A stretch of 64,000 bases of DNA from an uncultured Methanosarcinales archaeon. GTDB lineage: Archaea > Halobacteriota > Methanosarcinia > Methanotrichales > Methanotrichaceae. Within the stretch, counting starts at the first letter, position 1; each line of letters begins with the position of its first letter. Under the pieces are notes generated by a model that was not told the DNA's origin, made no database searches, and was given only the letters and a program-made list of their open reading frames with translations. Where the stretch lies: NCBI GenBank assembly GCA_963843555.1, contig CAWJKV010000012.1, forward strand, positions 32,001 through 96,000, in the 5' to 3' direction. The translations under genes and the position numbers were made by a program. This document shows positions 1-64,000 of the stretch, one piece after another.

Positions 1-2
1 CG

Positions 3-380
3 GCATCCAACCTGGAGCGCATAGCGGACCACGCCCATCGCATTGCCGAGATCGCCAGCCAGCGAAGCTACAACCTGCCCGAGGATTTGAAAGAGGAGCT
101 TTCCCGCATGGATTCATTGCTGTGCGGCCTGCTTGACGACTCTATATCCTATTTGCTGCAGACCAACTCCAACAAGGCCAATGAGCTTATCGACAGGATC
201 AGAGAGGTTCAGAAGCATGCGGAGGGGATAGCCAAATCATCCGACAGCAAAGACAAATCGGAGATGCTGGTTAGGCTGGTCCTGGCGAGCAGTCTGGAGC
301 GTATGCTTGACTACATCATGAACATAGGCGAATTGACCATAAACCTCAGCCATGCCACCCGCCCGGCTGAGAAGGTATGA
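3..380 (+). CDS. phoU: PhoU-family phosphate uptake regulator, C-terminal part (truncated by window edge)
   Basis: Frame open from base 3; two PhoU motifs (NLERIADHAHRIAE and SLERMLDYIMNIGE). Confidence 0.85.
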   Translation, partial: ASNLERIADHAHRIAEIASQRSYNLPEDLKEELSRMDSLLCGLLDDSISYLLQTNSNKANELIDRIREVQKHAEGIAKSSDSKDKSEMLVRLVLASSLERMLDYIMNIGELTINLSHATRPAEKV

Positions 381-489
381 TGCCTTAAGCTATGATGACT
401 CCTTTCCTCATTCTTTCCAATGGCAATGAGAACAGAAGGTCTCTCTGGCGCGCCACTTGAATATATCAGTTGCAACAAAATAGTTAGTC

Positions 490-1041
490 ATGAGCGATGA
501 TATAATTAGTGAAAAGGCCATCGAAATTCTCAATCCCGGCCGGCTCTATTTTGCCATCAAAGCCATGAGAAGATCGCCAGTCAGGATATCGTTCGACATG
601 GGCGACTTGAATATATCATCGGGAGCCGTCTCATCACTTGTGAGCATAGAAGGCAAATTGCCGGAAGAGGTGCGCAACATGGAATGGCTGGTGTCACTGG
701 AGGATCTGAAGATCGTGGAGGATTTGATCCCGCCGGATACATATTATTGGGAGAACCGGGCACTGGTGCTGGAGTGGCAGTGCGACCTGATTGTCAGCAG
801 CACCATCGATGAAATAAGCCCTCTGGAGTCGCTCGACCAGGAAGAAGAATACAAAGATCAGCTCTTGATCACTAATAAAGAGTATCGTGAACTGCAGATG
901 GCATTGGATGACTGCAATTCCCATATACCGCAAGTCCTCTTTTCGATTTATCCCGACCGGCTGAATTTTGCTGTCAATTGCTCAGAGCTTGATGAAATTG
1001 TAGGAACAATGATCCAACTTAAGAGCCAGAAAGAGGAGTGA
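490..1041 (+). CDS. Hypothetical acidic protein, 183 aa
   Basis: Long ORF with ATG and upstream AT-rich promoter-like sequence; no recognised motif. Confidence 0.65.
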   Translation: MSDDIISEKAIEILNPGRLYFAIKAMRRSPVRISFDMGDLNISSGAVSSLVSIEGKLPEEVRNMEWLVSLEDLKIVEDLIPPDTYYWENRALVLEWQCDLIVSSTIDEISPLESLDQEEEYKDQLLITNKEYRELQMALDDCNSHIPQVLFSIYPDRLNFAVNCSELDEIVGTMIQLKSQKEE

Positions 1042-1101
1042 CAAAAAAGGGTTGTGCTGCCATCGAGTGCAGCACACTCGTCAAGTTCTAAGTTTCCTGA
1101 T

Positions 1102-1845
1102 CTAGTACTGGATTCGGCTTTCCAGAGGAGGGACCGAATATACAATTGGCGCCGGTGGAGAGGAGATATCATAACTGGATATGACATTTCCCGTTGCATC
1201 CTGCAGAGCTACAATGTTATCGATCCAGAGGGGTGCTGTGTTATTGGTGTAAATGTCGGTGGCTGTACCGATGCCGTTGCCCTCATGCACTTTAATTGAC
1301 AGGCCGTCACCCAGCGAGATCGCCGGGAAGGTGTAGGTTGTATTTCCTGCCGAGACCAGCTTCCATCCCGTGATATCCCAGTCGCCCACTGCCTGATTTG
1401 TTATCTGGACATACTTGTCATCCAGCGTATTTACCTTGGTGATGCTGACCTTTACGGCAGGAGCGGGAACGCCCGCATCACGGCTGAATACCAAATTTGT
1501 GTCAGCTGTCTCTGTCACATCCGAGTATCCGCCGGTGAGGTTCTTACCCAGGACTGCGGATGTTCCTTTGGTATAGTTGGAGAGCTGCGTGAATCTTGAC
1601 GCCGTCTCTTGAGGCGCGGCGATAGGTTCCGCCTCAGTAGCATTTTGTGGAGCGGCAACGCTAGCGGTCTCGGTAACCATCACAGGGACCTCAACGATAG
1701 TGGCGTTTGTGGTGTTCGTAACATTCAAAGCTTCGCTAGTAGCGTTTGTGGCGTTAGTGGCATTGATGGCATCCTGTGACAGGACCTGCCCCGCCGAGAA
1801 AGTCACTAATATCGCTAATAGTATCAACATAGTTGTACTTCTCAT
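1102..1845 (-). CDS. Secreted lamin-tail-domain (LTD) protein
   Basis: Signal peptide, N-x-T rich linker, C-terminal KYVQITN..WDITGWKL..YTFP..VHEG LTD-like motif. Confidence 0.8.
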   Translation of the reverse strand: MRSTTMLILLAILVTFSAGQVLSQDAINATNATNATSEALNVTNTTNATIVEVPVMVTETASVAAPQNATEAEPIAAPQETASRFTQLSNYTKGTSAVLGKNLTGGYSDVTETADTNLVFSRDAGVPAPAVKVSITKVNTLDDKYVQITNQAVGDWDITGWKLVSAGNTTYTFPAISLGDGLSIKVHEGNGIGTATDIYTNNTAPLWIDNIVALQDATGNVISSYDISSPPAPIVYSVPPLESRIQY

Positions 1846-2038
1846 ATGTGTACCTCAATCAAAATGTGTTCGCAGAAAAATATAAGCCTTTCTAAAAATT
1901 GCTTTGTATTCATCAATTATGCTAATGGAATTTATAAATGCTCATTGTTTTCGGAGAATAAATGACAGGCAGGAGAAGACCGGCCTATCGCGTTCCGCCC
2001 CGAAAGGACGGTTTTCAGAGCTCCTGCCAGATGTATCA

Positions 2039-2281
2039 CTAAGCTACGACAGTCTCATTCGTACTGATTGTTACGTTCTCAGTCGCGTTGATGGTAACAT
2101 TTCCAGTAGCGTTGATGGTCGCATTCCCAGTGGCGTTGATGGTTATGTTCCCGGTAGCGTTGACGGATGCGTTCTCGCTGGCGTTCACATTTTCAGCAGC
2201 CATCTCCTCACCGAAGACGACTCCCAAAGAGAGCGCCATCAGGAGAGCGAATAGCACGGATCCACTTGATATTTTGCTCAT
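2039..2281 (-). CDS. Small secreted protein made of 8-aa NATGNxTI repeats
   Basis: Signal peptide followed by 24-bp tandem repeats; GGAG RBS upstream. Confidence 0.75.
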   Translation of the reverse strand: MSKISSGSVLFALLMALSLGVVFGEEMAAENVNASENASVNATGNITINATGNATINATGNVTINATENVTISTNETVVA

Positions 2282-2505
2282 AATTTACACTCCATTTACT
2301 TTATGCTGCGTATTAGGACGCGGATCTGAATTTAAACTTTTCTCCAGCAGGAATCCATATATTTTATATTGCAATGAGGATTTGTCAATTGGGAATGTAC
2401 TTTCCCTAAATAGAAAATGGATTTACACAAAATCATGGTAGATATCATTTTCATCATTTAGGAACAAGCAGGAAATATTTGTTGACGGGAATGGAGATCT
2501 CTAAT

Positions 2506-3849
2506 TCAACTTCTCACATAGAGCTTGCAGCTCTCAATGAATCGATCTGTGGAGAAGGAATAGAAATGCGCATGCAGGTATCCGCCCATGGTATTGTTCT
2601 CCACCAGGCCGTCCCGACCGTCAACGATTCCTCTGCCCCTGTATAGCCGGTAGGCAAAGGATGCGTCCCTCTCGCAATCACAGCGCGAGTAATGAAACTC
2701 ATGCCCGCGAATGGTTTGACCCAGCTTTGCCAGGGGATTATGACCCGTCACCTCTGCTTTCACATACCCCAGCGCAACAAGCCGTTTTGTCATAATAGTC
2801 GTGCAGGGCAGGGCGCCCACCATCTTATAGGACCCAGTCTCCGATTCTAGGCCGCGACCCAGGTACATCAGGCCGCCGCACTCTCCATAGATGGGCATCC
2901 CATCTTCAGAAGCCCTTTTTATCTGCCCGAGAGCGGGAGCCGCTTCCAGCCGGGAGGCATACAGCTCCGGATAGCCTCCGCCGATATACAGGCCATCCAC
3001 ATCAGGCAGGCTGTCTCGCAGAGGGCTGAAAGATACCAGTTCTGCGCCTCGCCTCTCCAGTTCGCGCAGGTTCTCGTAATAATAAAAGCAAAAGGCTTCG
3101 TCCTGGGCTATTCCTATGCGCACCGATCTTTCCGCCTCTGCCTTCACCTCTGGAGCCGGACGGGCAACCGCGGAGAGCTTCAGGATCTCATCGATGGATG
3201 CATTCTCCTCCAGAAAGGAGGCCAGATACTCTGAATCGTGCTCCTTCTCAAAACCCATTACCAGGCCCAGGTGACGGCTTTTCATTTCCATCTCTCGTTC
3301 TCGGGGCAAAGCGCCGAAGATGGGCTTCTTCAAGCAGCTCTTGAGCATGGCCAGGTGGCGGAGGCTGCCGACCCGGTTGAGTATGGTCCCCACCATACGC
3401 ACCTGTGGGTCAAAGCCTGCAAACCCCTGCTCCATGGCTGCGGCGCTGCGCGACATGCCATGCACATTGATGACCAGAAGAGTAGGGATGTCCAGGATCT
3501 TGGCCACCTGGGCAGTGCTTCCCACATCTGTACCGTCCATGCCGTCGTAAAGCCCCATGACACCTTCTACCACAGCCACATCTGCTCCATCAAGGGCGGA
3601 GCGAAAGGAACGACGCACACCATCCTCACCCATCATAAAAGGATCGAGATTGAGCGAAGGCCGACAGCAGATGGCGGCATGATGGGATGGGTCGATGAAA
3701 TCCGGACCGACCTTGAAGGGCTGAACCACCAGGCCACGAGCACGAAGAGCGGCCATGAGACCCAGAGTAACTGTGGTCTTACCGACGCCGCTATGGGTGC
3801 CAGCGATGAGCACAGCCGGGATCCTGGACAATGTATCAGACGGGCTCAT
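2506..3849 (-). CDS. cbiA: Cobyrinate a,c-diamide synthase family (CbiA/CobB, or its F430 paralog CfbB)
   Basis: SGVGKTT P-loop, FKVGPDFIDP, EGVMGLYDG, glutamine amidotransferase GGGYPEL/ECGG and GHEFHYS; likely start MSPSDTL at 3849. Confidence 0.9.
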   Translation of the reverse strand: MSPSDTLSRIPAVLIAGTHSGVGKTTVTLGLMAALRARGLVVQPFKVGPDFIDPSHHAAICCRPSLNLDPFMMGEDGVRRSFRSALDGADVAVVEGVMGLYDGMDGTDVGSTAQVAKILDIPTLLVINVHGMSRSAAAMEQGFAGFDPQVRMVGTILNRVGSLRHLAMLKSCLKKPIFGALPREREMEMKSRHLGLVMGFEKEHDSEYLASFLEENASIDEILKLSAVARPAPEVKAEAERSVRIGIAQDEAFCFYYYENLRELERRGAELVSFSPLRDSLPDVDGLYIGGGYPELYASRLEAAPALGQIKRASEDGMPIYGECGGLMYLGRGLESETGSYKMVGALPCTTIMTKRLVALGYVKAEVTGHNPLAKLGQTIRGHEFHYSRCDCERDASFAYRLYRGRGIVDGRDGLVENNTMGGYLHAHFYSFSTDRFIESCKLYVRS

Positions 3850-3901
3850 GAAATGACCTTGCTCCGGCAAGGATATTAACACGCCGGAAGATGTTTTTGG
3901 C

Positions 3902-4637
3902 ATGCTGGTTGGCGTAGTTAAGAGAGGAAAATATGGAGAACGCTTGCTGGAGACCATAAAGACCAGGACGGACTTCCAGGTGGTCTCAGTTGAGGTGCCC
4001 CAGGTGTTGCCGGGCTTTATCGAGGACCCGGAGGAGTTTATCAAAGAATTGAACCTCGATCCCAGGATCTTCCAGGCAGATCTGCTCATTCTCTATACCT
4101 TTCATCCTGACCTGACTCCGGAGATCGTGCGCCTGGCCGGCCGGGGTGGGGTCAAAGCGGTCATAATTCCAGGCGGCATCGGACGGGCCGGCTCCATTGG
4201 CGAGCTGGAGAAGATCGCAGAGAAGTATAACATTCACATCGAGGTGGATGAGATCTGCTGCACTCTGGAAGAATGCGGCAATCCCACCGTTGACGAGTTC
4301 GCAAAACGCCTTGGCAAGCCCGAGCTGGAGGTGGAGACCAGGGATGGGCGCATCCGCAATGTCAAAGTCTTGCGCGGCTCACCCTGCGGTGCGACCTGGC
4401 ATGCGGCCGCAGGCATGTTGGGAAAGACGGTGGACGAGGCACCTTCTATGACCGGCCTATTCTGCCAGCAGTATCCATGTCGCGCCGTGCGGGGCGGTCC
4501 TGGCGGCATCCACACCTCAGGAGATCTGCACAAAGATGCCATGGAGAGGGCTCTGGGCAAAGAAACACAACTGAGACTGCCTGAACAGTCCAGGCCCATC
4601 AAGATCGTGCCGGGCAAGAAAGGGAGAGAAGGCATGA
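3902..4637 (+). CDS. DUF166-family protein (3' end uncertain)
   Basis: HPDLT, ICCTL, VLRGSPCGATW, QQYPCRA, IHTSGDLH motifs; the ORF runs on into the fumarase N-terminus, probably through an indel. Confidence 0.75.
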
Positions 4638-5441
4638 GGGAGCAGGTAATAGATGCCATTGTGCGCGTTCTTTTGCGGGCCGAGACGACGTCTTCCCTCC
4701 TGGGTCATGCAAAGTATCGAGGAGGCGGCGAGCCTCGAGACAAATTCGGTGGCCTGTTCTCACCTGCAGTTCATGCTGGATAATGCGAGGCTCGCCGAGG
4801 CCCGAGGCCTCCCTCTCTGCCAGGATACGGGACTTCCTGTATTTCATGTTCAGATGGGCCGCGACCGGATTTTGGACTTCAGCCTGAACGATGCCATCGC
4901 CGAGGGCGTAAGGATCGCCACAGCAGAGATTCCGCTGCGACCCAATACAGTCGATCCAATAACTCGCAAGAATAGCGGAGACAACACCGGACCCGGGATG
5001 CCGGACATAATCCTGGATTATGTGGATGGCCCGGGCCTGAAGATCACTGCCTTTCCCAAAGGAGCAGGCTCGGAGAACATGAGCCTGGTGGGCATGCTCA
5101 ATCCGGCGGACGATCCTTTTGATTTCATCATCAAGACCGTGTCCGAGCGGGCAGCCAATGCCTGTCCGCCCCTTTTTCTGGGGATCGGCATCGGCGGCAG
5201 CTTTGATCTGGCGGCACGCCTTGCCAAAAGGGCACTTTTCAATATGCCTGGGACTTCGCCCCAGGAGCTGCAATTGTTGAAAAGATTGAACCTTTTGGGC
5301 ATCGGTCCCATGGGTCTGGGCGGAGACACAACCGTCCTCGGCCTCAGAATCGAGACCGCCTTCTGCCATACTGCTTCCTTGCCTGTAGCCATAAACTTCC
5401 AGTGTTGGGCCAACAGAAGTGCAACTGAGGTGATCCCTTGA
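4634..5441 (+). CDS. Fe-S fumarate/tartrate hydratase alpha subunit (frameshift near 4688)
   Basis: MREQVIDAIVRVLLRAET joins LPSWVM...; PLCQDTG, PKGAGSEN, ACPP, CHTASLPVA, CWANR. Confidence 0.9.
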
Positions 5442-5972
5442 CAGAGTTTCACCTCAGGACACCTTTGAACGCCGCTGATGTGAAAAAGCTTGCCGCCGGG
5501 GATGTGGTATTCCTGAGCGGGCCCATTTATACGGCGCGCGACAAAGCTCACGCCCACATGCGTCAGAAAGGCGCTCCCGTCTCTTTGCAGGGGGCGGCCC
5601 TCTACCACTGCGGACCACTTATTCGCGGGAATACAGTACTCTCCGCCGGGCCGACCACCAGCGGCCGTATGGCACGCTATACCGAAGAGATCCTGGACCG
5701 GGGCGTGCGAGCCATCATCGGCAAAGGAGGTCTGCCGGGAGAGCCTTTCCTGAACAGGGCCGTCTATCTGGCTTATCCTGGAGGCTGCGGTGCCGCTGCA
5801 GCTCTGCAGCTCCGGGTTATGGATGTGCATTGCCGGGAGCTGGGCATGGCCGAGTCCATCTGGGAGTTCGAGGCTCGAAGAGTTCGGCCCCATGATTGTG
5901 GCTGTGGATTCCCATGGCAAAGATCTCTACAAGGATGTGAGAAGGTCGGCCGAGATACAGATGAAGGATTGA
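5438..5972 (+). CDS. Fe-S fumarate/tartrate hydratase beta subunit (frameshift near 5877)
   Basis: YTARDKAH, YHCGP, AGPTTSGRM, IIGKGG, LGMAESIW, then FGPMIVAVDSHGKDLY in the next frame. Confidence 0.9.
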
Positions 5973-6605
5973 GACGAGCTGCAGAGGAGGCAAGGTATCT
6001 GGTGAATCGAGGCTACTCCAAGGACTCTGCTATTCGCTTTGTCTCCGATCACCACCAACTCCGGGACGAGCATAGGTTCGTGCTCACAAGAATGATAGTT
6101 GCCGCGGAGCGTGCGCGCTCCAGAAGGGCAAAGGCTCAAAGCCCTGGAAACGCTCTCGGCAAATGAGGTTTTCGTGGACGGATACAATGTTCTCATTACT
6201 ACAGAGAGCCTTCTGGCAGACTATCCGGTTTATTTATGCGACGACGGCTTTCTGCGCGACACGCGAGGGATCTTCAGAAGCTATAAGATCTCCCGGCTCA
6301 CGTCTCCCGCTCTCTCTCTGATCCTTGATCTTCTGGCGCAGGCAAAGCCTGTTCGCGTAGAGGTGCTGCTGGACCAGCAGATGAGTCGCAGTGGAGAGCT
6401 GGCGGAATTGGTGCGATGCATGATGGCAGAGCGGGGCCTGCCGGGAACGGCCAGGACCGCCAGGGATGTCGACCACCAGCTCAAAGTCGCAAAAGCAGGT
6501 GTTGCAACCAGTGACGGGAATGTGATTGACGCCGCCAAGAGGATCTATGACCTTCCCGCAGAGATCGCGAAAAGGCTAGGCATTAGCCCGCGGTTGGTTC
6601 AATAG
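5969..6605 (+). CDS. DUF434-family (PIN/NYN-like) protein (frameshift near 6135)
   Basis: TTG start overlapping the upstream TGA; YLVNRGY..FVSDHHQL then VDGYNVLIT, DDGFLRD, SRSGEL, ATSD. Confidence 0.8.
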
Positions 6606-6716
6606 TCACGAGAGAAATCTCGGGTGATTGAGACATTCATATCAATCGTCATCTTTTTATGGTACAGTTGATTATTATACTATTAGGGTAGCATAAACTT
6701 TGGGAATATTGGGTGA

Positions 6717-7172
6717 GTGGCAATGAAAGAGAGAGTTGTAGCTTTAGTTGTACTGGTACTGTTGCTTATGGGTGGACTTGGGCTGGCATCCCATCCCATG
6801 TTTTTTCCGCTCAGCGAGCACACCATGGCCAAAGAGATAAGCCCGAGCGGAATGCCGCTCTACAGGACGAATACATTTTCGTCCGACGACGAGCAAGCCG
6901 CCTCCTGGCTGCTGATCTGGCGAGACGCCCAACCTCACACAGTGGAGTGGAGATGGTACTGGCCGGAGGGGAGGACATATGCTCGATCATTCAGCAATGT
7001 GCCTCCTATCGATGGATTCACAGGAATGTGGTCTGCGCCCGTCTGGAGCAAACTCAAGATCAAGGGAACTGATGTCGCTCGACTGCCTGGAACGTGGAAG
7101 GTGGATGTAATAGTGGACTACAGAAAGATCCTCACAGAGTACTTCACCATCAACAGTCCAGAGACTTGCTGA
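6717..7172 (+). CDS. Hypothetical secreted/membrane-anchored protein
   Basis: N-terminal hydrophobic segment, beta-rich Trp-containing domain (WRWYWPEG, PGTWKVDV). Confidence 0.7.
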   Translation: MAMKERVVALVVLVLLLMGGLGLASHPMFFPLSEHTMAKEISPSGMPLYRTNTFSSDDEQAASWLLIWRDAQPHTVEWRWYWPEGRTYARSFSNVPPIDGFTGMWSAPVWSKLKIKGTDVARLPGTWKVDVIVDYRKILTEYFTINSPETC

Positions 7173-7363
7173 ACCAGGATCTAGGGTCTATCCAAATCTC
7201 GAATTAGGAAAGGCCATCTGAATTTGGCCGGATCTTTAGCTTTGCCTTTCTATTATTTTTATTCACCAGTCTCGTCATTTCTTATCAGCATATGGAAAGG
7301 AAAGTTAAAGAAGACAGTCGACCATATAAAACTCAGAGATCTTCATTGGAATGGTGCTGGAAG

Positions 7364-8083
7364 ATGGAACTGGAGTTTGGTGGCAAGAGGCGCGAGCCCG
7401 ACATTCGCCGGCTCTCCGATATGCGTGAAGTGATCTTTGATCAGAGCTGGCTGGCGGCAGCGGAGGACTTTGAGCTCTATTACATGTATCGCGACCTTTT
7501 CCTGAGCAGGGGAGACGGGGAAAAGCTGCGGGAACAGAACATTCGGTATGATATTACCATCATTCCGCCGGGTATGCTCGGTCGAGAATATATCAAAACG
7601 GCCGGCCATTACCATCCGCTCGTGCCAGGTGGCAGCGTCACCTACCCTGAGCTTTACGAGGTCCTGGAGGGGGAAGCACTTTACCTCCTGCAAAGACAGG
7701 ATCTTGGCGATGTGGTAGCAATAAATGCCTCAGCCGGGGACAAGGTTCTTGTGCCGCCAAATTATGGCCACATAACCATAAACGGCTCCAATAAAAAACT
7801 CAAAATGGCCAACTTTGTGGCCGGGAATTTCTCGTCGCTCTATGGTCCCATCAAGGAAAAAGCCGGAGGAGCTTACTTTTTCACCAAAGAAGGCTGGATA
7901 AAGAATGAACGATATCCAAAAGCAGCAGAGCTACGAAAGGTCGAGGCGCCAGACAGCAGAAGCCTGGCGCGACTAGGCCTGACTAAAGGCAGGGAGATGT
8001 ATCCGCTGCTAAGAGAAAAGGGGCATCTGGAGTTCCTGACCAGGCCCGACGAGCATCTTGAGCTCTTCGAGGGAATCGTCTGA
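7364..8083 (+). CDS. pgi: Archaeal cupin-type glucose-6-phosphate isomerase
   Basis: LYYMYRD, RYDITIIPP, KTAGHYHP, PELYEVLEG, VPPNYGHITIN. Confidence 0.9.
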   Translation: MELEFGGKRREPDIRRLSDMREVIFDQSWLAAAEDFELYYMYRDLFLSRGDGEKLREQNIRYDITIIPPGMLGREYIKTAGHYHPLVPGGSVTYPELYEVLEGEALYLLQRQDLGDVVAINASAGDKVLVPPNYGHITINGSNKKLKMANFVAGNFSSLYGPIKEKAGGAYFFTKEGWIKNERYPKAAELRKVEAPDSRSLARLGLTKGREMYPLLREKGHLEFLTRPDEHLELFEGIV

Positions 8084-8138
8084 GGACGAGAGTTGTCTCG
8101 AAAGCCGGATTAGATACCTCTTTCAGAAGCGGTTCATA

Positions 8139-9062
8139 ATGCATCTGAGCCTCTCCAGATTTAGGGCGCATATTGAGCTGCTCCGCCCCCCCCTGGCCGC
8201 AATGGACCTGGCCATGCCCGCCGCTTCGGCTCTATTGGCAGTCTATGCGGTGGAGGGCGTGCTGCCCCCCCTATTGCCGTTTCTTGCAGCCGTCGTCGGA
8301 GCTTACTGTGCCATCACCAGCTCCTATGTCTATAACGACTGCTGCGACATCGATGTGGACAGAATAGCCATGCCCAACCGGCCGCTGCCATCTGCCAAGC
8401 TTGGAAAGAAAGAGGCCCTGGCCTGGTCGCTCTTCCTTTTTCTCGTAGCTATGGCGGTGGCCCTGTACCTCAATCCGGAAAGCTTCGTGACCCTCATTGT
8501 CGCCACGCTCTTGATCACCATCTACTCCGCCTGGGCCAAGAGAAGTACGCCCTTCTCCTGGATCTTTGTGGGCCTATCCTTTGGGCTGGTGCCTCTGGGC
8601 GTCTGGCTGGCCATGGAGCCGGCAGGGTTTCTAAAAACGGGCCCGGGCCTTCATCCCGCCGCCCTGGTCCTTTCGGCAATGATATGCATAACCGATTGGG
8701 GGTTCACCAACTGCGATGCCTCGCGAGATGTGGCAGGCGACAGAGAAGAAGGAATCCCGACCACGCCCGCCACTTTCGGCATCCCAGCTACCGCCAAGAT
8801 GGTGGCAGTCTTCTGGCTGATCGGCATCCTCCTTTCTCTTGCCCTGGGGCTTCTGGCTGACCTGGGATGGCTTTACTTCTTCGCCGCAGGCGCTGCAGGA
8901 GGCTGGCAGCTCCGGCATACCCTGGACTTCGTTCACAATCCGACTGCTGAAAGAGGTGACAGACTCTTTTACCAGTCTGCCAACTACCGCGCCGTGCTCT
9001 TCGCGGCCATAATTGTCGATGTGCTGCTGCGCACAATCCTGCCCATGGCGATCGGGTTCTGA
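8139..9062 (+). CDS. UbiA-family prenyltransferase
   Basis: YVYNDCCDIDVDR..NRPLPS and DASRDVAGD aspartate motifs, multiple TM helices. Confidence 0.9.
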   Translation: MHLSLSRFRAHIELLRPPLAAMDLAMPAASALLAVYAVEGVLPPLLPFLAAVVGAYCAITSSYVYNDCCDIDVDRIAMPNRPLPSAKLGKKEALAWSLFLFLVAMAVALYLNPESFVTLIVATLLITIYSAWAKRSTPFSWIFVGLSFGLVPLGVWLAMEPAGFLKTGPGLHPAALVLSAMICITDWGFTNCDASRDVAGDREEGIPTTPATFGIPATAKMVAVFWLIGILLSLALGLLADLGWLYFFAAGAAGGWQLRHTLDFVHNPTAERGDRLFYQSANYRAVLFAAIIVDVLLRTILPMAIGF

Positions 9063-9119
9063 TCCGCAGCAAAAAGGGAAATAGTTCAGTCAAATGAATA
9101 AGGAAAATAGCGAATCGAA

Positions 9120-9593
9120 TCCTGGGTGGGCCAGAACCGATTCACAACGCCCAACTTGCTGGAGCCTATCATTGGAGTGACCGGCCTGGCCCTGCCCGGA
9201 CTCGACATTATGCCAACAGGCGGCACAGCGCTGGAATCGAAACACAGCCTCCTTTTACGGGAACCCATTCATCAAGGTGCCATATGCCTCCTTCAGCTAA
9301 TGGCTTGCTGCCCGCGCCTTTTCCGACCGTGTATTAGCGCGAGAGATCCCGACATTTTGCTGCGCCAACTAAGGCGCGCAACTTTCAGCAGCCGAGATTC
9401 TTATCCTCACAGGCTCGTAGCCGAATGCATTGCCCGAAGGGATAGCATCTCCTGGAACAAGGGATACGATCCGCCCTAGGAGCGAACCCATGCCGCCTAC
9501 CGGTTGGGGCAAGCACCTAAATCATCCTCGCCAAACAGAGCATTATCGGAATCTAGTTAAGCCCATGGCACGCCCGCCATCCGTTTGAAGACA
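9120..9593 (-). ncRNA. Candidate large structured non-coding RNA of unknown family (~470 nt)
   Basis: No credible ORF; many nested and long-range helices with G-U pairs on the minus strand; TATA at 9618-9624 and T-rich tract at about 9070-9109. Confidence 0.6.
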
Positions 9594-9617
9594 CGCGACA
9601 AATTGACTACATAATCG

Positions 9618-9625
9618 TTATATAC
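9618..9625 (-). promoter_or_regulatory. TATA box for the candidate ncRNA
   Basis: Minus-strand GTATATAA about 25 nt upstream of the first predicted helix. Confidence 0.55.
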
Positions 9626-9979
9626 ATTGTAGTTTGCAGTTGAAGGCCCGGCTGAGCGGAGAATGGATATGGAAAATGGAGAACAGGCCCTGGCAATTCC
9701 CCGTGCTCTAAGTATCCGGTCACGAGCTTCTAATCATTTGTTTGCCCACCGTCTATGTCATAATGATAGTCAAACAAAACAGGATTCGCGGATGCTTTCT
9801 ATGAATTTTTATTATTCTAAATGAAAAATATATGTTGACCCACAACCCAAACCTGGATATATACCAAAGAGAGTAAGGCCATTCCCGGGAACAGGCCGCA
9901 GTTACCACGGCTTTTTGTTCTCGATCTGATCGAATCATCTAGATTATGTGTAGGCGTTCTTTTGGTTCCGCTGACGAGA

Positions 9980-10225
9980 CTAAATTCCTGCCAGCTCATT
10001 TACTTGATTGATAGCTTCCAGCAGATTTTCGCCTTTTTGTGTGGTTTCATACAGCTTCTTTTCCCCATGCTGGACCTCTAGTAAATCATTTTTAATCAGG
10101 AGGTCCAAGTATGGTTCTACTGTTTTGAAATTGAGGTTCGCCTGATATACTACTCGGGTCTTAATGGCGCCGTTCTTGCATACATGTAGAATTTGCGATA
10201 TAATTTCTTCTCGGTTCCTCTTCAT
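9980..10225 (-). CDS. Small winged-helix (HTH_45-type) DNA-binding protein
   Basis: KRNREEIISQIL..GAIKTRVVYQANLNF..YLDLL..YETTQKG. Confidence 0.85.
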   Translation of the reverse strand: MKRNREEIISQILHVCKNGAIKTRVVYQANLNFKTVEPYLDLLIKNDLLEVQHGEKKLYETTQKGENLLEAINQVNELAGI

Positions 10226-10377
10226 ACCACCCACTCTCCTATAAGTTTCTGATCTTCAATCGGGGATTGTGATAATAATGTAACTGCGTTCTTCTGATTT
10301 AAGGATCTATGACACAGATCGAGAATTATAGCACAAAGCATGAACAGTATGCAGTCACTTTTAATTAATTGCGATAG

Positions 10378-10902
10378 TTATAGAAAAGAATTACTCGAGT
10401 ATCCACTTAATTTTGTTTTTTGCGACTCGCTGGAGGATTTGAATATCCCACCTACAGGGCAGGAGACGCTCTGCGTAGCGGTTACATTATAAAAGGTGCG
10501 GGTCCGTCCCTCTGGATATACAACAGAGAGCTTGGCGACGCCTTTCTTCAGCGGACTATCCTTGGAGCCGAAGGGATGGGAATCAAAACGATAATAGCTG
10601 CCGTCATATCTTGCCGCGCCTTTTACCTGCAAAGCCGCCCCGTCCGGATCTGCCTTCATAAGTTTGACATCGTTGTATCCGCTCAAGAAGGAGAGCAATT
10701 CCGGTTCCAAATGCCTGCAACCCAGGGCGAGAACATAAAAACGCGTAAAGGTATCAAGGGAGTAGTTGAGCTCAAATATGGCATTACCTCCATCCAGATG
10801 CATTGTAACATCCTTGACATAGATGCCCTCCCCTTCGGCACTGTTGCAGATGGCCATTGTCGTTATTGCCAGGAAGGCCAGAGTTGCGGCAATGTTTCGC
10901 AT
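10378..10902 (-). CDS. Hypothetical secreted protein
   Basis: Signal peptide MRNIAATLAFLAITTMAIC; overlaps/follows the DUF2116 gene. Confidence 0.7.
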   Translation of the reverse strand: MRNIAATLAFLAITTMAICNSAEGEGIYVKDVTMHLDGGNAIFELNYSLDTFTRFYVLALGCRHLEPELLSFLSGYNDVKLMKADPDGAALQVKGAARYDGSYYRFDSHPFGSKDSPLKKGVAKLSVVYPEGRTRTFYNVTATQSVSCPVGGIFKSSSESQKTKLSGYSSNSFL

Positions 10903-10906
10903 TTGT

Positions 10907-11101
10907 TCACCCATTCATCTTAAGAATTGATGGTAGGAACAAAACCAGCCCCAATATTACAATAAATGCCACGAATAACAATTGTTGCCTTCTTTGAGCG
11001 GACCTAAACTTCGATTCGCAAAGCTCATCACAGAAGTTCTCATCCTGGCGCACGGCATTGCCGCAGACAAAACAATGTTTGTGCGGCGATATATCTGTCA
11101 T
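10907..11101 (-). CDS. DUF2116-family Zn-ribbon membrane protein
   Basis: PHKHCFVCG...FCDELC plus C-terminal TM helix; GGTGA RBS. Confidence 0.85.
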   Translation of the reverse strand: MTDISPHKHCFVCGNAVRQDENFCDELCESKFRSAQRRQQLLFVAFIVILGLVLFLPSILKMNG

Positions 11102-11541
11102 TAAATCACCAATTACCCCCGGGTTGGGTGATAGAGTAATTAAGGTTTTGCCTGATACGGGAGGTGATCCGCAGATGCCGGTGTCACTTATGCATGATAC
11201 CTGAAAAAACAGGATTTTAGAATGATGGTCTATCAGCTTTTTTAGGCTGCAGCACGGGACATATCCCGGCATGCAGAGAAGTTATTTGGGCAGTTTCCCT
11301 CTGAATTGACACATTTTCCCAATTAGAAAGTTCTATTCGAATCCAATTTAAGACATACAACTCATTAAATAACATTCATAAGTAAATCATACATTTTGAT
11401 ATTATTTGTTGATAAGGTCTTTTCATTGATAAAAAAATTTGAGGTTTATTTTTCCACTGGAAATAAAGGGGTTGCTCGATCGGAATCTCATGCCCACAAT
11501 TCTGCATTAACTATAAAAGGAGCCTTAGCAAGTAGATACTC

Positions 11542-13560
11542 ATGCCAAGACTGATGATGATCATCTTCATAGCTTTACTCGTATGGCTTTCGCCAATTGA
11601 TGGAGCAAGAACCTTTATCGTGGATGATAACGGCTTCGCCAATTACAAGACAATCCAAGAGGCCGTTGTTGCTGCAGATAACGGAGATACGATATATGTC
11701 AAGCCGGGGATCTACGATGAAGAGGTTATCCTGAACAAGAGCCTTACCCTTATGCCGCTCCTCGGCGAGAGCGGCCCGATAATTCTCAATGGAGACGGTT
11801 TGGAGACAGGAATCACAATCTCGTCGAACGACTGTTCTCTGGAAGGTCTTACCCTGCAAAACTACACCGGCACGGCAGTCTATCTTCTTTCTGATGGAAA
11901 CACCATCACGAAGAATGTGTTTGAAGACACCAGCCCCGCCATATTGGCTAGTGGCTCCAATAATAACTCAATAAATGAGAATCTCATAAAGAAATGCCAG
12001 GGTGGAGTGGTCCTCCGGGACAACTCAGACGGCAATATCATCGAGAAAAACGAGATTGCCGGCTGCAATATTTCCATGTTCCTCGGGAATGTTGGAAAAA
12101 ACAGTATACTTGGCAACAAGATCTCCGATACCCACTGGGGGATATGGCTGGACGACACCAGCAATATCGAGATCAATGGTAACGATATAGCAAGCAAGAA
12201 CTACGGCATTTTGCTCTTCAACAGCAGCAGTATCAATGTTACCGATAGCAAAGTGCAGATTGAAGATAAAGACGCTATCAGCACGCGTGGAATCTTTCTT
12301 GCAAATACCAGCGGAATCGAGTTGCAGAGGAATGAGATTGATGGTGGTGCAATAGGCCTCGGCATTTTGAAGAGCCAGAACAACAAACTGGCAGATAACA
12401 CAATAGCAGGCAGCGCAAATGCCATTTTTATCCAGGACACAAACGGGCAAGAGATCGAAAACAATCGCATCAATGAAGTGGATTATGGTATGAGACTGGA
12501 CAATTCCAGCCAGAACTCCATCAGACAGAACATAGTTGAAAACAGTACCATAGGTTTCGACCTTGGCGCGAGCAAAGAGAACACCGTGATCGAAAACCAG
12601 GTCTCAAACACAAAGGACACGGCGGTTCAGATCACATCATCGAGCGAGAACAGCTTTCAAGCAAACAATATAACCAATAGTTTCCGAGGATTTATTCTTT
12701 CAGAATCCTCCGCCAACCTCCTGGCCGCAAATAACCTCCAGAACGTGGATTGGAGCCTTTATGTGGAAAGCGTCACCAAAGAAGGCTTCGATAATTCCAT
12801 TAACGAATCCAATGTGGTGGATCTGGTTCCCATTGTCTACCTATTTGGCGAGTCCGGCGGACAGATCCAGGATAGGAAGCTCGCCCACCTCACTCTGGCA
12901 TATTGCGACAATGTCACTGTGAAGAATACAACTATCACCCGTGATGCCGTCTTCCTCTTCGACTCTAAGAACATCACTATCAAAGACAACAACATATCGG
13001 GATGCTTCGGTATGCGCCTCGTTCAATCCTTTGGAAATGAGATCGTCGGCAATCGCCTTCTGGGCAATAAGTACAGCGGGATCTTCCTGTACGCCTCGGA
13101 TTTGAATGAGATTGGAGAGAATAATCTATCTTTGAACAACCAGATGGGTATATCTCTTCTCTCCTGCAGTCAGAACACCATTCGCGACAACGTGGTGGAC
13201 AGCAATAATGATACTGGGGTCTGGCTCAATCTCTCCAATGATAACCAGATCTACCAGAATAACATCACCAACAATCCACGGGGCTGCCGGGTTGAGTCCT
13301 CCACTGGAAACAAGATCTACCGCAACAACTTCCTCAACAACAAAGAGCAATCGCAAGATGTTGAGGGCAACAATAGCTGGGATGATGGCAATACCACAGG
13401 CGGCAACTACTGGAGCGATCATGTGGCCAAGGGCAATCCCAGCAAGGAATGGCCGAAGCAGATCAAAGGGGGAAATATGCAGGACCGCTATCCATTCCAG
13501 GATGAGAGCGGCTGGCTGGCAGCAAGAGCTGCTGGCCCCTCCCAGGGGGCAAAGGCATAA
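11542..13560 (+). CDS. Secreted NosD/CASH right-handed beta-helix cell-surface protein
   Basis: Signal peptide, YKTIQEAV..GDTIYVKPGIY, Asn-rich parallel beta-helix repeats, GGNYWSD..DRYP end. Confidence 0.9.
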   Translation: MPRLMMIIFIALLVWLSPIDGARTFIVDDNGFANYKTIQEAVVAADNGDTIYVKPGIYDEEVILNKSLTLMPLLGESGPIILNGDGLETGITISSNDCSLEGLTLQNYTGTAVYLLSDGNTITKNVFEDTSPAILASGSNNNSINENLIKKCQGGVVLRDNSDGNIIEKNEIAGCNISMFLGNVGKNSILGNKISDTHWGIWLDDTSNIEINGNDIASKNYGILLFNSSSINVTDSKVQIEDKDAISTRGIFLANTSGIELQRNEIDGGAIGLGILKSQNNKLADNTIAGSANAIFIQDTNGQEIENNRINEVDYGMRLDNSSQNSIRQNIVENSTIGFDLGASKENTVIENQVSNTKDTAVQITSSSENSFQANNITNSFRGFILSESSANLLAANNLQNVDWSLYVESVTKEGFDNSINESNVVDLVPIVYLFGESGGQIQDRKLAHLTLAYCDNVTVKNTTITRDAVFLFDSKNITIKDNNISGCFGMRLVQSFGNEIVGNRLLGNKYSGIFLYASDLNEIGENNLSLNNQMGISLLSCSQNTIRDNVVDSNNDTGVWLNLSNDNQIYQNNITNNPRGCRVESSTGNKIYRNNFLNNKEQSQDVEGNNSWDDGNTTGGNYWSDHVAKGNPSKEWPKQIKGGNMQDRYPFQDESGWLAARAAGPSQGAKA

Positions 13561-13602
13561 ACCGCAATCTACTTAAGAAGATGAAGAGATGAGGTGAAGA
13601 AT

Positions 13603-13776
13603 ATGGCAAAGAATAAGAGTGAAGGCAGCGGTCTTCAGTCGTCCGCCGGCCTGATGAGATACTTCGAGGCCGATGACAATTCGATCAAGCTCAATCCCAA
13701 GATGGTGCTTGCAGCCTGTATGGGCGCGGGCGCAGTGGTTCTGGGACTGGATATCGCCGTTGGTCTCTGGCCTTAA
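13603..13776 (+). CDS. secG: Preprotein translocase subunit Sec61-beta
   Basis: SGLQSSAGLMRYFE..IKLNPK plus one TM helix; GAGGTGA RBS. Confidence 0.9.
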   Translation: MAKNKSEGSGLQSSAGLMRYFEADDNSIKLNPKMVLAACMGAGAVVLGLDIAVGLWP

Positions 13777-14029
13777 GCGACTATTTGAGATCCACTGCGA
13801 AGGGTGATGCTTTTTTCGCTGTTTGCCGGTGAGTGCTCGAAAGCGCCCTCAACGGCTTTATTCAGTGTAGTGGGAGCCTCAGACGGAGAGGGAGAGAACG
13901 AGAGGGGAGTTTAAAATAACGATCTTGAGAACCAAAGTCAATAGAAATATCACTAAAGTATCAATAAAATTGCCTCAAGATAGCAATTATTTTAAAAAAA
14001 TAGGAACGGATAAACTTCCTGTGTAACAT

Positions 14030-14815
14030 CTATCCGAGAACGCAGATCGCCCGTGGTTCTCTGATCAGAAGCGCCAGGCTTTCTGATATGGAGAATTCCA
14101 GGTTCTCGCCCATCGGCCCGTTGTAGCCGAGGGTCATGTCCTGACCCAGCACAATGGCTGCGTATTGCCTCCCTGATGCCATGAGGACTCCCCCGCTCTC
14201 CAGAATGGGGGCTTTGAAGATGCCGTCTGTGACCAGAGCCTGAAGATACTCGAGCTCGGTACCTCCCTGGGGATAGCGGCGGAAGAGGTGGTTGTAGCGT
14301 TCAGGCGCTAAGGCCAATGTATATGGTCCGTGGAAGCCGGCCTTGTCCAGGAGGGTTATTGCAGCTATGACGTCCCCCACAGCCTTGCCCATAGCTTCCC
14401 AACTGGAGAGCTTGAGCCCCGAGGCTCCTTTGCTATTCAGAAGGCCGGATTCTCCGCTCATTCCTTCGAATATCAGGGACTCCTCCAGCCCGGCTGCCTC
14501 CTGTGCGGCCTTGGCCACAGGAGCGGTGTTGATGGGCATACCATCCTTTTCCGCAGCCGCCAGATCCCTCTTGCTCATGGAGAAGGTCTTATGGATCAAA
14601 GATAAGGGCACAAAGTTGCTTGTGATGATACCATTTTCCGCCCGGACGTCCTGTAAAGGCACTGCCTTGAGTCCAAGTCCGTAGGGGCCTTCGAGATTCA
14701 ACATCCTTCTTCCTGTGAGAACCCCTCGGGCCGCCTCGGCCATAGTGCTGTCCAAAGCCTTCCACGTTTCCGGTCCAATGGGCGCATCTTCCCGCCCTAA
14801 GTAATCATTTTCCAT
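14030..14815 (-). CDS. Family 1 encapsulin shell protein (linocin M18 type)
   Basis: YLGREDAPI..W, LTGRR..GPYGLG, GFHGPYTLAL, LGQDMTLGY, ESLAL..P.AICVL. Confidence 0.92.
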   Translation of the reverse strand: MENDYLGREDAPIGPETWKALDSTMAEAARGVLTGRRMLNLEGPYGLGLKAVPLQDVRAENGIITSNFVPLSLIHKTFSMSKRDLAAAEKDGMPINTAPVAKAAQEAAGLEESLIFEGMSGESGLLNSKGASGLKLSSWEAMGKAVGDVIAAITLLDKAGFHGPYTLALAPERYNHLFRRYPQGGTELEYLQALVTDGIFKAPILESGGVLMASGRQYAAIVLGQDMTLGYNGPMGENLEFSISESLALLIREPRAICVLG

Positions 14816-14833
14816 TGATATGTCCTCCTGCAA

Positions 14834-15223
14834 TCACTTCTTTAGCGACCCGATGGTCGTCTGGATAGGCTTCTCCTCGCCCTCAGGCTTTGTCGCCTCC
14901 ACTGTGACCTCTTGAGACGGCAGGGAGATCTCGAGAGCCATCTCATCGACCTCCTGGGCCCCTTTTGCCAGCTGCAGGTCCTCATCTCCTGTAAGAATGG
15001 AGAGCAGCCGGGCGAACTCTCCGATGTGAACTCTCTCCTCATTGGCGATATCGATGAAGACCTTCTTGGCCAGAGGATTATCTGTGGCCTCGGCATGGGC
15101 CATATAAAGGTGAACTGCTTCCTGCTCGGCGGAGAGGTCAAGGCGTATCGCTCTGATCAGCTCTTCCATGGAGAGCTTGCGATCGGGCACTTTTCCGCTG
15201 AATGGATTAACGAACTCAGGCAT
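14834..15223 (-). CDS. Ferritin-like encapsulin cargo protein with C-terminal targeting peptide
   Basis: ExEAxxxY..DIANEERVHIGEF ferroxidase motif; C-terminus TTIGSLKK matches encapsulin targeting peptides. Confidence 0.9.
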   Translation of the reverse strand: MPEFVNPFSGKVPDRKLSMEELIRAIRLDLSAEQEAVHLYMAHAEATDNPLAKKVFIDIANEERVHIGEFARLLSILTGDEDLQLAKGAQEVDEMALEISLPSQEVTVEATKPEGEEKPIQTTIGSLKK

Positions 15224-15402
15224 TTTTTATCTCCTGATCAGTCTGCCAGATTTGGAATTATTGAATGCGGGCTGAGATGCGAATCCGTTTTCACAGCTCT
15301 GCAACCTCCTTTGAGCATCATGCAAAATTTGCACGCTTGAAGGCTTTATAAGCACATTCGTCTCGATAATTCCAATTCCGGTTTTTGATCAATTTACTAT
15401 TA

Positions 15403-15419
15403 ATTAGATATAGCCTAAT
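15403..15419. promoter_or_regulatory. DtxR/IdeR-type operator-like palindrome upstream of the encapsulin operon
   Basis: ATTAG-ATATAGC-CTAAT (TTAG-N7-CTAA), about 50 bp upstream of a minus-strand TATA (CTTATAAAG, 15344-15352). Confidence 0.5.
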
Positions 15420-15612
15420 GTAAATATGTCTTTTGGCAGATCGCTTAATCTTCGTCCTGTTGCACGAGTCGATGGCGGATAAGATAAGAATATACAAATT
15501 AAAATTAAAAGATCCAAAAAAAATCCTGCCCAAGATCCCCAAAAAAGGCGGGAAGCCCGGGATTCCATCTCACCGAGGCCTCCCATGTGATAATCCAGGC
15601 CTTTGCAGGGTC

Positions 15613-16326
15613 CTATCCTTTAAGGGAAGCCATCCTGGGCAGTATGCTGGGATCGATTCCCGCCAGCTGCGTTACATCCTTGAATCTGCTCTCAGTTTCC
15701 TGGGCGGCAGGCTGGGGGACAGTTGTATTATTCTGCTCAGAGATCAATTGCCGCTCTGCCACGGTTGTGGATACAGTCTGGATCGCGGCAGGAGTGTAGC
15801 CGGATGCATCCGGGCTGATCAGTGTGGCTGCAAATTCGCCCCGGGTAGCAATGCCATTGCCATCAGAACGGATGAAGTATCCTTTCATCGAATCGCCTTC
15901 GACGTTGCCGCTTATGTAGGTGGATGCAACCGTCTCCCCTTCAGCTGCGGCCAGGGACAAGGAGATTGCATTTCCTGAGAGCGAACCTGCCACTGCACCG
16001 TTCCAGGGGTTATCGCCTTCGAATTTGGCCGGGCCAAATATGGATTCTCCAGACTGGTTAAAGGCCGCAGTTATCATATTTTCTCCCAGGGAGACTTTCC
16101 AGATGCCCTGCACACTCGCCTGCACGCCAGCATTGCTATTGCCCTCATTTGAATTGGTGCTATTAATGTCTGCACCGACTGTGCTGGAGGCGTCTACTGT
16201 ATCGTTCGCGAACTGATTCGCATTTGCTGAGGATGCATCCCGTGACTGTGCAAAGCATACTGACATCAGCAAAACCAAGAGGAGAACTCCCATCCAGCCA
16301 GAATATCGTACTATCTTCAAACCCAT
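15613..16326 (-). CDS. Hypothetical secreted protein
   Basis: Signal peptide, AGGAGG RBS, beta-rich domain. Confidence 0.75.
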   Translation of the reverse strand: MGLKIVRYSGWMGVLLLVLLMSVCFAQSRDASSANANQFANDTVDASSTVGADINSTNSNEGNSNAGVQASVQGIWKVSLGENMITAAFNQSGESIFGPAKFEGDNPWNGAVAGSLSGNAISLSLAAAEGETVASTYISGNVEGDSMKGYFIRSDGNGIATRGEFAATLISPDASGYTPAAIQTVSTTVAERQLISEQNNTTVPQPAAQETESRFKDVTQLAGIDPSILPRMASLKG

Positions 16327-16531
16327 AACCTCCTTTCGTTCAGTTTATTACTTATCTCTTTACCCATCCGCGCTTGGGGACGAAAATGAAATTCGCGAGA
16401 GAATTTAAATATGGATCGAACTAATTCATAAAATGATGGTTTTACTCCAAGCCCAGGTCGGAACAGATGCGTTGAGCTTCTAACTCAATAATGTCTGGGT
16501 TCTATTATTCATACTCCTGTTTCTGGTTCCC

Positions 16532-17305
16532 ATGGCCCAGAGAAATTACCTGCAGTCTGCACGCAAGCGCGTTCTCGCCAAGCTCGGAAAATCGAGAGGC
16601 ACTCAGGTCATAACGCTTATCCATCGCCAGGAGACCATCAGCTTTCTTGGCATCCCTCTGGCCCGCTACATCGATATCGACGACAGCGAACAGGTTTTGC
16701 GGGCTATTCGCAGAGCGGATAAAGATGTGCCGATAGACATCATTCTGCATACGCCCGGCGGCCTGGCTCTGGCAGCCACGCAAATCGCCATGGCTCTGAA
16801 GGCTCATCCCGCCAAAAAGACAGTGATTGTGCCCCATTACGCCATGAGCGGCGGAACCCTCATCGCTTTTGCTGCCGACAGGATAATCATGGACCCGCAT
16901 GCTGCGTTGGGTCCCGTCGATCCGCAGTTGGGAGATATTCAGGGCAGCTATCCAGCCACATCGCTCCTGGCAGTGGTCAGCAAGAAGAAGATCGATGAGA
17001 TCGATGACAAGACACTCATCTACGCCGAAGAAGGCCGCAAGGCTCTGGACCAGATGAGGAGCCTCTTGAGAAAAATCCTGGAAGGCAAGTCAGACCAAAA
17101 GAGGCTGGACATAATAATCGAGGAGTTCGTCTCGGGAAAGTACACTCACGATCATCCTTTCATGGCCGAGGAGGCACAGACTCTCTTAGGTGAATGCGTC
17201 CAGACTGATGTTCCTGAAGAGGTCTATGCCCTGATGGAGCTCTATCGCATGGAAGCTGGCAGAAGCCGCCCGGGCGTGGAGTATGTGCCGCTGATGAGGC
17301 GTTAG
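16532..17305 (+). CDS. ClpP-like serine protease (SDH_sah/DUF114 family); N-terminal TM segment probably extends upstream
   Basis: ILHTPGG, AMSGGTLIA, LGPVDPQ, THDHP. Confidence 0.88.
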   Translation: MAQRNYLQSARKRVLAKLGKSRGTQVITLIHRQETISFLGIPLARYIDIDDSEQVLRAIRRADKDVPIDIILHTPGGLALAATQIAMALKAHPAKKTVIVPHYAMSGGTLIAFAADRIIMDPHAALGPVDPQLGDIQGSYPATSLLAVVSKKKIDEIDDKTLIYAEEGRKALDQMRSLLRKILEGKSDQKRLDIIIEEFVSGKYTHDHPFMAEEAQTLLGECVQTDVPEEVYALMELYRMEAGRSRPGVEYVPLMRR

Positions 17306-17374
17306 ACATATCCATTCCGCCGTCTCAGTGGTTCCATTCATTCCTATTTTCAAACCGGTTGGGATCGGCTCCGC

Positions 17375-19937
17375 TCATTTCGATCTGCTACTACGGCGCA
17401 TGCCATTGATCATCTTGAGCCCCTCAAACCATAAGATGCTGGTAATCCCTGCCATGAAGCATATGGCGATGTCGATGAAATGCAGATAGGCAAAGCCGAA
17501 CAGCTCTCTCAAGAATGGAATGTAGAGCACCGCAGCCAGGAATACAAGCGCCCCTCCCAACACCCACCAGAGAGCACGGTTGGGACTGTCTCAAGGTCTC
17601 AAAAATGGTTCGAGACCAGGATCGATTGGTTAGGATCAGGCCCAGATTGGCCACGATGAGCGTGGTAAAGGTCAGGGCTCTTGCCTCTGCTTCTCCCTGG
17701 CCGCGGTATAGAGATGTGGCATAAACGGCCAGGACGATTGCCAGCACTATAAAGCCTTGCAGGAAACTCAGGGCCAGATTCCGCCTGCTGAAGAGCGGCT
17801 TTTTCGGATCGCGTGGAGGGCGTCTGCATGACATCAGCCTCCTCGGGCTCAGCCTCGAAGACCACGGAGCAGGCCGGGTCAATGATCAGCTCCAGGAAGA
17901 CGACATGCACCGGCAAGAGGACGAGAGGCCACTGCAAGAGAACAGGTATCAAAGACATGCCTGCGATGGGCACGTGAATGGCAAGGATGTAGCCCATGGC
18001 TTTCTTGATATTGTCGAATACTCTGCGGCCAAGCCGCGTGGCCTGCACAATGGATGAGAAGGAATCGTCCAAAAGCACCAGACTCGCTGCCTCCCGGGCC
18101 ACATCTGTGCCCCGGCCGCCCATGGCAATGCCGATGTCTGCCGCTTTCAGGGCAGGGGCATCATTGACGCCGTCGCCGGTCATGGCCACAACCTCTCCAT
18201 CGGCCTTCATAGCTATGACCAGCCTCAACTTTTGCTCCGGCACCATTCGGGAAAATATGTTTATGTCCTTTATGCGCTCCTGAAAATCCGAATCGGAGAG
18301 CAACTCCATCTCCGGGCCGGTCAGGACCCTGTCCGCAGACTTAAGGCCTATCGTTCTGGCGATGGCCTGGGCAGTAGCCGGATAGTCGCCGGTTATCATT
18401 ACGACTCTTATCCCCGCGTCATAGCATTCCTTGATGGCATCGGCTATGCCAGGCACGCACCGGGTCGGCAAGGCCCACGAGACCCAGAAACTGAAATTCG
18501 AAGTCGTGCTGTGCCTGCGGCAGATCGGTCTCTTTGAATCTTGCTCTGGCGACGCCAAGGACGCGTAAGCCCTCTTCTGCCATGGCAATGATATTCTCGG
18601 AGAGCTTCTGGCGGGATGATTCATCAAGATGGCAGAGGTCGGCTATGGCCTCAGGCGCACCCTTAGCGGCAATGACGAAATCACTGCCTTCCGGTGACCT
18701 CCAGACGCGGGACATAGCCAGCAGCTTCTTGGAGAGTGGATACTCCTGCACCAGACTCCAATCTCTATGGACATGTTCCGTCTTCTGCAGATAGTCATCT
18801 CCAAGCTTCTGGAAGGCCTTCTCCATGGGGTCGAAAGGGTCTTTCTGCGAGGCCAGAATGCTGTACTCCACGACCTCATGAATGCCGTCAGGAAGAGCGC
18901 CCAGGAGCCCGTCGAGGCTCCAGAATTGGCCGGCAGCAAAGAGCTTCTTCACAGTCATACGATTCTCTGTGAGAGTGCCGGTCTTGTCAGTGCAGAGCAC
19001 TGTGGTCGCCCCCAGCGTCTCCACGGCCGGGACCCGGCGTGTGAGGACCCGGTTCTGAGAGATCCTCCAGGCACCCATAGCCAGGAAGATGGTCAGGACT
19101 ACGGGAAACTCTTCCGGCAGGACGGCCATGGCCATGGTGATACCGGCCAAGAGTCCCTGCAGCCAGTCGTTCCGGGTTATGCCATAGACCACAACCACCA
19201 AGACGCAAAGAGCCAGTCCCAGCGAGGGCCAGCTTCTGCACGAGTTTCGAGGTCTCCTTTTGCAGCGGCGTCTTCTCGGACTCGACATTTTGCAGGGCTT
19301 TTCCGATCTTGCCGATCTGCGTTTGCGCGCCCGTGGCCAACACCTGAGCCGCACCCTGGCCCTGCACAATAAGGCTTCCGGAATAGACGAAAGGCAGGTC
19401 ATCGCCGCCCGGTTGGGTCATAGCGGACGAGCCGTCGGAGCATACTTTGCGAACGGATACTGACTCACCCGTGAGGAGCGACTCATCTGCAGAGAGGTTG
19501 GTGCAGAAAAGAAGCTCTGCGTCTGCGGGTACGCGATCGCCTTCAGAAAGAACAATCAGGTCACCGGGAACAACCTCCCGTCCAGGAATGCGTTTATGCA
19601 CACTGTCCCGGATCACCAGGGCACGGGGGCTGGATAGGTCTCGCAGGGCCTCCAGGGCCCTCTCCGTCTTTCGTTCCTGGTAGAGGGTGATGCCCATCAC
19701 CACGAAGACGAAGCCCATAAGCATCAGCGCCTCCTGAAGGTCTCCGAGAATGAAATAAACCAGGCTGCCTGCCACCAGAAGCAGGAACATGGGCTCCTTT
19801 ATCACCTCCAGAGCGATTGCGAATATGCTGCGAGGTTTCGATTGCGGCAGCTCATTATATCCAAACTGTTTTTGCAGCTCTGCCGCCTCGGCCTCGGAGA
19901 GGCCCTTTGCGGTGCTTATGTCGAAGTCTTCAGCCAG
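17375..19937 (-). CDS. Cation-transporting P-type (type II) ATPase, split by about 4 frameshifts
   Basis: DESLLTGES, PEEFP, DKTGTLT, KGAPE, ITGD, TGDGVNDAPALK across consecutive ORF pieces; start approximate. Confidence 0.9.
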
Positions 19938-20011
19938 CGATATATCCCCTTTGGGGGCTATCCAGTCCTCTTTCTCAAAACGACTTGAGGTCGCAAAGCT
20001 CTCTTTCCGCC

Positions 20012-20569
20012 CTAGATCCATTTCAGCACTTTGGCTTCTCTGGATTTTGGTTCAGGAGTCTCATTCGGATAGCCGAATATGAGCGGCGCCATCAATTCAT
20101 GGTCCTCAGGTATCCCTATCTCTGCCAGGGCCCTGGGGTCCTGGTTCAGGAAGGCGGCAAAACCGATAAAACAGCTTCCTAAACCTGCCTGGTAGGCGAC
20201 CAGGAACATGTTCTCTGCGGCCAGGCCGCAGTCCAGGAGGTTCACTGTCCTCCATTCCTCTTTCTTCGCAACGCTGATCAAAATGACAAGCGGGGCACCA
20301 TAGAACACTACGTCTTTATTCGACTTGAATGCCGTCAGGAGGTTCTCAGGCAGGGGCATGCTCTGCATCACCAGCTCTTTTGTCCTTCGGGACAGATTAT
20401 CGATGATATCTCTCTTCTCTATGACAGTGAAACGCCATGGCTGGCCGTTCATGCCCGAGGGAGCCAAAGATCCGGCAGACAATATCTTGTTGATGACATC
20501 TTTTGGCACAGCTTTGTCTTTATAGCTGCGTATGCTTCTCCTTCCTGCTATACACGCATCCAGTTCCAT
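20012..20569 (-). CDS. Nitroreductase family protein
   Basis: RRSIRSY, APSGMNGQPWRF, DCGLAAENM, GLGSCFIG, FGYP. Confidence 0.92.
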   Translation of the reverse strand: MELDACIAGRRSIRSYKDKAVPKDVINKILSAGSLAPSGMNGQPWRFTVIEKRDIIDNLSRRTKELVMQSMPLPENLLTAFKSNKDVVFYGAPLVILISVAKKEEWRTVNLLDCGLAAENMFLVAYQAGLGSCFIGFAAFLNQDPRALAEIGIPEDHELMAPLIFGYPNETPEPKSREAKVLKWI

Positions 20570-20943
20570 AATAGAAAATCGCATTCTTAATATTAAATGC
20601 TTTACTCGCAGGAACCAGAATGCTGCAATTGCCTGTCTATGACGATTATAGAAGAAAGTTCTTCTTGCATTTTGGATGAGGTATTCTCTGTGTGGCTTTG
20701 CCTGGATTTCGCGAAATCTTGGGCCTGGGTATGATGTGCGATTATATATTCGGCCATTAGCCCTTCCGAAGATGCGTTATAGGCTCGCCTGCATATCGAT
20801 TCTCAGATTGATTTCTCTTTGTAAATATGCCCTGGCCAAAAAGCTTATATCTCGGCAATTGCCGTATGTAGTACATGGCAAAGGTCGAATCTCATTTCTT
20901 TCCCATCAAGATGACTTTTGCCTCCCTCCTATTCATGATTGAC

Positions 20944-21288
20944 TCAGGATTTCTGAGATAGCATCCGATCTTCCTCATACATCCTGGTGTTTGGGCATTG
21001 TTGTATCATGATTTCCGTCTCGTATGATCCTGGCTTGTCGGCGCTCGGGGTGATCTTGTAGATCTTGCCTGACAGATGCACCTCTGTGTAGCCATTTTTG
21101 GCGACGGCATCAAACCCATGATTGGCAAGAACAGAGGCCAGATCAAGGGAACTCATGCCTTGTTTTTCAAATGACGAGATGAGGTCATTCAATTCAGAAA
21201 TATCGCCACCAATCGCTGATGCGGTGCTTATTGATATTGTTACTAAGCCAATCGTCATGATTGCCAACAGACATCTTTCCACTGCCAT
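20944..21288 (-). CDS. Small secreted hypothetical protein (paralog of 47705-47978)
   Basis: Signal peptide; GGDISEL..DLA..LA.H...KNGY.E shared with the paralog. Confidence 0.7.
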   Translation of the reverse strand: MAVERCLLAIMTIGLVTISISTASAIGGDISELNDLISSFEKQGMSSLDLASVLANHGFDAVAKNGYTEVHLSGKIYKITPSADKPGSYETEIMIQQCPNTRMYEEDRMLSQKS

Positions 21289-21426
21289 GTAAATAAGATA
21301 TAATCTATGTGATCATATAGACGATTACGATTGAATCTGATCAGAAATTATACACATTTGACCTAAATATTCATTCTGCACTTCGATCAGTACTAATGTT
21401 CAAGACTTCCAGAAGTTCACTGTACT

Positions 21427-22597
21427 CTAGAACTCCATCAAGCTCCTCTGTACCGGCCTCCCCAGGAGCTCAGCCGTCTTGCGCCACTCTCCCGATGGGG
21501 TCTTAATCCTATTTTCCATCTCCGCCATTGCCTCAGGCAGACTCCCAAAGCGTAATGGTGGTGAGGTCATTGCTTTGCGGGCCACCTCCCGCACCACCCA
21601 GACGCCCAATGGAGCCCAGTAGGCTTCCGAGATCTCCCGCACCGCCAGCACTGCTGCCTGGCGTCCCAACAAGGCCAGGTGCTCCAGCGCCGCCAGGCGC
21701 GCTGCGTAGTATCCGCCCGCCAGGCTGCTGTATTCCTTCTTGGGTCGCGCATCCTCCCGATCACCAGCCTATGAAGCCGTCCTCGGCCCAGACGGAGCGG
21801 GGCATCCAGATCTCAATCAGCTCGAAGCTGAATGGCCGGGGCAGGAGCAATATCTCAAAATGGTTTCCCAAATCCTCTCCGGAAAACAGATAATAATCGT
21901 TGACCAGGGGCTTGTCCAAAACGGCTTCCTTGAGCTCTTTAGCGATCATGTCGTCCGAGGCGGTGATCGACCAGCGCGTGGGCACCAGCTTTCGCTTCCT
22001 CCCCAACAAGCCCAGGGAAAGCATGCGAGAGATGTGATCCACACCAATGCCCGCAGAATAGAGCTCGCCCAATGCAACAGAAGCGACCACGTCCCTATCT
22101 TCCACGACCTCGTCCACTTTGCGAGGGATGAGGGGATTGGTGGTGATCTCCATCTTCTTCAGCTCTCCGGATGGGCCGGAGGGAGAGAGCACACCATCGA
22201 ACTGGAGCCTTCCCTGGGGGGGCTTGAAGAAAGAGACCTCTGTCCCCACAGGCGCGGACGACATGGCGATCTGCTGGCATGCCTCCAGAAGCTTTCCCGG
22301 TGTCTGCGCCTCCAAGACCCCGATCTTTGTCTCAGAGCGAACCATTTGCGATCGCGAAGCTATAACCTCCCCAATGTCCATGCCGAGCAGCGGGGGTTGC
22401 CGGGCTTCACCCAGGGGTACCATGGGCCCGGCTCTCACCAATGGATAGCCGTGTCTCCCCACAAATACCTCTGGAGGGGACATTCCTTCCATGCGGCTGC
22501 CGATTTTGGGGAGGTGAGAGATCTCCTCCAGGCGGCGAAGTATGGGGCAGACGGGCCGACCGCAGTCTCCCCGGCCTTTGCAGGTGATGCATTTCAT
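21427..22597 (-). CDS. Nre-family archaeal DNA repair protein (frameshifted near the 3' end)
   Basis: CITCKG..CGRPVCP zinc motif, [30 protein letters not shown]-terminal PIP box QRSLMEF. Confidence 0.88.
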
Positions 22598-22645
22598 CAC
22601 AGCTTCAGCAAGACCCTTATAGGATATATCCACTACCATTTTGCG

Positions 22646-22984
22646 ATGAATGATCGGTTGATACCGGCGATCGCCCAGGACTGGAAGACAGGCGAGGTGC
22701 TTATGCTGGCCTATATGAACGACGAGGCATTGGCCAGGACCAGAGAGACGGGCAAAGCACATTACTGGTCTCGCTCGCGAAAGAAGCTCTGGCTAAAGGG
22801 CGAGTCCTCCGGGCACTTTCAGCTTGTCCGGGAGATACGGGTCGATTGCGATGAAGATGCCATACTGTTAATGGTCGAGCAGGAAGGAGGGGCCTGTCAT
22901 ACCGGTTATAGGTCCTGCTTCTACCGCACCTTAGACGGCCAGGTTGTAGGCGAGAAGGTATTCGATCCAGAGGATGTCTATTGA
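22646..22984 (+). CDS. hisI: Phosphoribosyl-AMP cyclohydrolase
   Basis: [47 protein letters not shown]. Confidence 0.95.
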
Positions 22985-24135
22985 TGTCCCGGCTAAAGAG
23001 AGCAAAAGATGCCAATTCCCGTTATACATCCCTTGGCAGTTCTGGCTCCTACCCCCTCTACTGCAATCCTCTGCTCAAGGCTGAGGCCTGCGTAGAGGAA
23101 GGCCGGATTAAGGTGCATGTTGCCGGCCCGCTGGCTCATCTGCCACTGATCAGATCCAGCATGCAGATGTTTGAGGGCCAGGTCGCGGCTCAGGCGGGAC
23201 CGGATCAGCTCTCTCTTTCCACCTGGATTCCTCCTCTGCCCAGCCGGGCTTTCGATCGGCTGGCGAACAGCCGCATGCGAGCCCTGCTGGGGCTTCGCAC
23301 CCCTGACCAGGTTACCATCTCCATCACCGAGGAGTGTCCCAATCGCTGCTCCCACTGCGCCCTGCCCAATTCCGGAAACAAGCTCCGCCTTTCTCCGCAT
23401 ACGGTTCAGGACCTGGTCAACCAGATTCTGGAGATGGGTACAACGCTGGTGATATTCGATGGAGGGGAGCCTGCACTCTACCCGGATCTGCCGGAATTGG
23501 TGCGATCTGTGGACGACCGGGCCATTTCCACACTTTTCACTTCGGGAGCGGGCTTCACTGCCGAACTGGCATTGCAGCTCAAGGAGGCGGGCCTCTATGC
23601 CGTCAATGTGAGCCTGGATAGTCCTGATGCAGAGGAGCATGATGCCATGCGGGGAAGAGAAGGAGTCTATCTGGAAGCCATGCGGGCCGTGAAAAATGCT
23701 CTTCAAGCCGGCCTGCTGGTAGACCTTTATGTGGTCTTGCGCCGCGAGAATATCTGTCATCTGCAGCATTTCCACGACCTGGCTCAATGTATAGGCGCGC
23801 ACGAGCTGACCTTCTTCGAGGTGGTCTCCACAGGCCGCTGGTCTGATCGAGAAGGGGTAGCCCTGACGCCAGAGGATCATATCCAACTGGCGGACTTCGT
23901 CTCGGGCAGAAGAGCACGAGCGCCCAGGATCTTCTCGGTTCCCGAGGCCTACAAGCTTTTTGGCTGCTTTGCGGCCCGCAGCTGGATGCATGTGACTCCT
24001 GCGGGAGAAGTCTATCCCTGCTCCTGCTACCCGGAGTCCTGGGGCAGCATCTTCAAGGAGCCCGTGAAAAAAATCTGGAGGCGTATGGGACGTTTTCCAT
24101 ATCAAGGAAGCAAAATATGCCCCATGAGAAAATAA
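22984..24135 (+). CDS. Radical SAM protein with SPASM/Twitch-like C-terminus
   Basis: CPNRCSHC, GGEP, VSLDS, C..GEVYPC. Confidence 0.88.
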   Translation: MSRLKRAKDANSRYTSLGSSGSYPLYCNPLLKAEACVEEGRIKVHVAGPLAHLPLIRSSMQMFEGQVAAQAGPDQLSLSTWIPPLPSRAFDRLANSRMRALLGLRTPDQVTISITEECPNRCSHCALPNSGNKLRLSPHTVQDLVNQILEMGTTLVIFDGGEPALYPDLPELVRSVDDRAISTLFTSGAGFTAELALQLKEAGLYAVNVSLDSPDAEEHDAMRGREGVYLEAMRAVKNALQAGLLVDLYVVLRRENICHLQHFHDLAQCIGAHELTFFEVVSTGRWSDREGVALTPEDHIQLADFVSGRRARAPRIFSVPEAYKLFGCFAARSWMHVTPAGEVYPCSCYPESWGSIFKEPVKKIWRRMGRFPYQGSKICPMRK

Positions 24136-24278
24136 GGAGTTTTTATTCCCATTTAGAGCAAAATTGCTCTATGATGGAGAGTTGAAAACCGGATTCGAAT
24201 TAAACTAGATTTGTTTTGGAGATATCACGATCAATAAATCTATATAGGACATTAATCATGAACAATATTGATCGAATT

Positions 24279-25145
24279 ATGGATTTGACACCTGTTCAAA
24301 GAGACATCTTAACCGCATTGATCAACATTCATCGCATTGAAGGACGAGCTGTAAAGGGCGAGGAGATTGCCGAGTTGATAGATCGCAATCCTGGTACCAT
24401 CCGAAACCAGATGCAATCCCTCAAAGCCCTGAACCTGGTGGAAGGCGTGCCGGGCCCCAAGGGCGGCTACCGGGCTACGGGAGCTGCCTACGAGGCGCTC
24501 AGTATCGAAGCCACCGGGGATGTTGTAACTGTTCCCGTAATCAGGAACGGAGTGCTGATGGAGGGCACCACGGCCAGCGAGATCATCTTCAACAAGGTCA
24601 TGCACTCGCAGCAATGCGACGGCGTGATTCGCGTCATCGGCAACATAAGAGACTTCAACGTGGGAGATGAGATCGAGGTGGGGCCGACACCCGTGAACAA
24701 GCTCTACATCCGGGGCACAGTTCGGGGCAGGGACGACACCATGAGCCGGCTCATTCTACACATCGACGAGATGATATCTGTCCCCAAGGTGCCCGTCAAG
24801 AAGATCGCCCGTCGCGCTGTGCGCATCCCTCCCGGCGTCTCGTTGCAGGAGGTGGCGCGTATTCTGGTGCATAACGGTGTTCAGGAGGGCCTGGTGGACG
24901 ACAGCTCACCAGGATTGATCACCCTGGCCGATGTCGCCCGGGCAGTGGCGGACGGCAGAACAGACCAGGAAGCGAGAACGATCATGACGCGAGGTTTCCT
25001 CACCATCGACTCAGAGGAGCCCATCTATGAAGCCATCAAGATGCTGGGCAAGACCGGTGCCAGCCAATTGGTGGTCTCGGAAGAGGGTGTGCTCTGGGGA
25101 TTCGTCTCTCCCACAGACCTCATCAAGTCGCTTACTCCGGCCTGA
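24279..25145 (+). CDS. HTH transcriptional regulator with C-terminal CBS domains
   Basis: LTPVQRDIL..KGEEIA..RNPGTIRNQMQ..VPGPKGGY plus a CBS pair. Confidence 0.88.
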   Translation: MDLTPVQRDILTALINIHRIEGRAVKGEEIAELIDRNPGTIRNQMQSLKALNLVEGVPGPKGGYRATGAAYEALSIEATGDVVTVPVIRNGVLMEGTTASEIIFNKVMHSQQCDGVIRVIGNIRDFNVGDEIEVGPTPVNKLYIRGTVRGRDDTMSRLILHIDEMISVPKVPVKKIARRAVRIPPGVSLQEVARILVHNGVQEGLVDDSSPGLITLADVARAVADGRTDQEARTIMTRGFLTIDSEEPIYEAIKMLGKTGASQLVVSEEGVLWGFVSPTDLIKSLTPA

Positions 25146-25806
25146 TCTCTGTGCCAGTGTGCCCACCCAGGGCACCTTTTCTTAAATTTTCCAGTTTGCT
25201 GCCCAGGACTATTGATGTGGGAATGGAGCTTCTCTCTATGATCTTGGCAGCCAGAGGATCGACGGGAGAGCGCGAACCTGCTTTCATTTCTGTCTCCATG
25301 GCCAGGCGCACCAGTGCATGGTGCGTCATTGTGGCCAGCCTCTTGGCAGCTGGATCCTTCTCCGGATCGGCGTTATAGACGCCATCTACCGAGGTGGCCA
25401 CGATCAGTTTGTCGGCGTGCACGTACTCCGCCAATAGGGCAGCGACGGCGTCCGTTGTCTGACCGGGGGCAACCCCGCCCATGACCACGATCTTGCCCTT
25501 CTCAGCCAGCCGGGCAGCCTGGGCATAGGAGTCGGGAATCTCCTGCGGTGCGGCAGCGCCAAGAGCTGCCACGAGCAGCGCCGAGTTGAGCTTTGTCGCA
25601 CCGATGCCGATGGTGTCGCAGAACATCTCGCTGGCGCCCAGAGCGCGCGCCTTTTCGATGTACTCGCGGGCAATTTTCCCGCCGCCAACTACTACGAAGA
25701 TCTGGTGCTCCTGGGCCAGTTGCCGGAGGGCATCTGCGTATTCACGCAGGCTCCGCGCATCGCGGCCTGCCAGGATGGAGCCGCCCAGAGAATAAACAAG
25801 TATCAT
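25132..25806 (-). CDS. pyrH: UMP kinase (archaeal type)
   Basis: SLGGS, VVGGGKIAREY, PGQTTDAVA, VDGVYNADP, VDPLAAKII. Confidence 0.95.
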   Translation of the reverse strand: MILVYSLGGSILAGRDARSLREYADALRQLAQEHQIFVVVGGGKIAREYIEKARALGASEMFCDTIGIGATKLNSALLVAALGAAAPQEIPDSYAQAARLAEKGKIVVMGGVAPGQTTDAVAALLAEYVHADKLIVATSVDGVYNADPEKDPAAKRLATMTHHALVRLAMETEMKAGSRSPVDPLAAKIIERSSIPTSIVLGSKLENLRKGALGGHTGTEIRPE

Positions 25807-26104
25807 GGAGAGGGAGAGCGAGTGAGGGGATAAATAGGTTGCCGGGAGGTGACACGATGGAGAAGAGCAATTTTAGTAAACGAAATGAAGGTGTAACTCT
25901 TCAAGATTGAGCTTGAACAGATAGTATCTATCTCAACCATTTTTCTGGTTCCTTCTTGCCACTTTTGCGTGGGAGCTTTCCACTTGCTCGAAGATCGTGA
26001 GTGAAGATATTGCCCGTTTGATTGCCTAGGCCCTGACCAAGATCATTCAAACATATGCTCAAGTCGAATAGAGTGCCTCATTCGCTCATTTTATCTCCTA
26101 GATT

Positions 26105-26170
26105 ATGGCGAGGAAGAAATTGCATAGTGTCAAACTGAAAAATGAGGAACGGGAAGAACTAAATCGATAA
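26105..26170 (+). mobile_element. Remnant of an IS630-like transposase N-terminus
   Basis: MARKKLHSVKLKNEEREELNR* resembles the start of IS630-family transposases; stops after 21 codons in a degraded intergenic region. Confidence 0.45.
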
Positions 26171-26443
26171 TTTCCTGAAAGCAAGCTGCATCCCATCAGG
26201 ATAGACATGATCCGACATCGACCAGAAAGGAAAAAGTGTTTCATAAAGGTACCGATTAGTGAAGGAGAAACTTTTGGGAGATCCAGAGCGAGGGCCAGAC
26301 TACAAGTCGTTTGACCCTCGCATCTGGTGCTGAATGGACGCATGGAATAGCAAACCATTCCAGTACACTTTACTTTATACAATCTGGTTTTACTTAAGGG
26401 TTTTGGTAAGCTCAAATTATGGGTCAAATGACATACAGCCCTC

Positions 26444-27613
26444 TTAGCAGGAGGGTATCTTGACAGCAGCAATCTCGGTTCCTGACTCCCGGCCGTAGGC
26501 CTCAATCCTTTGCAGGGCATGGTCTACCATTCCTCCTGAGGTCATGATCAGAGAACTCTTGCCGGTTAAAGCCTTCAGGATGCATTTGTCTATGACACCA
26601 TAGGTGAAGTCCAGGTGGATCGAAGACCGCTCGGCCATAACCTTGGCGCTGGTACCCATTGCGCCCGTATAGTCCGCTCCCGTCTTTTCGAGGATCTCAG
26701 GGATTTGCAGAAAGAGATCTTCATCCACATTGCAGATGTAGATCTTTCCCCGGCCCTTTTCCGTAACCGGTTCCTTCTTCTCTGTTCTTGACTCCAATAG
26801 ATCGCAAAGCTCGAGGATGTTCAAGGGAGGCTTAGCCCCATTTACAAGACCACGGCCCGCCAGCTCCTGGTAAAGGTCGACAACGGTAGGAAGCTTCAGC
26901 CTGGCCTCCTTGATCAGCACTGCATCGCCGAATATCTCCTGGCCCTTGCCGCGGCGCAGCACTCCCCCGTCCTTCATCAAGACCACATCGTCCGCCCAGC
27001 GATAGGCCAGGTCAACATCATGGGTGGAGATGATCATGGTCTTTCTGCCGAGGTTCAGCTCATCGAGCATCTCCATGATCTCCTCGGAGCTGGCCGGATC
27101 GAGGTTTGAGGTGGGCTCATCGAGAATCATCACCTCGGGCTCCATGGCCAGGACGCCGGCAATGGCAGCCCTCTTCTTCTCGCCTCCGCTGAGGTGATGG
27201 GGCGGCCGGCGTTCGTATCCCGAGAGGCCAACGTACTGCAGGGCGTAACTCACGTATTTCTTTACCCTCTCAGGCGGAAAACCCAGGTTCACGGGCCCGA
27301 AGGCTACATCCTGGTAGACAGTAGGAGCAAAGAGCTGATCATCGGAGTTCTGGAAGACCATGCCCACTTTTCGCCTGACCTCTCTCAGGGAAGCAGAATC
27401 ATATCTCAGACTCCGGCCGTGAAAGAGGATTTCGCCGTTTGTCGGCCGAAGAATCCCGTTGAACATGAGCATAAGGGTGGACTTGCCGGCACCATTGGGC
27501 CCCACCAGGGCGATCTTTTTGTCTTCCTCCAGGGAGAGGCTCACATTGTTCAAACCCTGGGTTCCGTCTCCGTAGGAATAGTCAACACTTCTGGTTTCAA
27601 GGATGTTCGTCAT
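26444..27613 (-). CDS. cbiO: ECF cobalt/nickel transporter ATPase with C-terminal extension
   Basis: GPNGAGKST, VFQNSDDQLF, LSGGEKKR, LDEPT, STHD. Confidence 0.93.
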   Translation of the reverse strand: MTNILETRSVDYSYGDGTQGLNNVSLSLEEDKKIALVGPNGAGKSTLMLMFNGILRPTNGEILFHGRSLRYDSASLREVRRKVGMVFQNSDDQLFAPTVYQDVAFGPVNLGFPPERVKKYVSYALQYVGLSGYERRPPHHLSGGEKKRAAIAGVLAMEPEVMILDEPTSNLDPASSEEIMEMLDELNLGRKTMIISTHDVDLAYRWADDVVLMKDGGVLRRGKGQEIFGDAVLIKEARLKLPTVVDLYQELAGRGLVNGAKPPLNILELCDLLESRTEKKEPVTEKGRGKIYICNVDEDLFLQIPEILEKTGADYTGAMGTSAKVMAERSSIHLDFTYGVIDKCILKALTGKSSLIMTSGGMVDHALQRIEAYGRESGTEIAAVKIPSC

Positions 27614-27621
27614 TTGTTTCC

Positions 27622-28404
27622 TCATAGAAGATTGATGCTTCGGGTTAAAGCCGCGAATGCCATAACCAGGATTAAATACGCCACCACGGCAAAGACCTCA
27701 ATTGGCTTTGGTCCGGGGCTCTGGTCCATGAGATCAAGCACGCCGTTGTAGCAGCGTGCGTCCATGGCCACGATAAGCCGTTCTCCCTGCTCCCAGGATC
27801 GCAAAAAGAGAACGCTGGAAAGCATGGCGAAGGAGCCAAGAGAGTTTCTGGCTCCAACATCCCCCAGACGCATCACCTGGGCGTTGTGGATCATGGCTGC
27901 CTGATCCAGAAAGACAAATATGTACCTGTAAATCATCATTGATAGCTCAAGTACTGATTCCGGAATCCTCAGGGACTTCAAAACGGCAAAGATCTCAATC
28001 ATAGGTGTGGTCAGAGCTATGAAAAAGAGAGAGGTCATGCCGCCGAAGGTTCTGGCGATCAGGAGAAGGGCCAGGTTTGCTCCTTCTGCTCCAATGCTCA
28101 GTTGCAGCCCGAAGATGTCCAGGGCGAATAGTGTTTGTCCGGAGCCATGCATGAAGGCCACAATTCCGGCGCTGAGCATTGCGAAGGAGAGGGGCAGGAG
28201 AAGCAGCCGGGAGTAAAAGCGGATAGGAATTTTGGCCAGCATCACAGTTATAAGGCTCATGGTCACGGCCACGAACAGAGGTGTCAGGGGCGTGACTGAA
28301 GATACCGAAATAAGGATGGCGCCCAGGCCCAGGAGCAATTTGAGCCGCGCATCCGTATTCCGCAGAGCGTTGGATTGTGCCCAGTCGTCCAGAAGGTCAT
28401 GCAT
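27622..28404 (-). CDS. cbiQ: ECF cobalt transporter T component
   Basis: TM protein with LTTP, YRYIF, AQVMRLG, AMDARCY. Confidence 0.92.
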   Translation of the reverse strand: MHDLLDDWAQSNALRNTDARLKLLLGLGAILISVSSVTPLTPLFVAVTMSLITVMLAKIPIRFYSRLLLLPLSFAMLSAGIVAFMHGSGQTLFALDIFGLQLSIGAEGANLALLLIARTFGGMTSLFFIALTTPMIEIFAVLKSLRIPESVLELSMMIYRYIFVFLDQAAMIHNAQVMRLGDVGARNSLGSFAMLSSVLFLRSWEQGERLIVAMDARCYNGVLDLMDQSPGPKPIEVFAVVAYLILVMAFAALTRSINLL

Positions 28405-28720
28405 CTGATTTTCCTTCATTCTCCTGGACAGCTTTGGCAGTCTTCATCTTCGCTGCAGCTCGGTAGTAACCCAGAAAATAGCCGATGATGAGGCTGCCGA
28501 TGGCCGCCTGCAGGGCAAAGAGGAGGCTCTCAATCTCTCCACTGGGCGGCGTATAAATGGACTGGAACCAGGGCTGGTAGGTGCCGCCGGTCAGATCGGA
28601 AATCACTTCTTCTGCCTGGCCGTCAGCTCCGCCCCACTCGTGGTTTCCGGTTGAACTTACGTAGGCGAAAGCCGCGATGAAGACAACTATAACACCCAGA
28701 GTTACGAGCTCCAGTTTCAT
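28397..28720 (-). CDS. cbiN: Cobalt transporter small subunit
   Basis: WGGADG, YQPWF, PPSGEIESLLFALQAAIG. Confidence 0.93.
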   Translation of the reverse strand: MKLELVTLGVIVVFIAAFAYVSSTGNHEWGGADGQAEEVISDLTGGTYQPWFQSIYTPPSGEIESLLFALQAAIGSLIIGYFLGYYRAAAKMKTAKAVQENEGKSDA

Positions 28721-29412
28721 GCCGAAGACTCCTTTAAGCTATTCATAGTGCTTGGTGAGACCACATTCATTCTCAGCAGCACATCGCCTCGAAGCTGCAC
28801 TATGTACTTGAACATCAATGCTGTCACCACCCCTTCAACTATGGCCAGGGGAACCTGGGTTATGGCAAAGACTGCGGCAAAGGCCCAAAAGGATGCCAGG
28901 ACTCCTCCAGAGGCTGCCGGGAACGCCAGAGCAAGTTGAAGAGACGTAACAACATATGTCGCTAAATCGGCGAACATCGCCGCCAGAAAAACAGCTACAT
29001 ACAAATTCAACCTTGACTTCATGGCAGCCTTATAGATGATTACTGCGACTATCGGCCCCGCAATGCCCATGGAGAAGGTATTAGCACCCAAGGTGCTCAG
29101 ACCGCCATGAGCCAGAAATACCGCCTGATAAATCAGGACTATCGTGGCCATGACCGAGGTTATCCAGGGACCGAAGATAATCGCACTCATGCCCGTGCCC
29201 GTGGGGTGGGAGCAGCTTCCAGTGACGGAAGGCATCTTTAGAGAGGAAAGAACGAAAATAAATGCACCAGAGACGCCCAATAGTGGCAGTATTTCGCGGT
29301 TCTCTTTTATCATCCTGTTCATTCTATGGACTCCGTAAGCGACTGCCGGCAGGGAGAGTGCAAACCACAACACGCACCACTGCAGAGGCAAGAAACCTTC
29401 CATTATATGCAT
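28717..29412 (-). CDS. cbiM: ECF cobalt transporter S component
   Basis: MHIMEGFLP N-terminus, GSCSHPTG, AHGGLSTLGAN. Confidence 0.95.
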   Translation of the reverse strand: MHIMEGFLPLQWCVLWFALSLPAVAYGVHRMNRMIKENREILPLLGVSGAFIFVLSSLKMPSVTGSCSHPTGTGMSAIIFGPWITSVMATIVLIYQAVFLAHGGLSTLGANTFSMGIAGPIVAVIIYKAAMKSRLNLYVAVFLAAMFADLATYVVTSLQLALAFPAASGGVLASFWAFAAVFAITQVPLAIVEGVVTALMFKYIVQLRGDVLLRMNVVSPSTMNSLKESSA

Positions 29413-29611
29413 TGCGCCACCATTAATGACAGAGATATTCTGCCATATAAAGTTTTCTTGTGTTATGATCAACTAAGTTTAATTAAAGCATAATTCGACA
29501 GCATTACCCATAAAACCGAAAAAATCTCATTGGATCTCTTTCTCATCTTAATCAGTTTCGGCCCGCTCTTGAATCGCCCTTAAATATTGAGTCTGTCCAG
29601 AAGAATCTATC

Positions 29612-30817
29612 TTGACCCGGATATTTACCGTCACGGACCTGAATGAGAGGATAAAAGACCGCCTGGAAAATGATCCCCGCCTGCATGACCTCTGGGCGCA
29701 GGGCGAGGTCTCCAACTACGTCCATCACAGGTCCGGGCACAGGTACTTCACCCTCAAGGACAGGGACTCACAAATCTCCTGCGTTCTCTTCAAAAATCAG
29801 GCCTCAAGGCTGGACTTTGAACTGAAGGATGGATTGAACATTCTGGTCTATGGAGATATTGCCGTCTACAGGCCGCAGGGCAGAGTGCAGCTGGTGGCCC
29901 AGGGCGTAAAGCAGGATGTAGGCCTGGGATTTCGCCACTTGCAATTCGAGGCTTTGAAGAAGAAGCTGGCAGCGGAGGGGTTGTTCGATTTGGAGCGCAA
30001 GCGCGGCATCCCCCGCTATCCAGAGAGGATCGGCATTGTCACCTCTCCGCAGGGGGCGGCGCTGCGAGATGTCCTGCGCATCATAGGCCTCTATCCGGCG
30101 CGCATCATTCTCTCTCCGGCGCAGGTGCAGGGCGAAGGGGCGGAGGAGAGCATCGTCTCGGCGTTGCTGGCGCTGCAGGGCCAGACTGATGTGGTCATAG
30201 TCTGTCGTGGCGGTGGCTCCACTGAAGACCTCTGGTGCTTCAATTCGGAAGCAGTGGCCCGTGCCATATTCGGATGCGACTCACCTGTCATCTCGGCTGT
30301 GGGCCACGAGACTGATGTCACCATTGCCGATTTTGTGGCCGATATGCGCGCAGCAACGCCCACAGCAGCAGCAAAGATGGCTGTGCCTGATATTGAGGAG
30401 GTGAAAGAGTGGCTGCGTGAGAGCGAGGTAAGAATGGTGCGCGCCCTTTGGACGGTCCTGGAGCGAAAAGAGGAGCGTCTGGAGTATCTGCAGCAAAGCA
30501 TCTCTGCCAGGAGGATGTATTCCCTGGCGACAGAAGCCCGGCAGCGTCTGGATTATCTTGGTGAACGACTGGCTGCCGCCCAGGTGGATGAGCTAAAGAC
30601 CAGGAGGGCGCGCCTGGATCTGGCCCAGGGTCGCCTGGTGGCTGTAGGACCTCGTGCGACCCTTTTGCGGGGCTATGCCATAGCCCGATCGAAGCGGGGC
30701 CTGATACTGAGAGCAGAGGACGCAAGGCCCGGTGAGGTGGTGGAACTGATCCTGGGTGCAGGGAAGGCTCAGGTGCAGGGTTTTGGAGATCGCGGATGGG
30801 AAGGAGGAGTCAATTGA
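29612..30817 (+). CDS. xseA: Exodeoxyribonuclease VII large subunit (C-terminus possibly frameshifted)
   Basis: GEVSN..SGHRYFTLKD, RGGGS.EDLW.FN, SAVGHETD, ATPTAAA, L.RGYA. Confidence 0.93.
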   Translation: MTRIFTVTDLNERIKDRLENDPRLHDLWAQGEVSNYVHHRSGHRYFTLKDRDSQISCVLFKNQASRLDFELKDGLNILVYGDIAVYRPQGRVQLVAQGVKQDVGLGFRHLQFEALKKKLAAEGLFDLERKRGIPRYPERIGIVTSPQGAALRDVLRIIGLYPARIILSPAQVQGEGAEESIVSALLALQGQTDVVIVCRGGGSTEDLWCFNSEAVARAIFGCDSPVISAVGHETDVTIADFVADMRAATPTAAAKMAVPDIEEVKEWLRESEVRMVRALWTVLERKEERLEYLQQSISARRMYSLATEARQRLDYLGERLAAAQVDELKTRRARLDLAQGRLVAVGPRATLLRGYAIARSKRGLILRAEDARPGEVVELILGAGKAQVQGFGDRGWEGGVN

Positions 30818-31027
30818 GTGAATAAGGGAGAAGTCGGACTGGAAGAGGCGCTGGAAGACCTGGAGCGCATAGTCTCGGAGCTGGAAGAGGGAAAGATGAG
30901 CCTGGAGGAGAGTCTGGACCTCTATGAGAAAGGGATGAAGCTGGTCAAGCTCTGCAACGCCCGGCTGGAGAGAGCCGAGAGAAGGATCGAGAGCCTGACG
31001 GGCGAGGTGCCGCCCGATCTGGCCTGA
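30818..31027 (+). CDS. xseB: Exodeoxyribonuclease VII small subunit
   Basis: LEEALEDLERIV.ELE.G..SLEESL..YEKG..L...C. Confidence 0.93.
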   Translation: MNKGEVGLEEALEDLERIVSELEEGKMSLEESLDLYEKGMKLVKLCNARLERAERRIESLTGEVPPDLA

Positions 31028-31065
31028 TGCGGTGTGCTGTGTGGTAAAGCTTAAATACGATATTA

Positions 31066-31105
31066 GATGTACTTTTTCGTACATTATAGTATTGATTAGT
31101 ACATC
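31066..31105 (+). promoter_or_regulatory. Array of four TRP-box-like sites (TrpY-type operator) upstream of trpB
   Basis: TGTACT/CGTACA/AGTATT/AGTACA at 10-bp spacing; outer pair forms a perfect GATGTACT..AGTACATC inverted repeat just after TATA-like CTTAAATA. Confidence 0.65.
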
Positions 31106-31142
31106 AGAAGCATACTAAGCCGGTGATCCTTTGAAGTGTTTG

Positions 31143-32324
31143 ATGCCCGAGAATTTTGCGATAAAGTTTGGGAGGTACGGCGGTCTCTTTGTGCCCGAAA
31201 CGCTCGTGCAACCCCTGTCAGATCTGAGTGCCGCCTATGAGGGCCTGAAAGGAAACGAGCAGTTTCAAGATGAACTGAGGTCTCTTCTCAGGAACTTCGC
31301 GGGACGGCCGACGTCCTTATATTTTGCCAGAAATCTCAGCCGGGAGCTGGGTCGCAAAGTCTACCTGAAGAGAGAGGATCTGGTGCACGGCGGGGCGCAC
31401 AAGCTCAACAACACACTCGGCCAGGCTCTGGTGGCGAAGAAGATGGGAAAAACCCGGCTCATAGCTGAAACGGGCGCAGGCCAGCATGGCGTGGCCACGG
31501 CCATCGTGGGAGCCAATCTGGGCTTCGAGACGCAGATCTATATGGGCGAGGTAGACATCGAGCGGCAGAAGATGAATGTCTACCGCATGGAGCTGATGGG
31601 TGCTGAGGTCATACCGGTCCGGTCCGGCTCCAGGACTCTCAAGGACGCCATCAATGAGGCCATGCGTGACTGGGCGGCCAGTTTCGATCACACTCATTAT
31701 CTCTTGGGAACAGCGGCAGGCGCCCATCCCTTTCCAACAATGGTGCGGGACTTTCAAAGCGTAATCGGACTTGAAGCCCGCAGGCAGATTCAGGAGGCAG
31801 AAGGCCGTCTTCCGGACAGCATCGTGGCCTGTGTGGGTGGCGGCAGCAACGCCATGGGGATCTTCGCCCCCTTCTTGAAGGACGAATCGAGGCTTATAGC
31901 AGTGGAGGCGGGAGGCCGGGGCCCCGGCAAGAACGAGAGGATGGCGGACAATGGAGCATCTCTTGGTTACGGCACAGACGGCATTCTGCATGGCGCTCTC
32001 ACCAAGATCCTGCAGGACCCTTACGGCCAGATTCTGGAGTCGTATTCCGTGGCTGCCGGACTGGATTATCCTGGAGTGGGTCCGGAGCTGGCCTTTTTAG
32101 CGGAAAAGGGGCGCGTGCAGCCCAGGATCGCAGATGATAAGACCGCTATGGAGGGATTCCATGCTCTCTCACGGCTGGAGGGCATTATCCCGGCGCTGGA
32201 GTCGGCGCACGCCGTGGGCTATGCCCTGCAGGAGCCGGAGACTCTGGGTGAATTGGCGATCATAAATGTATCCGGCCGCGGTGACAAAGATCTGGCAACG
32301 GTGATGGAATATGAGAATCTCTGA
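31143..32324 (+). CDS. trpB: Tryptophan synthase beta chain
   Basis: [50 protein letters not shown]. Confidence 0.97.
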
Positions 32325-33087
32325 AGCCTTTGAGAATGGGCCCCTGTTGATCGTGTATATCTGCGCCGGAGATCCCTCGCCGGAAGCGACGCCCGATCTG
32401 GTGCGTCGGCTGGAGAAGGCAGGCGCGGACATCATCGAACTGGGGCTGCCTCACTCCGACCCCATCGCGGACGGGCCAACCATCCAGGCGGCAGCACAAA
32501 GGGCCATTGCCGCCGGAATGAACACGGACGTCTACTTCCAGGTGGCAGCCGCGGCCAATGTACCGGTCCCCAAGGTCTTCATGGGCTACTACAACATGAT
32601 CTACGCGCGGGGCCTGGATAAGTTTGCCAGGGACTGTGCAAAGTCCGGTATCACCGGCATGATTGTTCCCGACCTGCCGCCCGAGGAGGCCGCACCTCTG
32701 CAAGAGGCCTGCACCAGATACGGAGTGGACCTCATCTTCCTGGTGGCACCCAATACCCCGCAGGAGCGGCTGAAGATGATAGAGATGGAGACCTCTGGGT
32801 TCCTCTACCTGGTGGCTCGTACGGGAGTGACGGGAGCCCGCAGCGAGGTGCTGCAGGACACCCGCGACCTCATCGCCCGCGTTCCGGGCAAGAAACCGAA
32901 AGCAGTGGGCTTTGGCATCTCCACTCCAGAGCAGGCGGCCGAGGTCATCCGTGCCGGAGCTGACGCCGCCATCGTGGGCTCCGTCTGCGTGGACCTGATC
33001 GCCAGAGGCGAGATAGAAGAGCTGGAAAGTCTGGTCCGCGAGATGAAGAAGGCGGTGAAGGAGGCAGGGAAGGCAAAGCTCCAATAG
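32311..33087 (+). CDS. trpA: Tryptophan synthase alpha chain
   Basis: [37 protein letters not shown]. Confidence 0.97.
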
Positions 33088-33728
33088 TTGGCAAAGAACC
33101 CTACCACAGCTATGCAGGAAGAGCAGAGGAGATTTGCGGAAAAGACGCGCACGGATCTTGAAGCAGGCGGCGATGCCACCATTGTCGCATTTGGGGACTC
33201 CATTACCGCAGGCTTCGCTGTAAGGCGAGGTTTCCCATCCTTTTGGCGGGAGCAGCTGCAGCAGAAATTCCGCGAAGCAAAAGTGGAGATGATCAACTCC
33301 GGCATATCAGGAGACACCAGCCGGGATGGGCTCGCCCGGCTGGACTGGTCAGTGCTATCTTACGAGCCGGATCTGGTTACCATCAACTTCGGCATCAACG
33401 ACTCCGTCTTTGACATAGATGTGGATGAGTTCAAGGAAAATCTTATAAAGATGATCCGGCGCATTCGGGCGGGACCTGATTCAGAGATATTGCTCCTCTC
33501 TTCACAGCCGTTGGAGACGCCTCCCTACGACAGAATCGTGCAGGACTACTACCGAGCCCTCGAAGATGTGGCCAGGGAGATGGATGTCGGATTCGTGGAC
33601 GTCTACGGAGCATGGATGGAGCGCGTGCGCCGGGGGACGCCTCTGGGATCATTGATCATACCAGGTCTGGACCATCCGAATGAGGCGGGTACAGGATCAT
33701 AGCCGAGGAGCTGATGAAGCTGTTCTGA
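33088..33728 (+). CDS. SGNH/GDSL hydrolase (frameshift near 33690)
   Basis: FGDSITAG, NSGISGDT, FGIND, DHPNEAG then YRIIAEELMKLF* in the next frame. Confidence 0.88.
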
Positions 33729-33775
33729 CCTTGGGTCAGTTAGTCTGCCACCAAAATCAAAATAAGATGGTAGGG

Positions 33776-35023
33776 CTATTTCTCAGTGGGATCGCTGATC
33801 CTGCCCATGAAACAGTATGCAGCCCGTTTCGCCATCTGTTATCATGAATATGAAGGGATGATCGGCACGGAAGACGGGCGTCCTTTGGACCCGCGAGCAA
33901 AGACCCCTGCTCATGATGACCGCCGTGGCTGCTGCCGCCTCAGTTCCTTCTTCGTTCACATCGACATAAGCCTGATGGATGACCTGCGCTTATGAACAGC
34001 CCTCCGCCTGGCACTTATCCCTGAGAAGTCAGCGTCTGCGAATGCGGTCGGCATCCCCAAATTCCGCAGGTTATTTTTCAAGAAGTATTTGGCATCGATC
34101 TTGAACTTGGGTATGTAGACATCGACGCGCTGCAGCGCTAAGCCCTCTCTCCATTGGGCGAGCTTTTCCACAGTGAGAGAACTCTCCAGCGAGGCGATGT
34201 CATGCTCTTTGGGCAGGAGAATAATCATGGAGAGTTTTTCCCCCAGGTAAGGCATCTGCAGCATCTGCATGTCTTCTGTCTCCAGGTAATTGAATTTGGC
34301 ATCTTTGTCAAGCCGTCCTCATCATGGGTACAGTGACAGTCCTGCCGTCGCTCGTATGAAAATTCTCATCCCGTGTCAGGCTCTTGTCAAACTCTTTAAC
34401 CCATGTGCCCTTGAAATATATGGCGTTGGTCAGGACCAGACAAGTCGAAGAATCGATATAGGGGGGAGGAATGAGATCTTTTATCTTTTGGGAGGTCTTC
34501 TGCTCCACCCAGGAGTTTATGGTCTTTCTGGCTTCTTCGCTTGCTCCTATGAAATCCAGGTTCGTCGCCCTGGCATGATAGATGCGATCCATCAGATCCC
34601 TATACCCATCGAGCAGCGAGAAGCCGTTATCCACCCAGAGGGCGTTGGCAGTAGAGAGGATATAGCCGGATATCGTTGGCATTGAATCGCTGGTCGAGCG
34701 AGGAAAACGACTGCCTTCTGACTGCTCTCATCGCCGGAGAAATGCAGCACGGATCGCATCTCATCTGCTGTCTTGCCTCTCGCCCCTTCATAGGTCATGG
34801 CCAGGGCCGTGTTCAGGCTCCAGGGAGAGAAGAAGATGTTCTCATCTTTGCCTGCCAGCTCCCGATACATATCCAGAGCAAAGCGATTGCTGGCAATTGC
34901 AGTCTGTTCTATGTCTGTCAGCTGCACTTGAACAGACGGCTCAGATTTCATATTTTCCTGCCCCAGAGCGGGCTTAATTATCAGGATGAAGATAAACAGA
35001 ATAAGAAAAAGCTCCAAATGCAT
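33776..35023 (-). CDS. Secreted serpin, split by several frameshifts
   Basis: NIFFSPWS, INSWVEQKT, LVLTNAIYFKGTW, IPKFK, hinge EEGTEAAAAT, FRADHPF, MGRISDP. Confidence 0.92.
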
Positions 35024-35344
35024 GGCAATACACCAATTATATATTCCGCCTTGATTACAGATAAGGATTTGCCAGTCTAAGGTTTTTGCTTTGAGGGTAG
35101 ACGGCCAGGGATCAGCCGCATAAAGCGAACTGTGGTTTGAAAACAGACTACACCCCTCAGGCCGACGACATTCAACCCTCCCTGCTTTTTACCTGATCCC
35201 GTCTCCTAAGCGTTGCGATCTATACAGTTTCTGGGGGCGTCCTTTGCCTGCCAATTTTCGCCTCATTGGCCCGGCTTGAGAATGCAAGAGGCAGTCGAAG
35301 TGCCCCAAGGTATAAATAAAAATAATTGAAAACCATCAACCGTT

Positions 35345-35539
35345 ATGTCCTCCAAGAAGTGCACATCGGTCTGCCCCGTTTGCGGCAGCTCCGATTTATA
35401 TTACGAGGTCGGTGGCTACACCGGCAAAATCTACCACTGCAAGATCTGCGATTATATTGGCGCCCTGGTCGTCGAAGCAGATGAGGAGATGGCTAAAGCC
35501 ATAAGAGATGACTACGAGCAGAAGAAGAAGAATGAATAA
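35345..35539 (+). CDS. Small zinc-ribbon protein
   Basis: CPVCGS...YHCKICDY; TATA-like TATAAATA upstream. Confidence 0.8.
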   Translation: MSSKKCTSVCPVCGSSDLYYEVGGYTGKIYHCKICDYIGALVVEADEEMAKAIRDDYEQKKKNE

Positions 35540-35591
35540 AATAGAGAGCAAGTAACGCTCCGTTACCCATCCAAAAAAGCAGAAATCAAGG

Positions 35592-35782
35592 CAGCTAATC
35601 CTTGTCCGGATCACTGACTCTGCCCAGGAATGGTTTGCAGCCCATCTTTTATCAGCTGTCACCTCAGGGATTGCATAGCTGGAGACTTGCATGGATTCGA
35701 GGAGCTTTCCTGCGAGCGAACGTGCGCACTGGCATGGGGGTGCCGGTGCAAGGCTGCTCGGGCAGCCATAATATTCGCTTGC
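35592..35782 (+). other. Structured intergenic element (candidate RNA or small repeat element)
   Basis: Long stem 35592-35604/35665-35681 and a three-way junction 35712-35782 with G-U pairs on the plus strand. Confidence 0.4.
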
Positions 35783-35810
35783 CAAAAAAAAATTAAAATT
35801 GGAAAGAACC

Positions 35811-36547
35811 TCAGGAAACCGGCTGCTATCTCGTAGGTTATTGAAATCGTGGCCTCGACAGTAACATCTTTGGGCTGTAGCGGTATTGAGAGGTTAGAGG
35901 TAGAGCCATCCGCCGCAAAAACCACAGACTCAGCCTCATCCCCATAGTAGTAGCTGCGGCCTGAGGAAATCTCCAGCACTCTGACGAGCTCGACTCCTGC
36001 GGATGAGGCAATTATTTCCGCCTTTCGCCTGGCATCGGCCACTGCTTTGGCCAGGGCCTCGTCCTTCTGTGGTCCTGAATCCTTCAGGCCATAGCTCACG
36101 CTCTTCAAGTTGTTGGACCCGGCTGCTATGGCGGCCCCCAGGATCTTGCCAATGTCTTCAGTGGTATTCATCTTTACTATGACGCTGCTGATGGCTACAT
36201 ACTCTGGAGACTGTTCCACTCCTGCCAGAGCTTTTATCAACTCCTCATCTCCATAGGGCATGGTGAGTCGGAACTGGCTGGTCTGAATCTCATCCTCTCT
36301 CAAGCCCGCCGACAATAGTGCTTTCACCGTTTTGTTCATGAGTTTTGCATTCTCTGCTGCAGCGACATCAGAGCTGATGTTCTTTGTCTCAACACCCAGT
36401 TCGATGGTCACCAAATCAGGAGGCACGGTTACCTCGCCGCTCCCATCCACAATCAGATTGGAGACATCCTCATTTGTAATCCCATATCCTGGTAGGGCCG
36501 ACATTATCAGTATTAGCCCTAAAGAACATAATTCTTGATCGTCTCAT
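35811..36547 (-). CDS. SIMPL-domain (DUF541) secreted protein (indels near both ends)
   Basis: V.GSGEV.VPPD, IQTS, AGSN, ALAKAVADARRKAE, V.ATISITYEI. Confidence 0.85.
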
Positions 36548-36707
36548 AATATCTCCACTATAATACCTAACTTTAACACTATTAAGTATTATGTTTGCTT
36601 GCAGCGGAGTATGCTATTTGACTGTCCAAATATCAGGATTCTTTCTTGCCTGTTACTGCAGTAGTAAATCAAAAATATTTTTATGAGATGGCCAGAAGCG
36701 AATCGCT

Positions 36708-38120
36708 TTATTTCTCGATCCACTTCCCATCCTTCTTCAGCCAATCGTCCATATCAGCTGCCGCGATCTTGCCTTCGCCCATGGCGCTGATCACAGTTGC
36801 GCCGCCGCTGATGATGTCTCCTCCGGCCCAGACGCCCTCCATTGTCGTTCTCCCCCGTCCATCCACCACCAGCGTGCCCCATTTGGTGGTCATGAGCTGG
36901 GGAGTGCTGGAGGCGATGAGGGGATTGGGAACTGTGCCGACAGCAATGACCACCGTGTCCACATCCACAGTATGCTCCGAGCCCTTCTTCACCCGGGGGC
37001 TTCTCCGGCCTGAGGCATCGGGCTCGCCCAGCTCCATCTCAACCACCTCCATGGCCTTGACCATGCCCCTATCGTCGCCTGAGAACCGGGTGGGATTGGT
37101 GAGGAAGTCGAAGATCACCCCCTCCTCCATGGCGTTCTCCACCTCTTCCAGACGGGCAGGCATCTCCTCACGAGAGCGTCGGTAAATGACATGCACCTCA
37201 TCCGCTCCCAGGCGCATAGCAGAGCGGGCGGCATCCATGGCCACGTTTCCGCCTCCGACGACGGCCACCTTCTTGCCCTTTTTTATGGGCGTATCGTATT
37301 CCGGGAACTTGTAGGCCTTCATCAGGTTGACCCGGGTGAGATATTCGTTGGCAGAGTAAACGCCGCTCAGGTTCTCGCCGGGAACATTTAGAAAGCGGGG
37401 CGCGCCTGCGCCGATGCCCAGGAATACTGCGTTATAGCCACCTTTGAGCAGCTCCTCCACCTGGATTTGTCTGCCCACCACAGAGTCAAGCTCCAGGTCG
37501 GCGCCCAGGGATTTGACGTACTCGATCTCCGACTTGACAATGTTCTTGGGCAGGCGAAACTCGGGAATGCCGTAGACCAGGACGCCTCCGCCATCATGCA
37601 GCGCCTCGAAGATGGTGACTTTGTGGCCCATTCTGGCCAGATCGGCTGCACAAGTGAGGCCAGCTGGGCCCGAGCCGACGACTGCGACGCGTTTGCCGGA
37701 GGGAGGGGCAACTTCACATACAGGGCACTTTTTCGTGGTCTGCTCCCAGTCGGCCACATAGCGTTCCAGACGGCCTATGGCCACAGGCGCCCCCTTCTTG
37801 GCCAGGATGCAGCGGCTCTCGCACTGCACCTCCTGGGGACAGACCCGGCCGCAGATTCCGGGCAGGCTGTTCTTTCTCTTGAGGGACAGGGCCGCCTCAG
37901 GCATATCCCCGTCCCGCAGGGCGCGAATGAAGACCGGAATCTCCACTCCCACCGGACAGCCTGCAACGCACTTGGGCTTCTTGCATTGAAGACATCTGCC
38001 AGCCTCTTCTGCCGCCTGCTCTGGACTGTATCCCAGGGCAACCTCCTGGAAGTTGCGTTTCCTCTTCTCGGGAGATTGCTTGGGCATCTCCACCCGGCTT
38101 AAATTTATCTTGCTTGACAT
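36708..38120 (-). CDS. NfnB/SudA-type (GltD-like) NADPH-dependent bifurcating flavoprotein large subunit
   Basis: CLQCKKPKCVAGCP, CGRVCPQEVQCE, GSGPAGL, YGIPEFRLPK, GGGNVAMDAAR, YRRS, AGGD. Confidence 0.92.
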   Translation of the reverse strand: MSSKINLSRVEMPKQSPEKRKRNFQEVALGYSPEQAAEEAGRCLQCKKPKCVAGCPVGVEIPVFIRALRDGDMPEAALSLKRKNSLPGICGRVCPQEVQCESRCILAKKGAPVAIGRLERYVADWEQTTKKCPVCEVAPPSGKRVAVVGSGPAGLTCAADLARMGHKVTIFEALHDGGGVLVYGIPEFRLPKNIVKSEIEYVKSLGADLELDSVVGRQIQVEELLKGGYNAVFLGIGAGAPRFLNVPGENLSGVYSANEYLTRVNLMKAYKFPEYDTPIKKGKKVAVVGGGNVAMDAARSAMRLGADEVHVIYRRSREEMPARLEEVENAMEEGVIFDFLTNPTRFSGDDRGMVKAMEVVEMELGEPDASGRRSPRVKKGSEHTVDVDTVVIAVGTVPNPLIASSTPQLMTTKWGTLVVDGRGRTTMEGVWAGGDIISGGATVISAMGEGKIAAADMDDWLKKDGKWIEK

Positions 38121-38428
38121 CTCTTCTGCACCGCGCCTCTGTGGCTAAATTATCTTATTGCTGATTATACTTATGCTCGGAGAACCCTGGATGTCTCCTT
38201 TCCATACATCTTTTCCAGATCCTGTGCCCTCAGACGGACCTGCAGATATAAATAAGATAATGCCTGTCGCGGGCTTCCTTGAAGAAGCATTTAAATCTAT
38301 CCCTAGAAGATGGCTGACCCAGAACATTTTCCGACGAGGCACACCGTTTTGGAACTCTGCCGGTGATTCCTTTTAGAGGAACGTTCTAATACAACCAATC
38401 CTCATCATTATTCGGCGCGGTTGGAAAC

Positions 38429-41179
38429 ATGTCCGAGATTAAACTGACCATCGATGATCGAGAAATCCTGGTTCAGGAGGGTTCCACGATTCTGGAAGCA
38501 GCCCGCAAGGCCGGCTCTTAGTGCCAGCACTTTGCCACCACCCAGACCTCAAGCCCATCGGCTCCTGCAAGCTGTGCATCGTCTCTGTAAAAGGCCTGGA
38601 CCATTACCCCGCAGCCTGCAATACCCAGGCGGAAGAGGGAATGGTGGTGGAGACCAGGACAGAAGAGCTACAGGAGATGAGAAGACACACCCTGGAGATG
38701 CTCTTAGCCCTTACCAACCATCCCACCAGCTGCCTGTTCTGTGATAGGAAAGACGAATGCAATGACCTGCGCGAGTGCATGAGAAAGTTCCCTGTGACGG
38801 TAGGCTGCAAGTACTGCCCCAAGAACGGCGAATGCGAACTGCAGCAGGCAGTGGAGTTCGTGGGGCTGGAAAAAATCAGATATCAGATCTCTTTTAAAAA
38901 TATGCCCGTCTTTGAGAGAGCCTTTCTTCGATCGCAATTACAATCTCTGCATCCTGTGCAGCCGTTGCGTGCGAGCCTGCCAGGAGGTGAGGGGCGAAGG
39001 CGTTCTCACCAGCAACCCCGATTTTCACCGCATGCACTGGATAGGCCCCGAGTCTCTGCAGGACTCGGACTGCAAGTTCTGCGGAGCATGCGTGGATATC
39101 TGCCCGACGGCTGCCCTCTACGCCCGATTTGAGAAATGGCAGAGGCCGGAAAAGACCATCTCGACCATCTGCCCCTACTGCGGCGTGGGCTGCCAGATAG
39201 AGGTGGGCGTCCTGGACAACCGGCTGGTTAGGGTAAGGGGCAAGAGGGACAACCTGCCGAATTTTGGCCAGCTCTGCGTCAAGGGCCGCTTCGGCCTGGG
39301 CTTCGTGGATAGCCCGGAGCGTCTCACTGTGCCTCTCATCAGGAAGAATGATAAACTGGTGCCGGCGACCTGGGAGGAAGCACTGGAATTGGTGGCCGGA
39401 AAATTGAATGGCTATAAAGGCGACAGCTTTGCTTTCCTATCGTCGGCCAAGTGCAGCAATGAGGAGAACTATCTGGCCCAGAAGTTCGCCCGGCTGGTTA
39501 TGCAGACCAACAACGTAGATCACTGCGCCCGGCTCTGCCATGCCTCGACCGTATCCGCCCTGGCTCTCGCTTTCGGCAGCGGAGCCATGACCAACTCCAT
39601 TTCGGAGCTGGCGGATGCCGGATGCATATTCATCATCGGCTCGAACACCAGCGAGCAGCATCCCGTCATCGCCCTCAAGATAAAAGAGGCGAAAAGGAAG
39701 GGTGCCAGGATAATCGTCGCCAACCCCCGCTGGATCGACCTCTGCAAGATCGCGGACGTCTGGCTGCGGCAGACTCCGGGAACGGACGTGCCCCTCGTCC
39801 TGGAGATGTGCCGCATAATTCTGGAAGAGGGGCTAATGGACGAGAGCTTCATCTCGGAGAGAACGGAGGGCTTTGATGATTTCAAGGCCTCCCTCTTGAA
39901 GCTGTCCGGATCGGACGCGGCGCGCATTACGGGCGTGAATTCGGAGCTCATCCGAGATGCTGCCCGAATCTATGCCAGGGGCAATCCCTCTTCTATAATC
40001 TATTCCATGGGCATCACCCAGCACTCTCATGGCGTGGATAACATCTTTGCTCTCGCCAATCTGGCCATGATGACCGGGAATGTGGGGAAGCCCTCCTCGG
40101 GCATCAATCCCCTGAGAGGCCAGAACAATGTGCAGGGCTCCTGCGACATGGGAGCTCTTCCCAATCTTCTGCCGGCATACCAGGCCGTGACCAATCCCGA
40201 TCTGAGAGGGAAATTCGAGCAGGCCTGGGGAGCGGCTCTGCCGGAAAATCCCGGTCTCACCGTTGTCGAGATGATGGATGCCGCAGCGGAGGGCAAGATT
40301 CGGGCCATGTACATTATGGGAGAAAATCCAGTTGTCAGCGATCCAGACAGCAGTCATGTGATAGAGGCCCTGAAATCCCTGGATTTCCTGGTAGTGCAGG
40401 ATATCTTCCTCTCCGAGACGGCTGCATTGGCGGACGTGGTCCTGCCGGCAACGTCCGGCCTGGAGAAGGACGGAACCTTCACCAATACGGAACGCCGGGT
40501 GCAGAGGATCAGGAAGGCCCTTGACCCCGTCGGTGAGTCCATGCCCGACTGGATGATCCTGTGCGCTCTGGCCGGTCGCATGGGCTGGGACAGCCAGTTC
40601 AGCTATGACGACCCCGGCCAGATCATGTCTGAGGCGGCAAAGCTCGCTCCCAGCTACGGTGGCATAAGCTATGAGCGGCTGGAGGGCGACGGGCTGCAGT
40701 GGCCCTGCCCCAACGCTGAGCATCCAGGAACCCAGTACCTGCATAAAGGCCAGTTTACAAGGGGCAAGGGCAAGTTCAATGTCGTCGACTACCGGCCTTC
40801 CATGGAGTTGCCCGATGAAGAGTATCCTTTTATTCTCACCACAGGCAGAGTTCTCTGCCAGTATCATACCGGAACCATGACGCGAAAGGTGGGCGACCTC
40901 AACCTTCTCAGAAATGAGGAGCTGGTGGAGATGAATCCGCAAGATGCTCTCAGGTTGAGCATTGAAGACGGCGAGCTGATAGAGGTCAAATCCCGCCGCG
41001 GAGCAGTCCGGGCCAAAGCCAGGACCACAGAAAAGTCGCCTGCCGGCGTAGTCTTCATGACCTTCCACTTCTCAGAGACGCCCACCAACGTTCTTACCAA
41101 TCCGGCCTTGGACCCCATCGCCAAGATCCCGGAATTCAAGGTATGTGCCGTGAAGCTGAATAAGATTAGAGGAGGCTAG
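38429..41179 (+). CDS. fdhA: Mo/W formate dehydrogenase alpha subunit with N-terminal Fe-S domains (frameshifts near 38520 and 38911)
   Basis: 2Fe-2S CHHP..GSCKLC, CILCSRCVRAC, CKFCGACVDICP, CPYCGVGC, HCARLCH (Cys, not Sec), LRGQNNVQG, GTFTNTERRVQ, PEFKVCAV. Confidence 0.92.
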
Positions 41180-41181
41180 AG

Positions 41182-42120
41182 ATGTACGAGATCATAACCA
41201 AGGAGACTGTAGCTCCCAATATCATTTACATGAAACTGAAAGCTCCCAAGATTGCGGCCACTGCCAGACCGGGTCAGTTTGTGATCATAAGAGTGGACGA
41301 GCGTGGGGAGAGAATACCCATGGGCCTGGCCGGCTGGGATGAGCTGGAGGGCACAGTGGACATTGTCTTCTACGTTTTGGGGACAAGCACGGCCAAGCTA
41401 TCCACGATGAAAGAAGGCGAATCAGTGGCCAACATCGCCGGACCCCTGGGAAAACCCACCGAGATCGAGAACTTCGGAAGAGTCATCTGCGCCTGCGGTT
41501 GCTTTGGGGCCGGCCCATCACTGCCGCTCATAAAGGCCCTCAAGGAGAAAGGCAACTATGTGATAACGGTCGTGGAGAGCCGCGGCCCTGATTTCGTTTT
41601 CTGGAAGGATAAACTCAAAGAGTATAGCGATGAGATTCATGTTGTGACGGGCTGCGGCAAGACCGCCTGGGCCAATGATTTCATAGAGCAGGAGCTGCAG
41701 TCCGGAAATAAGATCGACAGGATCTTTGCTCATGGCTGTCCCTTCATGATGAAGGTATCCTCGGATGCCTCACGGGCCGCGGGTGTAGAAACGATCGTCA
41801 GCCTCACACCTCTCATGGTGGACGGCACGGGCATGTGCGGTGCCTGCCGGGTGGAGGTGGACGGGAAGACCCAGTTCGCCTGTGTGGACGGTCCGGATTT
41901 CGGAGGCCACTCTGTCAACTGGGATGGGCTTGTTCTGCGGCTGCGCCAGCTTATTCCGGAAGAGGACAGATCCTTCAATCTTTGGGAGAGGGATAACTGG
42001 CATAAGCTGATGGACAGCAAAACCAAGAAGAGCTTCAATCCGGCAAAGAGAAGGACTGCAGCCGAGCTGGAACATCATGAGGGCCACAGCCACGGTGGCT
42101 GCAGCTCCGCCGGGGCCTGA
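41182..42120 (+). CDS. NfnA/SudB-type FAD/2Fe-2S small subunit with atypical motifs
   Basis: PGQFVI, GERIP, GPLG, MVDGTGMCGACRV, FACVDGPDF; His-rich tail. Confidence 0.9.
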   Translation: MYEIITKETVAPNIIYMKLKAPKIAATARPGQFVIIRVDERGERIPMGLAGWDELEGTVDIVFYVLGTSTAKLSTMKEGESVANIAGPLGKPTEIENFGRVICACGCFGAGPSLPLIKALKEKGNYVITVVESRGPDFVFWKDKLKEYSDEIHVVTGCGKTAWANDFIEQELQSGNKIDRIFAHGCPFMMKVSSDASRAAGVETIVSLTPLMVDGTGMCGACRVEVDGKTQFACVDGPDFGGHSVNWDGLVLRLRQLIPEEDRSFNLWERDNWHKLMDSKTKKSFNPAKRRTAAELEHHEGHSHGGCSSAGA

Positions 42121-42390
42121 ACTGCTTTTCCGGCGGATCCAAGCGGCCGCCAGAATGAAGAATCTTGCAGCTTGAATGAAGATTAAATCAAGGAATGCAG
42201 ACTGCCGGGGGCTGGACTTGCATATAGAAGAGTTTCTCACGGGCGTGCTCAAGCGTCACGCCCCTGCCCAATCATGAGACCCATTGCTGCCTTCCTGAAA
42301 TATTCGATTCTAAATAAGATGAAGTTCTATTTTTCCGTCCATAGAAACTTTTCATGATTCTTTTTATTTTACATTATGCTTCAAATGGAT

Positions 42391-42440
42391 TCATAATTTT
42401 TCACAATATTTCATAATTCTTCATAACTTTTCACAATTCT
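42391..42440. repeat. Five tandem 10-bp repeats (TCAYAAYNNT) upstream of the FNT gene
   Basis: TCATAATTTT TCACAATATT TCATAATTCT TCATAACTTT TCACAATTCT. Confidence 0.85.
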
Positions 42441-42593
42441 GCTGACTGCAACCGCAATCCTTTTACACAATTCCGCCAGCACGAGTGGCCATCCTGCGGG
42501 CCGCCTTCGAAGCAAAGCGATTTGGTTCATCCAGTCCCCAAACAAGCTTCAATCGCAAGAATTCCAGGCTGCCCGTTTTAATGGAGGGAGAAT

Positions 42594-43509
42594 ATGGCAT
42601 TCAAAATCCCCGCTGATATCGCCAAGGCAGCGATCGCTGCCGGATGCACGAAATGCAACATAACCTGGCAAAAGCTGCTGGTGCTGGGCTTTCTGGCCGG
42701 AGCTTACATCGCCTTCGGAGCCCTGTTGAGCGAGATCGTGGCTGGAGGCCTGTCCAACGGCACGATCACAGGTCCTGATGGCGCCATCTGGAAGATCGCT
42801 CTGCCGGCAGGCCTCGTAAAGTTCGCAGCGGGTGCAGTGTTCCCTGTGGGACTCATGCTGGTAGTGATTGCCGGCTCTGAACTCTTCACGGGAAACTGCA
42901 TGTTCGCACCCATAAGCGTACTGAACGGAGAGGCTCCCATCAAGGGTCTTCTTAAGAACTGGTCAATCGTCTATCTGGGCAACTTCCTGGGATCTATCTT
43001 CGTGGCCTATTTCCTGGCATACCAGTGCGGATTTTTCGATAGCCTTCCCTGGGCGGGCTGGGCGGCGACTGTGGCCAACACCAAATGCGGCCTGGACTTT
43101 GGCACTGCATTCCTGCGGGGAATAGGCTGCAACTGGCTGGTCTGCCTGGCGGTCTGGCTGGCCATAAGCTCGGAAGATGTGATAAGCAAGATCTTCGCCT
43201 GCTGGTTCCCTATCATGGCATTCGTCGCCATCGGCTTCGAGCACAGTGTGGCTAATATGTTCTTCATACCTCTGGGCATCTTTGCCGCCAACGATCCGGC
43301 CATTGCATCCAATCTGGCCACTGCGGGTGTGGCTACTGCAAACCTCGCCGGCGGCGTGGGATGGTACAATTTCTTCGTCACCAATCTCATTCCCGTCACA
43401 CTGGGCAACATCGTGGGGGCGGCACTCTTCGTGGCTGCACTCTACTGGTATGTCTACCTCCGGGGACCTCTTTGCGTGCATGAGCCCCGAGAAGACCACG
43501 AAGAAGTAA
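42594..43509 (+). CDS. fdhC: Formate/nitrite transporter (FdhC/FocA family); true end probably 43509 after an indel
   Basis: [57 protein letters not shown]. Confidence 0.92.
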
Positions 43510-43593
43510 CTGCCCAGACAAAAATTAGGATCGGCGCCTCCAGGCAAGAGGCCCCGAGCATTTCCTATTCGTCTTTTTCGTTCCTCGTATTTT

Positions 43594-44829
43594 TCAGGCG
43601 GATATGTTCATCTCGCTGGATCTGGGAGCATAACCTGCCAGCTCCATATAACCGATGCCGATCTGCTTACCGGTATGGTTCTCCTCCCGTATTCGCATAA
43701 TCCCTTCCCAGTACTTCACTTCACCATCTGCCACATTCATGGTCTGCTCGTCGAAGTATGGCTCCAGGGCAAATCTGCCTGCAGGGGTGTTGATGACCCA
43801 TTCCAGTGGGTACTTGAATCCGAACAGGTCCGATGTCCACCATCTGGATGCTGTCAAGTTGGCGGCATCGTCTCCCGCCCACCAGGTCGCATTGCCAAGA
43901 GAGTCGATATAAGTCAGGCCGCGCATACTTGGTATATCCTTCAGTGAGGGGTCCTTGAGGTTATAGAGCATCACATAGCTGCCATTATCAAGACGCATGC
44001 TGAACCAATCCCAGGCAGGGAGACATCTTCCAAAGCCACCCCACTGATGATCAAACCAGCTATCACCACGAACCTTAATCTCCCGCCCATCAATGGTCAC
44101 TGTTCCTGTGGTATTCATGGCCGGATGGGAGTAGTAATAGGTCATTCCTGTCATGTTCTCTGCGTCTATCTTCTCGCAGGCCCCCATGGCGCTGACGCCC
44201 CCAGGCCGGTGCAGATAATAGCCCAGCTTGTCGTCAACCAGAGTCAGATTCAGGGATATGTTCTTTCCATGGCCGCCATCGTCTGATACATTTCCCGATG
44301 TGAGAATGTTCCAGGCATCCTGATCCTGCCAATAGGTAAGGTTGGTATGTGCATCCTGGTAGCGCCAATAGTCGCCTTTTATGCTGTCAGTGCCATTGGT
44401 GATCCCGGCCTGGTCAGGAAGAGTTGCATATCTGTAACGGGGATGCTGGCTGTTGTAGACATCGCTTATTGCAGCGTGATTTACGTATCCGATCAAACCA
44501 GGTTCGAGGTTTTGCTGGAAGAGGGTGTACTGAAATCCCAAGAGTTCGCCGGTCTTTATGTCGTTCAGGCCTCCTGTCCAGTAAAGCCATTCCACGAACA
44601 GCTCAGGGTCCTTAACAACAGATTGGGGCTGGTGGAGCAGATGGTCGGCGGGGAAATGGTATACGGTTTCAGCCTTTCCACTAATCACATCACCGAGTGG
44701 AGGCGAGCTGTTATTCAGTACCTGGCCTGTAGAATCAGCTAGCGTGAGAGGCACGAGCGCCATTATAAGGCCGCCGATCAGCAGCAGGACCAATATAGAA
44801 TGGAAGCATTTAATTCTTGATGTCATCAT
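43594..44829 (-). CDS. Secreted CrtC/AttH-like lipocalin-fold protein
   Basis: Signal peptide; [38 protein letters not shown]. Confidence 0.82.
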
Positions 44830-44904
44830 TTGCCCTCCAAGGGCTCAACTTCACTATAATAAAAAGTAGCACATATAGCTTTCGGAATAGGAAGATAGAT
44901 TTAA

Positions 44905-45000
44905 GGCGCTTACTTTGCCCGGGCTCCGGATAAGGAGGAAAGGGCCTCTATTGCAGCAGCCCTCAACTCAAGACGACACGCCAGCCGCAAGGTGTCGGCG
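44905..45000 (+). repeat. Diverged 96-bp copy of an internal segment of the MFS gene (46313-46408)
   Basis: About 10 substitutions in 96 bp by manual alignment, no gaps. Confidence 0.9.
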
Positions 45001-45009
45001 ATCCTACTT

Positions 45010-45402
45010 TCAGTACGCTACGACCTTCAGCCCCGGCACTCGCTGGAAATGCTGGTCCTGGCTCACGATGGTTGCATCATAGGCCAGAGCAATAGCTGCT
45101 ATGGCCTCGTCAAGATCGCCCACCGGCCCTCCCCCGGCTCGAAGCAGGGCAGAGATGGCTCCAAAGATCTCATAGGCGTCTTCATTCAAATCGAGCACAA
45201 GAAGCTGATCAAGCAATGCGATTAGGATTCTCAGGTTCTCGTCCACCCTTTTTGAAAGGAAAACGCCTCTGTAAAGTTCCAGGACGTTTATGGATGTGGT
45301 GCAAACCGATTCATTGACGCCCTCAAGATGAGAGAGCATCTCCCGCGCGCTTTCCTGCCCCCGCAACAGGTCGACAATGAAGGACGTATCCAGGACGATC
45401 AA
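45010..45402 (-). CDS. vapC: VapC PIN-domain toxin
   Basis: [32 protein letters not shown]. Confidence 0.9.
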
Positions 45403-45626
45403 AGATCAACACCACGAATTTTGGCCTGGCGCATCTCCTGGGATGCAGACTCAATAGAATCCGCCAGATCCCGGTTGACACCGATCTCAGCCAGGACAGA
45501 GGAGAGCCCTTTTCTCGCTGGATAGTATTTCAAGATAACATCGGAGAAGCTCTCTTTTTCCGAACCCTTCAGGCTTTTCAGCTTCTGATATGCTTCGTCC
45601 GTAATGCTGATGGTTCTCGTAGGCAT
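45399..45626 (-). CDS. vapB: Archaeal VapB-type antitoxin
   Basis: [25 protein letters not shown]; overlaps the vapC start. Confidence 0.88.
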
Positions 45627-45775
45627 GGCAATGATATGTGTATGTATGTGTATTTATGATTTTCTGAACTGAAAAAAAAAGTCAATACAAAGCTGGGAGG
45701 ATTGGGGAAAGAGCGAAAGCCACATGTATGCTCCGTGCTGGCTTACAACACGGTGAACTAGGAGATTGATCTGAA

Positions 45776-46996
45776 TTGCCCAGTAACAGAAAAGCCCTTC
45801 TTGCCGTCCTCGGCTCATGCATCGCCATCTTCTGGCCTGGCGCTCTCACCTTCGGCTTTCCGGGAGTGATGGCTCCCATCTGGCAGGAGATGTTTCATGT
45901 CGGGCATGCTGCCACCGGCATGACCATCTTTTTCATGCTGGCGTCTGTGGGCGTTTTTATGTTCCTGGTGGGCCGCTGGCAGGAGCATTACGGCACCAGG
46001 AAAATGATCACTCTCGGTATCATACTCACCGCCTGCAGCTCTGTGGTCGCCGCCTATGCAACTTCAATCTACATGGTCTATGCCTGGGCTTTTCTCAATG
46101 GGCTTGCCTCCAGCTTCGTCTACATTCCGACCCTGACTCTGGTGCAATTGTGGTACCCGGAGAAGAAGGGGCTCGTCTCCGGCGTCGTCAGCATGGTCTT
46201 CGGACTCTCCGCAGCTATTATGGCTCCTCTTTTTGGAAAGATGCTGGCGACTCTCGGCTACCAGTCCATGAATCTGGCTCTCGCTCTTCTCACCCTGGCC
46301 GTTGGCCTGACAGGAGCTTACTTTGCCCGGGCTCCGAATAAGGAGGAAAGGGCCTCCATTGCAGCAGCCCTCACCTCAAGACGCCCCGCCAGCAGCAGGG
46401 TGCCGGCAAGATCTATGACTGCGGGGGAGAGTTTGCACACCCGAAGTTTCTGGTTCCTCTGGATAACCTGGACGCTGGCGGGAGCTGCGGGCGTCTCCAT
46501 GACGGTTCTATCCACCGGCTACGGACTGTTCCGGGGCTTTCCTCTGGAGTCGGCGGTTCTCATCCTGACCGCCTTCAACCTCACCAACGGGGCCGGGCGT
46601 CTGGTGAGCGGATACTTCTCGGATAAAATAGGAAGGACCAGGATCATTAGCCTGGCCTTTCTGGCAGCAGGCCTTGCCTATTTCGTCCTCCCCTGGACAG
46701 GCGACCTGGCGACCTGCGCACTCCTGGCGGCGGTGGTGGGATTCTCCTTCGGGACTCTATTCTCCGTCTCGGCTCCACTGGTGGCTGACTGCTTTGGCCT
46801 GGAGCACTTCGGGGCCATCTTCGGCCTAACCTTTGCTGCCTACGGTTTTGTCGCCGGACCTCTCGGGCCGATCCTTTCTGGATATCTGCTGGACAGGACC
46901 GGAGATAACTTCTTCCTGGTCTTTCTCTACCTCGGGCTCCTCTGCTTGCTCGCGGCTATCTGCATCCGCCAGGTGGTGCCGCCCAAACGTGTATGA
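45776..46996 (+). CDS. MFS transporter, oxalate/formate antiporter (OFA)-like
   Basis: About 12 TM helices; WYPEKKGLVSG, FWFLW, NGAGRLVSGYFSDKIGR, FGLEHFGAIFG. Confidence 0.85.
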   Translation: MPSNRKALLAVLGSCIAIFWPGALTFGFPGVMAPIWQEMFHVGHAATGMTIFFMLASVGVFMFLVGRWQEHYGTRKMITLGIILTACSSVVAAYATSIYMVYAWAFLNGLASSFVYIPTLTLVQLWYPEKKGLVSGVVSMVFGLSAAIMAPLFGKMLATLGYQSMNLALALLTLAVGLTGAYFARAPNKEERASIAAALTSRRPASSRVPARSMTAGESLHTRSFWFLWITWTLAGAAGVSMTVLSTGYGLFRGFPLESAVLILTAFNLTNGAGRLVSGYFSDKIGRTRIISLAFLAAGLAYFVLPWTGDLATCALLAAVVGFSFGTLFSVSAPLVADCFGLEHFGAIFGLTFAAYGFVAGPLGPILSGYLLDRTGDNFFLVFLYLGLLCLLAAICIRQVVPPKRV

Positions 46997-47069
46997 TGAA
47001 GAATGAATGGGAAAGAATAGGGAACTCATGATTCAAATTTTTTCCAGAACCCTTTATAATATCCCCGGC

Positions 47070-47501
47070 TCAGAATTGCACATCTACCTCAACCAGTTTC
47101 GCCCCCTGCCGGAGGGCCTCCTTCACTGCATTCTGGTCCTTCATGAGGAAGATGCGCCACTCCTGGGTCTCGATTTGAGCCAGGGAGTTCTTCAGCACCT
47201 CCGCGTACCTGCTCTTGTGGCCTAATTTGACGACGTATCCTCTTGAGTTTTCCACCAGCTCCACGGCAAATCCCCTTCGCTCTAAGAGTTTCTGGACCAG
47301 GTTCCTCTCGCCGGGGGTCTTGAGGACGAATCGGTAGCCATCTTTATCGTAGTAATCGGCAAGCTCTCGAAAGGTCTCCCTATCCTCGAAGAAGTGCTTG
47401 AAGATCCAGTGGCGACCGGCCTTGATGATGGTGATGCTCTTCTCCGGAATGGCTGGCAAAGCGTTTTCAAGCACGAAGAATTCCTCGGAAGTAATTATCA
47501 T
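47070..47501 (-). CDS. Hypothetical protein
   Basis: ORF with plausible composition; TATA-like sequence upstream; start uncertain. Confidence 0.65.
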   Translation of the reverse strand: MIITSEEFFVLENALPAIPEKSITIIKAGRHWIFKHFFEDRETFRELADYYDKDGYRFVLKTPGERNLVQKLLERRGFAVELVENSRGYVVKLGHKSRYAEVLKNSLAQIETQEWRIFLMKDQNAVKEALRQGAKLVEVDVQF

Positions 47502-47704
47502 TGTATTAGATATAAAATTTGTGGAGATAGAATACTGACCGGCCTTGACATTAACTAGGAAGGCTCGGTTAGGTTTCAACCATAAAAACTGTGAAATTCG
47601 GCATTGCCAGGCGAGGGAAACTGGATCCAATACTAATCATCCAGATCTGTATTAAGTATGAACGGAATCGTCTATATTATTCTTGAAGAGTACATTACTA
47701 GTCT

Positions 47705-47978
47705 ATGAGATGGGTGAGCGCAGATAATAGCGATCTGCATAATAATGGTCTCCTTTAATACAGCTTCGGCTTCGGGAGGAGATATCTCGGACCTGGAGAG
47801 ACTTATCGCAACCAATGAAGATACACGCATGGATTCCCAAGACCTGGCGTTCTTCCTCGCCACCCATAACTACAACGCTATGCCCAAGGATGGCTATGTA
47901 GAATTGAATCTGAATGGCAAGATCTGTAAGCTCGTCCCAAATGGCGATAAGACTGGGTTATGTGATCTAATGCCTTGA
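47705..47978 (+). CDS. Small secreted hypothetical protein (paralog of 20944-21288; indel in signal peptide)
   Basis: GGDISDLERLI..DLAFFLATH...KDGYVEL.LNGKI..L.P. Confidence 0.7.
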
Positions 47979-47984
47979 TGTGAT

Positions 47985-48266
47985 ATGGGAGAGACAATGA
48001 GATCAAGAATAGTGTCCAACGACGTGGTCAAAGCTCAGGTTCTAAAAGCATGCGCAAACGGGGCGAGCTGTACGAGGATTGTTCATCAAGCCAGCCCTAA
48101 CACGATAAAAGTGATATCATATTTGCTCTTGATAGACCAGGGTTTAATTGAAGTAAAATCAGTAGGTCCGAAGGTTGTTCACAGAACGACGCCCAAAGGA
48201 ATGGATCTGATAGAGAAATTCGAACGTTTTCACGTAGAGACGGATAAATCAACCTGTAAAATATGA
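47985..48266 (+). CDS. Small winged-helix (HTH_45-type) protein, paralog of 9980-10225
   Basis: QVLKACANGASCTRIVHQA..YLLLI..TTPKG. Confidence 0.7.
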   Translation: MGETMRSRIVSNDVVKAQVLKACANGASCTRIVHQASPNTIKVISYLLLIDQGLIEVKSVGPKVVHRTTPKGMDLIEKFERFHVETDKSTCKI

Positions 48267-48413
48267 GAGTCCCGAACTCAAAATGCTTTCTTCGCCTATT
48301 TGCCAAAAAAGAATCTTGACCCCTGCCTGGGGCAGAGGCCGCCCTGCTCAGAACTTTTCCAGGGAACTCTCATTCAGAGGACAGAGGAGCCAGGAACACT
48401 TTCCATAGGTCGC

Positions 48414-49136
48414 TCACGTATAGGGATTGTAAGTGTGACCTGTAGAGGGGTAAGTGTAGGTTGTCTGGCCATCTGCATAGGGGTAGGGATAGGGATATGG
48501 CGCGGGGGTGGGGGTTGGGCTCGGGTTCGGGTTTACCCAGTAACTGCTGGGGCCGTAGACATAGATGTAGGCATAGTTGCTCCAGCCGTTGCAGTAATAT
48601 TGCAGAATGTGCCAGCCGGGAACGTCAGCGAAGAACCATCTCTTGTACCAGCCTGGGTAGTAGACATTTCCAGCATATTGAGTTTCGAGCCTTCCATTGG
48701 GATACCACTCATAAAACCATATATCGCCTGCTCCTGAGGTCTCCATCCATAAAGGCAGATTAGCATAAAGGTTACAGCTTGCCACGGTCAGCGGGGCATA
48801 AGAGATGTAGAGGCTATTTTGCGCATAACCGCCTGGGGGAACAACCATCTTACTGTACACAGGGTTGCTGGCAGTGGATTTCAACCCTTGGGGTGCTGAG
48901 GCATAAGCTGCACTCTCGCTGGCACTCATGAGACCCTGATTTCTCTCCTGCACAGAGGGAGTCTGTCCCGAGGTGGTGAGAGCGGTTGGCGCCTCCAGTC
49001 CCAGGGATTCTGGGCTGGTCGGAGTGCTCGGTGTGGGTGCGCCACCTGCTGTGCTTGTAGAATACGATTCCATTTGCCCCCACGCTACAGTGCATAGGAG
49101 CATAATCAGCGCTATTATCAATACAGTCCATTTCAT
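48414..49136 (-). CDS. Secreted hypothetical protein with Tyr/Trp-rich domain and Pro-rich tail
   Basis: Signal peptide, WFYEWYP..WFFADVPGWHILQY..WSN, NPNPSPTPTPAPYPYPYPY. Confidence 0.8.
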   Translation of the reverse strand: MKWTVLIIALIMLLCTVAWGQMESYSTSTAGGAPTPSTPTSPESLGLEAPTALTTSGQTPSVQERNQGLMSASESAAYASAPQGLKSTASNPVYSKMVVPPGGYAQNSLYISYAPLTVASCNLYANLPLWMETSGAGDIWFYEWYPNGRLETQYAGNVYYPGWYKRWFFADVPGWHILQYYCNGWSNYAYIYVYGPSSYWVNPNPSPTPTPAPYPYPYPYADGQTTYTYPSTGHTYNPYT

Positions 49137-49182
49137 CAAGGAACACCTCTGTAAATTATTGACGTTATGTATGTATATAGGT

Positions 49183-49252
49183 AACTGTGGAGGTATGCAG
49201 CTGTGGGGGCGTGCAACTGTGGAGAAATGAGAAATGTAACGGTGGAGATGTA
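49183..49252. repeat. Degenerate 16-bp tandem repeat (core A[AG]C[TG]GTGG) in a divergent promoter region
   Basis: AACTGTGGAGGTATGC AGCTGTGGGGGCGTGC AACTGTGGAGAAATGA plus a fourth offset copy AACGGTGGAGATGTA. Confidence 0.75.
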
Positions 49253-49404
49253 GTACATTTCTTCCTGGGCCGGATGGCTCGACATATTTTTAGCCAGTTC
49301 CGCAAACGATAATAAATATCAAAAAATTAATTCTGTTATGCCAAGAGAACACTTTCGCTCCGCATCCATCATACTTTTATTCGAATTATGCGAACCTTTG
49401 CCAT

Positions 49405-50569
49405 GTGATTAAAGGCAAGGAAGCCTATTTAAAAAAATTGACCGCCAATATGTATATCCCTTCGCTGGAGGTGGGAAAGGAGCTGGATGGCAGCACTCCA
49501 CCCTCCGTCTTCATCGGCAGCTGGAACTATCCAAAGGTCTACGCTGGACCAATGATCGCCGCGCAGCACGGCAATACGACTATCATGGACCGGCCGGAAT
49601 CATGGATACCGGAAAAGAAGACCCAGGAGGAGATCATAAGATACCGCTTGAACCTGATAAGGGGCAAGCAGTCCGTCAAAGTCACCCAACTGGAGAATCC
49701 CTTTATAGAGAAGCTGCGCGACATCTCACTTTCAGCTTCATCCATTGAGAGCCTGGCGGAATTCGGTCATGCTCCCAAAGGCATGTCATTCAGCGACGAA
49801 CACACCCCCTTCGGGCCCAGCGCGCCTCTGGAGAGGTTCGACATCGACAATACCAGATGGGATCACGATCTTGAGAAGGTCTATTATGATGGAGACCTCC
49901 TGGCAAAAGACGCAGTTTTCGATTTGCATCAGAAGGGCCTGCCTTTTTCCAGTATCCAGAAGGCTTTCTCCGTGGGTGCCATGGGCACGAAGAAGAGACG
50001 CCGCCTTGTCCCTACGCGCTGGTCCATAACCGCCTGCGACAGCACTCTAGGAAATCGCTTTCTACAAGAGGTCAGAGACAACGATGTCATCGATGGCTTT
50101 GAGGTGAGGGAGTTCGCCAGCCTCAACAACTACTATGCAGTCTTGCTCCTGCCCAGTGCCTGGCAGTACGAGTGGATGGAAGCCTTCCTGCACATTCTTG
50201 GAAAGGAAGAGCTGATGTTCTCCGATTTCGAGAATAATGGGGGCAAGAAGGGCTATTCCCGTGTCGGTGGATGCTACTACTCCTGCAAGATGGCGGTCCT
50301 GGAGGCACTGGCGCGCGAGAAGAAGCAGGCAGGAGCGATTATCCTGAGGGAAGCGTATGCAGGATATGTGCCGTTGGGTGTCTTCAATGTCAGGGAAAAT
50401 GTAAGGAACGCCATGCTCCAGCCTCCAGTGGAGTTTGAAGACATGATCGGCGGCTCTGGGATACATCTCCAAGAGGCTTGAGCTTCCTGTGAAGAGGTTC
50501 ATCAGCCAGAGCGGTCTCCTCAGGGAGCAGCTCAAGAGCCGCCAGACCAAATTGAGCAGTTTCTCCTGA
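49405..50569 (+). CDS. Second Nre-family DNA repair protein (frameshift near 50450)
   Basis: [42 protein letters not shown]-terminal PIP box QTKLSSF; lacks the N-terminal zinc motif. Confidence 0.88.
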
Positions 50570-50677
50570 TGCACTTATTCAATCTATTCGTTGGATCGAT
50601 TCTTTGATCTCCGGGCAGTTCTCTTATATCCAGCCGCATGCCAATATATCATACATCAAGGATCAGGATGTGTGCTT

Positions 50678-51562
50678 ATGCAAGATGGCGGGACCAGGAT
50701 GACAGGCGGCGATATGGCGCCAGAGCTTCAGGCAAAAGTGGATAAACTGATGGAGGAGTTTGCAGCTGTGGTGGATGCCATGGCTGAAGATCGTCATCTC
50801 CAGAAGGGCATAGCCAGAATCCAGTTACCATTCAGCATGGTGGCTATCCTGGACAAAGAGAAACTCTCTATCCTGGCCCAGTTTCGAATGGAGAACAGAT
50901 TCGCAAGCTATTTTTATAAACCCAACATAGCATTAACTCCCCAGCAGGCAGCCAACAGCGCTCAGTGGGAGTTTGGTTTTGTTGACGCCTACATAATCCA
51001 GTTTCCAGGATCTTTGCTGGACCAGAGTTCTACTGATAGACATTCAGCTCTGCAAACAGTAGCTGCCCAGCATATCGACTCGGAGTTCTCGAGATTGGCT
51101 CAAATGCTCAGCCTCATGAGCACAAGGCCCATATTTGGGCCGGCAGCCCAGCCAATAGGGTCCCGACCTGTGCTTTTGCTCCTGCCCCAGGATGCAGATC
51201 TGAGAATCAACCAGGAGGCTATTTTGAAAGCCATTGAGGCCAACAACCTCAGCGAGAATGAAGCCGAAGACATAAGGGCTGGAAAATCTGCTGTTCGCGA
51301 GATGTGGTATTCCCTCAATCGTGCGGCAGTAATCATTGCCGATCTCACAGGAACCGATGCAGGGGTCATGTATGGCCTGGGCATCGCTCATACCCTGGGA
51401 AAAGAGACGATCCTGATTCATCCGCAAGGCTCAAGATACCTGACGGATATTCCCAGGACATACAGGATAGAGTACGAGGACAGTACTGTTGGCAGGGCAA
51501 GTTTGGAAGAGCAGCTTTCCCAGATGCTACGCTCCATGTTGACATCTGTTGTGGAAGACTGA
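50678..51562 (+). CDS. Hypothetical protein with C-terminal nucleoside 2-deoxyribosyltransferase-like domain
   Basis: IIADLTG....VMYGLGIAHTLGKETILI..TDI...RIEY. Confidence 0.7.
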   Translation: MQDGGTRMTGGDMAPELQAKVDKLMEEFAAVVDAMAEDRHLQKGIARIQLPFSMVAILDKEKLSILAQFRMENRFASYFYKPNIALTPQQAANSAQWEFGFVDAYIIQFPGSLLDQSSTDRHSALQTVAAQHIDSEFSRLAQMLSLMSTRPIFGPAAQPIGSRPVLLLLPQDADLRINQEAILKAIEANNLSENEAEDIRAGKSAVREMWYSLNRAAVIIADLTGTDAGVMYGLGIAHTLGKETILIHPQGSRYLTDIPRTYRIEYEDSTVGRASLEEQLSQMLRSMLTSVVED

Positions 51563-51680
51563 GGCCAAAACTAGCCAAATCCAGTGAAGCCTATAATGTT
51601 ATATATGTCCTGCCTTTATACGAAGCTCCGACTCCGAACTCAGGTCTCGAGCTTCACTTGACCCAGGAGGGGAAAAGAGG

Positions 51681-52820
51681 TTGAAAAAGATAAGGTTGGC
51701 AATCGCGGGCATGGGAAACTGCGCAAGCTCCCTGATTCAAGGGATCGAATATTATAAACACATAGATGAAAAAGAATGCATCGGACTGATGCATTATGAT
51801 ATCTGCGGTTACAGAGCTGGCGATATCGATGTCGCGGCGGCTTTCGACATAGACGTGCGAAAGGTAGGCAAAGATGTAGGCCAGGCCATATTTGCGAAGC
51901 CCAACTGCACCAAGGTCTTCTATCCTGATGTTCCCCACAAAGATGTCGAGGTCAAGATGGGACCGGTTCTGGATGGCGTTGCTCCTCATATGTTGAACTA
52001 CCCTGAGGACAAAAGATTTGTCGTGGCCGATGTCGAGCCCTGCAATGTAGTGCGGGAGCTTGAGGATTCCGGTGCCGATGTTCTGGTAAATTACATGCCA
52101 GTAGGCTCAGAAAAGGCCACTCGCTTCTATGCTCAGGCGGCTCTTGATGCGGGTGTCGGATTTGTCAACTGCATGCCGGTATTCATTGCATCCAACCCCG
52201 AGTGGGCCAGGAAGTTCCAGGAATCAGGTGTGCCGATTGTGGGCGATGACATAAAATCTCAAATAGGCGCTACCATTGTGCACCGGGCTCTCACTCAACT
52301 GTTCAAGGATAGAGCCTGCGTCATGGACAGGACCTACCAGCTTAACATTGGCGGGAATACCGACTTTCTGAATATGCTCAATCGGGAGAGGCTCAAATCC
52401 AAGAAGATCTCCAAGACGGAAGCCGTGCAATCCATTCTGGACACGCCTCTGAGCGACGATGATATCCACATCGGTCCTTCTGATTATGTGCCATGGCAAA
52501 AAGACAATAAGGTCTGCTTCCTGAGAATGGAAGGCAGGATCTTTGGTGATACTCCTATCAATCTCGAGCTGCGTCTTTCCGTGGAGGACTCGCCCAATAG
52601 CGGAGGAAGCTCCATTGACGCCATAAGGATATGCAAGCTGGCAAAAGACAGAAAGATCGGAGGGCCGCTTCTGGCCATTTCTGCTTACACCATGAAGCAT
52701 CCGCCGGTGCAGTATCCTGATGATGTGGCCAAAGAACTGGTAGAGCAGTTCATCCAGGGCGATGCATGCGTGCCGGAAAACGCGAGGCCTAGCCTGCGCC
52801 AGGTAGTAACCGTTAAATGA
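51681..52820 (+). CDS. ino1: Myo-inositol-1-phosphate synthase
   Basis: GMGNCASSLIQG, YMPVGSE, GDDIKSQIGAT, QLNIGGNTDFLNM, SKKISKT, VEDSPNS. Confidence 0.95.
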   Translation: MKKIRLAIAGMGNCASSLIQGIEYYKHIDEKECIGLMHYDICGYRAGDIDVAAAFDIDVRKVGKDVGQAIFAKPNCTKVFYPDVPHKDVEVKMGPVLDGVAPHMLNYPEDKRFVVADVEPCNVVRELEDSGADVLVNYMPVGSEKATRFYAQAALDAGVGFVNCMPVFIASNPEWARKFQESGVPIVGDDIKSQIGATIVHRALTQLFKDRACVMDRTYQLNIGGNTDFLNMLNRERLKSKKISKTEAVQSILDTPLSDDDIHIGPSDYVPWQKDNKVCFLRMEGRIFGDTPINLELRLSVEDSPNSGGSSIDAIRICKLAKDRKIGGPLLAISAYTMKHPPVQYPDDVAKELVEQFIQGDACVPENARPSLRQVVTVK

Positions 52821-52890
52821 TTTGACTATTTTGCTTTGGCCGTGGATGGCACGGCCAGAGATAACCGTCTTTTCAAAGAGATGATCAAGA

Positions 52891-53217
52891 TTGTTCCACC
52901 AATATGCAGATGCGGTCGAAGTGCAGATGGCACCTGGCCTCATCCGTCGAACCCTAGTCAGCGGAGAGAGACTCATGATTTGCCGATTTGATCTGGACCA
53001 GGGCGTGGTGATTCCAAACCACTCTCACCCCCATGATCAGGCGGGCTATGTGGTCTCGGGACTGATTCGAGTTACAGTTGAGGGCGTTGGTCTGGAACTG
53101 GGTCCTGGGGACAGCTACTGCGCTCCATCGGGAGTCCTGCACTCTGCGCAGGCTCTGGAGAAGACTGTGGTAGTGGATACCTTCAGCCCGCCAAGAGAAG
53201 ACTACCGCTCCACATAG
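52891..53217 (+). CDS. Cupin-domain protein
   Basis: HSHPHDQAGYVVSG, PGDSY..P.GVLH, DTFSPPREDY. Confidence 0.88.
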   Translation: MFHQYADAVEVQMAPGLIRRTLVSGERLMICRFDLDQGVVIPNHSHPHDQAGYVVSGLIRVTVEGVGLELGPGDSYCAPSGVLHSAQALEKTVVVDTFSPPREDYRST

Positions 53218-53254
53218 CAAAGTCGTTGGAAAAAAGATGGCAAATAAATGAGGG

Positions 53255-53749
53255 CTAAAGGCTGTGGCTCTTCAGACCCAGGATCTCGTCAACCTTGACT
53301 CCCTCCAGCTTCCAGACCATGTTTCGCCCTCCGTTCAACAGTACCTCCACCGGCCCCTCGGGCGAATGGCCAAGAGCAGATAGGACATTGGATGAGAGCC
53401 CTTTGCTCTTAATCAAGTTCACGAATCTCTCCCTAATCTGGCTTTTCACTCCGGCATCTTTCACCTCTGCAAGCCGGCCGGGCAGGGCTACAAAGCTGAA
53501 AGTGGAAAGATCCGGCGAATAATTCTCTATTTCCACGATTACGTTGGGATTATTCCGGAAGTACTGCACCTTCCTTCCATAATTGGTAGACAGAAAGTAC
53601 ATGAATCTGCCATCAAATACGTAAAGGAAAGGCGCGATGTAAGGATGCTCTTCGCCCTTGAAGGCGATGCGGCAGATGTATTGTTCTTTTACCAGGCGGT
53701 CGTACTCCGCCTTTCCCATGCGGGGCATCTTGAAGATATCCTCAGACAT
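53255..53749 (-). CDS. Pyridoxamine 5'-phosphate oxidase-family FMN-binding protein
   Basis: ICRIAF..PYIAP..Y, GRKVQYFRNNPNV. Confidence 0.85.
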   Translation of the reverse strand: MSEDIFKMPRMGKAEYDRLVKEQYICRIAFKGEEHPYIAPFLYVFDGRFMYFLSTNYGRKVQYFRNNPNVIVEIENYSPDLSTFSFVALPGRLAEVKDAGVKSQIRERFVNLIKSKGLSSNVLSALGHSPEGPVEVLLNGGRNMVWKLEGVKVDEILGLKSHSL

Positions 53750-53889
53750 TTCATTCTCCTCTGCGAGAGCCGTCGCGTAAAGTCTGCTTGACCGCCGTCC
53801 CGAAAAAGATTTCGAAACGATTTTAGATGGGATCACTTTCACCCCGCAAGCATATTGATTATAATCCAATAAGTTCGACAACCATCTGG

Positions 53890-55077
53890 ATGGTCACACT
53901 GGAGAAGATCGCCCACCTGGCCCAGGATTGCAGATTCGAGTCCCTCGGTCCTGCCTTGCATGTGAACCCGGAAAAGCTCAGCTCTCTAGGGGAGGGAACC
54001 CGCCATGACGTATGCGCCTCCACCTACTCCCCTCGTGAGTCGCCGTTGCCCGGAATTTGCCATGCCTTCACCCAGGACGGCAGGTGCGTTAGCCTCTTCA
54101 AAACCCTTTATACCAACCACTGCAGCCATGAGTGCAATTACTGCACCAATGCCACAAACTGCAGCCGCAAGACAAAGGCGTTCTCATATACTCCGGAAGA
54201 GTTGGCGAGCATCACCCTCTCCCTATACCGCTCCAACTATATCGAGGGCCTTTTTCTCAGCTCAGGTGCGGGCCGAAATGAAGATGATATCATGGAGAAG
54301 ATGGTGGATGCAGTGCGTCGGCTGCGCCACGATCATGGTTTCCCGGGATATATTCATCTCAAGGTCTTGCCCGGAGCCTCCCAGGCTCACATTCAGGAAG
54401 CAATGGAACTGGCAGACAGGGTCAGCATAAACCTGGAGGCTTCAACTGCAACGCATCTGAATGAGATGTGCGCCACCAAGAGCTATGAGAGCGATATCCT
54501 GCAAAGGCAGAGATATATCCGCGACCTGAAGACGGCGGCCAATCTTCCCGCAGGCCAGACGACACAGCTCGTCGTGGGCGCGGGCGGGGAGAGCGATCTG
54601 GAGATCTTCAAGAGAATCCTCTACGAGTATGAGGAGATCGGGCTCAGACGCGCCTACTACAGCGCTTTTTGCCCCCAAGAGGGCACGCACTTCGAACGCA
54701 AAGAGGCACAGCCGCAGTGGCGAGAGCACCGCCTCTACCAGATGGACTGGCTCTACCGGGTGTACCATTTCCAGCCCCGTGAGATCCGCCAGGCCTTTGA
54801 CGAGAACGGTTTTCTGCAGAATAATGATCCCAAGACGGCCATCGCCCATGAGTTCATGGACTCGCCCGTGGACCCTAATGTGGCAACCTTCCAGGAATTG
54901 CTGAGAGTCCCGGGCATCGGGCCCAGAAGTGCTCAGCGAATTATGGCCCTCCGGCAGAGACAGACAATTCTCGCCAAATCGGAGCTGGCGGCGCTAGGAG
55001 TCAGAATCAAGAGGGCTGCGCCCTTCTTGAAGATCAACGGCTGGAGAGATGCCACTTTGGAGATGTGGTCATCTTGA
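53890..55077 (+). CDS. Putative DNA modification/repair radical SAM protein with C-terminal HhH
   Basis: GICHAFTQDGRCVSLFK, CSHECNYC, YIEGLFLSS, YIHLK, REHRLYQMDWL, LLRVPGIG. Confidence 0.92.
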   Translation: MVTLEKIAHLAQDCRFESLGPALHVNPEKLSSLGEGTRHDVCASTYSPRESPLPGICHAFTQDGRCVSLFKTLYTNHCSHECNYCTNATNCSRKTKAFSYTPEELASITLSLYRSNYIEGLFLSSGAGRNEDDIMEKMVDAVRRLRHDHGFPGYIHLKVLPGASQAHIQEAMELADRVSINLEASTATHLNEMCATKSYESDILQRQRYIRDLKTAANLPAGQTTQLVVGAGGESDLEIFKRILYEYEEIGLRRAYYSAFCPQEGTHFERKEAQPQWREHRLYQMDWLYRVYHFQPREIRQAFDENGFLQNNDPKTAIAHEFMDSPVDPNVATFQELLRVPGIGPRSAQRIMALRQRQTILAKSELAALGVRIKRAAPFLKINGWRDATLEMWSS

Positions 55078-55718
55078 GAGTACCGGAAGACTACCACCAT
55101 TACCTTTCCCTGCACCAGGACTGCAATGAACGGCTGCTCGCCAGGGCAAAAAGTTTTACATCACTGGACCTGAAAGTCTCTCTCGATCCGGAGGCAGTGC
55201 GCCTGAGAAAGATGGTCTATGCTGTCATGGGAGAGGTGCACAGGATGCTGGCCTTTGTGCGGCTGAAGCCCCTTGGCTCTCAAGTCCTTTATGGCTACCT
55301 GAAACCGAGACACAGGATTGGAGGGCACGTCTCTGATCACTTCGCTCGCAGGACTCCGGGAATAATAGTAGTCCTTGGCAATGGCAGTGAGAGCTGGATA
55401 GCGCTCTGCCAGGAGGGAAGAATTATGCGAGATCATGGGAAGGGAGTGGCTGAGACACTGGAAAGATTGAGGTCGGCCCTGGATTGCCCTGCGGACGGTC
55501 TGGATTTGGATAATTCGAATGTGAACAATCTGAATGTGGGTAATATCAATGTAGACGACCTCTGGCAGGTCTATTACGACAGCCAGTACTGCCCGGAGCG
55601 CAAGAATCTGGCCGCCTTTCACAGCCGCATGCCCAGGAGGGATCAGGAGGCAGCAGGGCTCCGGCTGGTGCAAAACAAGAAAGAGACAACTCTGGAGGAC
55701 TTTCTTGGCGAAGGTTGA
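55065..55718 (+). CDS. DUF4130-family partner of the radical SAM protein
   Basis: EVHRMLAFVRL, HFARR, LWQVYYDS...ERKN...MP; overlaps the radical SAM stop. Confidence 0.82.
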   Translation: MVILRVPEDYHHYLSLHQDCNERLLARAKSFTSLDLKVSLDPEAVRLRKMVYAVMGEVHRMLAFVRLKPLGSQVLYGYLKPRHRIGGHVSDHFARRTPGIIVVLGNGSESWIALCQEGRIMRDHGKGVAETLERLRSALDCPADGLDLDNSNVNNLNVGNINVDDLWQVYYDSQYCPERKNLAAFHSRMPRRDQEAAGLRLVQNKKETTLEDFLGEG

Positions 55719-55831
55719 TATTTTCTTTCGTCATTTTCTGGTAACAGCGGTTCTTTTTCTCCTATGAATAAAGTATTTATTGGAGCACGCATAACCACGT
55801 ATAATAATAGTGTAACCCGGAGGGATTAAAT

Positions 55832-56122
55832 TTGAATAAGCTAATATCGGTATTTTTCGCTGCAATGATGCTTCTGTTTGCAGCAGCGTCTGTAATCGCA
55901 GCAGAAAACGCAACTCAAGAGGCGTCAGAGAAGGAGAGTAAGGTACTTGAGCAGGCAGAGAAAAACCTTTCTGCCACACAAAAGATTAGTGAAGAAGCCA
56001 AGGAGACGGCTAATAAGGCCAAAGAGGAAGCCTCCGGAAAGGAGCAGCCCGGATTTGAGGCTACCTTTGCGTTAGCTGGTCTTTTGGCAGTCGCATTTAT
56101 CGCCTTGAATAGGAAAGCTTAA
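55832..56122 (+). CDS. Small PGF-CTERM (archaeosortase-sorted) surface protein
   Basis: Signal peptide, charged helix, QPGFE + TM + RK tail. Confidence 0.88.
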   Translation: MNKLISVFFAAMMLLFAAASVIAAENATQEASEKESKVLEQAEKNLSATQKISEEAKETANKAKEEASGKEQPGFEATFALAGLLAVAFIALNRKA

Positions 56123-56284
56123 TGAGCTAGCTAACCATCTTTTTATACAACCGATGCGGGCCACATAATTTATATCGTTTAATTCAATTGCCATTGTATA
56201 TCTCATAATAAGCTATAAATACTAATTTTCCTATAAAATCAAACGGCGCATCTATTGTGAGCTGCAAAGGCAATTTAACGAATT

Positions 56285-56529
56285 TTAAAGTGTAACCTCT
56301 ATATACTGACCTGCAAAAGCCTCCCTGAGATGCTCTTCCTATCCCTTGGATAGAGAAGTCTTTGAGAAGTCTTCAAATACCTTTACGTTCTTGTACTTCT
56401 TCAGCCGCTATTACTCAATCTGGGTGGATTCTCTATCAACAAGAACAATACTAGGTTTCCAGGCTGAATAGCATCTCCGACTTCTTTGATGAATTGGTGG
56501 TCCACACCCACATCTGTAAACTTTTCAGC
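56285..56529 (-). pseudogene. DUF1269-like gene 3' fragment, degraded
   Basis: FTDVGVDHQFIKEVGDAIQPGN..LFLL..KTSLSK*EEHLREAF; 5' half missing, internal stop and indels. Confidence 0.65.
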
Positions 56530-56532
56530 AAC

Positions 56533-56594
56533 GGCTCCGGCTGGTGCAGAACAAGAAAGAGGTCACTCTGGAGGACTTCCTCGGCGGAGGCTAG
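56533..56594 (+). repeat. Diverged 62-bp copy of the DUF4130 gene 3' end (55657-55718)
   Basis: 10 mismatches in 62 bp; encodes LRLVQNKKEVTLEDFLGGG* versus LRLVQNKKETTLEDFLGEG*. Confidence 0.9.
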
Positions 56595-56668
56595 AGCCTC
56601 ATTGATCATTCTCTGAGCCCAATTTGCCGTGAAATCGTTTCGGTTAAAGAAACTGAATTGCAATCATT

Positions 56669-57721
56669 TCAGTCTTTCAGGTTAGCATTGCTGAGAATGG
56701 AGCCCTTCTTGGAGGGCAATAGGCTTGCCGCCATGGCAAGTATGGGACCCATGATCAGACCCGAACCTGACAGAAGGGCGATGGTTCCCAGGACTGCCAT
56801 GAGTACCCTCTGCAAAATCCCGGCTTCTCCCCTGGCCAGGCGGATTACAGCCACGCCCAAGAGAGCATGGAAGACGGCTATTGCCAGAGTTATATACACC
56901 TCCGGTCCAAAGGGTGCCCGGCTGAGGCTGAAGACCATTTGCGTGAGGATAGAGGCGCTGGTGCCCAGGAATAGAAACCCTGCAAGGGTTCCGGCCAGAC
57001 AAAATGCGGTGTGACGGGGGCCTCGCCAGAAGATGAGAAGGCCTATGATCTCCGCCAACAGATAAGGCAGGAATAACAGCCCCAGGTTCTGGCCCTCCCA
57101 GACATACACAGATATGAGCCGGAAGGGCATTGTTATTCTCTCTGTTAAGCTGAACTCCTCTCGATAGCCTACTCCCAGGCTATAGTGTCCAGCCGAACCC
57201 CCAACCGTTTGTCCGGCCATGCCTGACATATTGTTGCCATAAACGGCGGCGTAATATCGGGCCGATTGAGGGGCTGAGATGTTAATCTCCCCCATCTCGA
57301 TGTAGCTGCTGGGCCCGAAGGGCTCATAGGTGGCATTTTCTGCCTCGCTGCCCTGGACCGTCAGGATTCCCAGATCCTCTAAACCTGCAGGCAAGACCAC
57401 ATCATCCGGCAGCTGCCCGGACGGTTCCAATCCCGGCCCCAAAAGGACCAGATTCGGCTGGAAATCCTTCTCCTCCGGATCAGCGGACTTGGAGAGCATC
57501 AGATCGATTCGCCCACCCAACTTTCTGTCGAAGCTGTAGTACTGGACCATATCCGGCTCAAGAACGCCGTAAATCGCCCAGGATTTTTCGGGATCAGAGA
57601 TATGCATGGCTGTGGAAATGTTTTCATTTCCCCCGGCCATGAGAGGCACATGAGCCATAGCTGGAGAAGAAATCAAAAGCAGTATCAGCAAAACAATCCA
57701 GGGAAATACGCCGGGCTTCAC
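56669..57721 (-). CDS. Hypothetical membrane protein with extracellular N-terminal domain
   Basis: Signal peptide ending AMAHVP, YEPFGP, GHYSLGVGYREEF, several C-terminal TM helices. Confidence 0.78.
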   Translation of the reverse strand: MKPGVFPWIVLLILLLISSPAMAHVPLMAGGNENISTAMHISDPEKSWAIYGVLEPDMVQYYSFDRKLGGRIDLMLSKSADPEEKDFQPNLVLLGPGLEPSGQLPDDVVLPAGLEDLGILTVQGSEAENATYEPFGPSSYIEMGEINISAPQSARYYAAVYGNNMSGMAGQTVGGSAGHYSLGVGYREEFSLTERITMPFRLISVYVWEGQNLGLLFLPYLLAEIIGLLIFWRGPRHTAFCLAGTLAGFLFLGTSASILTQMVFSLSRAPFGPEVYITLAIAVFHALLGVAVIRLARGEAGILQRVLMAVLGTIALLSGSGLIMGPILAMAASLLPSKKGSILSNANLKD

Positions 57722-57825
57722 GCTAAACAGGGAATATCCAATTGGTATTCAATATTTCGGCTTGACATGAGAAGATTTATCTTTTATCCGGGCCACTTAG
57801 CTGGTGTTAGAGTGGAGGTTGATGT

Positions 57826-58770
57826 ATGATTCAAAAAAAATGGTCTTTACTGAGTCTATTGTTTATAGCGAGCTTGATTTGTATGGGGTCATGCGCAGCC
57901 CAGAATGATACGACGGCAAGATATGGTGTGTTAGATGCTGCAAACGACCTTGGTCTCAGTGAATTCTCTGCAATGATAGGGAGTTCCAGCCTATCGAATA
58001 CTTTGAACAACCAGGGGGTACTTACTTTTGGCACAGGGTCCTATGTGATCTTTGCGCCCAGCGATGAGGCCTTTGCCGGCGCCACAGGTATTGACATCAA
58101 TAGCGTCAAAGAGAACCGGACGGATCTTAAAAGAATTTTGAGCTATCACGTGGTCTGGAACGACGGTGCCTTCGAAAATATATCCGAACTCTCTTCTGTG
58201 AGGACGCTGCAAGGGGAGAATTTGACGCTGAATAACACCGACGGTCTCAAGGTGAATGGGGCGAATGTCACTCTGAGCCAGAAATATGATAACGGCACCA
58301 TCTATGTGATCGATCAAGTGCTGCTGCCTGAGAAGAGCTCAATTCCAGGCGTGGCTGAGGCGGCCAATGATTTGGGCGCAAAGAAATTCGCAGCTGCTAT
58401 CAAGGCAGCAGGATTAGAGGAGACGCTGAACGGTCAGGGCCTTATGGGAATTGAGAGCTTATCAGAAGGACCCTTTACAGTCTTTGCCCCTAGCGATTCG
58501 GCTTTTGACAAGGCCAAATCGGAGATAGATTCGATCAACAAGAAAGATCAGGGCATGATAGACCTTCTTGGCTACCATACAGTTGATGCTAAAGAGCTCG
58601 TCAACATGACCGACACCAATTCTGTCAAGACCCTGCAAGGAGAATCCCTGGCAGTAGACGTCGGAGCAGGGCAAGTCGGCGGAGCTCGTGTTTTGAAATC
58701 CGAGAGGTATGATAACGGCATAGTCTACGTCATCGACAGAGTGCTCGTTCCGATAGGATTGAGCATGTGA
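57826..58770 (+). CDS. Secreted fasciclin protein, two FAS1 domains
   Basis: FAPSD.AF, YHVV, KTLQGE, NG.IYVID.VL, each twice. Confidence 0.92.
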   Translation: MIQKKWSLLSLLFIASLICMGSCAAQNDTTARYGVLDAANDLGLSEFSAMIGSSSLSNTLNNQGVLTFGTGSYVIFAPSDEAFAGATGIDINSVKENRTDLKRILSYHVVWNDGAFENISELSSVRTLQGENLTLNNTDGLKVNGANVTLSQKYDNGTIYVIDQVLLPEKSSIPGVAEAANDLGAKKFAAAIKAAGLEETLNGQGLMGIESLSEGPFTVFAPSDSAFDKAKSEIDSINKKDQGMIDLLGYHTVDAKELVNMTDTNSVKTLQGESLAVDVGAGQVGGARVLKSERYDNGIVYVIDRVLVPIGLSM

Positions 58771-59063
58771 AGCGAGCAGCCTTCGTTTGCTCTTCTTGGG
58801 TCGAGGCATTCCATGCTTCGATCCCAATTCTTGTGATTAAGGGTTAATGCTTTCCTGAAACTCTACATTCCTGCGATATGGTCGTCTAATTGTATTCCTT
58901 TTGTAATTTTCCGAGCGAATGCGCTGCAATATTTGTCATGTATCCGACTCATTACTCGGAACGTACCAAATCCTTTAGAAAAATTTATATTCCATGCATA
59001 CTAATATTGGTATAGAATTTTGCACTAAATTTCGGTGCAGTTCATAATATTGGAGGATTTAGA

Positions 59064-59540
59064 ATGATTGGAAAGCTATCTATAATAGCATTATTGACTT
59101 CGGCTCTGCTCTTGGCCGGAGTATGCATGGCGGCCGAGAAGAACATCATGGAGATCGCCAATGCAACATCAAACCTAACCGAATTTGTTGGCGCAGTCGA
59201 GACCGCAGGATTGACTGATACCCTTAGCTCAGGAGATTACACTGTATTTGCACCCAGCGACGAAGCCTTCTTCAAGATACCGAATGAGGACTACAAAGCG
59301 CTGCTTGAGAATTCCACAGGGCTTAAAGACATCCTCATCTTCCATGTAGTTAAGGGCAAGATGATGTCCAAGGACCTTAAGGATGGGCAGGAGCTCACAA
59401 CCTTGCAGGGCGAAAATCTGATGGTTAAGGTCTGGCCAAATGGAGTCATGAGCGTCAACGGTGCCAATATAACCCAGGCAGATGTTGAAGCCAGCAACGG
59501 CGTCATCCATATTATCGACACCGTTCTGATGCCCAAGTAA
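59064..59540 (+). CDS. Secreted fasciclin protein, single FAS1 domain
   Basis: YTVFAPSDEAF, FHVV, TTLQG, ASNGVIHIIDTVL. Confidence 0.93.
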   Translation: MIGKLSIIALLTSALLLAGVCMAAEKNIMEIANATSNLTEFVGAVETAGLTDTLSSGDYTVFAPSDEAFFKIPNEDYKALLENSTGLKDILIFHVVKGKMMSKDLKDGQELTTLQGENLMVKVWPNGVMSVNGANITQADVEASNGVIHIIDTVLMPK

Positions 59541-59544
59541 AAAA

Positions 59545-59583
59545 AAAGCCGGTCGAGCCGGCTTTCAATAATTTTTTGTTTTT
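59545..59583 (+). terminator. Hairpin plus T-tract terminator
   Basis: AAAGCCGG-TCGAG-CCGGCTTT followed by TTTTTTGTTTTT. Confidence 0.7.
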
Positions 59584-59637
59584 CTGTTATAAAATTTCAT
59601 GAAACATCGATCTTGCGCCTTTGAGAGGCCGATAGAA

Positions 59638-61199
59638 ATGGCAGAAGATGGTCTTAATCTGAAATTAAGCTCCGCCTTTGAGGAGATCTATGAGACAATC
59701 GACGGATTACCCGTCTTTAAAATGCTGATCGACGGAAAATGGCGAAGCAGCGAACGAGAGGAATTGGTCGATGTACACACTCCGATAGACGGCAGCGTCA
59801 TAGCACGAGCCCAGGACGGCACAGAGAATGATGTAAATTTTGCCTGCCGCACAGCTTATGAGAGAAGAGGCATCCGGGAACTTCCAGGCCGGGAGAGAAT
59901 CGAGATCTTCGAATGTGGGGCAGGTATTCTGGAGAAGCACCGGGAAATGTTCGTACGCATTCTTCAGATTGAGACCGGCAAGACAGCCCAGGATGCAGAG
60001 GGTGAATTTAAAGCTGCTTTGCAGAGATTTCGGTTAACAAAGCAGGAGGCCAGCCGGATTTTTGGCGAGTATATTCCAGGGGATTGGAATACTGGAACCA
60101 CAGAGAAGATGGCAATGGTGATACGCGAGCCGGTGGGCGTAGTGGCGGCCATAGTTCCATTCAACTATCCTCTCTTCATTGCCGCAACCAAGATAGTGCC
60201 TGCCCTTCTGGCCGGTAACTCGGTGGTCATAAAGCCCTCCAGCACCAATCCCATCGCTGCTACTCTGCTGACTGGAGTTCTGGAAAGCGCAGGGGTGCCG
60301 AAAGGGAGCATGAACCTGGTTACTGGCAAGGGAGACAGGGCTGGAGACGCACTTGTGGCGAGTGAAGATGTGGATATGATCAACTTCACAGGAAGCACGC
60401 CCGTGGGGAGGGCGATTTCAGAGAAGGCAGGGATGAAACGGCTCCATCTGGAACTGGGCGGAAAGGCTTATGCCCTGGTTCTGGAGGATGCGGATCTTGA
60501 TTTGGCTGCCCAAAAATGCGTCTATGGATCTCTGAAGTCTGCCGGGCAGAGGTGCGACGCTGTGAGTGCTGTTCTGGCCATGGAGCCCATTGCCGATGCC
60601 TTAGTCAGGAAGATCACCGCCGAGGCGGACGGATGGAAGATGGGAGACCCCAGGGATGAGTCTGTCAATATTGGCCCTGTGATCAATTCTCGGGCCGCGG
60701 CACGGATCGGAGAGCTGGTCTCGGACGCCGTGGCAAAAGGAGCCGAGCTCTTGCGGGGCGGCAAATTTTCCGGGCCATACTTTCAGCCCACTGTGCTCGA
60801 CCGTGTGCCACAACAGGCCTTAATCGCCAGCGAAGAGGTCTTCGGGCCTGTGGTTACAATTATCCGCTGCAAGGACCTGGACGAGGCCTTGATGTTTGCC
60901 CGCAAATCAAAATACGGACTGGAGTCATGCGTCTTTACAAAAGACTTCTACCTCATGTGGCGTGTGGCCAAGGCACTGGAATGCGGCGAGGTTACTATCA
61001 ACGACTGTCCGTCTCACGGGTTGGCTATTTCCCGTTCGGCGGAATAAAACAATCCGGCCTGGGGCGAGAGGGCATAGGCTACAGCATCGATGAGATGACC
61101 CGCCTTAAGACCATCGTCTTCAATCTGGCCCCTGCGGGCCTGGGAAAGAAAGAGCAATCAGCTGCGACCTGCAAGAGCAAGACCGGATCTAAACAATAG
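59638..61199 (+). CDS. Aldehyde dehydrogenase, probably non-phosphorylating GAPN (frameshift near 61020)
   Basis: REPVGVV..PFNYP, FTGST, LELGGK, GQRCDA, EEVFGP, FPFGGIKQSGLGREG. Confidence 0.88.
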
Positions 61200-61278
61200 T
61201 TGATAGGCGAAGAGAATGCATAAATGCGAAAAAAATGAAAAAGGCGGCAAAATGCCATTGGCACGTGCAAAATGCCAC

Positions 61279-62645
61279 CTATTTTTTTATGGGATACTTA
61301 TTCGATCTCCAGCCGGCCATGCCGCCCAAGATCACCGCCAGATCCGACCAGCCCCGGGACTTCAGAAAGCTTGCCGCCACCATGGAACGCATGCCGCTGC
61401 CGCAGAAGATGTAAACTGTCATACTCTTCGGCACTTCATCCATTTCTCGCCGCAATCTCTGTGATGTGGATATGCTGGGCACCATCGATCTGGCCGTCTT
61501 TCTCCAGCTCGCCCTCGGATCTCACATCCAGGATCCAGATCGGTTCACCGAATCCAGCCGTCGGCATATTTCGTGCACCGTGAGGTTCTGATGGATGCCG
61601 ACTCTCTGCCCGACATGTGCCAGTTGAGCATGCCTCCGGCCAGGAATCCGGCGATGTTGTCGAAGCCCAGACGGATAAGAATGCGAGTGGCTTTTTCATG
61701 ATCGTTGCCCTCTCCCACCAGGAGAATGGGCTGGTCGTAGTTCTGAGAAACCAGCCGGCAAAGCTGGCCAATCCGTCCAGCCAGATGGATTGGGCGCCTG
61801 GAATGTGAGCGGCGCCATAGCGCGAGTTCCATCCGGGTGTCCAGGATCTGGGCCCCTTTCGATGGGTCCGAAAGTCCTTTGGGTCCAGGGGCCGAATATT
61901 GGGCAGGGCCCCCAGGATGGGCGCTCCCTCCAGGTTCACCTTTTCCATCCTGCTGAAGTAGGGCGGCCTATCCGGCTGGCTCTCTCAATAGAGCTGCCAC
62001 GAACTCCTCCTTGCTTTTCGCCTGCAGCCTCGGGTTGTGCTTTCTCTCCAGGCCGATGGTGGTCCAGAGGCGCTCGGCGATCGACTCTCCGCAGGCGGAA
62101 CCGGATCCGTGGGCCGGGCAGACGATTACTTCGTCTCCGAGCGGCAAGAGCTTTCCGAAGAGGCTGTCGTAGAGGAGGCCGGCATTTTCGGCGGCCCTTT
62201 CCCAGCCCATCAGGTCGATGCGGCCCACCTCTCCGGCAAAGAGAGCATCCCCGCAAAAGACCATGGAGGCAAGGCCTGTCGGATCCCGGAGGAGATAGCT
62301 CATGCTCCCGGGAGTATGACCGGGCGTGGGGATGGCTTCGAACTCCAGACGGCCCACCTTCCATTTCTGGCCCGGACGAACATTATTGCCATACTTGTAG
62401 TCCCACTGGCCGTCGGCATGCCAGACCTCGGCTCCAGTCCTTCCGGCCAGCTCCATCGATCCCACAAAATAGTCCTCATTGCGGTGGGTCTCCAGGATGT
62501 GAACAATCCTCATTCCGGCATTTGAGGACAACTCTGTATAGACCTCAACGTCTCTGCGGGGATCGATTACCAGTGCTTGGTTCTTGTCTCCAATCAGATA
62601 GGAGTAATGAGCCAAACCCTCTGAGACAATTCTTTCGAAGAGCAT
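61279..62645 (-). CDS. MBL-fold hydrolase fused to two rhodanese domains (several frameshifts)
   Basis: ETHRNED, TPGHTPG, GDALF, PAHGSGSACG, AHIPGA, CGSGMRS, GGM.GW. Confidence 0.88.
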
Positions 62646-62664
62646 ATTAGTATTTAGCGAGTAT

Positions 62665-63555
62665 TTAGCGAGGTTTCTCTCCCGTGACTGTCTGGTTCTC
62701 CGGGTGGGACGACCACTCTGTAAAAGAGCCCTCGTAGATTTGAACCCTCTCATGGCCCAGGTAGAATTTGAAGAAGAGGAATTCGTTCGTGGCTTCTCGC
62801 CCCGTTCCGCAATAGATGATCAGGTTCTTCTCAGGAGTTATGTCGAACTTCGCCACCAGCTCTTGCAGTTCTTCGTCGCTCTTCATGAGCCGGGCATTGT
62901 CCTTGGTCATGAGAGTTCTCCAGGGGAGACTGTTGGCTCCCGGGATATGGCCGTTCTTGATCCACAGGCCGCCTTCTTTGTAGGACCTCATAGGGTCGGG
63001 CGTCGAAGAGGATCACATCCTCCTGATCCTTACGCCTCTTGAATTCCTCGTACTCGATAAAATACTCTTTCCGAACCTGGACACGGAAGTTGGATGGTTG
63101 CCAGGAAGGAAATACTTTGGTAAGCTCCCGGCCTTCGCTCCTTCCATTTCTCCAGGCCGCCGTCCAGGATGCAGACATTCTTATGGCCGAAGCGTATCAG
63201 GGAGTAGGCCATCATGGTCTGCTCCAGGCCGTCTCCCAGGCCTGCAGTGCATTTGCTGTATCGACCGGCTGAGGAATAAATCACCACTGGTTTATCGGGG
63301 TCAAGGCCGGCTGCGGCTGAGGACGGGCTGCAGGGCTTCGGGCTGAACATACATGGACGGCAGTCGATCCTGGGCCGAGCGCAGTACGCCCTCGTTCAGG
63401 TAGATTGCCCCGGGAAGGTGACCCATGATGTAGTCGTGCACATTGGGCTGCACATCGAGGATCATGAGATTTTCTTCGTTTATGTGATCTGCCAGCCAAT
63501 CTGTCGAAATCCACTTCACTATGCTCTTGCCGAGAGGATAAGGATACGTCTTCAT
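62665..63555 (-). CDS. Tandem-rhodanese sulfurtransferase (several frameshifts)
   Basis: STDWLA, YIMGHLPGA, ILDGGLEKW, GHIPGA, YCGTGREA, YEGSFTEW. Confidence 0.88.
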
Positions 63556-63680
63556 AATCTCAAAACTCCCTGATTTTCCGTATCAGTTGTGCCTTCAGAA
63601 ATTGTGTGTTTCACTGTTCATTTAGGTTCTAATAGCTTATCTATTTAACGAGGTCTGTCTTGCAGGCAGATTAAATTACA

Positions 63681-64000
63681 TTACGATCGAACTACTGATT
63701 TCTGGCCCCTGGATTCCCTGTCACCATTCATATTTCTATTTCCATCGTAATTGAAGACATCATCCGCGCTTATGGAAACTGGATTTGGAGGGTAAATATC
63801 CAGGTAATTGCCACAGCAGTTGAGCCAGCTGTCAGTATATCATTAGCTGACGGTCACTCTTACTGATAGTTATATTTTTAGATATATGGTAGGTCCCAAT
63901 ATACTCTTCTTCGATCTCGATAGCCGGATTCTTCCAGGCACTTGTCATGGGGCCCCTTCCGTCCCTTCCAGGCTCTCCTCCCGGGGCCTCGCTCCCCCTG
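63681..64000 (-). CDS. C-terminus of a hypothetical protein entering from beyond the window (frameshifted)
   Basis: IEIEEEYIGTYHISKNITI..DSWLNCCG..ADDVFN reads as protein on the minus strand. Confidence 0.5.

What the first reader, a model, noticed from the sequence alone, without database searches (positions are those of the whole stretch)
9120..9593. Free-standing ~470-nt multi-domain structured RNA of unknown family
Seen in sequence: a ~500-bp gap with no credible ORF, a minus-strand TATA (9618-9624) and a T-rich end (about 9070-9109). Read on the minus strand, almost all of it can pair. Helices found by eye: a 5' domain (GUCUUC-AAACGGA with UCUGUUU..GAGGAU); a long-range helix CCAAC..AGGCGGCAUGG (9507-9488) with CUGUGCCGCCUGUUGG (9228-9213); hairpins GUUCGCUC/GGGCGGAU, AUGC..C(UUCG)G..GCAU, AUCUCGGC/GUCGGGAU enclosing GCGCC/GGCGC, and CUCGCGCU/GGCGCGGG; a possible 8-bp pseudoknot GUGCCAUG (9571-9564) with UAUGGCAC (9284-9277); and a long 3' hairpin 9192-9128. 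Frequent G-U pairs favour the minus strand. It lacks the RNase P (GAGGAAAGUCC), SRP helix-8, tRNA and group I/II intron cores. Inference: an undescribed large archaeal ncRNA, possibly a ribozyme or RNP scaffold, transcribed on its own.
Basis: partly seen in the sequence, partly recalled or inferred. Interest (0 to 1): 0.85.

Follow-up and report, generated by a model that had tools for sequence, protein, structure and literature searches.

The report
New large multi-copy archaeal structured RNA
This gap between two genes holds one copy of an undescribed, roughly 490-letter folded RNA gene that acetate-eating methane producers (Methanothrix relatives) carry in up to a dozen copies, sometimes on their viruses, and whose job is not yet known.

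Summary
The feature is real and larger than one locus. Window 9603-9114 (minus strand) is one member of an undescribed family of large structured non-coding RNAs, with no Rfam match. A covariance model of its 3' domain hits 85 of 105 genomes of the host family (Methanotrichaceae, inferred), 1-12 matches each, 8 in this genome. It hits none of the other-family genomes searched. Copies share an upstream archaeal promoter, a long-range stem closing a variable 5' domain (three subtypes, ~340-530 nt), and two tandem four-way junctions, one with a conserved 7-nt T-loop. Whole-structure covariation beats a tree-aware null; no single pair is significant. Only 2 of the 10 first-reader helices tested are conserved. 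Half the copies lie just upstream of a second unknown small RNA with anti-Shine-Dalgarno-like motifs. Many neighbour DUF1699 or MC1 genes, and two sit beside integrases in tailed-virus contigs. Copies are gained and lost as DNA, with their promoter. Transcription was not shown. Most likely a trans-acting, tRNA-arm-bearing regulatory or scaffold RNA; the function is inferred only.

The parts
9114..9603 (-). Large structured RNA, subtype 1 (~490 nt); ends inferred from conservation and promoter spacing
   Evidence: Alignments; CM match 9111-9293, 103.5 bits; 62-73% identity to four other copies in this genome, best 81% elsewhere
9624..9643 (-). Conserved promoter: BRE-like (9640-9632) and TATA-equivalent (9631-9624); this copy is somewhat diverged
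   Evidence: Consensus over 128 copies; the window copy scored 6, under the cut-off of 12; BRE/TATA naming is from recall
9604..9626 (-). Imperfect inverted repeat between TATA and start; candidate operator
   Evidence: Family consensus is an 8-bp palindrome with a 7-nt spacer; in this genome 5 of 7 near-matches are upstream of RNA copies; role inferred
9309..9603 (-). 5' domain closed by long-range stem P1 (9600-9588 with about 9321-9309), with P2 (9569-9564/9331-9326), P3, P4, P5, P6, P7 (9411-9406/9343-9338), P8/P8a (9382-9356)
   Evidence: Pairs kept in 81-99% of cells across 89 other copies for these helices (P1 as a whole 90%); same-branch double changes 37 against null 15.2 +/- 3.8
9465..9520 (-). 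Optional variable hairpins, deleted in some copies
   Evidence: Absent in L009, L012, L035 and in L240, L243, L244
9218..9292 (-). Four-way junction 1: closing stem S1 and three hairpins
9230..9248 (-). T-arm-like hairpin: stem, bulged U, G-C pair and T-loop-type loop (8 nt here, 7 nt in most copies)
   Evidence: 138 of 156 parsed loops are 7 nt; A at position 5 in 136 of 138, U at 7 in 135 of 138; T-loop definition recalled
9114..9206 (-). Four-way junction 2 (a structural repeat of junction 1) on a long closing stem that pairs with the 3' end
9070..9113 (-). U-rich tail, probable terminator
   Evidence: T enrichment downstream across 165 loci
9093..9978 (.). Segment absent at the same site in the closest relative G099 (RNA, promoter and about 330 unique bases); no target-site duplication seen
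8058..9062 (+). Convergent neighbour: UbiA prenyltransferase gene (not part of the element)
   Evidence: Pfam PF01040
9980..10234 (-). Upstream neighbour: HTH_45 winged-helix gene (kept in G099 without the RNA)
   Evidence: Pfam PF14947
20828..20937 (+). Unlinked copy of the companion small RNA gene (promoter plus ~65-nt hairpin with CCCUCCU tail); this window's large RNA has no adjacent copy

Best explanation
The element is a stand-alone non-coding RNA gene of a new Methanotrichaceae family. SHOWN by comparison: conserved own promoter, conserved multi-junction fold, non-coding evolution, many copies per genome, gain and loss at the DNA level, frequent pairing with a small anti-SD-like RNA and with DUF1699, MC1 and another small-protein gene. 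INFERRED: it is transcribed under a dedicated repressor (palindrome between TATA and start) and folds into a compact protein-bound or self-associated particle. Its constant 3' domain (two four-way junctions, one with a T-loop arm) docks on tRNA-handling machinery such as the ribosome, a tRNA or a processing nuclease; the exchangeable 5' domain tunes specificity. With the anti-SD-like small RNA and the MC1 chromatin gene it would form a dosage-amplified cassette that dampens or reshapes translation when growth stalls. It spreads by local duplication and by riding on proviruses and integrative elements. About 0.9 that it is a real structured RNA gene, about 0.4 for this trans-acting role.
For: Promoter kept across 128 copies and all three subtypes. 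3' structure: 89% of cells paired, 31 of 62 pairs with two-sided change, 0 of 500 shuffles as high. Tree-aware double changes: 37 vs 15.2 (type 1, 5'), 38 vs 24.6 (type 2, 5'), 49 vs 29.6 (3'). T-loop census. 192 of 249 distinct loci are full length. Small RNA within 300 nt downstream in 83 of 158 loci. Of 167 loci, DUF1699 lies within 2 kb in 42, a small unnamed protein in 29 and MC1 in 20, against under 1 expected at this genome's density (loci are not independent). MC1 is linked to stress and stasis recovery in Methanosarcina (PMC13729102, abstract).
Against: No transcript shown. No single base pair is significant against the tree null (best E 1.2). The structure was drawn from these same sequences. 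T-loop positions 2 and 4 vary, so it is not a strict tRNA elbow, and ARAGORN and Rfam see no tRNA. The RNA was not found in 20 of 105 family genomes, including two complete ones, and the closest relative lacks this copy. No pairing between the small and large RNA above shuffles. DUF1699 is far more widespread (148 of 151 genomes) and is not next to any copy in this genome. The link to translation or stasis rests on neighbours only.
Confidence: 0.4

Rival explanations
1. An archaeal analogue of ROOL/GOLLD: a provirus or integrative-element RNA, possibly forming an RNA-only oligomer, that serves the mobile element; chromosomal copies are relics or domesticated cargo.
For: Two tailed-virus contigs (terminase, portal, head proteins) carry a full copy beside a tyrosine integrase gene. 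Integrase within 2 kb in 5 and ParA in 3 of 167 loci. Patchy presence, decayed copies with scattered breakpoints. ROOL and GOLLD are described as often in prophages (PMC5737381, PMC12286853, passages).
Against: Only 2 viral contigs were found in four pattern scans of 2.9 million, and they may include host flank. No match in the phage or plasmid collections. Most copies, this one included, sit among housekeeping genes. No Rfam similarity to ROOL or GOLLD.
Confidence: 0.27
2. A ribozyme, for example an ORF-less group II-like or self-cleaving RNA, mobilised or processed in trans.
For: Size and complexity; tight four-way junctions; many copies end in a stem finishing ...CUYGAU with an A near position -7, which recalls group II domain VI (resemblance recalled).
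Against: 0 of 173 start with GUGYG; a C usually faces that A (101 parsed cases), so it is not a bulge. No Rfam group I, group II or small-ribozyme hit. No copy interrupts a gene or carries an ORF (promoter to 3' domain 200-400 nt in 64 of 64 metagenome loci). The upstream promoter travels with the copies, which argues against RNA-mediated movement.
Confidence: 0.12
3. A non-autonomous DNA element (MITE-like or IS200/IS605-derived) whose hairpins act as DNA.
For: Sharp 5' boundary at a palindromic sequence; dispersed copies; presence/absence at one site and opposite orientations at the UbiA site.
Against: No terminal inverted repeats or target duplication seen; the right boundary varies; no transposase is a recurring neighbour; helices are kept through G-U pairs on one strand; breakpoints are scattered.
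Confidence: 0.1
4. A cis-regulatory leader or trailer, or a small protein gene.
For: DUF1699 is often directly upstream on the same strand; a 117-aa plus-strand ORF overlaps the window copy.
Against: Downstream genes vary in identity and strand; own promoter and U-rich tail; 1019 of 1259 indels break frame.
Confidence: 0.04

Closest known systems
ROOL and GOLLD RNAs (bacterial large ornate RNAs)
   Same: Large, multi-junction, free-standing, function unknown, found in and outside prophages (PMC5737381 and PMC12286853, passages); here two copies in tailed-virus contigs.
   Different: No Rfam match; archaeal; up to 12 matches per genome; no conserved pseudoknot found; tandem four-way-junction repeat; paired small RNA; oligomerisation untested.
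OLE RNA
   Same: Large chromosomal structured RNA that may be a protein scaffold (role recalled; dimer in PMC12286853 passages).
   Different: No Rfam match; no obligate partner gene found; multi-copy.
tRNA-mimicking domains (tmRNA, bacterial Y RNA YrlA, mascRNA; recalled)
   Same: Four-way junction with a T-arm-like stem and 7-nt T-loop next to the closing stem.
   Different: Not detected as tRNA, tmRNA or YrlA; extra bulged U in the arm; junction duplicated; no free acceptor end evident.
ORF-less group II introns / HYER ribozymes (recalled)
   Same: Similar size; 3' end stem finishing in AU.
   Different: No GUGYG start, no bulged branch A, no domain V match, own promoter, intergenic.
Archaeal RNase P and SRP RNAs
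   Same: Large free-standing archaeal RNAs.
   Different: Both are encoded elsewhere in this genome; signature motifs absent in 173 of 173 copies.

Membership tests
Any Rfam 15 family (includes ROOL, GOLLD, OLE, HEARO, group I/II, RNase P, SRP as I recall) | Covariance-model match at gathering score | tested here: not met
   Window 0 hits; region E<=10 only two chance hits outside the RNA; 20 and 9 homologous loci give only tRNAs and weak noise
ROOL/GOLLD-like | Location in prophages or near tRNA genes | tested here: inconclusive
   2 viral contigs; tRNA genes in 4 of 35 loci; most copies elsewhere
ROOL/GOLLD-like | Multiple pseudoknots | tested here: inconclusive
ROOL/GOLLD-like | RNA-only oligomer or cage | not testable with these tools
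   Needs cryo-EM or mass photometry
Group II intron | 5' GUGYG | tested here: not met
   0 of 173
Group II intron | Domain V/VI with bulged branch A | tested here: not met
   No Rfam match; C opposite the A in 101 parsed cases
Group II intron | Interrupts a transcript; RT ORF in some members | tested here: not met
   No long version in 64 of 64 metagenome loci with a promoter; intergenic
RNase P RNA | P4 core motif and single housekeeping copy | tested here: not met
   0 of 173; true gene at G000:C14
SRP RNA | Helix 8 motif | tested here: not met
   0 of 173; true gene at G000:C3
tRNA / tRNA-like domain | T-arm with 7-nt T-loop | tested here: met
   138 of 156 parsed loops 7 nt, A5 136 of 138; arm has an extra bulged U; window loop is 8 nt
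tRNA / tRNA-like domain | Full cloverleaf recognised by tRNA finders | tested here: not met
Non-autonomous transposon (MITE, IS200/IS605 derivative) | Defined ends, terminal repeats or target duplication, cognate transposase | tested here: not met
   Variable right end; no duplication at the one empty site examined; scattered breakpoints
Type I toxin-antitoxin RNA pair | Antisense complementarity between small and large RNA; conserved small ORF | tested here: not met
   Duplex z +1.35 and +0.39 over 40 of 80 pairs; frame-breaking indels

The most novel reading that the evidence does not exclude
A new class of archaeal RNA machine: a large RNA built from a duplicated four-way-junction, T-loop module, amplified to several subtypes per genome and coupled to a universal anti-Shine-Dalgarno-like small RNA, that controls translation or dormancy (or self-assembles as a cage or is catalytic) in the main acetate-using methanogens and is exchanged through their viruses.
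Probability: 0.35. Interest if true: 0.92.

Novelty: new variant of a known kind. Interest (0 to 1): 0.74.

Why it matters
Large ornate RNAs of unknown function are rare and, as far as I recall and could find, described from bacteria and their phages. This family gives an archaeal case, in organisms central to methane formation from acetate (recalled), with well over a hundred distinct sequences, three subtypes, a testable secondary structure and natural deletion variants. The short (~340 nt) subtype suits structure work. The companion small RNA is a second undescribed family, found in 74 of 74 genomes of the family searched.

Tried and rejected
Single-sequence folding is weak evidence (z -1.74) and its MFE fold disagrees with the comparative model. 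Single-pair covariation against a tree null gave no significant pair (79 sequences, mean identity 79%, effective number 33; four divergent rows dropped). Expression: the run search used a paralog (L063), not the window copy; the four runs laid were contigs only, probably with DNA, and depth was flat across RNA and flanks in three of four, so no conclusion. Plasmid and phage collections: no match. Attachment-site idea (RNA as integrase target): rejected because fragment ends are scattered. Small/large RNA antisense pair: rejected. DUF1699 as obligate partner: rejected; no solved relative or functional lead for it. An alternative local 5' hairpin is possible in 97% of cells but shows no compensatory change. 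A large RNA upstream of small-RNA copies in genomes without a match: not found in 21 loci, except a reduced element in G057. In one search the anchor for one 3' helix (H1) was mis-registered, and three anchors (P1b, S2b, H1p) were; those rows were not used as support. Earlier scan notes held nothing. The COMPASS preprint (10.64898/2026.10.21.760802, passages only) does not mention methanogens; its database and supplements could not be seen and may hold this family as an unnamed cluster. Supplements of PMC5737381 were not read.

Full report
Observation. The gap lies between a UbiA gene (8058-9062, +) and an HTH_45 gene (9980-10234, -). Rfam gives nothing for the window or the region and ARAGORN finds no tRNA. 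Folded alone, the minus strand is only mildly more stable than shuffles (z -1.74; plus strand -1.23), so the case rests on comparison.

Family and range. BLASTN found 8 matches in the own genome and matches in 22 of 24 same-genus genomes, 0 of 16 from other families. A 189-position covariance model of the 3' domain matched 85 of 105 genomes of the family (12 of 16 genera; 1-12 matches each, fragments included), 0 of 76 genomes of other families in the class and 0 of 146 other-family genomes in a phylum sample (the samples overlap). A motif scan of all species genomes gave 89 stretches; of the 80 listed, 67 are titled Methanothrix, Methanosaeta or Methanotrichaceae, 11 uncultured Methanosarcinales, 1 uncultured archaeon and 1 a small contig in a Patescibacteria bin. 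The family name is inferred from these titles. A metagenome scan gave 118 stretches, all of which matched the family profile. The own genome has six apparently complete copies, the window's among them, and several decayed ones. RNase P and SRP RNAs are elsewhere.

Anatomy. Copies share a ~45-bp upstream block with BRE-like and TATA-like parts and an inverted repeat between TATA and the first helix (consensus over 128 copies; the window copy is diverged and fell under the score cut-off). Conservation then runs from about 9603 to 9114 and is followed by a T-rich tail. The 5' domain is closed by a long-range stem (P1) and comes in three subtypes, total length about 340-530 nt, with different sequences but apparently the same plan. 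The 3' domain is common to all: two tandem four-way junctions with similar sequence at the junctions. In the first, one arm resembles a tRNA T-arm with an extra bulged U: of 171 distinct 3' domains 156 could be parsed, 138 have a 7-nt loop, with a pyrimidine first in 132, A fifth in 136 and U seventh in 135. Positions 2 and 4 vary, so this is a general T-loop rather than a strict tRNA elbow (definition recalled).

Structure support. For the 3' model on 70 sequences, 89% of cells pair, 31 of 62 pairs change on both sides and 0 of 500 shuffles reach this; slid controls pair at 35-46%. That control ignores kinship, so I counted same-branch double changes on trees against shuffled partners: type 1 5' domain 37 vs 15.2 +/- 3.8 (60 pairs; 89 of 96 copies plus the window; 0 of 5000), type 2 5' domain 38 vs 24.6 +/- 3.6 (55 pairs; 27 of 28 copies; 1 of 5000), 3' domain 49 vs 29.6 +/- 5.1 (51 pairs; 117 copies; 1 of 5000). 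Against this: no single pair passed a tree-based null, the model was drawn from these sequences, and several type 2 helices pair in only 53-62% of cells in the plain alignment. Only 240 of 1259 indels keep frame. The window copy keeps the consensus helices with five single mismatches among those checked, whereas 8 of the 10 first-reader helices tested are not conserved in that register.

Context and movement. Flanking genes vary. In 83 of 158 loci a second small RNA gene follows within 300 nt: own promoter, a 10-bp stem, and CCCUCCU in loop and tail, which resembles the anti-Shine-Dalgarno sequence (recalled). Its model matches 74 of 74 family genomes, 2-16 times each, with weak hits in 11 of 76 others. 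It does not pair with the large RNA. Of 167 loci, 42 have DUF1699 within 2 kb, 29 a small unnamed protein gene, 20 MC1, 5 an integrase and 3 ParA (related genomes are not independent). Two tailed-virus contigs carry a full copy beside a tyrosine integrase gene. At the UbiA site, 29 other genomes were examined (of 55 with a match): 5 hold the large RNA within 1.5 kb (4 reversed and behind DUF1699, 1 as in the window and with the small RNA), 4 hold only the small RNA, 1 the small RNA plus a fragment, and the closest relative G099 lacks about 9093-9978 with no target duplication. 192 of 249 distinct loci are full length and truncation points are scattered. Because the promoter accompanies the copies, they most likely move as DNA, by duplication, deletion and carriage on mobile elements (inference).

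Expression. Not shown. The one run search and read-laying, on a paralog, returned contigs only and flat depth.

How it most likely works. I put about 0.9 on a real, separately transcribed structured RNA and 0.4 on a trans-acting particle whose constant T-loop junction domain engages tRNA-handling machinery, as part of an amplified small-gene cassette for non-growing cells. The stasis link comes only from neighbours, including MC1 (PMC13729102, abstract). Rivals: provirus cargo like ROOL/GOLLD (0.27), ribozyme (0.12), non-autonomous DNA element (0.10), cis element or small ORF (0.04).

Comparison with known systems. In size, complexity and partial viral carriage it recalls ROOL and GOLLD (PMC5737381, PMC12286853; passages), but it is a member of neither, nor of group II introns, RNase P, SRP or tRNA (membership table). 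Nine literature searches (listings only unless cited) found no description; subscription papers and supplements were not covered. Verdict: a new family within the known kind 'large structured RNA of unknown function', with a 0.35 chance of being a new class of machine. Interest 0.74.

Noticed in passing
window 20828-20937 (+); also G000 C4, C5, C6, C10, C14, C16: Undescribed ~65-nt hairpin small RNA with its own promoter and CCCUCCU motifs; in 74 of 74 family genomes searched, 2-16 matches each; no Rfam match.
   Followed up: partly
L426, L431, L435, L438 (G057), about 150-200 nt upstream of the small RNA: A short multi-copy element, ending (in three of the four) in the last hairpin of the large RNA, stands in the large RNA's place; possibly a minimal version.
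   Followed up: partly
L013, L019, L032, L038-L044, 170-330 nt downstream of the large RNA: A further conserved non-coding stretch; read on the opposite strand it has a tail like the small RNA's, so it may be a third RNA.
   Followed up: no
G313 (L422, L423) and G314 (L424, L425): Two tailed-virus contigs with terminase, portal and head genes; G313 has ParA, G314 an anti-restriction gene, DUF1699 and the small RNA; the terminase appears as two ORFs in both.
   Followed up: partly
L048, L071, L126, L266 and others: Recurrent cassette of MC1, a ~76-aa unnamed protein, DUF1699, the large RNA and the small RNA, sometimes in tandem repeats. DUF1699 has 2-21 matches per genome across the class.
   Followed up: partly
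window 9646-9978: About 330 bases with no other match in the genome or in the loci held at that point, lost together with the RNA in G099.
   Followed up: partly
window 14030-15223 (-): Two adjacent ORFs that look like an encapsulin shell and a ferritin-like cargo (recognised by eye, not tested).
   Followed up: no
L006 (G000:C2 about 182,200-182,400): Array of 15-bp tandem repeats near a fragment of the RNA.
   Followed up: no
L063 position 2220: Contigs from public runs break here and depth rises in three of four runs; the transposase-like gene upstream of this copy seems to be a multi-copy, strain-variable insertion.
   Followed up: no

Follow-up and report, generated by a model that had tools for sequence, protein, structure and literature searches.

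The window, that is, the whole 64,000-nucleotide stretch of DNA analysed here, carries a formate dehydrogenase gene between two Nfn-type genes, and their products, FdhA, NfnA* (a remodelled NfnS) and NfnB, probably form a complex of some kind. How this complex would work is more evenly balanced, and we give an even chance to the reading that the three make up one soluble enzyme, with formate in the place of NADH on the high-potential arm of Nfn bifurcation. The head of FdhA would dock where NfnA* once had its NAD face, through an extra Cys triad, and electrons would pass from formate to Mo/W, along the Fe-S chain to the FAD and then the [2Fe-2S] cluster of NfnA*, and on to the FAD of NfnB, where each would be joined by a low-potential electron from ferredoxin and NADP+ would be reduced. 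The net reaction would be formate + 2 Fdred + 2 NADP+ → CO2 + 2 Fdox + 2 NADPH.

The first gene, nfnB (NfnL; 36708..38120, minus strand), is intact, encodes 470 aa and matches T. maritima 4ylf_B with an E-value of 1e-169. A divergent intergenic region of 308 bp (38121..38428), which would hold the promoters for nfnB and for fdhA-nfnA*, separates it from fdhA (38429..41179, plus strand); a sigma-70 promoter scan was set aside, as the model is not applicable to archaea. The nfnA* gene (41182..42120, plus strand) starts after a gap of 2 bp, followed by the gene for an FNT family channel (formate/nitrite transporter; 42594..43509, plus strand; 304 aa in relatives). The layout given in the earlier note, with nfnB divergent from fdhA-nfnA and the channel gene, fdhA in between and neither FdhB nor NuoF encoded there, agrees with what is seen in the sequence. 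The channel is a looser neighbour: it lies 473 bp downstream of nfnA*, and only 23 of 33 related loci had it in the stretch retrieved. Close to the 3' end of its gene, a 1-base shift puts the assembled reading frame out of register with the stop at 43509.

FdhA is assigned to the cytoplasmic Cys-type Mo/W formate dehydrogenases with a NuoG/BfuA-type head, scoring 835 bits against TIGR01591 (cut-off 666). The catalytic Cys-His pair (39536..39541, plus strand; alignment with FdhF 7qv7 and FdsA 6tg9) and the active-site Arg are present, and by sequence the formate site is intact. In relatives, the protein has about 916 aa. Its head has sites for a [2Fe-2S], a His-ligated [4Fe-4S] and two [4Fe-4S] clusters, matches the heads of FdsA, HydA and NuoG in structure (TM 0.77–0.80), and retains as invariant the [2Fe-2S] Cys that normally faces NuoF. 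An extended N5-type motif (38719..38835, plus strand) contains His and six Cys, three of them beyond the standard His/Cys3 cluster site, and this triad is predicted to form an extra metal site marking NfnA* partners. A general rule that NfnA* supplies its fourth ligand is not supported: 26 of 79 heads, including that of the window's type, have a Cys of their own at position 117. F420-dependent FdhAB (9T1S, 7BKB) has the Mo/W catalytic domain in common with this enzyme but consists of a short FdhA and an adjacent FdhB (PF04422), whereas here about 240 extra N-terminal residues are present and no FdhB adjoins. The genome also encodes FdhD and a MoaA-like protein scoring below cut-off.

NfnB, the only one encoded in the genome, has by its residues the complete bifurcating-FAD and NADP(H) motif set: two [4Fe-4S] motifs with the Glu ligand E119 on the proximal cluster, the flavin-N5 Arg R189, and the NADP 2'-phosphate Arg pair R314/R315 (aligned to 4ylf_B and 5jca_L), the features given by Liang 2019 (PMC6405883). 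The cluster Cys, E119, R189 and the Tyr-Arg-Arg NADP motif were invariant in 62 of 62 homologues, covering both the proximal Glu-ligated and the distal cluster. These motifs are those of NfnAB/NfnSL (T. maritima 4YLF/4YRY, P. furiosus NfnI 5JCA), with which NfnA* also shares its fold, the FAD barrel and the Asp/Cys3 [2Fe-2S] motif (D214, C219, C222 and C234 in 79 of 79 rows). NfnAB differs in being a heterodimer of two adjacent genes, whereas here the genes are divergent, split by fdhA, and imply a third subunit.

It differs further at the NAD site, the least conserved part of NfnA (Liang 2019), where NfnA* has C107 (41500), E132 (41575) and C186 (41737) for Gly, Gly and Pro, and at the flavin-N5 Thr, in place of which 20 of 79 rows, including the window's type, have Gly. 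Invariance in alignments A3 and A4 would be circular, these having been pre-filtered for the motifs; we relied instead on 120 loci found by the C186 motif alone, in which C107 was present in 117 of 117 readable cases and E132 in 119 of 119. In an unrooted FastTree phylogeny (no outgroup root, no AU test) with the motif columns removed, all 101 NfnA* rows fell on one side of a branch with a support of 98. Phylogeny, one of the checks proposed in the earlier note, thereby set NfnA* apart, and the note's assumption of an ordinary NfnA had to be given up: judged by residues and tree, NfnA* is a distinct subfamily with an altered NAD site, which we infer to have lost NAD binding. This change shows where formate would enter. 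P. furiosus NfnII/Xfn (5VJ7) is likewise an Nfn without NAD-dependent activity whose small subunit is altered at the NAD site (PMC6405883), but its substitutions are others and no acceptor is known for it; in the present case, the NuoG-type partner, adjoining or fused, suggests what the missing substrate is. None of the labels F420-FdhAB, Stn or plain NfnAB fits, as there is no adjoining FdhB, no inserted GltD-like domain and no standard set of NAD-site residues, respectively.

Pairing of the head with NfnA* recurs across phyla. Of the 58 NfnA* loci with enough flank, 55 have a NuoG-type head immediately upstream, in every case with the extra Cys triad, and nfnB directly follows nfnA* in 60 of 75 loci. 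In a reverse test on metagenomes, NfnA* followed 8 of 12 triad heads and no NfnA followed any of 27 triad-less heads; the triad stood without NfnA* in 4 of the 12 loci and is not exclusive to NfnA* partners. Natural head::NfnA* fusions were found in 21 of 80 flanked loci and also among representatives (P0123, P0125, P0140, P0143, P0173, P0176 and P0182). For one natural fusion, AlphaFold2 gave a pTM of 0.66, whereas we would expect about 0.45 if the two domains were placed independently, which lends weak support to docking of the head on NfnA*; a complex prediction of the FdhA head, NfnA* and four 4Fe-4S ligands scored 0.02 (mark 0.32), was run without controls and is counted neither way.

Outside Methanotrichales, the usual layout is nuoEFG-nfnA*-nfnB, with nuoF upstream in 40 of 49 NfnA* loci across phyla; in Methanotrichales, nuoEF is missing at the locus and a catalytic formate dehydrogenase is found instead. 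FdhA–NfnA*–NfnB would then be a three-subunit version of the enzyme encoded by nuoE-nuoF-nuoG-nfnA*-nfnB, which is widespread and in whose five-gene form NuoF would handle NAD(H). The lineage, which the earlier note had singled out as notable, does conserve the module but is not unique in this respect, since the module belongs to that widespread system. We further propose, tentatively and at somewhat less than an even chance, that NfnSL enzymes catalyse more than one reaction: in the NfnA* clade, an Fe-S socket between proteins would have replaced the NAD site, perhaps with a cluster coordinated jointly by the two new NfnA* Cys and the partner's Cys triad, and would link NfnAB to a second bifurcating core (NuoEFG/Bfu) in many anaerobes and to formate dehydrogenase in Methanotrichales, the latter being the first formate-dependent Fdred:NADP+ oxidoreductase. 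The Bfu family (Fdh-Bfu: HylCBA-FdhF2, type 1 Fdh-Bfu; Nfn-Bfu: StnABC 8OH5, T. sibiricus NfnABC 9N5U) has the NuoG/BfuA-type head in common with this module and couples formate or NADP(H) to ferredoxin by bifurcation, as proposed here, but no BfuB/BfuC (NuoF/NuoE-like) gene is in the locus and none was found in many carriers. Stn/Nfn-Bfu, moreover, has a GltD-like domain inside the NuoG-like subunit and no NfnS, whereas here NfnB is separate, with both clusters, and accompanied by an NfnS-type subunit; section 5 of Schut 2022 lists no Bfu that is combined with a complete NfnAB.

With the potentials of Schut 2022 (Table 1; formate standard potential −420 mV) and 10 mM CO2 assumed, direct NADP+ reduction at 1–100 µM formate was computed at +4 to +15 kJ and the coupled reaction at −8 to −20 kJ. 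At micromolar formate, the proposed enzyme would supply biosynthetic NADPH for half the ferredoxin; the reverse mode (a formate valve) would operate only with ferredoxin poised near −420 mV. A real but non-bifurcating complex, an SfrAB-like formate:NADP+ oxidoreductase with an added relay and without ferredoxin as co-substrate, is unlikely. SfrAB of Geobacter sulfurreducens is a two-subunit enzyme that is not known to have formate activity. It also combines a NuoG-like with a GltD/NfnB-like subunit and uses NADPH (PMC7483475), but here the large subunit carries a formate site and an NfnS-type third subunit is a conserved neighbour. Fusions and synteny speak for partnership rather than coupling, the NfnB-like domains of NfnABC are non-bifurcating (PMC12018979), the flavin-N5 Thr is replaced in the window's type, and at about 1 mM formate the direct reaction turns favourable. 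Against this stand the invariant clusters and R189 of NfnB, the endergonic direct reaction at micromolar formate, and the proposed point of entry itself: the NfnA [2Fe-2S] cluster leads into the high-potential arm, which needs a ferredoxin electron in NfnSL (PMC6405883).

The synteny survey proposed in the earlier note found the locus conserved, with fdhA immediately 5' of this nfnA type in 31 of 33 Methanotrichales loci and nfnB divergent in 27, cut off by contig ends in 4 and unlinked in 2, an arrangement far beyond chance. Class II loci keep head and nfnA* together with nfnB unlinked; L205 and L206 pair nfnA, nfnB and fdhA without the NfnA* or triad signature. In tandem fdhA paralogues, the heads are 84–89% identical and the Mo/W domains 52–53%, consistent with a shared docking partner. 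It is improbable that FdhA instead works with a partner in trans, be it NuoE/NuoF of an F420-Bfu operon (which would make a five-subunit, double-bifurcating enzyme), HdrABC or FdhB. The window's genome does carry nuoE-nuoF on contig C7, the head's NuoF-facing Cys is kept, nuoF is the common upstream neighbour in other phyla, and in L196 a triad fdhA precedes hdrA, resembling the expressed fdhA-hdrABC locus of Nobu 2020. However, the separate C7 operon encodes a third subunit of its own, and the hdrA neighbourhood recurs in only 1 of 6 unlinked paralogue loci. FdhB-type genes, considered in the earlier note as a possible partner encoded elsewhere, were found on C7 and C16, each adjoining its own short fdhA. 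No NuoF match was obtained in 32 of 105 Methanotrichales genomes, and NfnA* and the head are nevertheless kept in such genomes, including G063, G015, G054, G055 and G076 (99% complete) and all 7 of genus g22. Each of the g22 genomes encodes a single NfnA, of the * type, along with a single NfnB and a single triad head, but no NuoF. The three-subunit enzyme put forward in the earlier note is thus backed by synteny, fusions and near-complete genomes lacking NuoF, although its NfnA is not ordinary and its fdhA is frameshifted in the assembly.

These frameshifts, with one base lost near 38520 and one gained near 38911, interrupt a gene that in relatives is a single ORF of 915–928 aa, and both are probably assembly errors. 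Frameshifts split 5 of 64 matched rows in this genome, among them a GlmS-like gene that we take to be a housekeeping gene, and both fdhA genes adjoining fdhB are split as well, which points to assembly indels. When relatives' contigs were aligned at 85%, one about 92% alike, at a depth of only 3.7, was without the extra base at 38911; a sequencing-run search listed no run sharing half of the sequence words, no read set of this strain and no RNA run. Mere co-location or a decaying locus, with fdhA a pseudogene and the single NfnB working with a standard NfnA paralogue, is improbable, even though an orphan standard-type nfnA lies at C2:289299-290186, fdhA is broken or partial in G009 and G020, and in G005, G022 and L140 nfnB and nfnA* have no fdhA between them (the sole paralogue in G005 and in G022 is unlinked, sitting 680 bp ahead of hdrA in the case of G005). 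Each of the two fdhA pieces shares 91% identity with G001, as does nfnB, and the fusions and the g22 gene inventory favour partnership. Finally, it is very improbable that FdhA feeds the low-potential arm at the NfnB ferredoxin site while NfnA* serves another high-potential partner, such as F420 or a disulfide, through its new Cys: the formate standard potential is close to that of ferredoxin, NfnII sets a precedent for an altered NAD site with an unknown acceptor (PMC6405883), and fdhA directly follows nfnB in L205 and L206, but all 21 fusions join the head to NfnA* and none to NfnB, class II loci leave nfnB unlinked, and formate at 10 µM was computed at about −330 mV.

A literature search of papers available without subscription found no description of an FdhA–NfnA*–NfnB module, and passages of PMC9853277, PMC11406978, PMC5736913, PMC5109826, PMC10128006 and PMC12072023 contain nothing on it. 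Formate use by Methanothrix has been called controversial (Nobu 2020), and methanogen Nfn enzymes unstudied (Liang 2019). The module could explain why Methanothrix and relatives not known to grow on formate keep formate enzymes, and it offers a specific, assayable reaction in which formate is predicted to subsidise biosynthesis without supporting growth. If formate does enter on the high-potential arm, a globally important aceticlastic methanogen would have a biosynthetic use for formate, and the best-understood bifurcating enzyme would gain a third substrate and a modular docking site. The comparison also suggests that a five-gene Bfu-plus-Nfn system, possibly with two bifurcation sites, is widespread, and an NADPH source driven by formate and ferredoxin would be useful in C1 biotechnology. 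A NiFe hydrogenase search gave only a 68-position match in the window's genome and long matches in 4 of 105 genomes. As another NADPH source, the window's genome encodes an F420H2:NADP+ reductase.

The arrangement claimed in the earlier note was borne out in the window: nfnB (38120-36708, minus strand) diverges from fdhA-nfnA-FNT, and fdhA lies between the two nfn genes. The nfnB reading frame is unbroken, and its product is a match to T. maritima NfnB with E 1e-169. On the plus strand, fdhA (38429-41179) starts 308 bp from nfnB, nfnA starts at 41182, directly after the fdhA end, and the FNT channel gene starts at 42594. The closest named homologues of the encoded NfnA are those of Methanothrix and other Methanotrichaceae. 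The assembled fdhA lacks one base near 38520 and has an extra one near 38911 when set against five relatives, and the assembled channel gene has a frameshift near its 3' end. These frameshifts are probably assembly errors, because both pieces of fdhA share 91% identity with Methanotrichales genome G001, the same value as nfnB, and because other genes of the source genome (G000; 82% complete, 18 contigs) are also split. Split genes accounted for 5 of 64 matched rows, fdhA included, a denominator made slightly high by a few antisense shadows. A search for sequencing reads of the window's strain found none. A gene at 33956-35023, which from its translation we take to be serpin-like, is in three pieces, consistent with assembly indels.

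The synteny survey called for in the earlier note gave the same picture. This nfnA type was matched at E 1e-150 or better in 77 of 105 Methanotrichales genomes, from which 33 loci were fetched in two batches (19 and 14). fdhA lies immediately before nfnA in 31 of the 33 (the copies in G009 and G020 are broken but counted); 27 loci have nfnB in divergent orientation, four lose it to contig ends and two have it unlinked; and the channel gene falls inside the fetched stretch in 23. The locus is real and conserved. In G005 and G022, nfnB and nfnA stand without an intervening fdhA; each of these two genomes carries an unlinked fdhA paralogue whose head is of the same kind and whose catalytic motif is intact. 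Genes that we take to encode glutamate dehydrogenase, often accompanied by a glutamate-synthase-like gene, flank 6 of the 14 loci of the second batch, a hint that the NADPH may serve nitrogen assimilation. A tandem duplication of this type of nfnA was seen in genus g18 (L060:5067-7971).

All 62 NfnB homologues compared preserve the motifs for both clusters together with the Glu ligand, the Arg at N5 and the Arg pair for NADP; these features are taken from the accessible text of Liang 2019 (PMC6405883). The window's NfnA keeps the Asp/Cys3 [2Fe-2S] motif and differs from solved NfnA in the loops of the NAD-binding domain, where two Gly and a Pro are replaced by C107, E132 and C186, respectively; loop 155-160 is rewritten, and the flavin-N5 Thr is Gly. 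In the FNR fold, the altered loops are those that line the NAD site, and this remodelled form (NfnA*) is predicted to have lost NAD binding. FdhA scores above the TIGR01591 cut-off and carries the Cys-His catalytic pair. Its first 240 residues are predicted to fold like the heads of NuoG, FdsA and HydA (pLDDT 86; TM 0.80 to 6tg9) and contain three Cys (the triad) beyond the standard His/Cys3 cluster site.

The source genome holds a single nfnB and two nfnA genes, the second being a standard-type orphan at C2:289299-290186 with no nfnB nearby. That the standard paralogue could share the single NfnB with NfnA* is a point against an FdhA-NfnA*-NfnB enzyme. Four further fdhA genes are present: two adjoin FdhB-type genes (C7 and C16), a third adjoins genes on C2 and a fourth genes on C17 that, from their translations, we take to be glutamate-synthase-like and Fwd/Fmd-like, respectively. 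The two fdhA-fdhB blocks (C7:2631-6551 and C16:258-4141) are near-identical, have the same downstream gene, lie near two contig ends and each contain a split fdhA; they are possibly an assembly duplication. FdhD and F420H2:NADP+ reductase are encoded, and a MoaA-like gene scores under the cut-off. The only nuoE-nuoF pair (C7:7850-11763) is followed by an Fe-S/FrhB fusion, a layout given as a predicted F420-Bfu in the accessible text of Schut 2022 (PMC9304861).

A motif scan of species genomes for C186 gave at least 120 loci, 80 with flanks; those listed belong to Bacteroidota, Desulfobacterota, Planctomycetota, Verrucomicrobiota, Hydrogenedentota, Chloroflexota, Asgard archaea and Methanotrichales. 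Among the matches listed, C107 was present in 117/117 and E132 in 119/119 readable loci, neither being required by the pattern, and the head lay immediately upstream of NfnA* in 55 of 58 loci with a 3.5 kb flank, with the triad in every case. The two are fused in a single protein at 21 loci among the matches listed, and also among 50% cluster representatives, one of them labelled Promethearchaeia. C186-type NfnA and the triad head travel together. Again among the matches listed, nuoF was upstream in 40/49 and nfnB directly downstream in 60/75; of 45 full-length NuoF partners, 38 retain the pair of C-terminal [4Fe-4S] motifs that typifies BfuB, and six are NuoF::GltD-like fusions; and an upstream subunit with a formate site occurred solely in Methanotrichales loci and at L115 and L148.

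In the reverse direction, a head alignment found 79 metagenome loci, 39 with 3.5 kb downstream. NfnA* follows 8 of 12 triad heads and any NfnA follows 0 of 27 heads without the triad, among loci that are related; the first script count (8/11 versus 0/28) had placed L212, which has the triad, among the 28. The other 4 of the 12 triad heads have no NfnA* after them, which counts against the FdhA-NfnA*-NfnB reading. A tree of 174 NfnA rows, built with FastTree after removal of the motif columns, has a branch with support of 98 that separates all 101 NfnA* rows and 8 rows without the Cys from 65 standard rows, among them the C2 paralogue and Methanosarcinaceae-level relatives (family f3). Co-oriented nfnA-nfnB-fdhA operons at L205:1161-6130 and L206:2510-7526 encode NfnA without the Cys, branching within the NfnA* side, and FdhA without the triad; this second pairing, which lacks both signatures, also counts against that reading.

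Paralogues of fdhA occur in two types, in tandem or unlinked (L032, L033, L042; L196, L197, L199, L201-L203). Their heads are 84-89% identical and their Mo/W domains only 52-53%, which suggests interchangeable catalytic subunits. A further point against the FdhA-NfnA*-NfnB reading is that FdhA might instead work with HdrABC: one unlinked triad copy sits before hdrA (L196), and the available passages of Nobu 2020 (PMC7382037) describe a similarly arranged, expressed fdhA-hdrABC locus read as FDH-HdrABC.

According to the accessible text of PMC6405883, the large-subunit FAD of NfnSL exchanges a hydride with NADP(H) and single electrons with two other partners: ferredoxin, by way of two [4Fe-4S] clusters, and NAD(H), by way of the small subunit's [2Fe-2S] and FAD. 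An FdhA-NfnA*-NfnB complex, as the earlier note had proposed for FdhA and NfnAB, is likely on the sequence evidence, and the module would work like NfnSL without being a standard member. A five-gene nuoE-nuoF-nuoG-nfnA*-nfnB operon, its NuoG having the triad and no formate site, is found in many anaerobic phyla as well as in Asgard archaea (L076-L155; for example L082, L086, L107 and L127), and may hold two bifurcation sites. There NfnA* would pass electrons to the NuoG head and would need no NAD site, because NuoF offers one. Window-type Methanotrichales loci lack nuoEF, and their counterpart of the NuoG subunit terminates in a formate site, which would leave formate as the remaining terminal. 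This is clearest in genus g22, where 7/7 genomes carry a single NfnA (of the NfnA* type), a single NfnB and a single triad head, and where NuoF was not matched; across the 105 Methanotrichales genomes, NfnB was matched in 99, the FdhA head in 101 and NuoF in only 73. The sequences themselves establish the genes, their motifs, their co-occurrence and the fusions; from these we infer the complex, its docking face between FdhA and NfnA*, the loss of NAD binding, and bifurcation with its direction. An AlphaFold2 model of a natural fusion (P0123, not a Methanothrix protein), in which a quarter of the residues were disordered, gave a pTM of 0.66; by rough estimate this would exceed the value for independent domains, as indirect evidence.

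With potentials from the available parts of Schut 2022 (PMC9304861; CO2/formate -420 mV, NADPH -380, ferredoxin -500) and 10 mM CO2 assumed, the computed formate potential at 1-100 micromolar is -302 to -361 mV, close to NADH. Over this range, formate alone to NADP+ yields a computed +15 to +4 kJ, too weak, and formate paired with ferredoxin -8 to -20 kJ, sufficient. That formate enters the high-potential arm with ferredoxin coupling is, in our judgement, an even call.

The module is apparently undescribed so far. We found neither an FdhA-NfnAB enzyme nor NfnA* described in the open-access literature, including the accessible portions of PMC7382037, PMC13689815, PMC12018979 and PMC7483475. In the parts of Schut 2022 (PMC9304861) consulted, including all of section 5, no Bfu enzyme is linked to a complete NfnAB. 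Liang 2019 (PMC6405883), in its accessible text, distinguishes four patterns of Nfn, all of them lacking FDH, and treats methanogen Nfn as unstudied.

Several Methanotrichales loci (L049, L070, L071, L073, L074 and L083) form a second class, nuoE-nuoF-nuoG-nfnA* with no formate site in NuoG and with nfnB unlinked. NuoG-type heads with the triad and an internal Cys and no NfnA* nearby occur at L220, L228, L236, L237 and L241, the one at L237 being followed by a gene that we take to be FNR-like. Long matches to the NiFe-hydrogenase large subunit were present in 4 of the 105 Methanotrichales genomes (G052, G106, G042 and G102), a group that, to our knowledge, is usually regarded as lacking hydrogenases.
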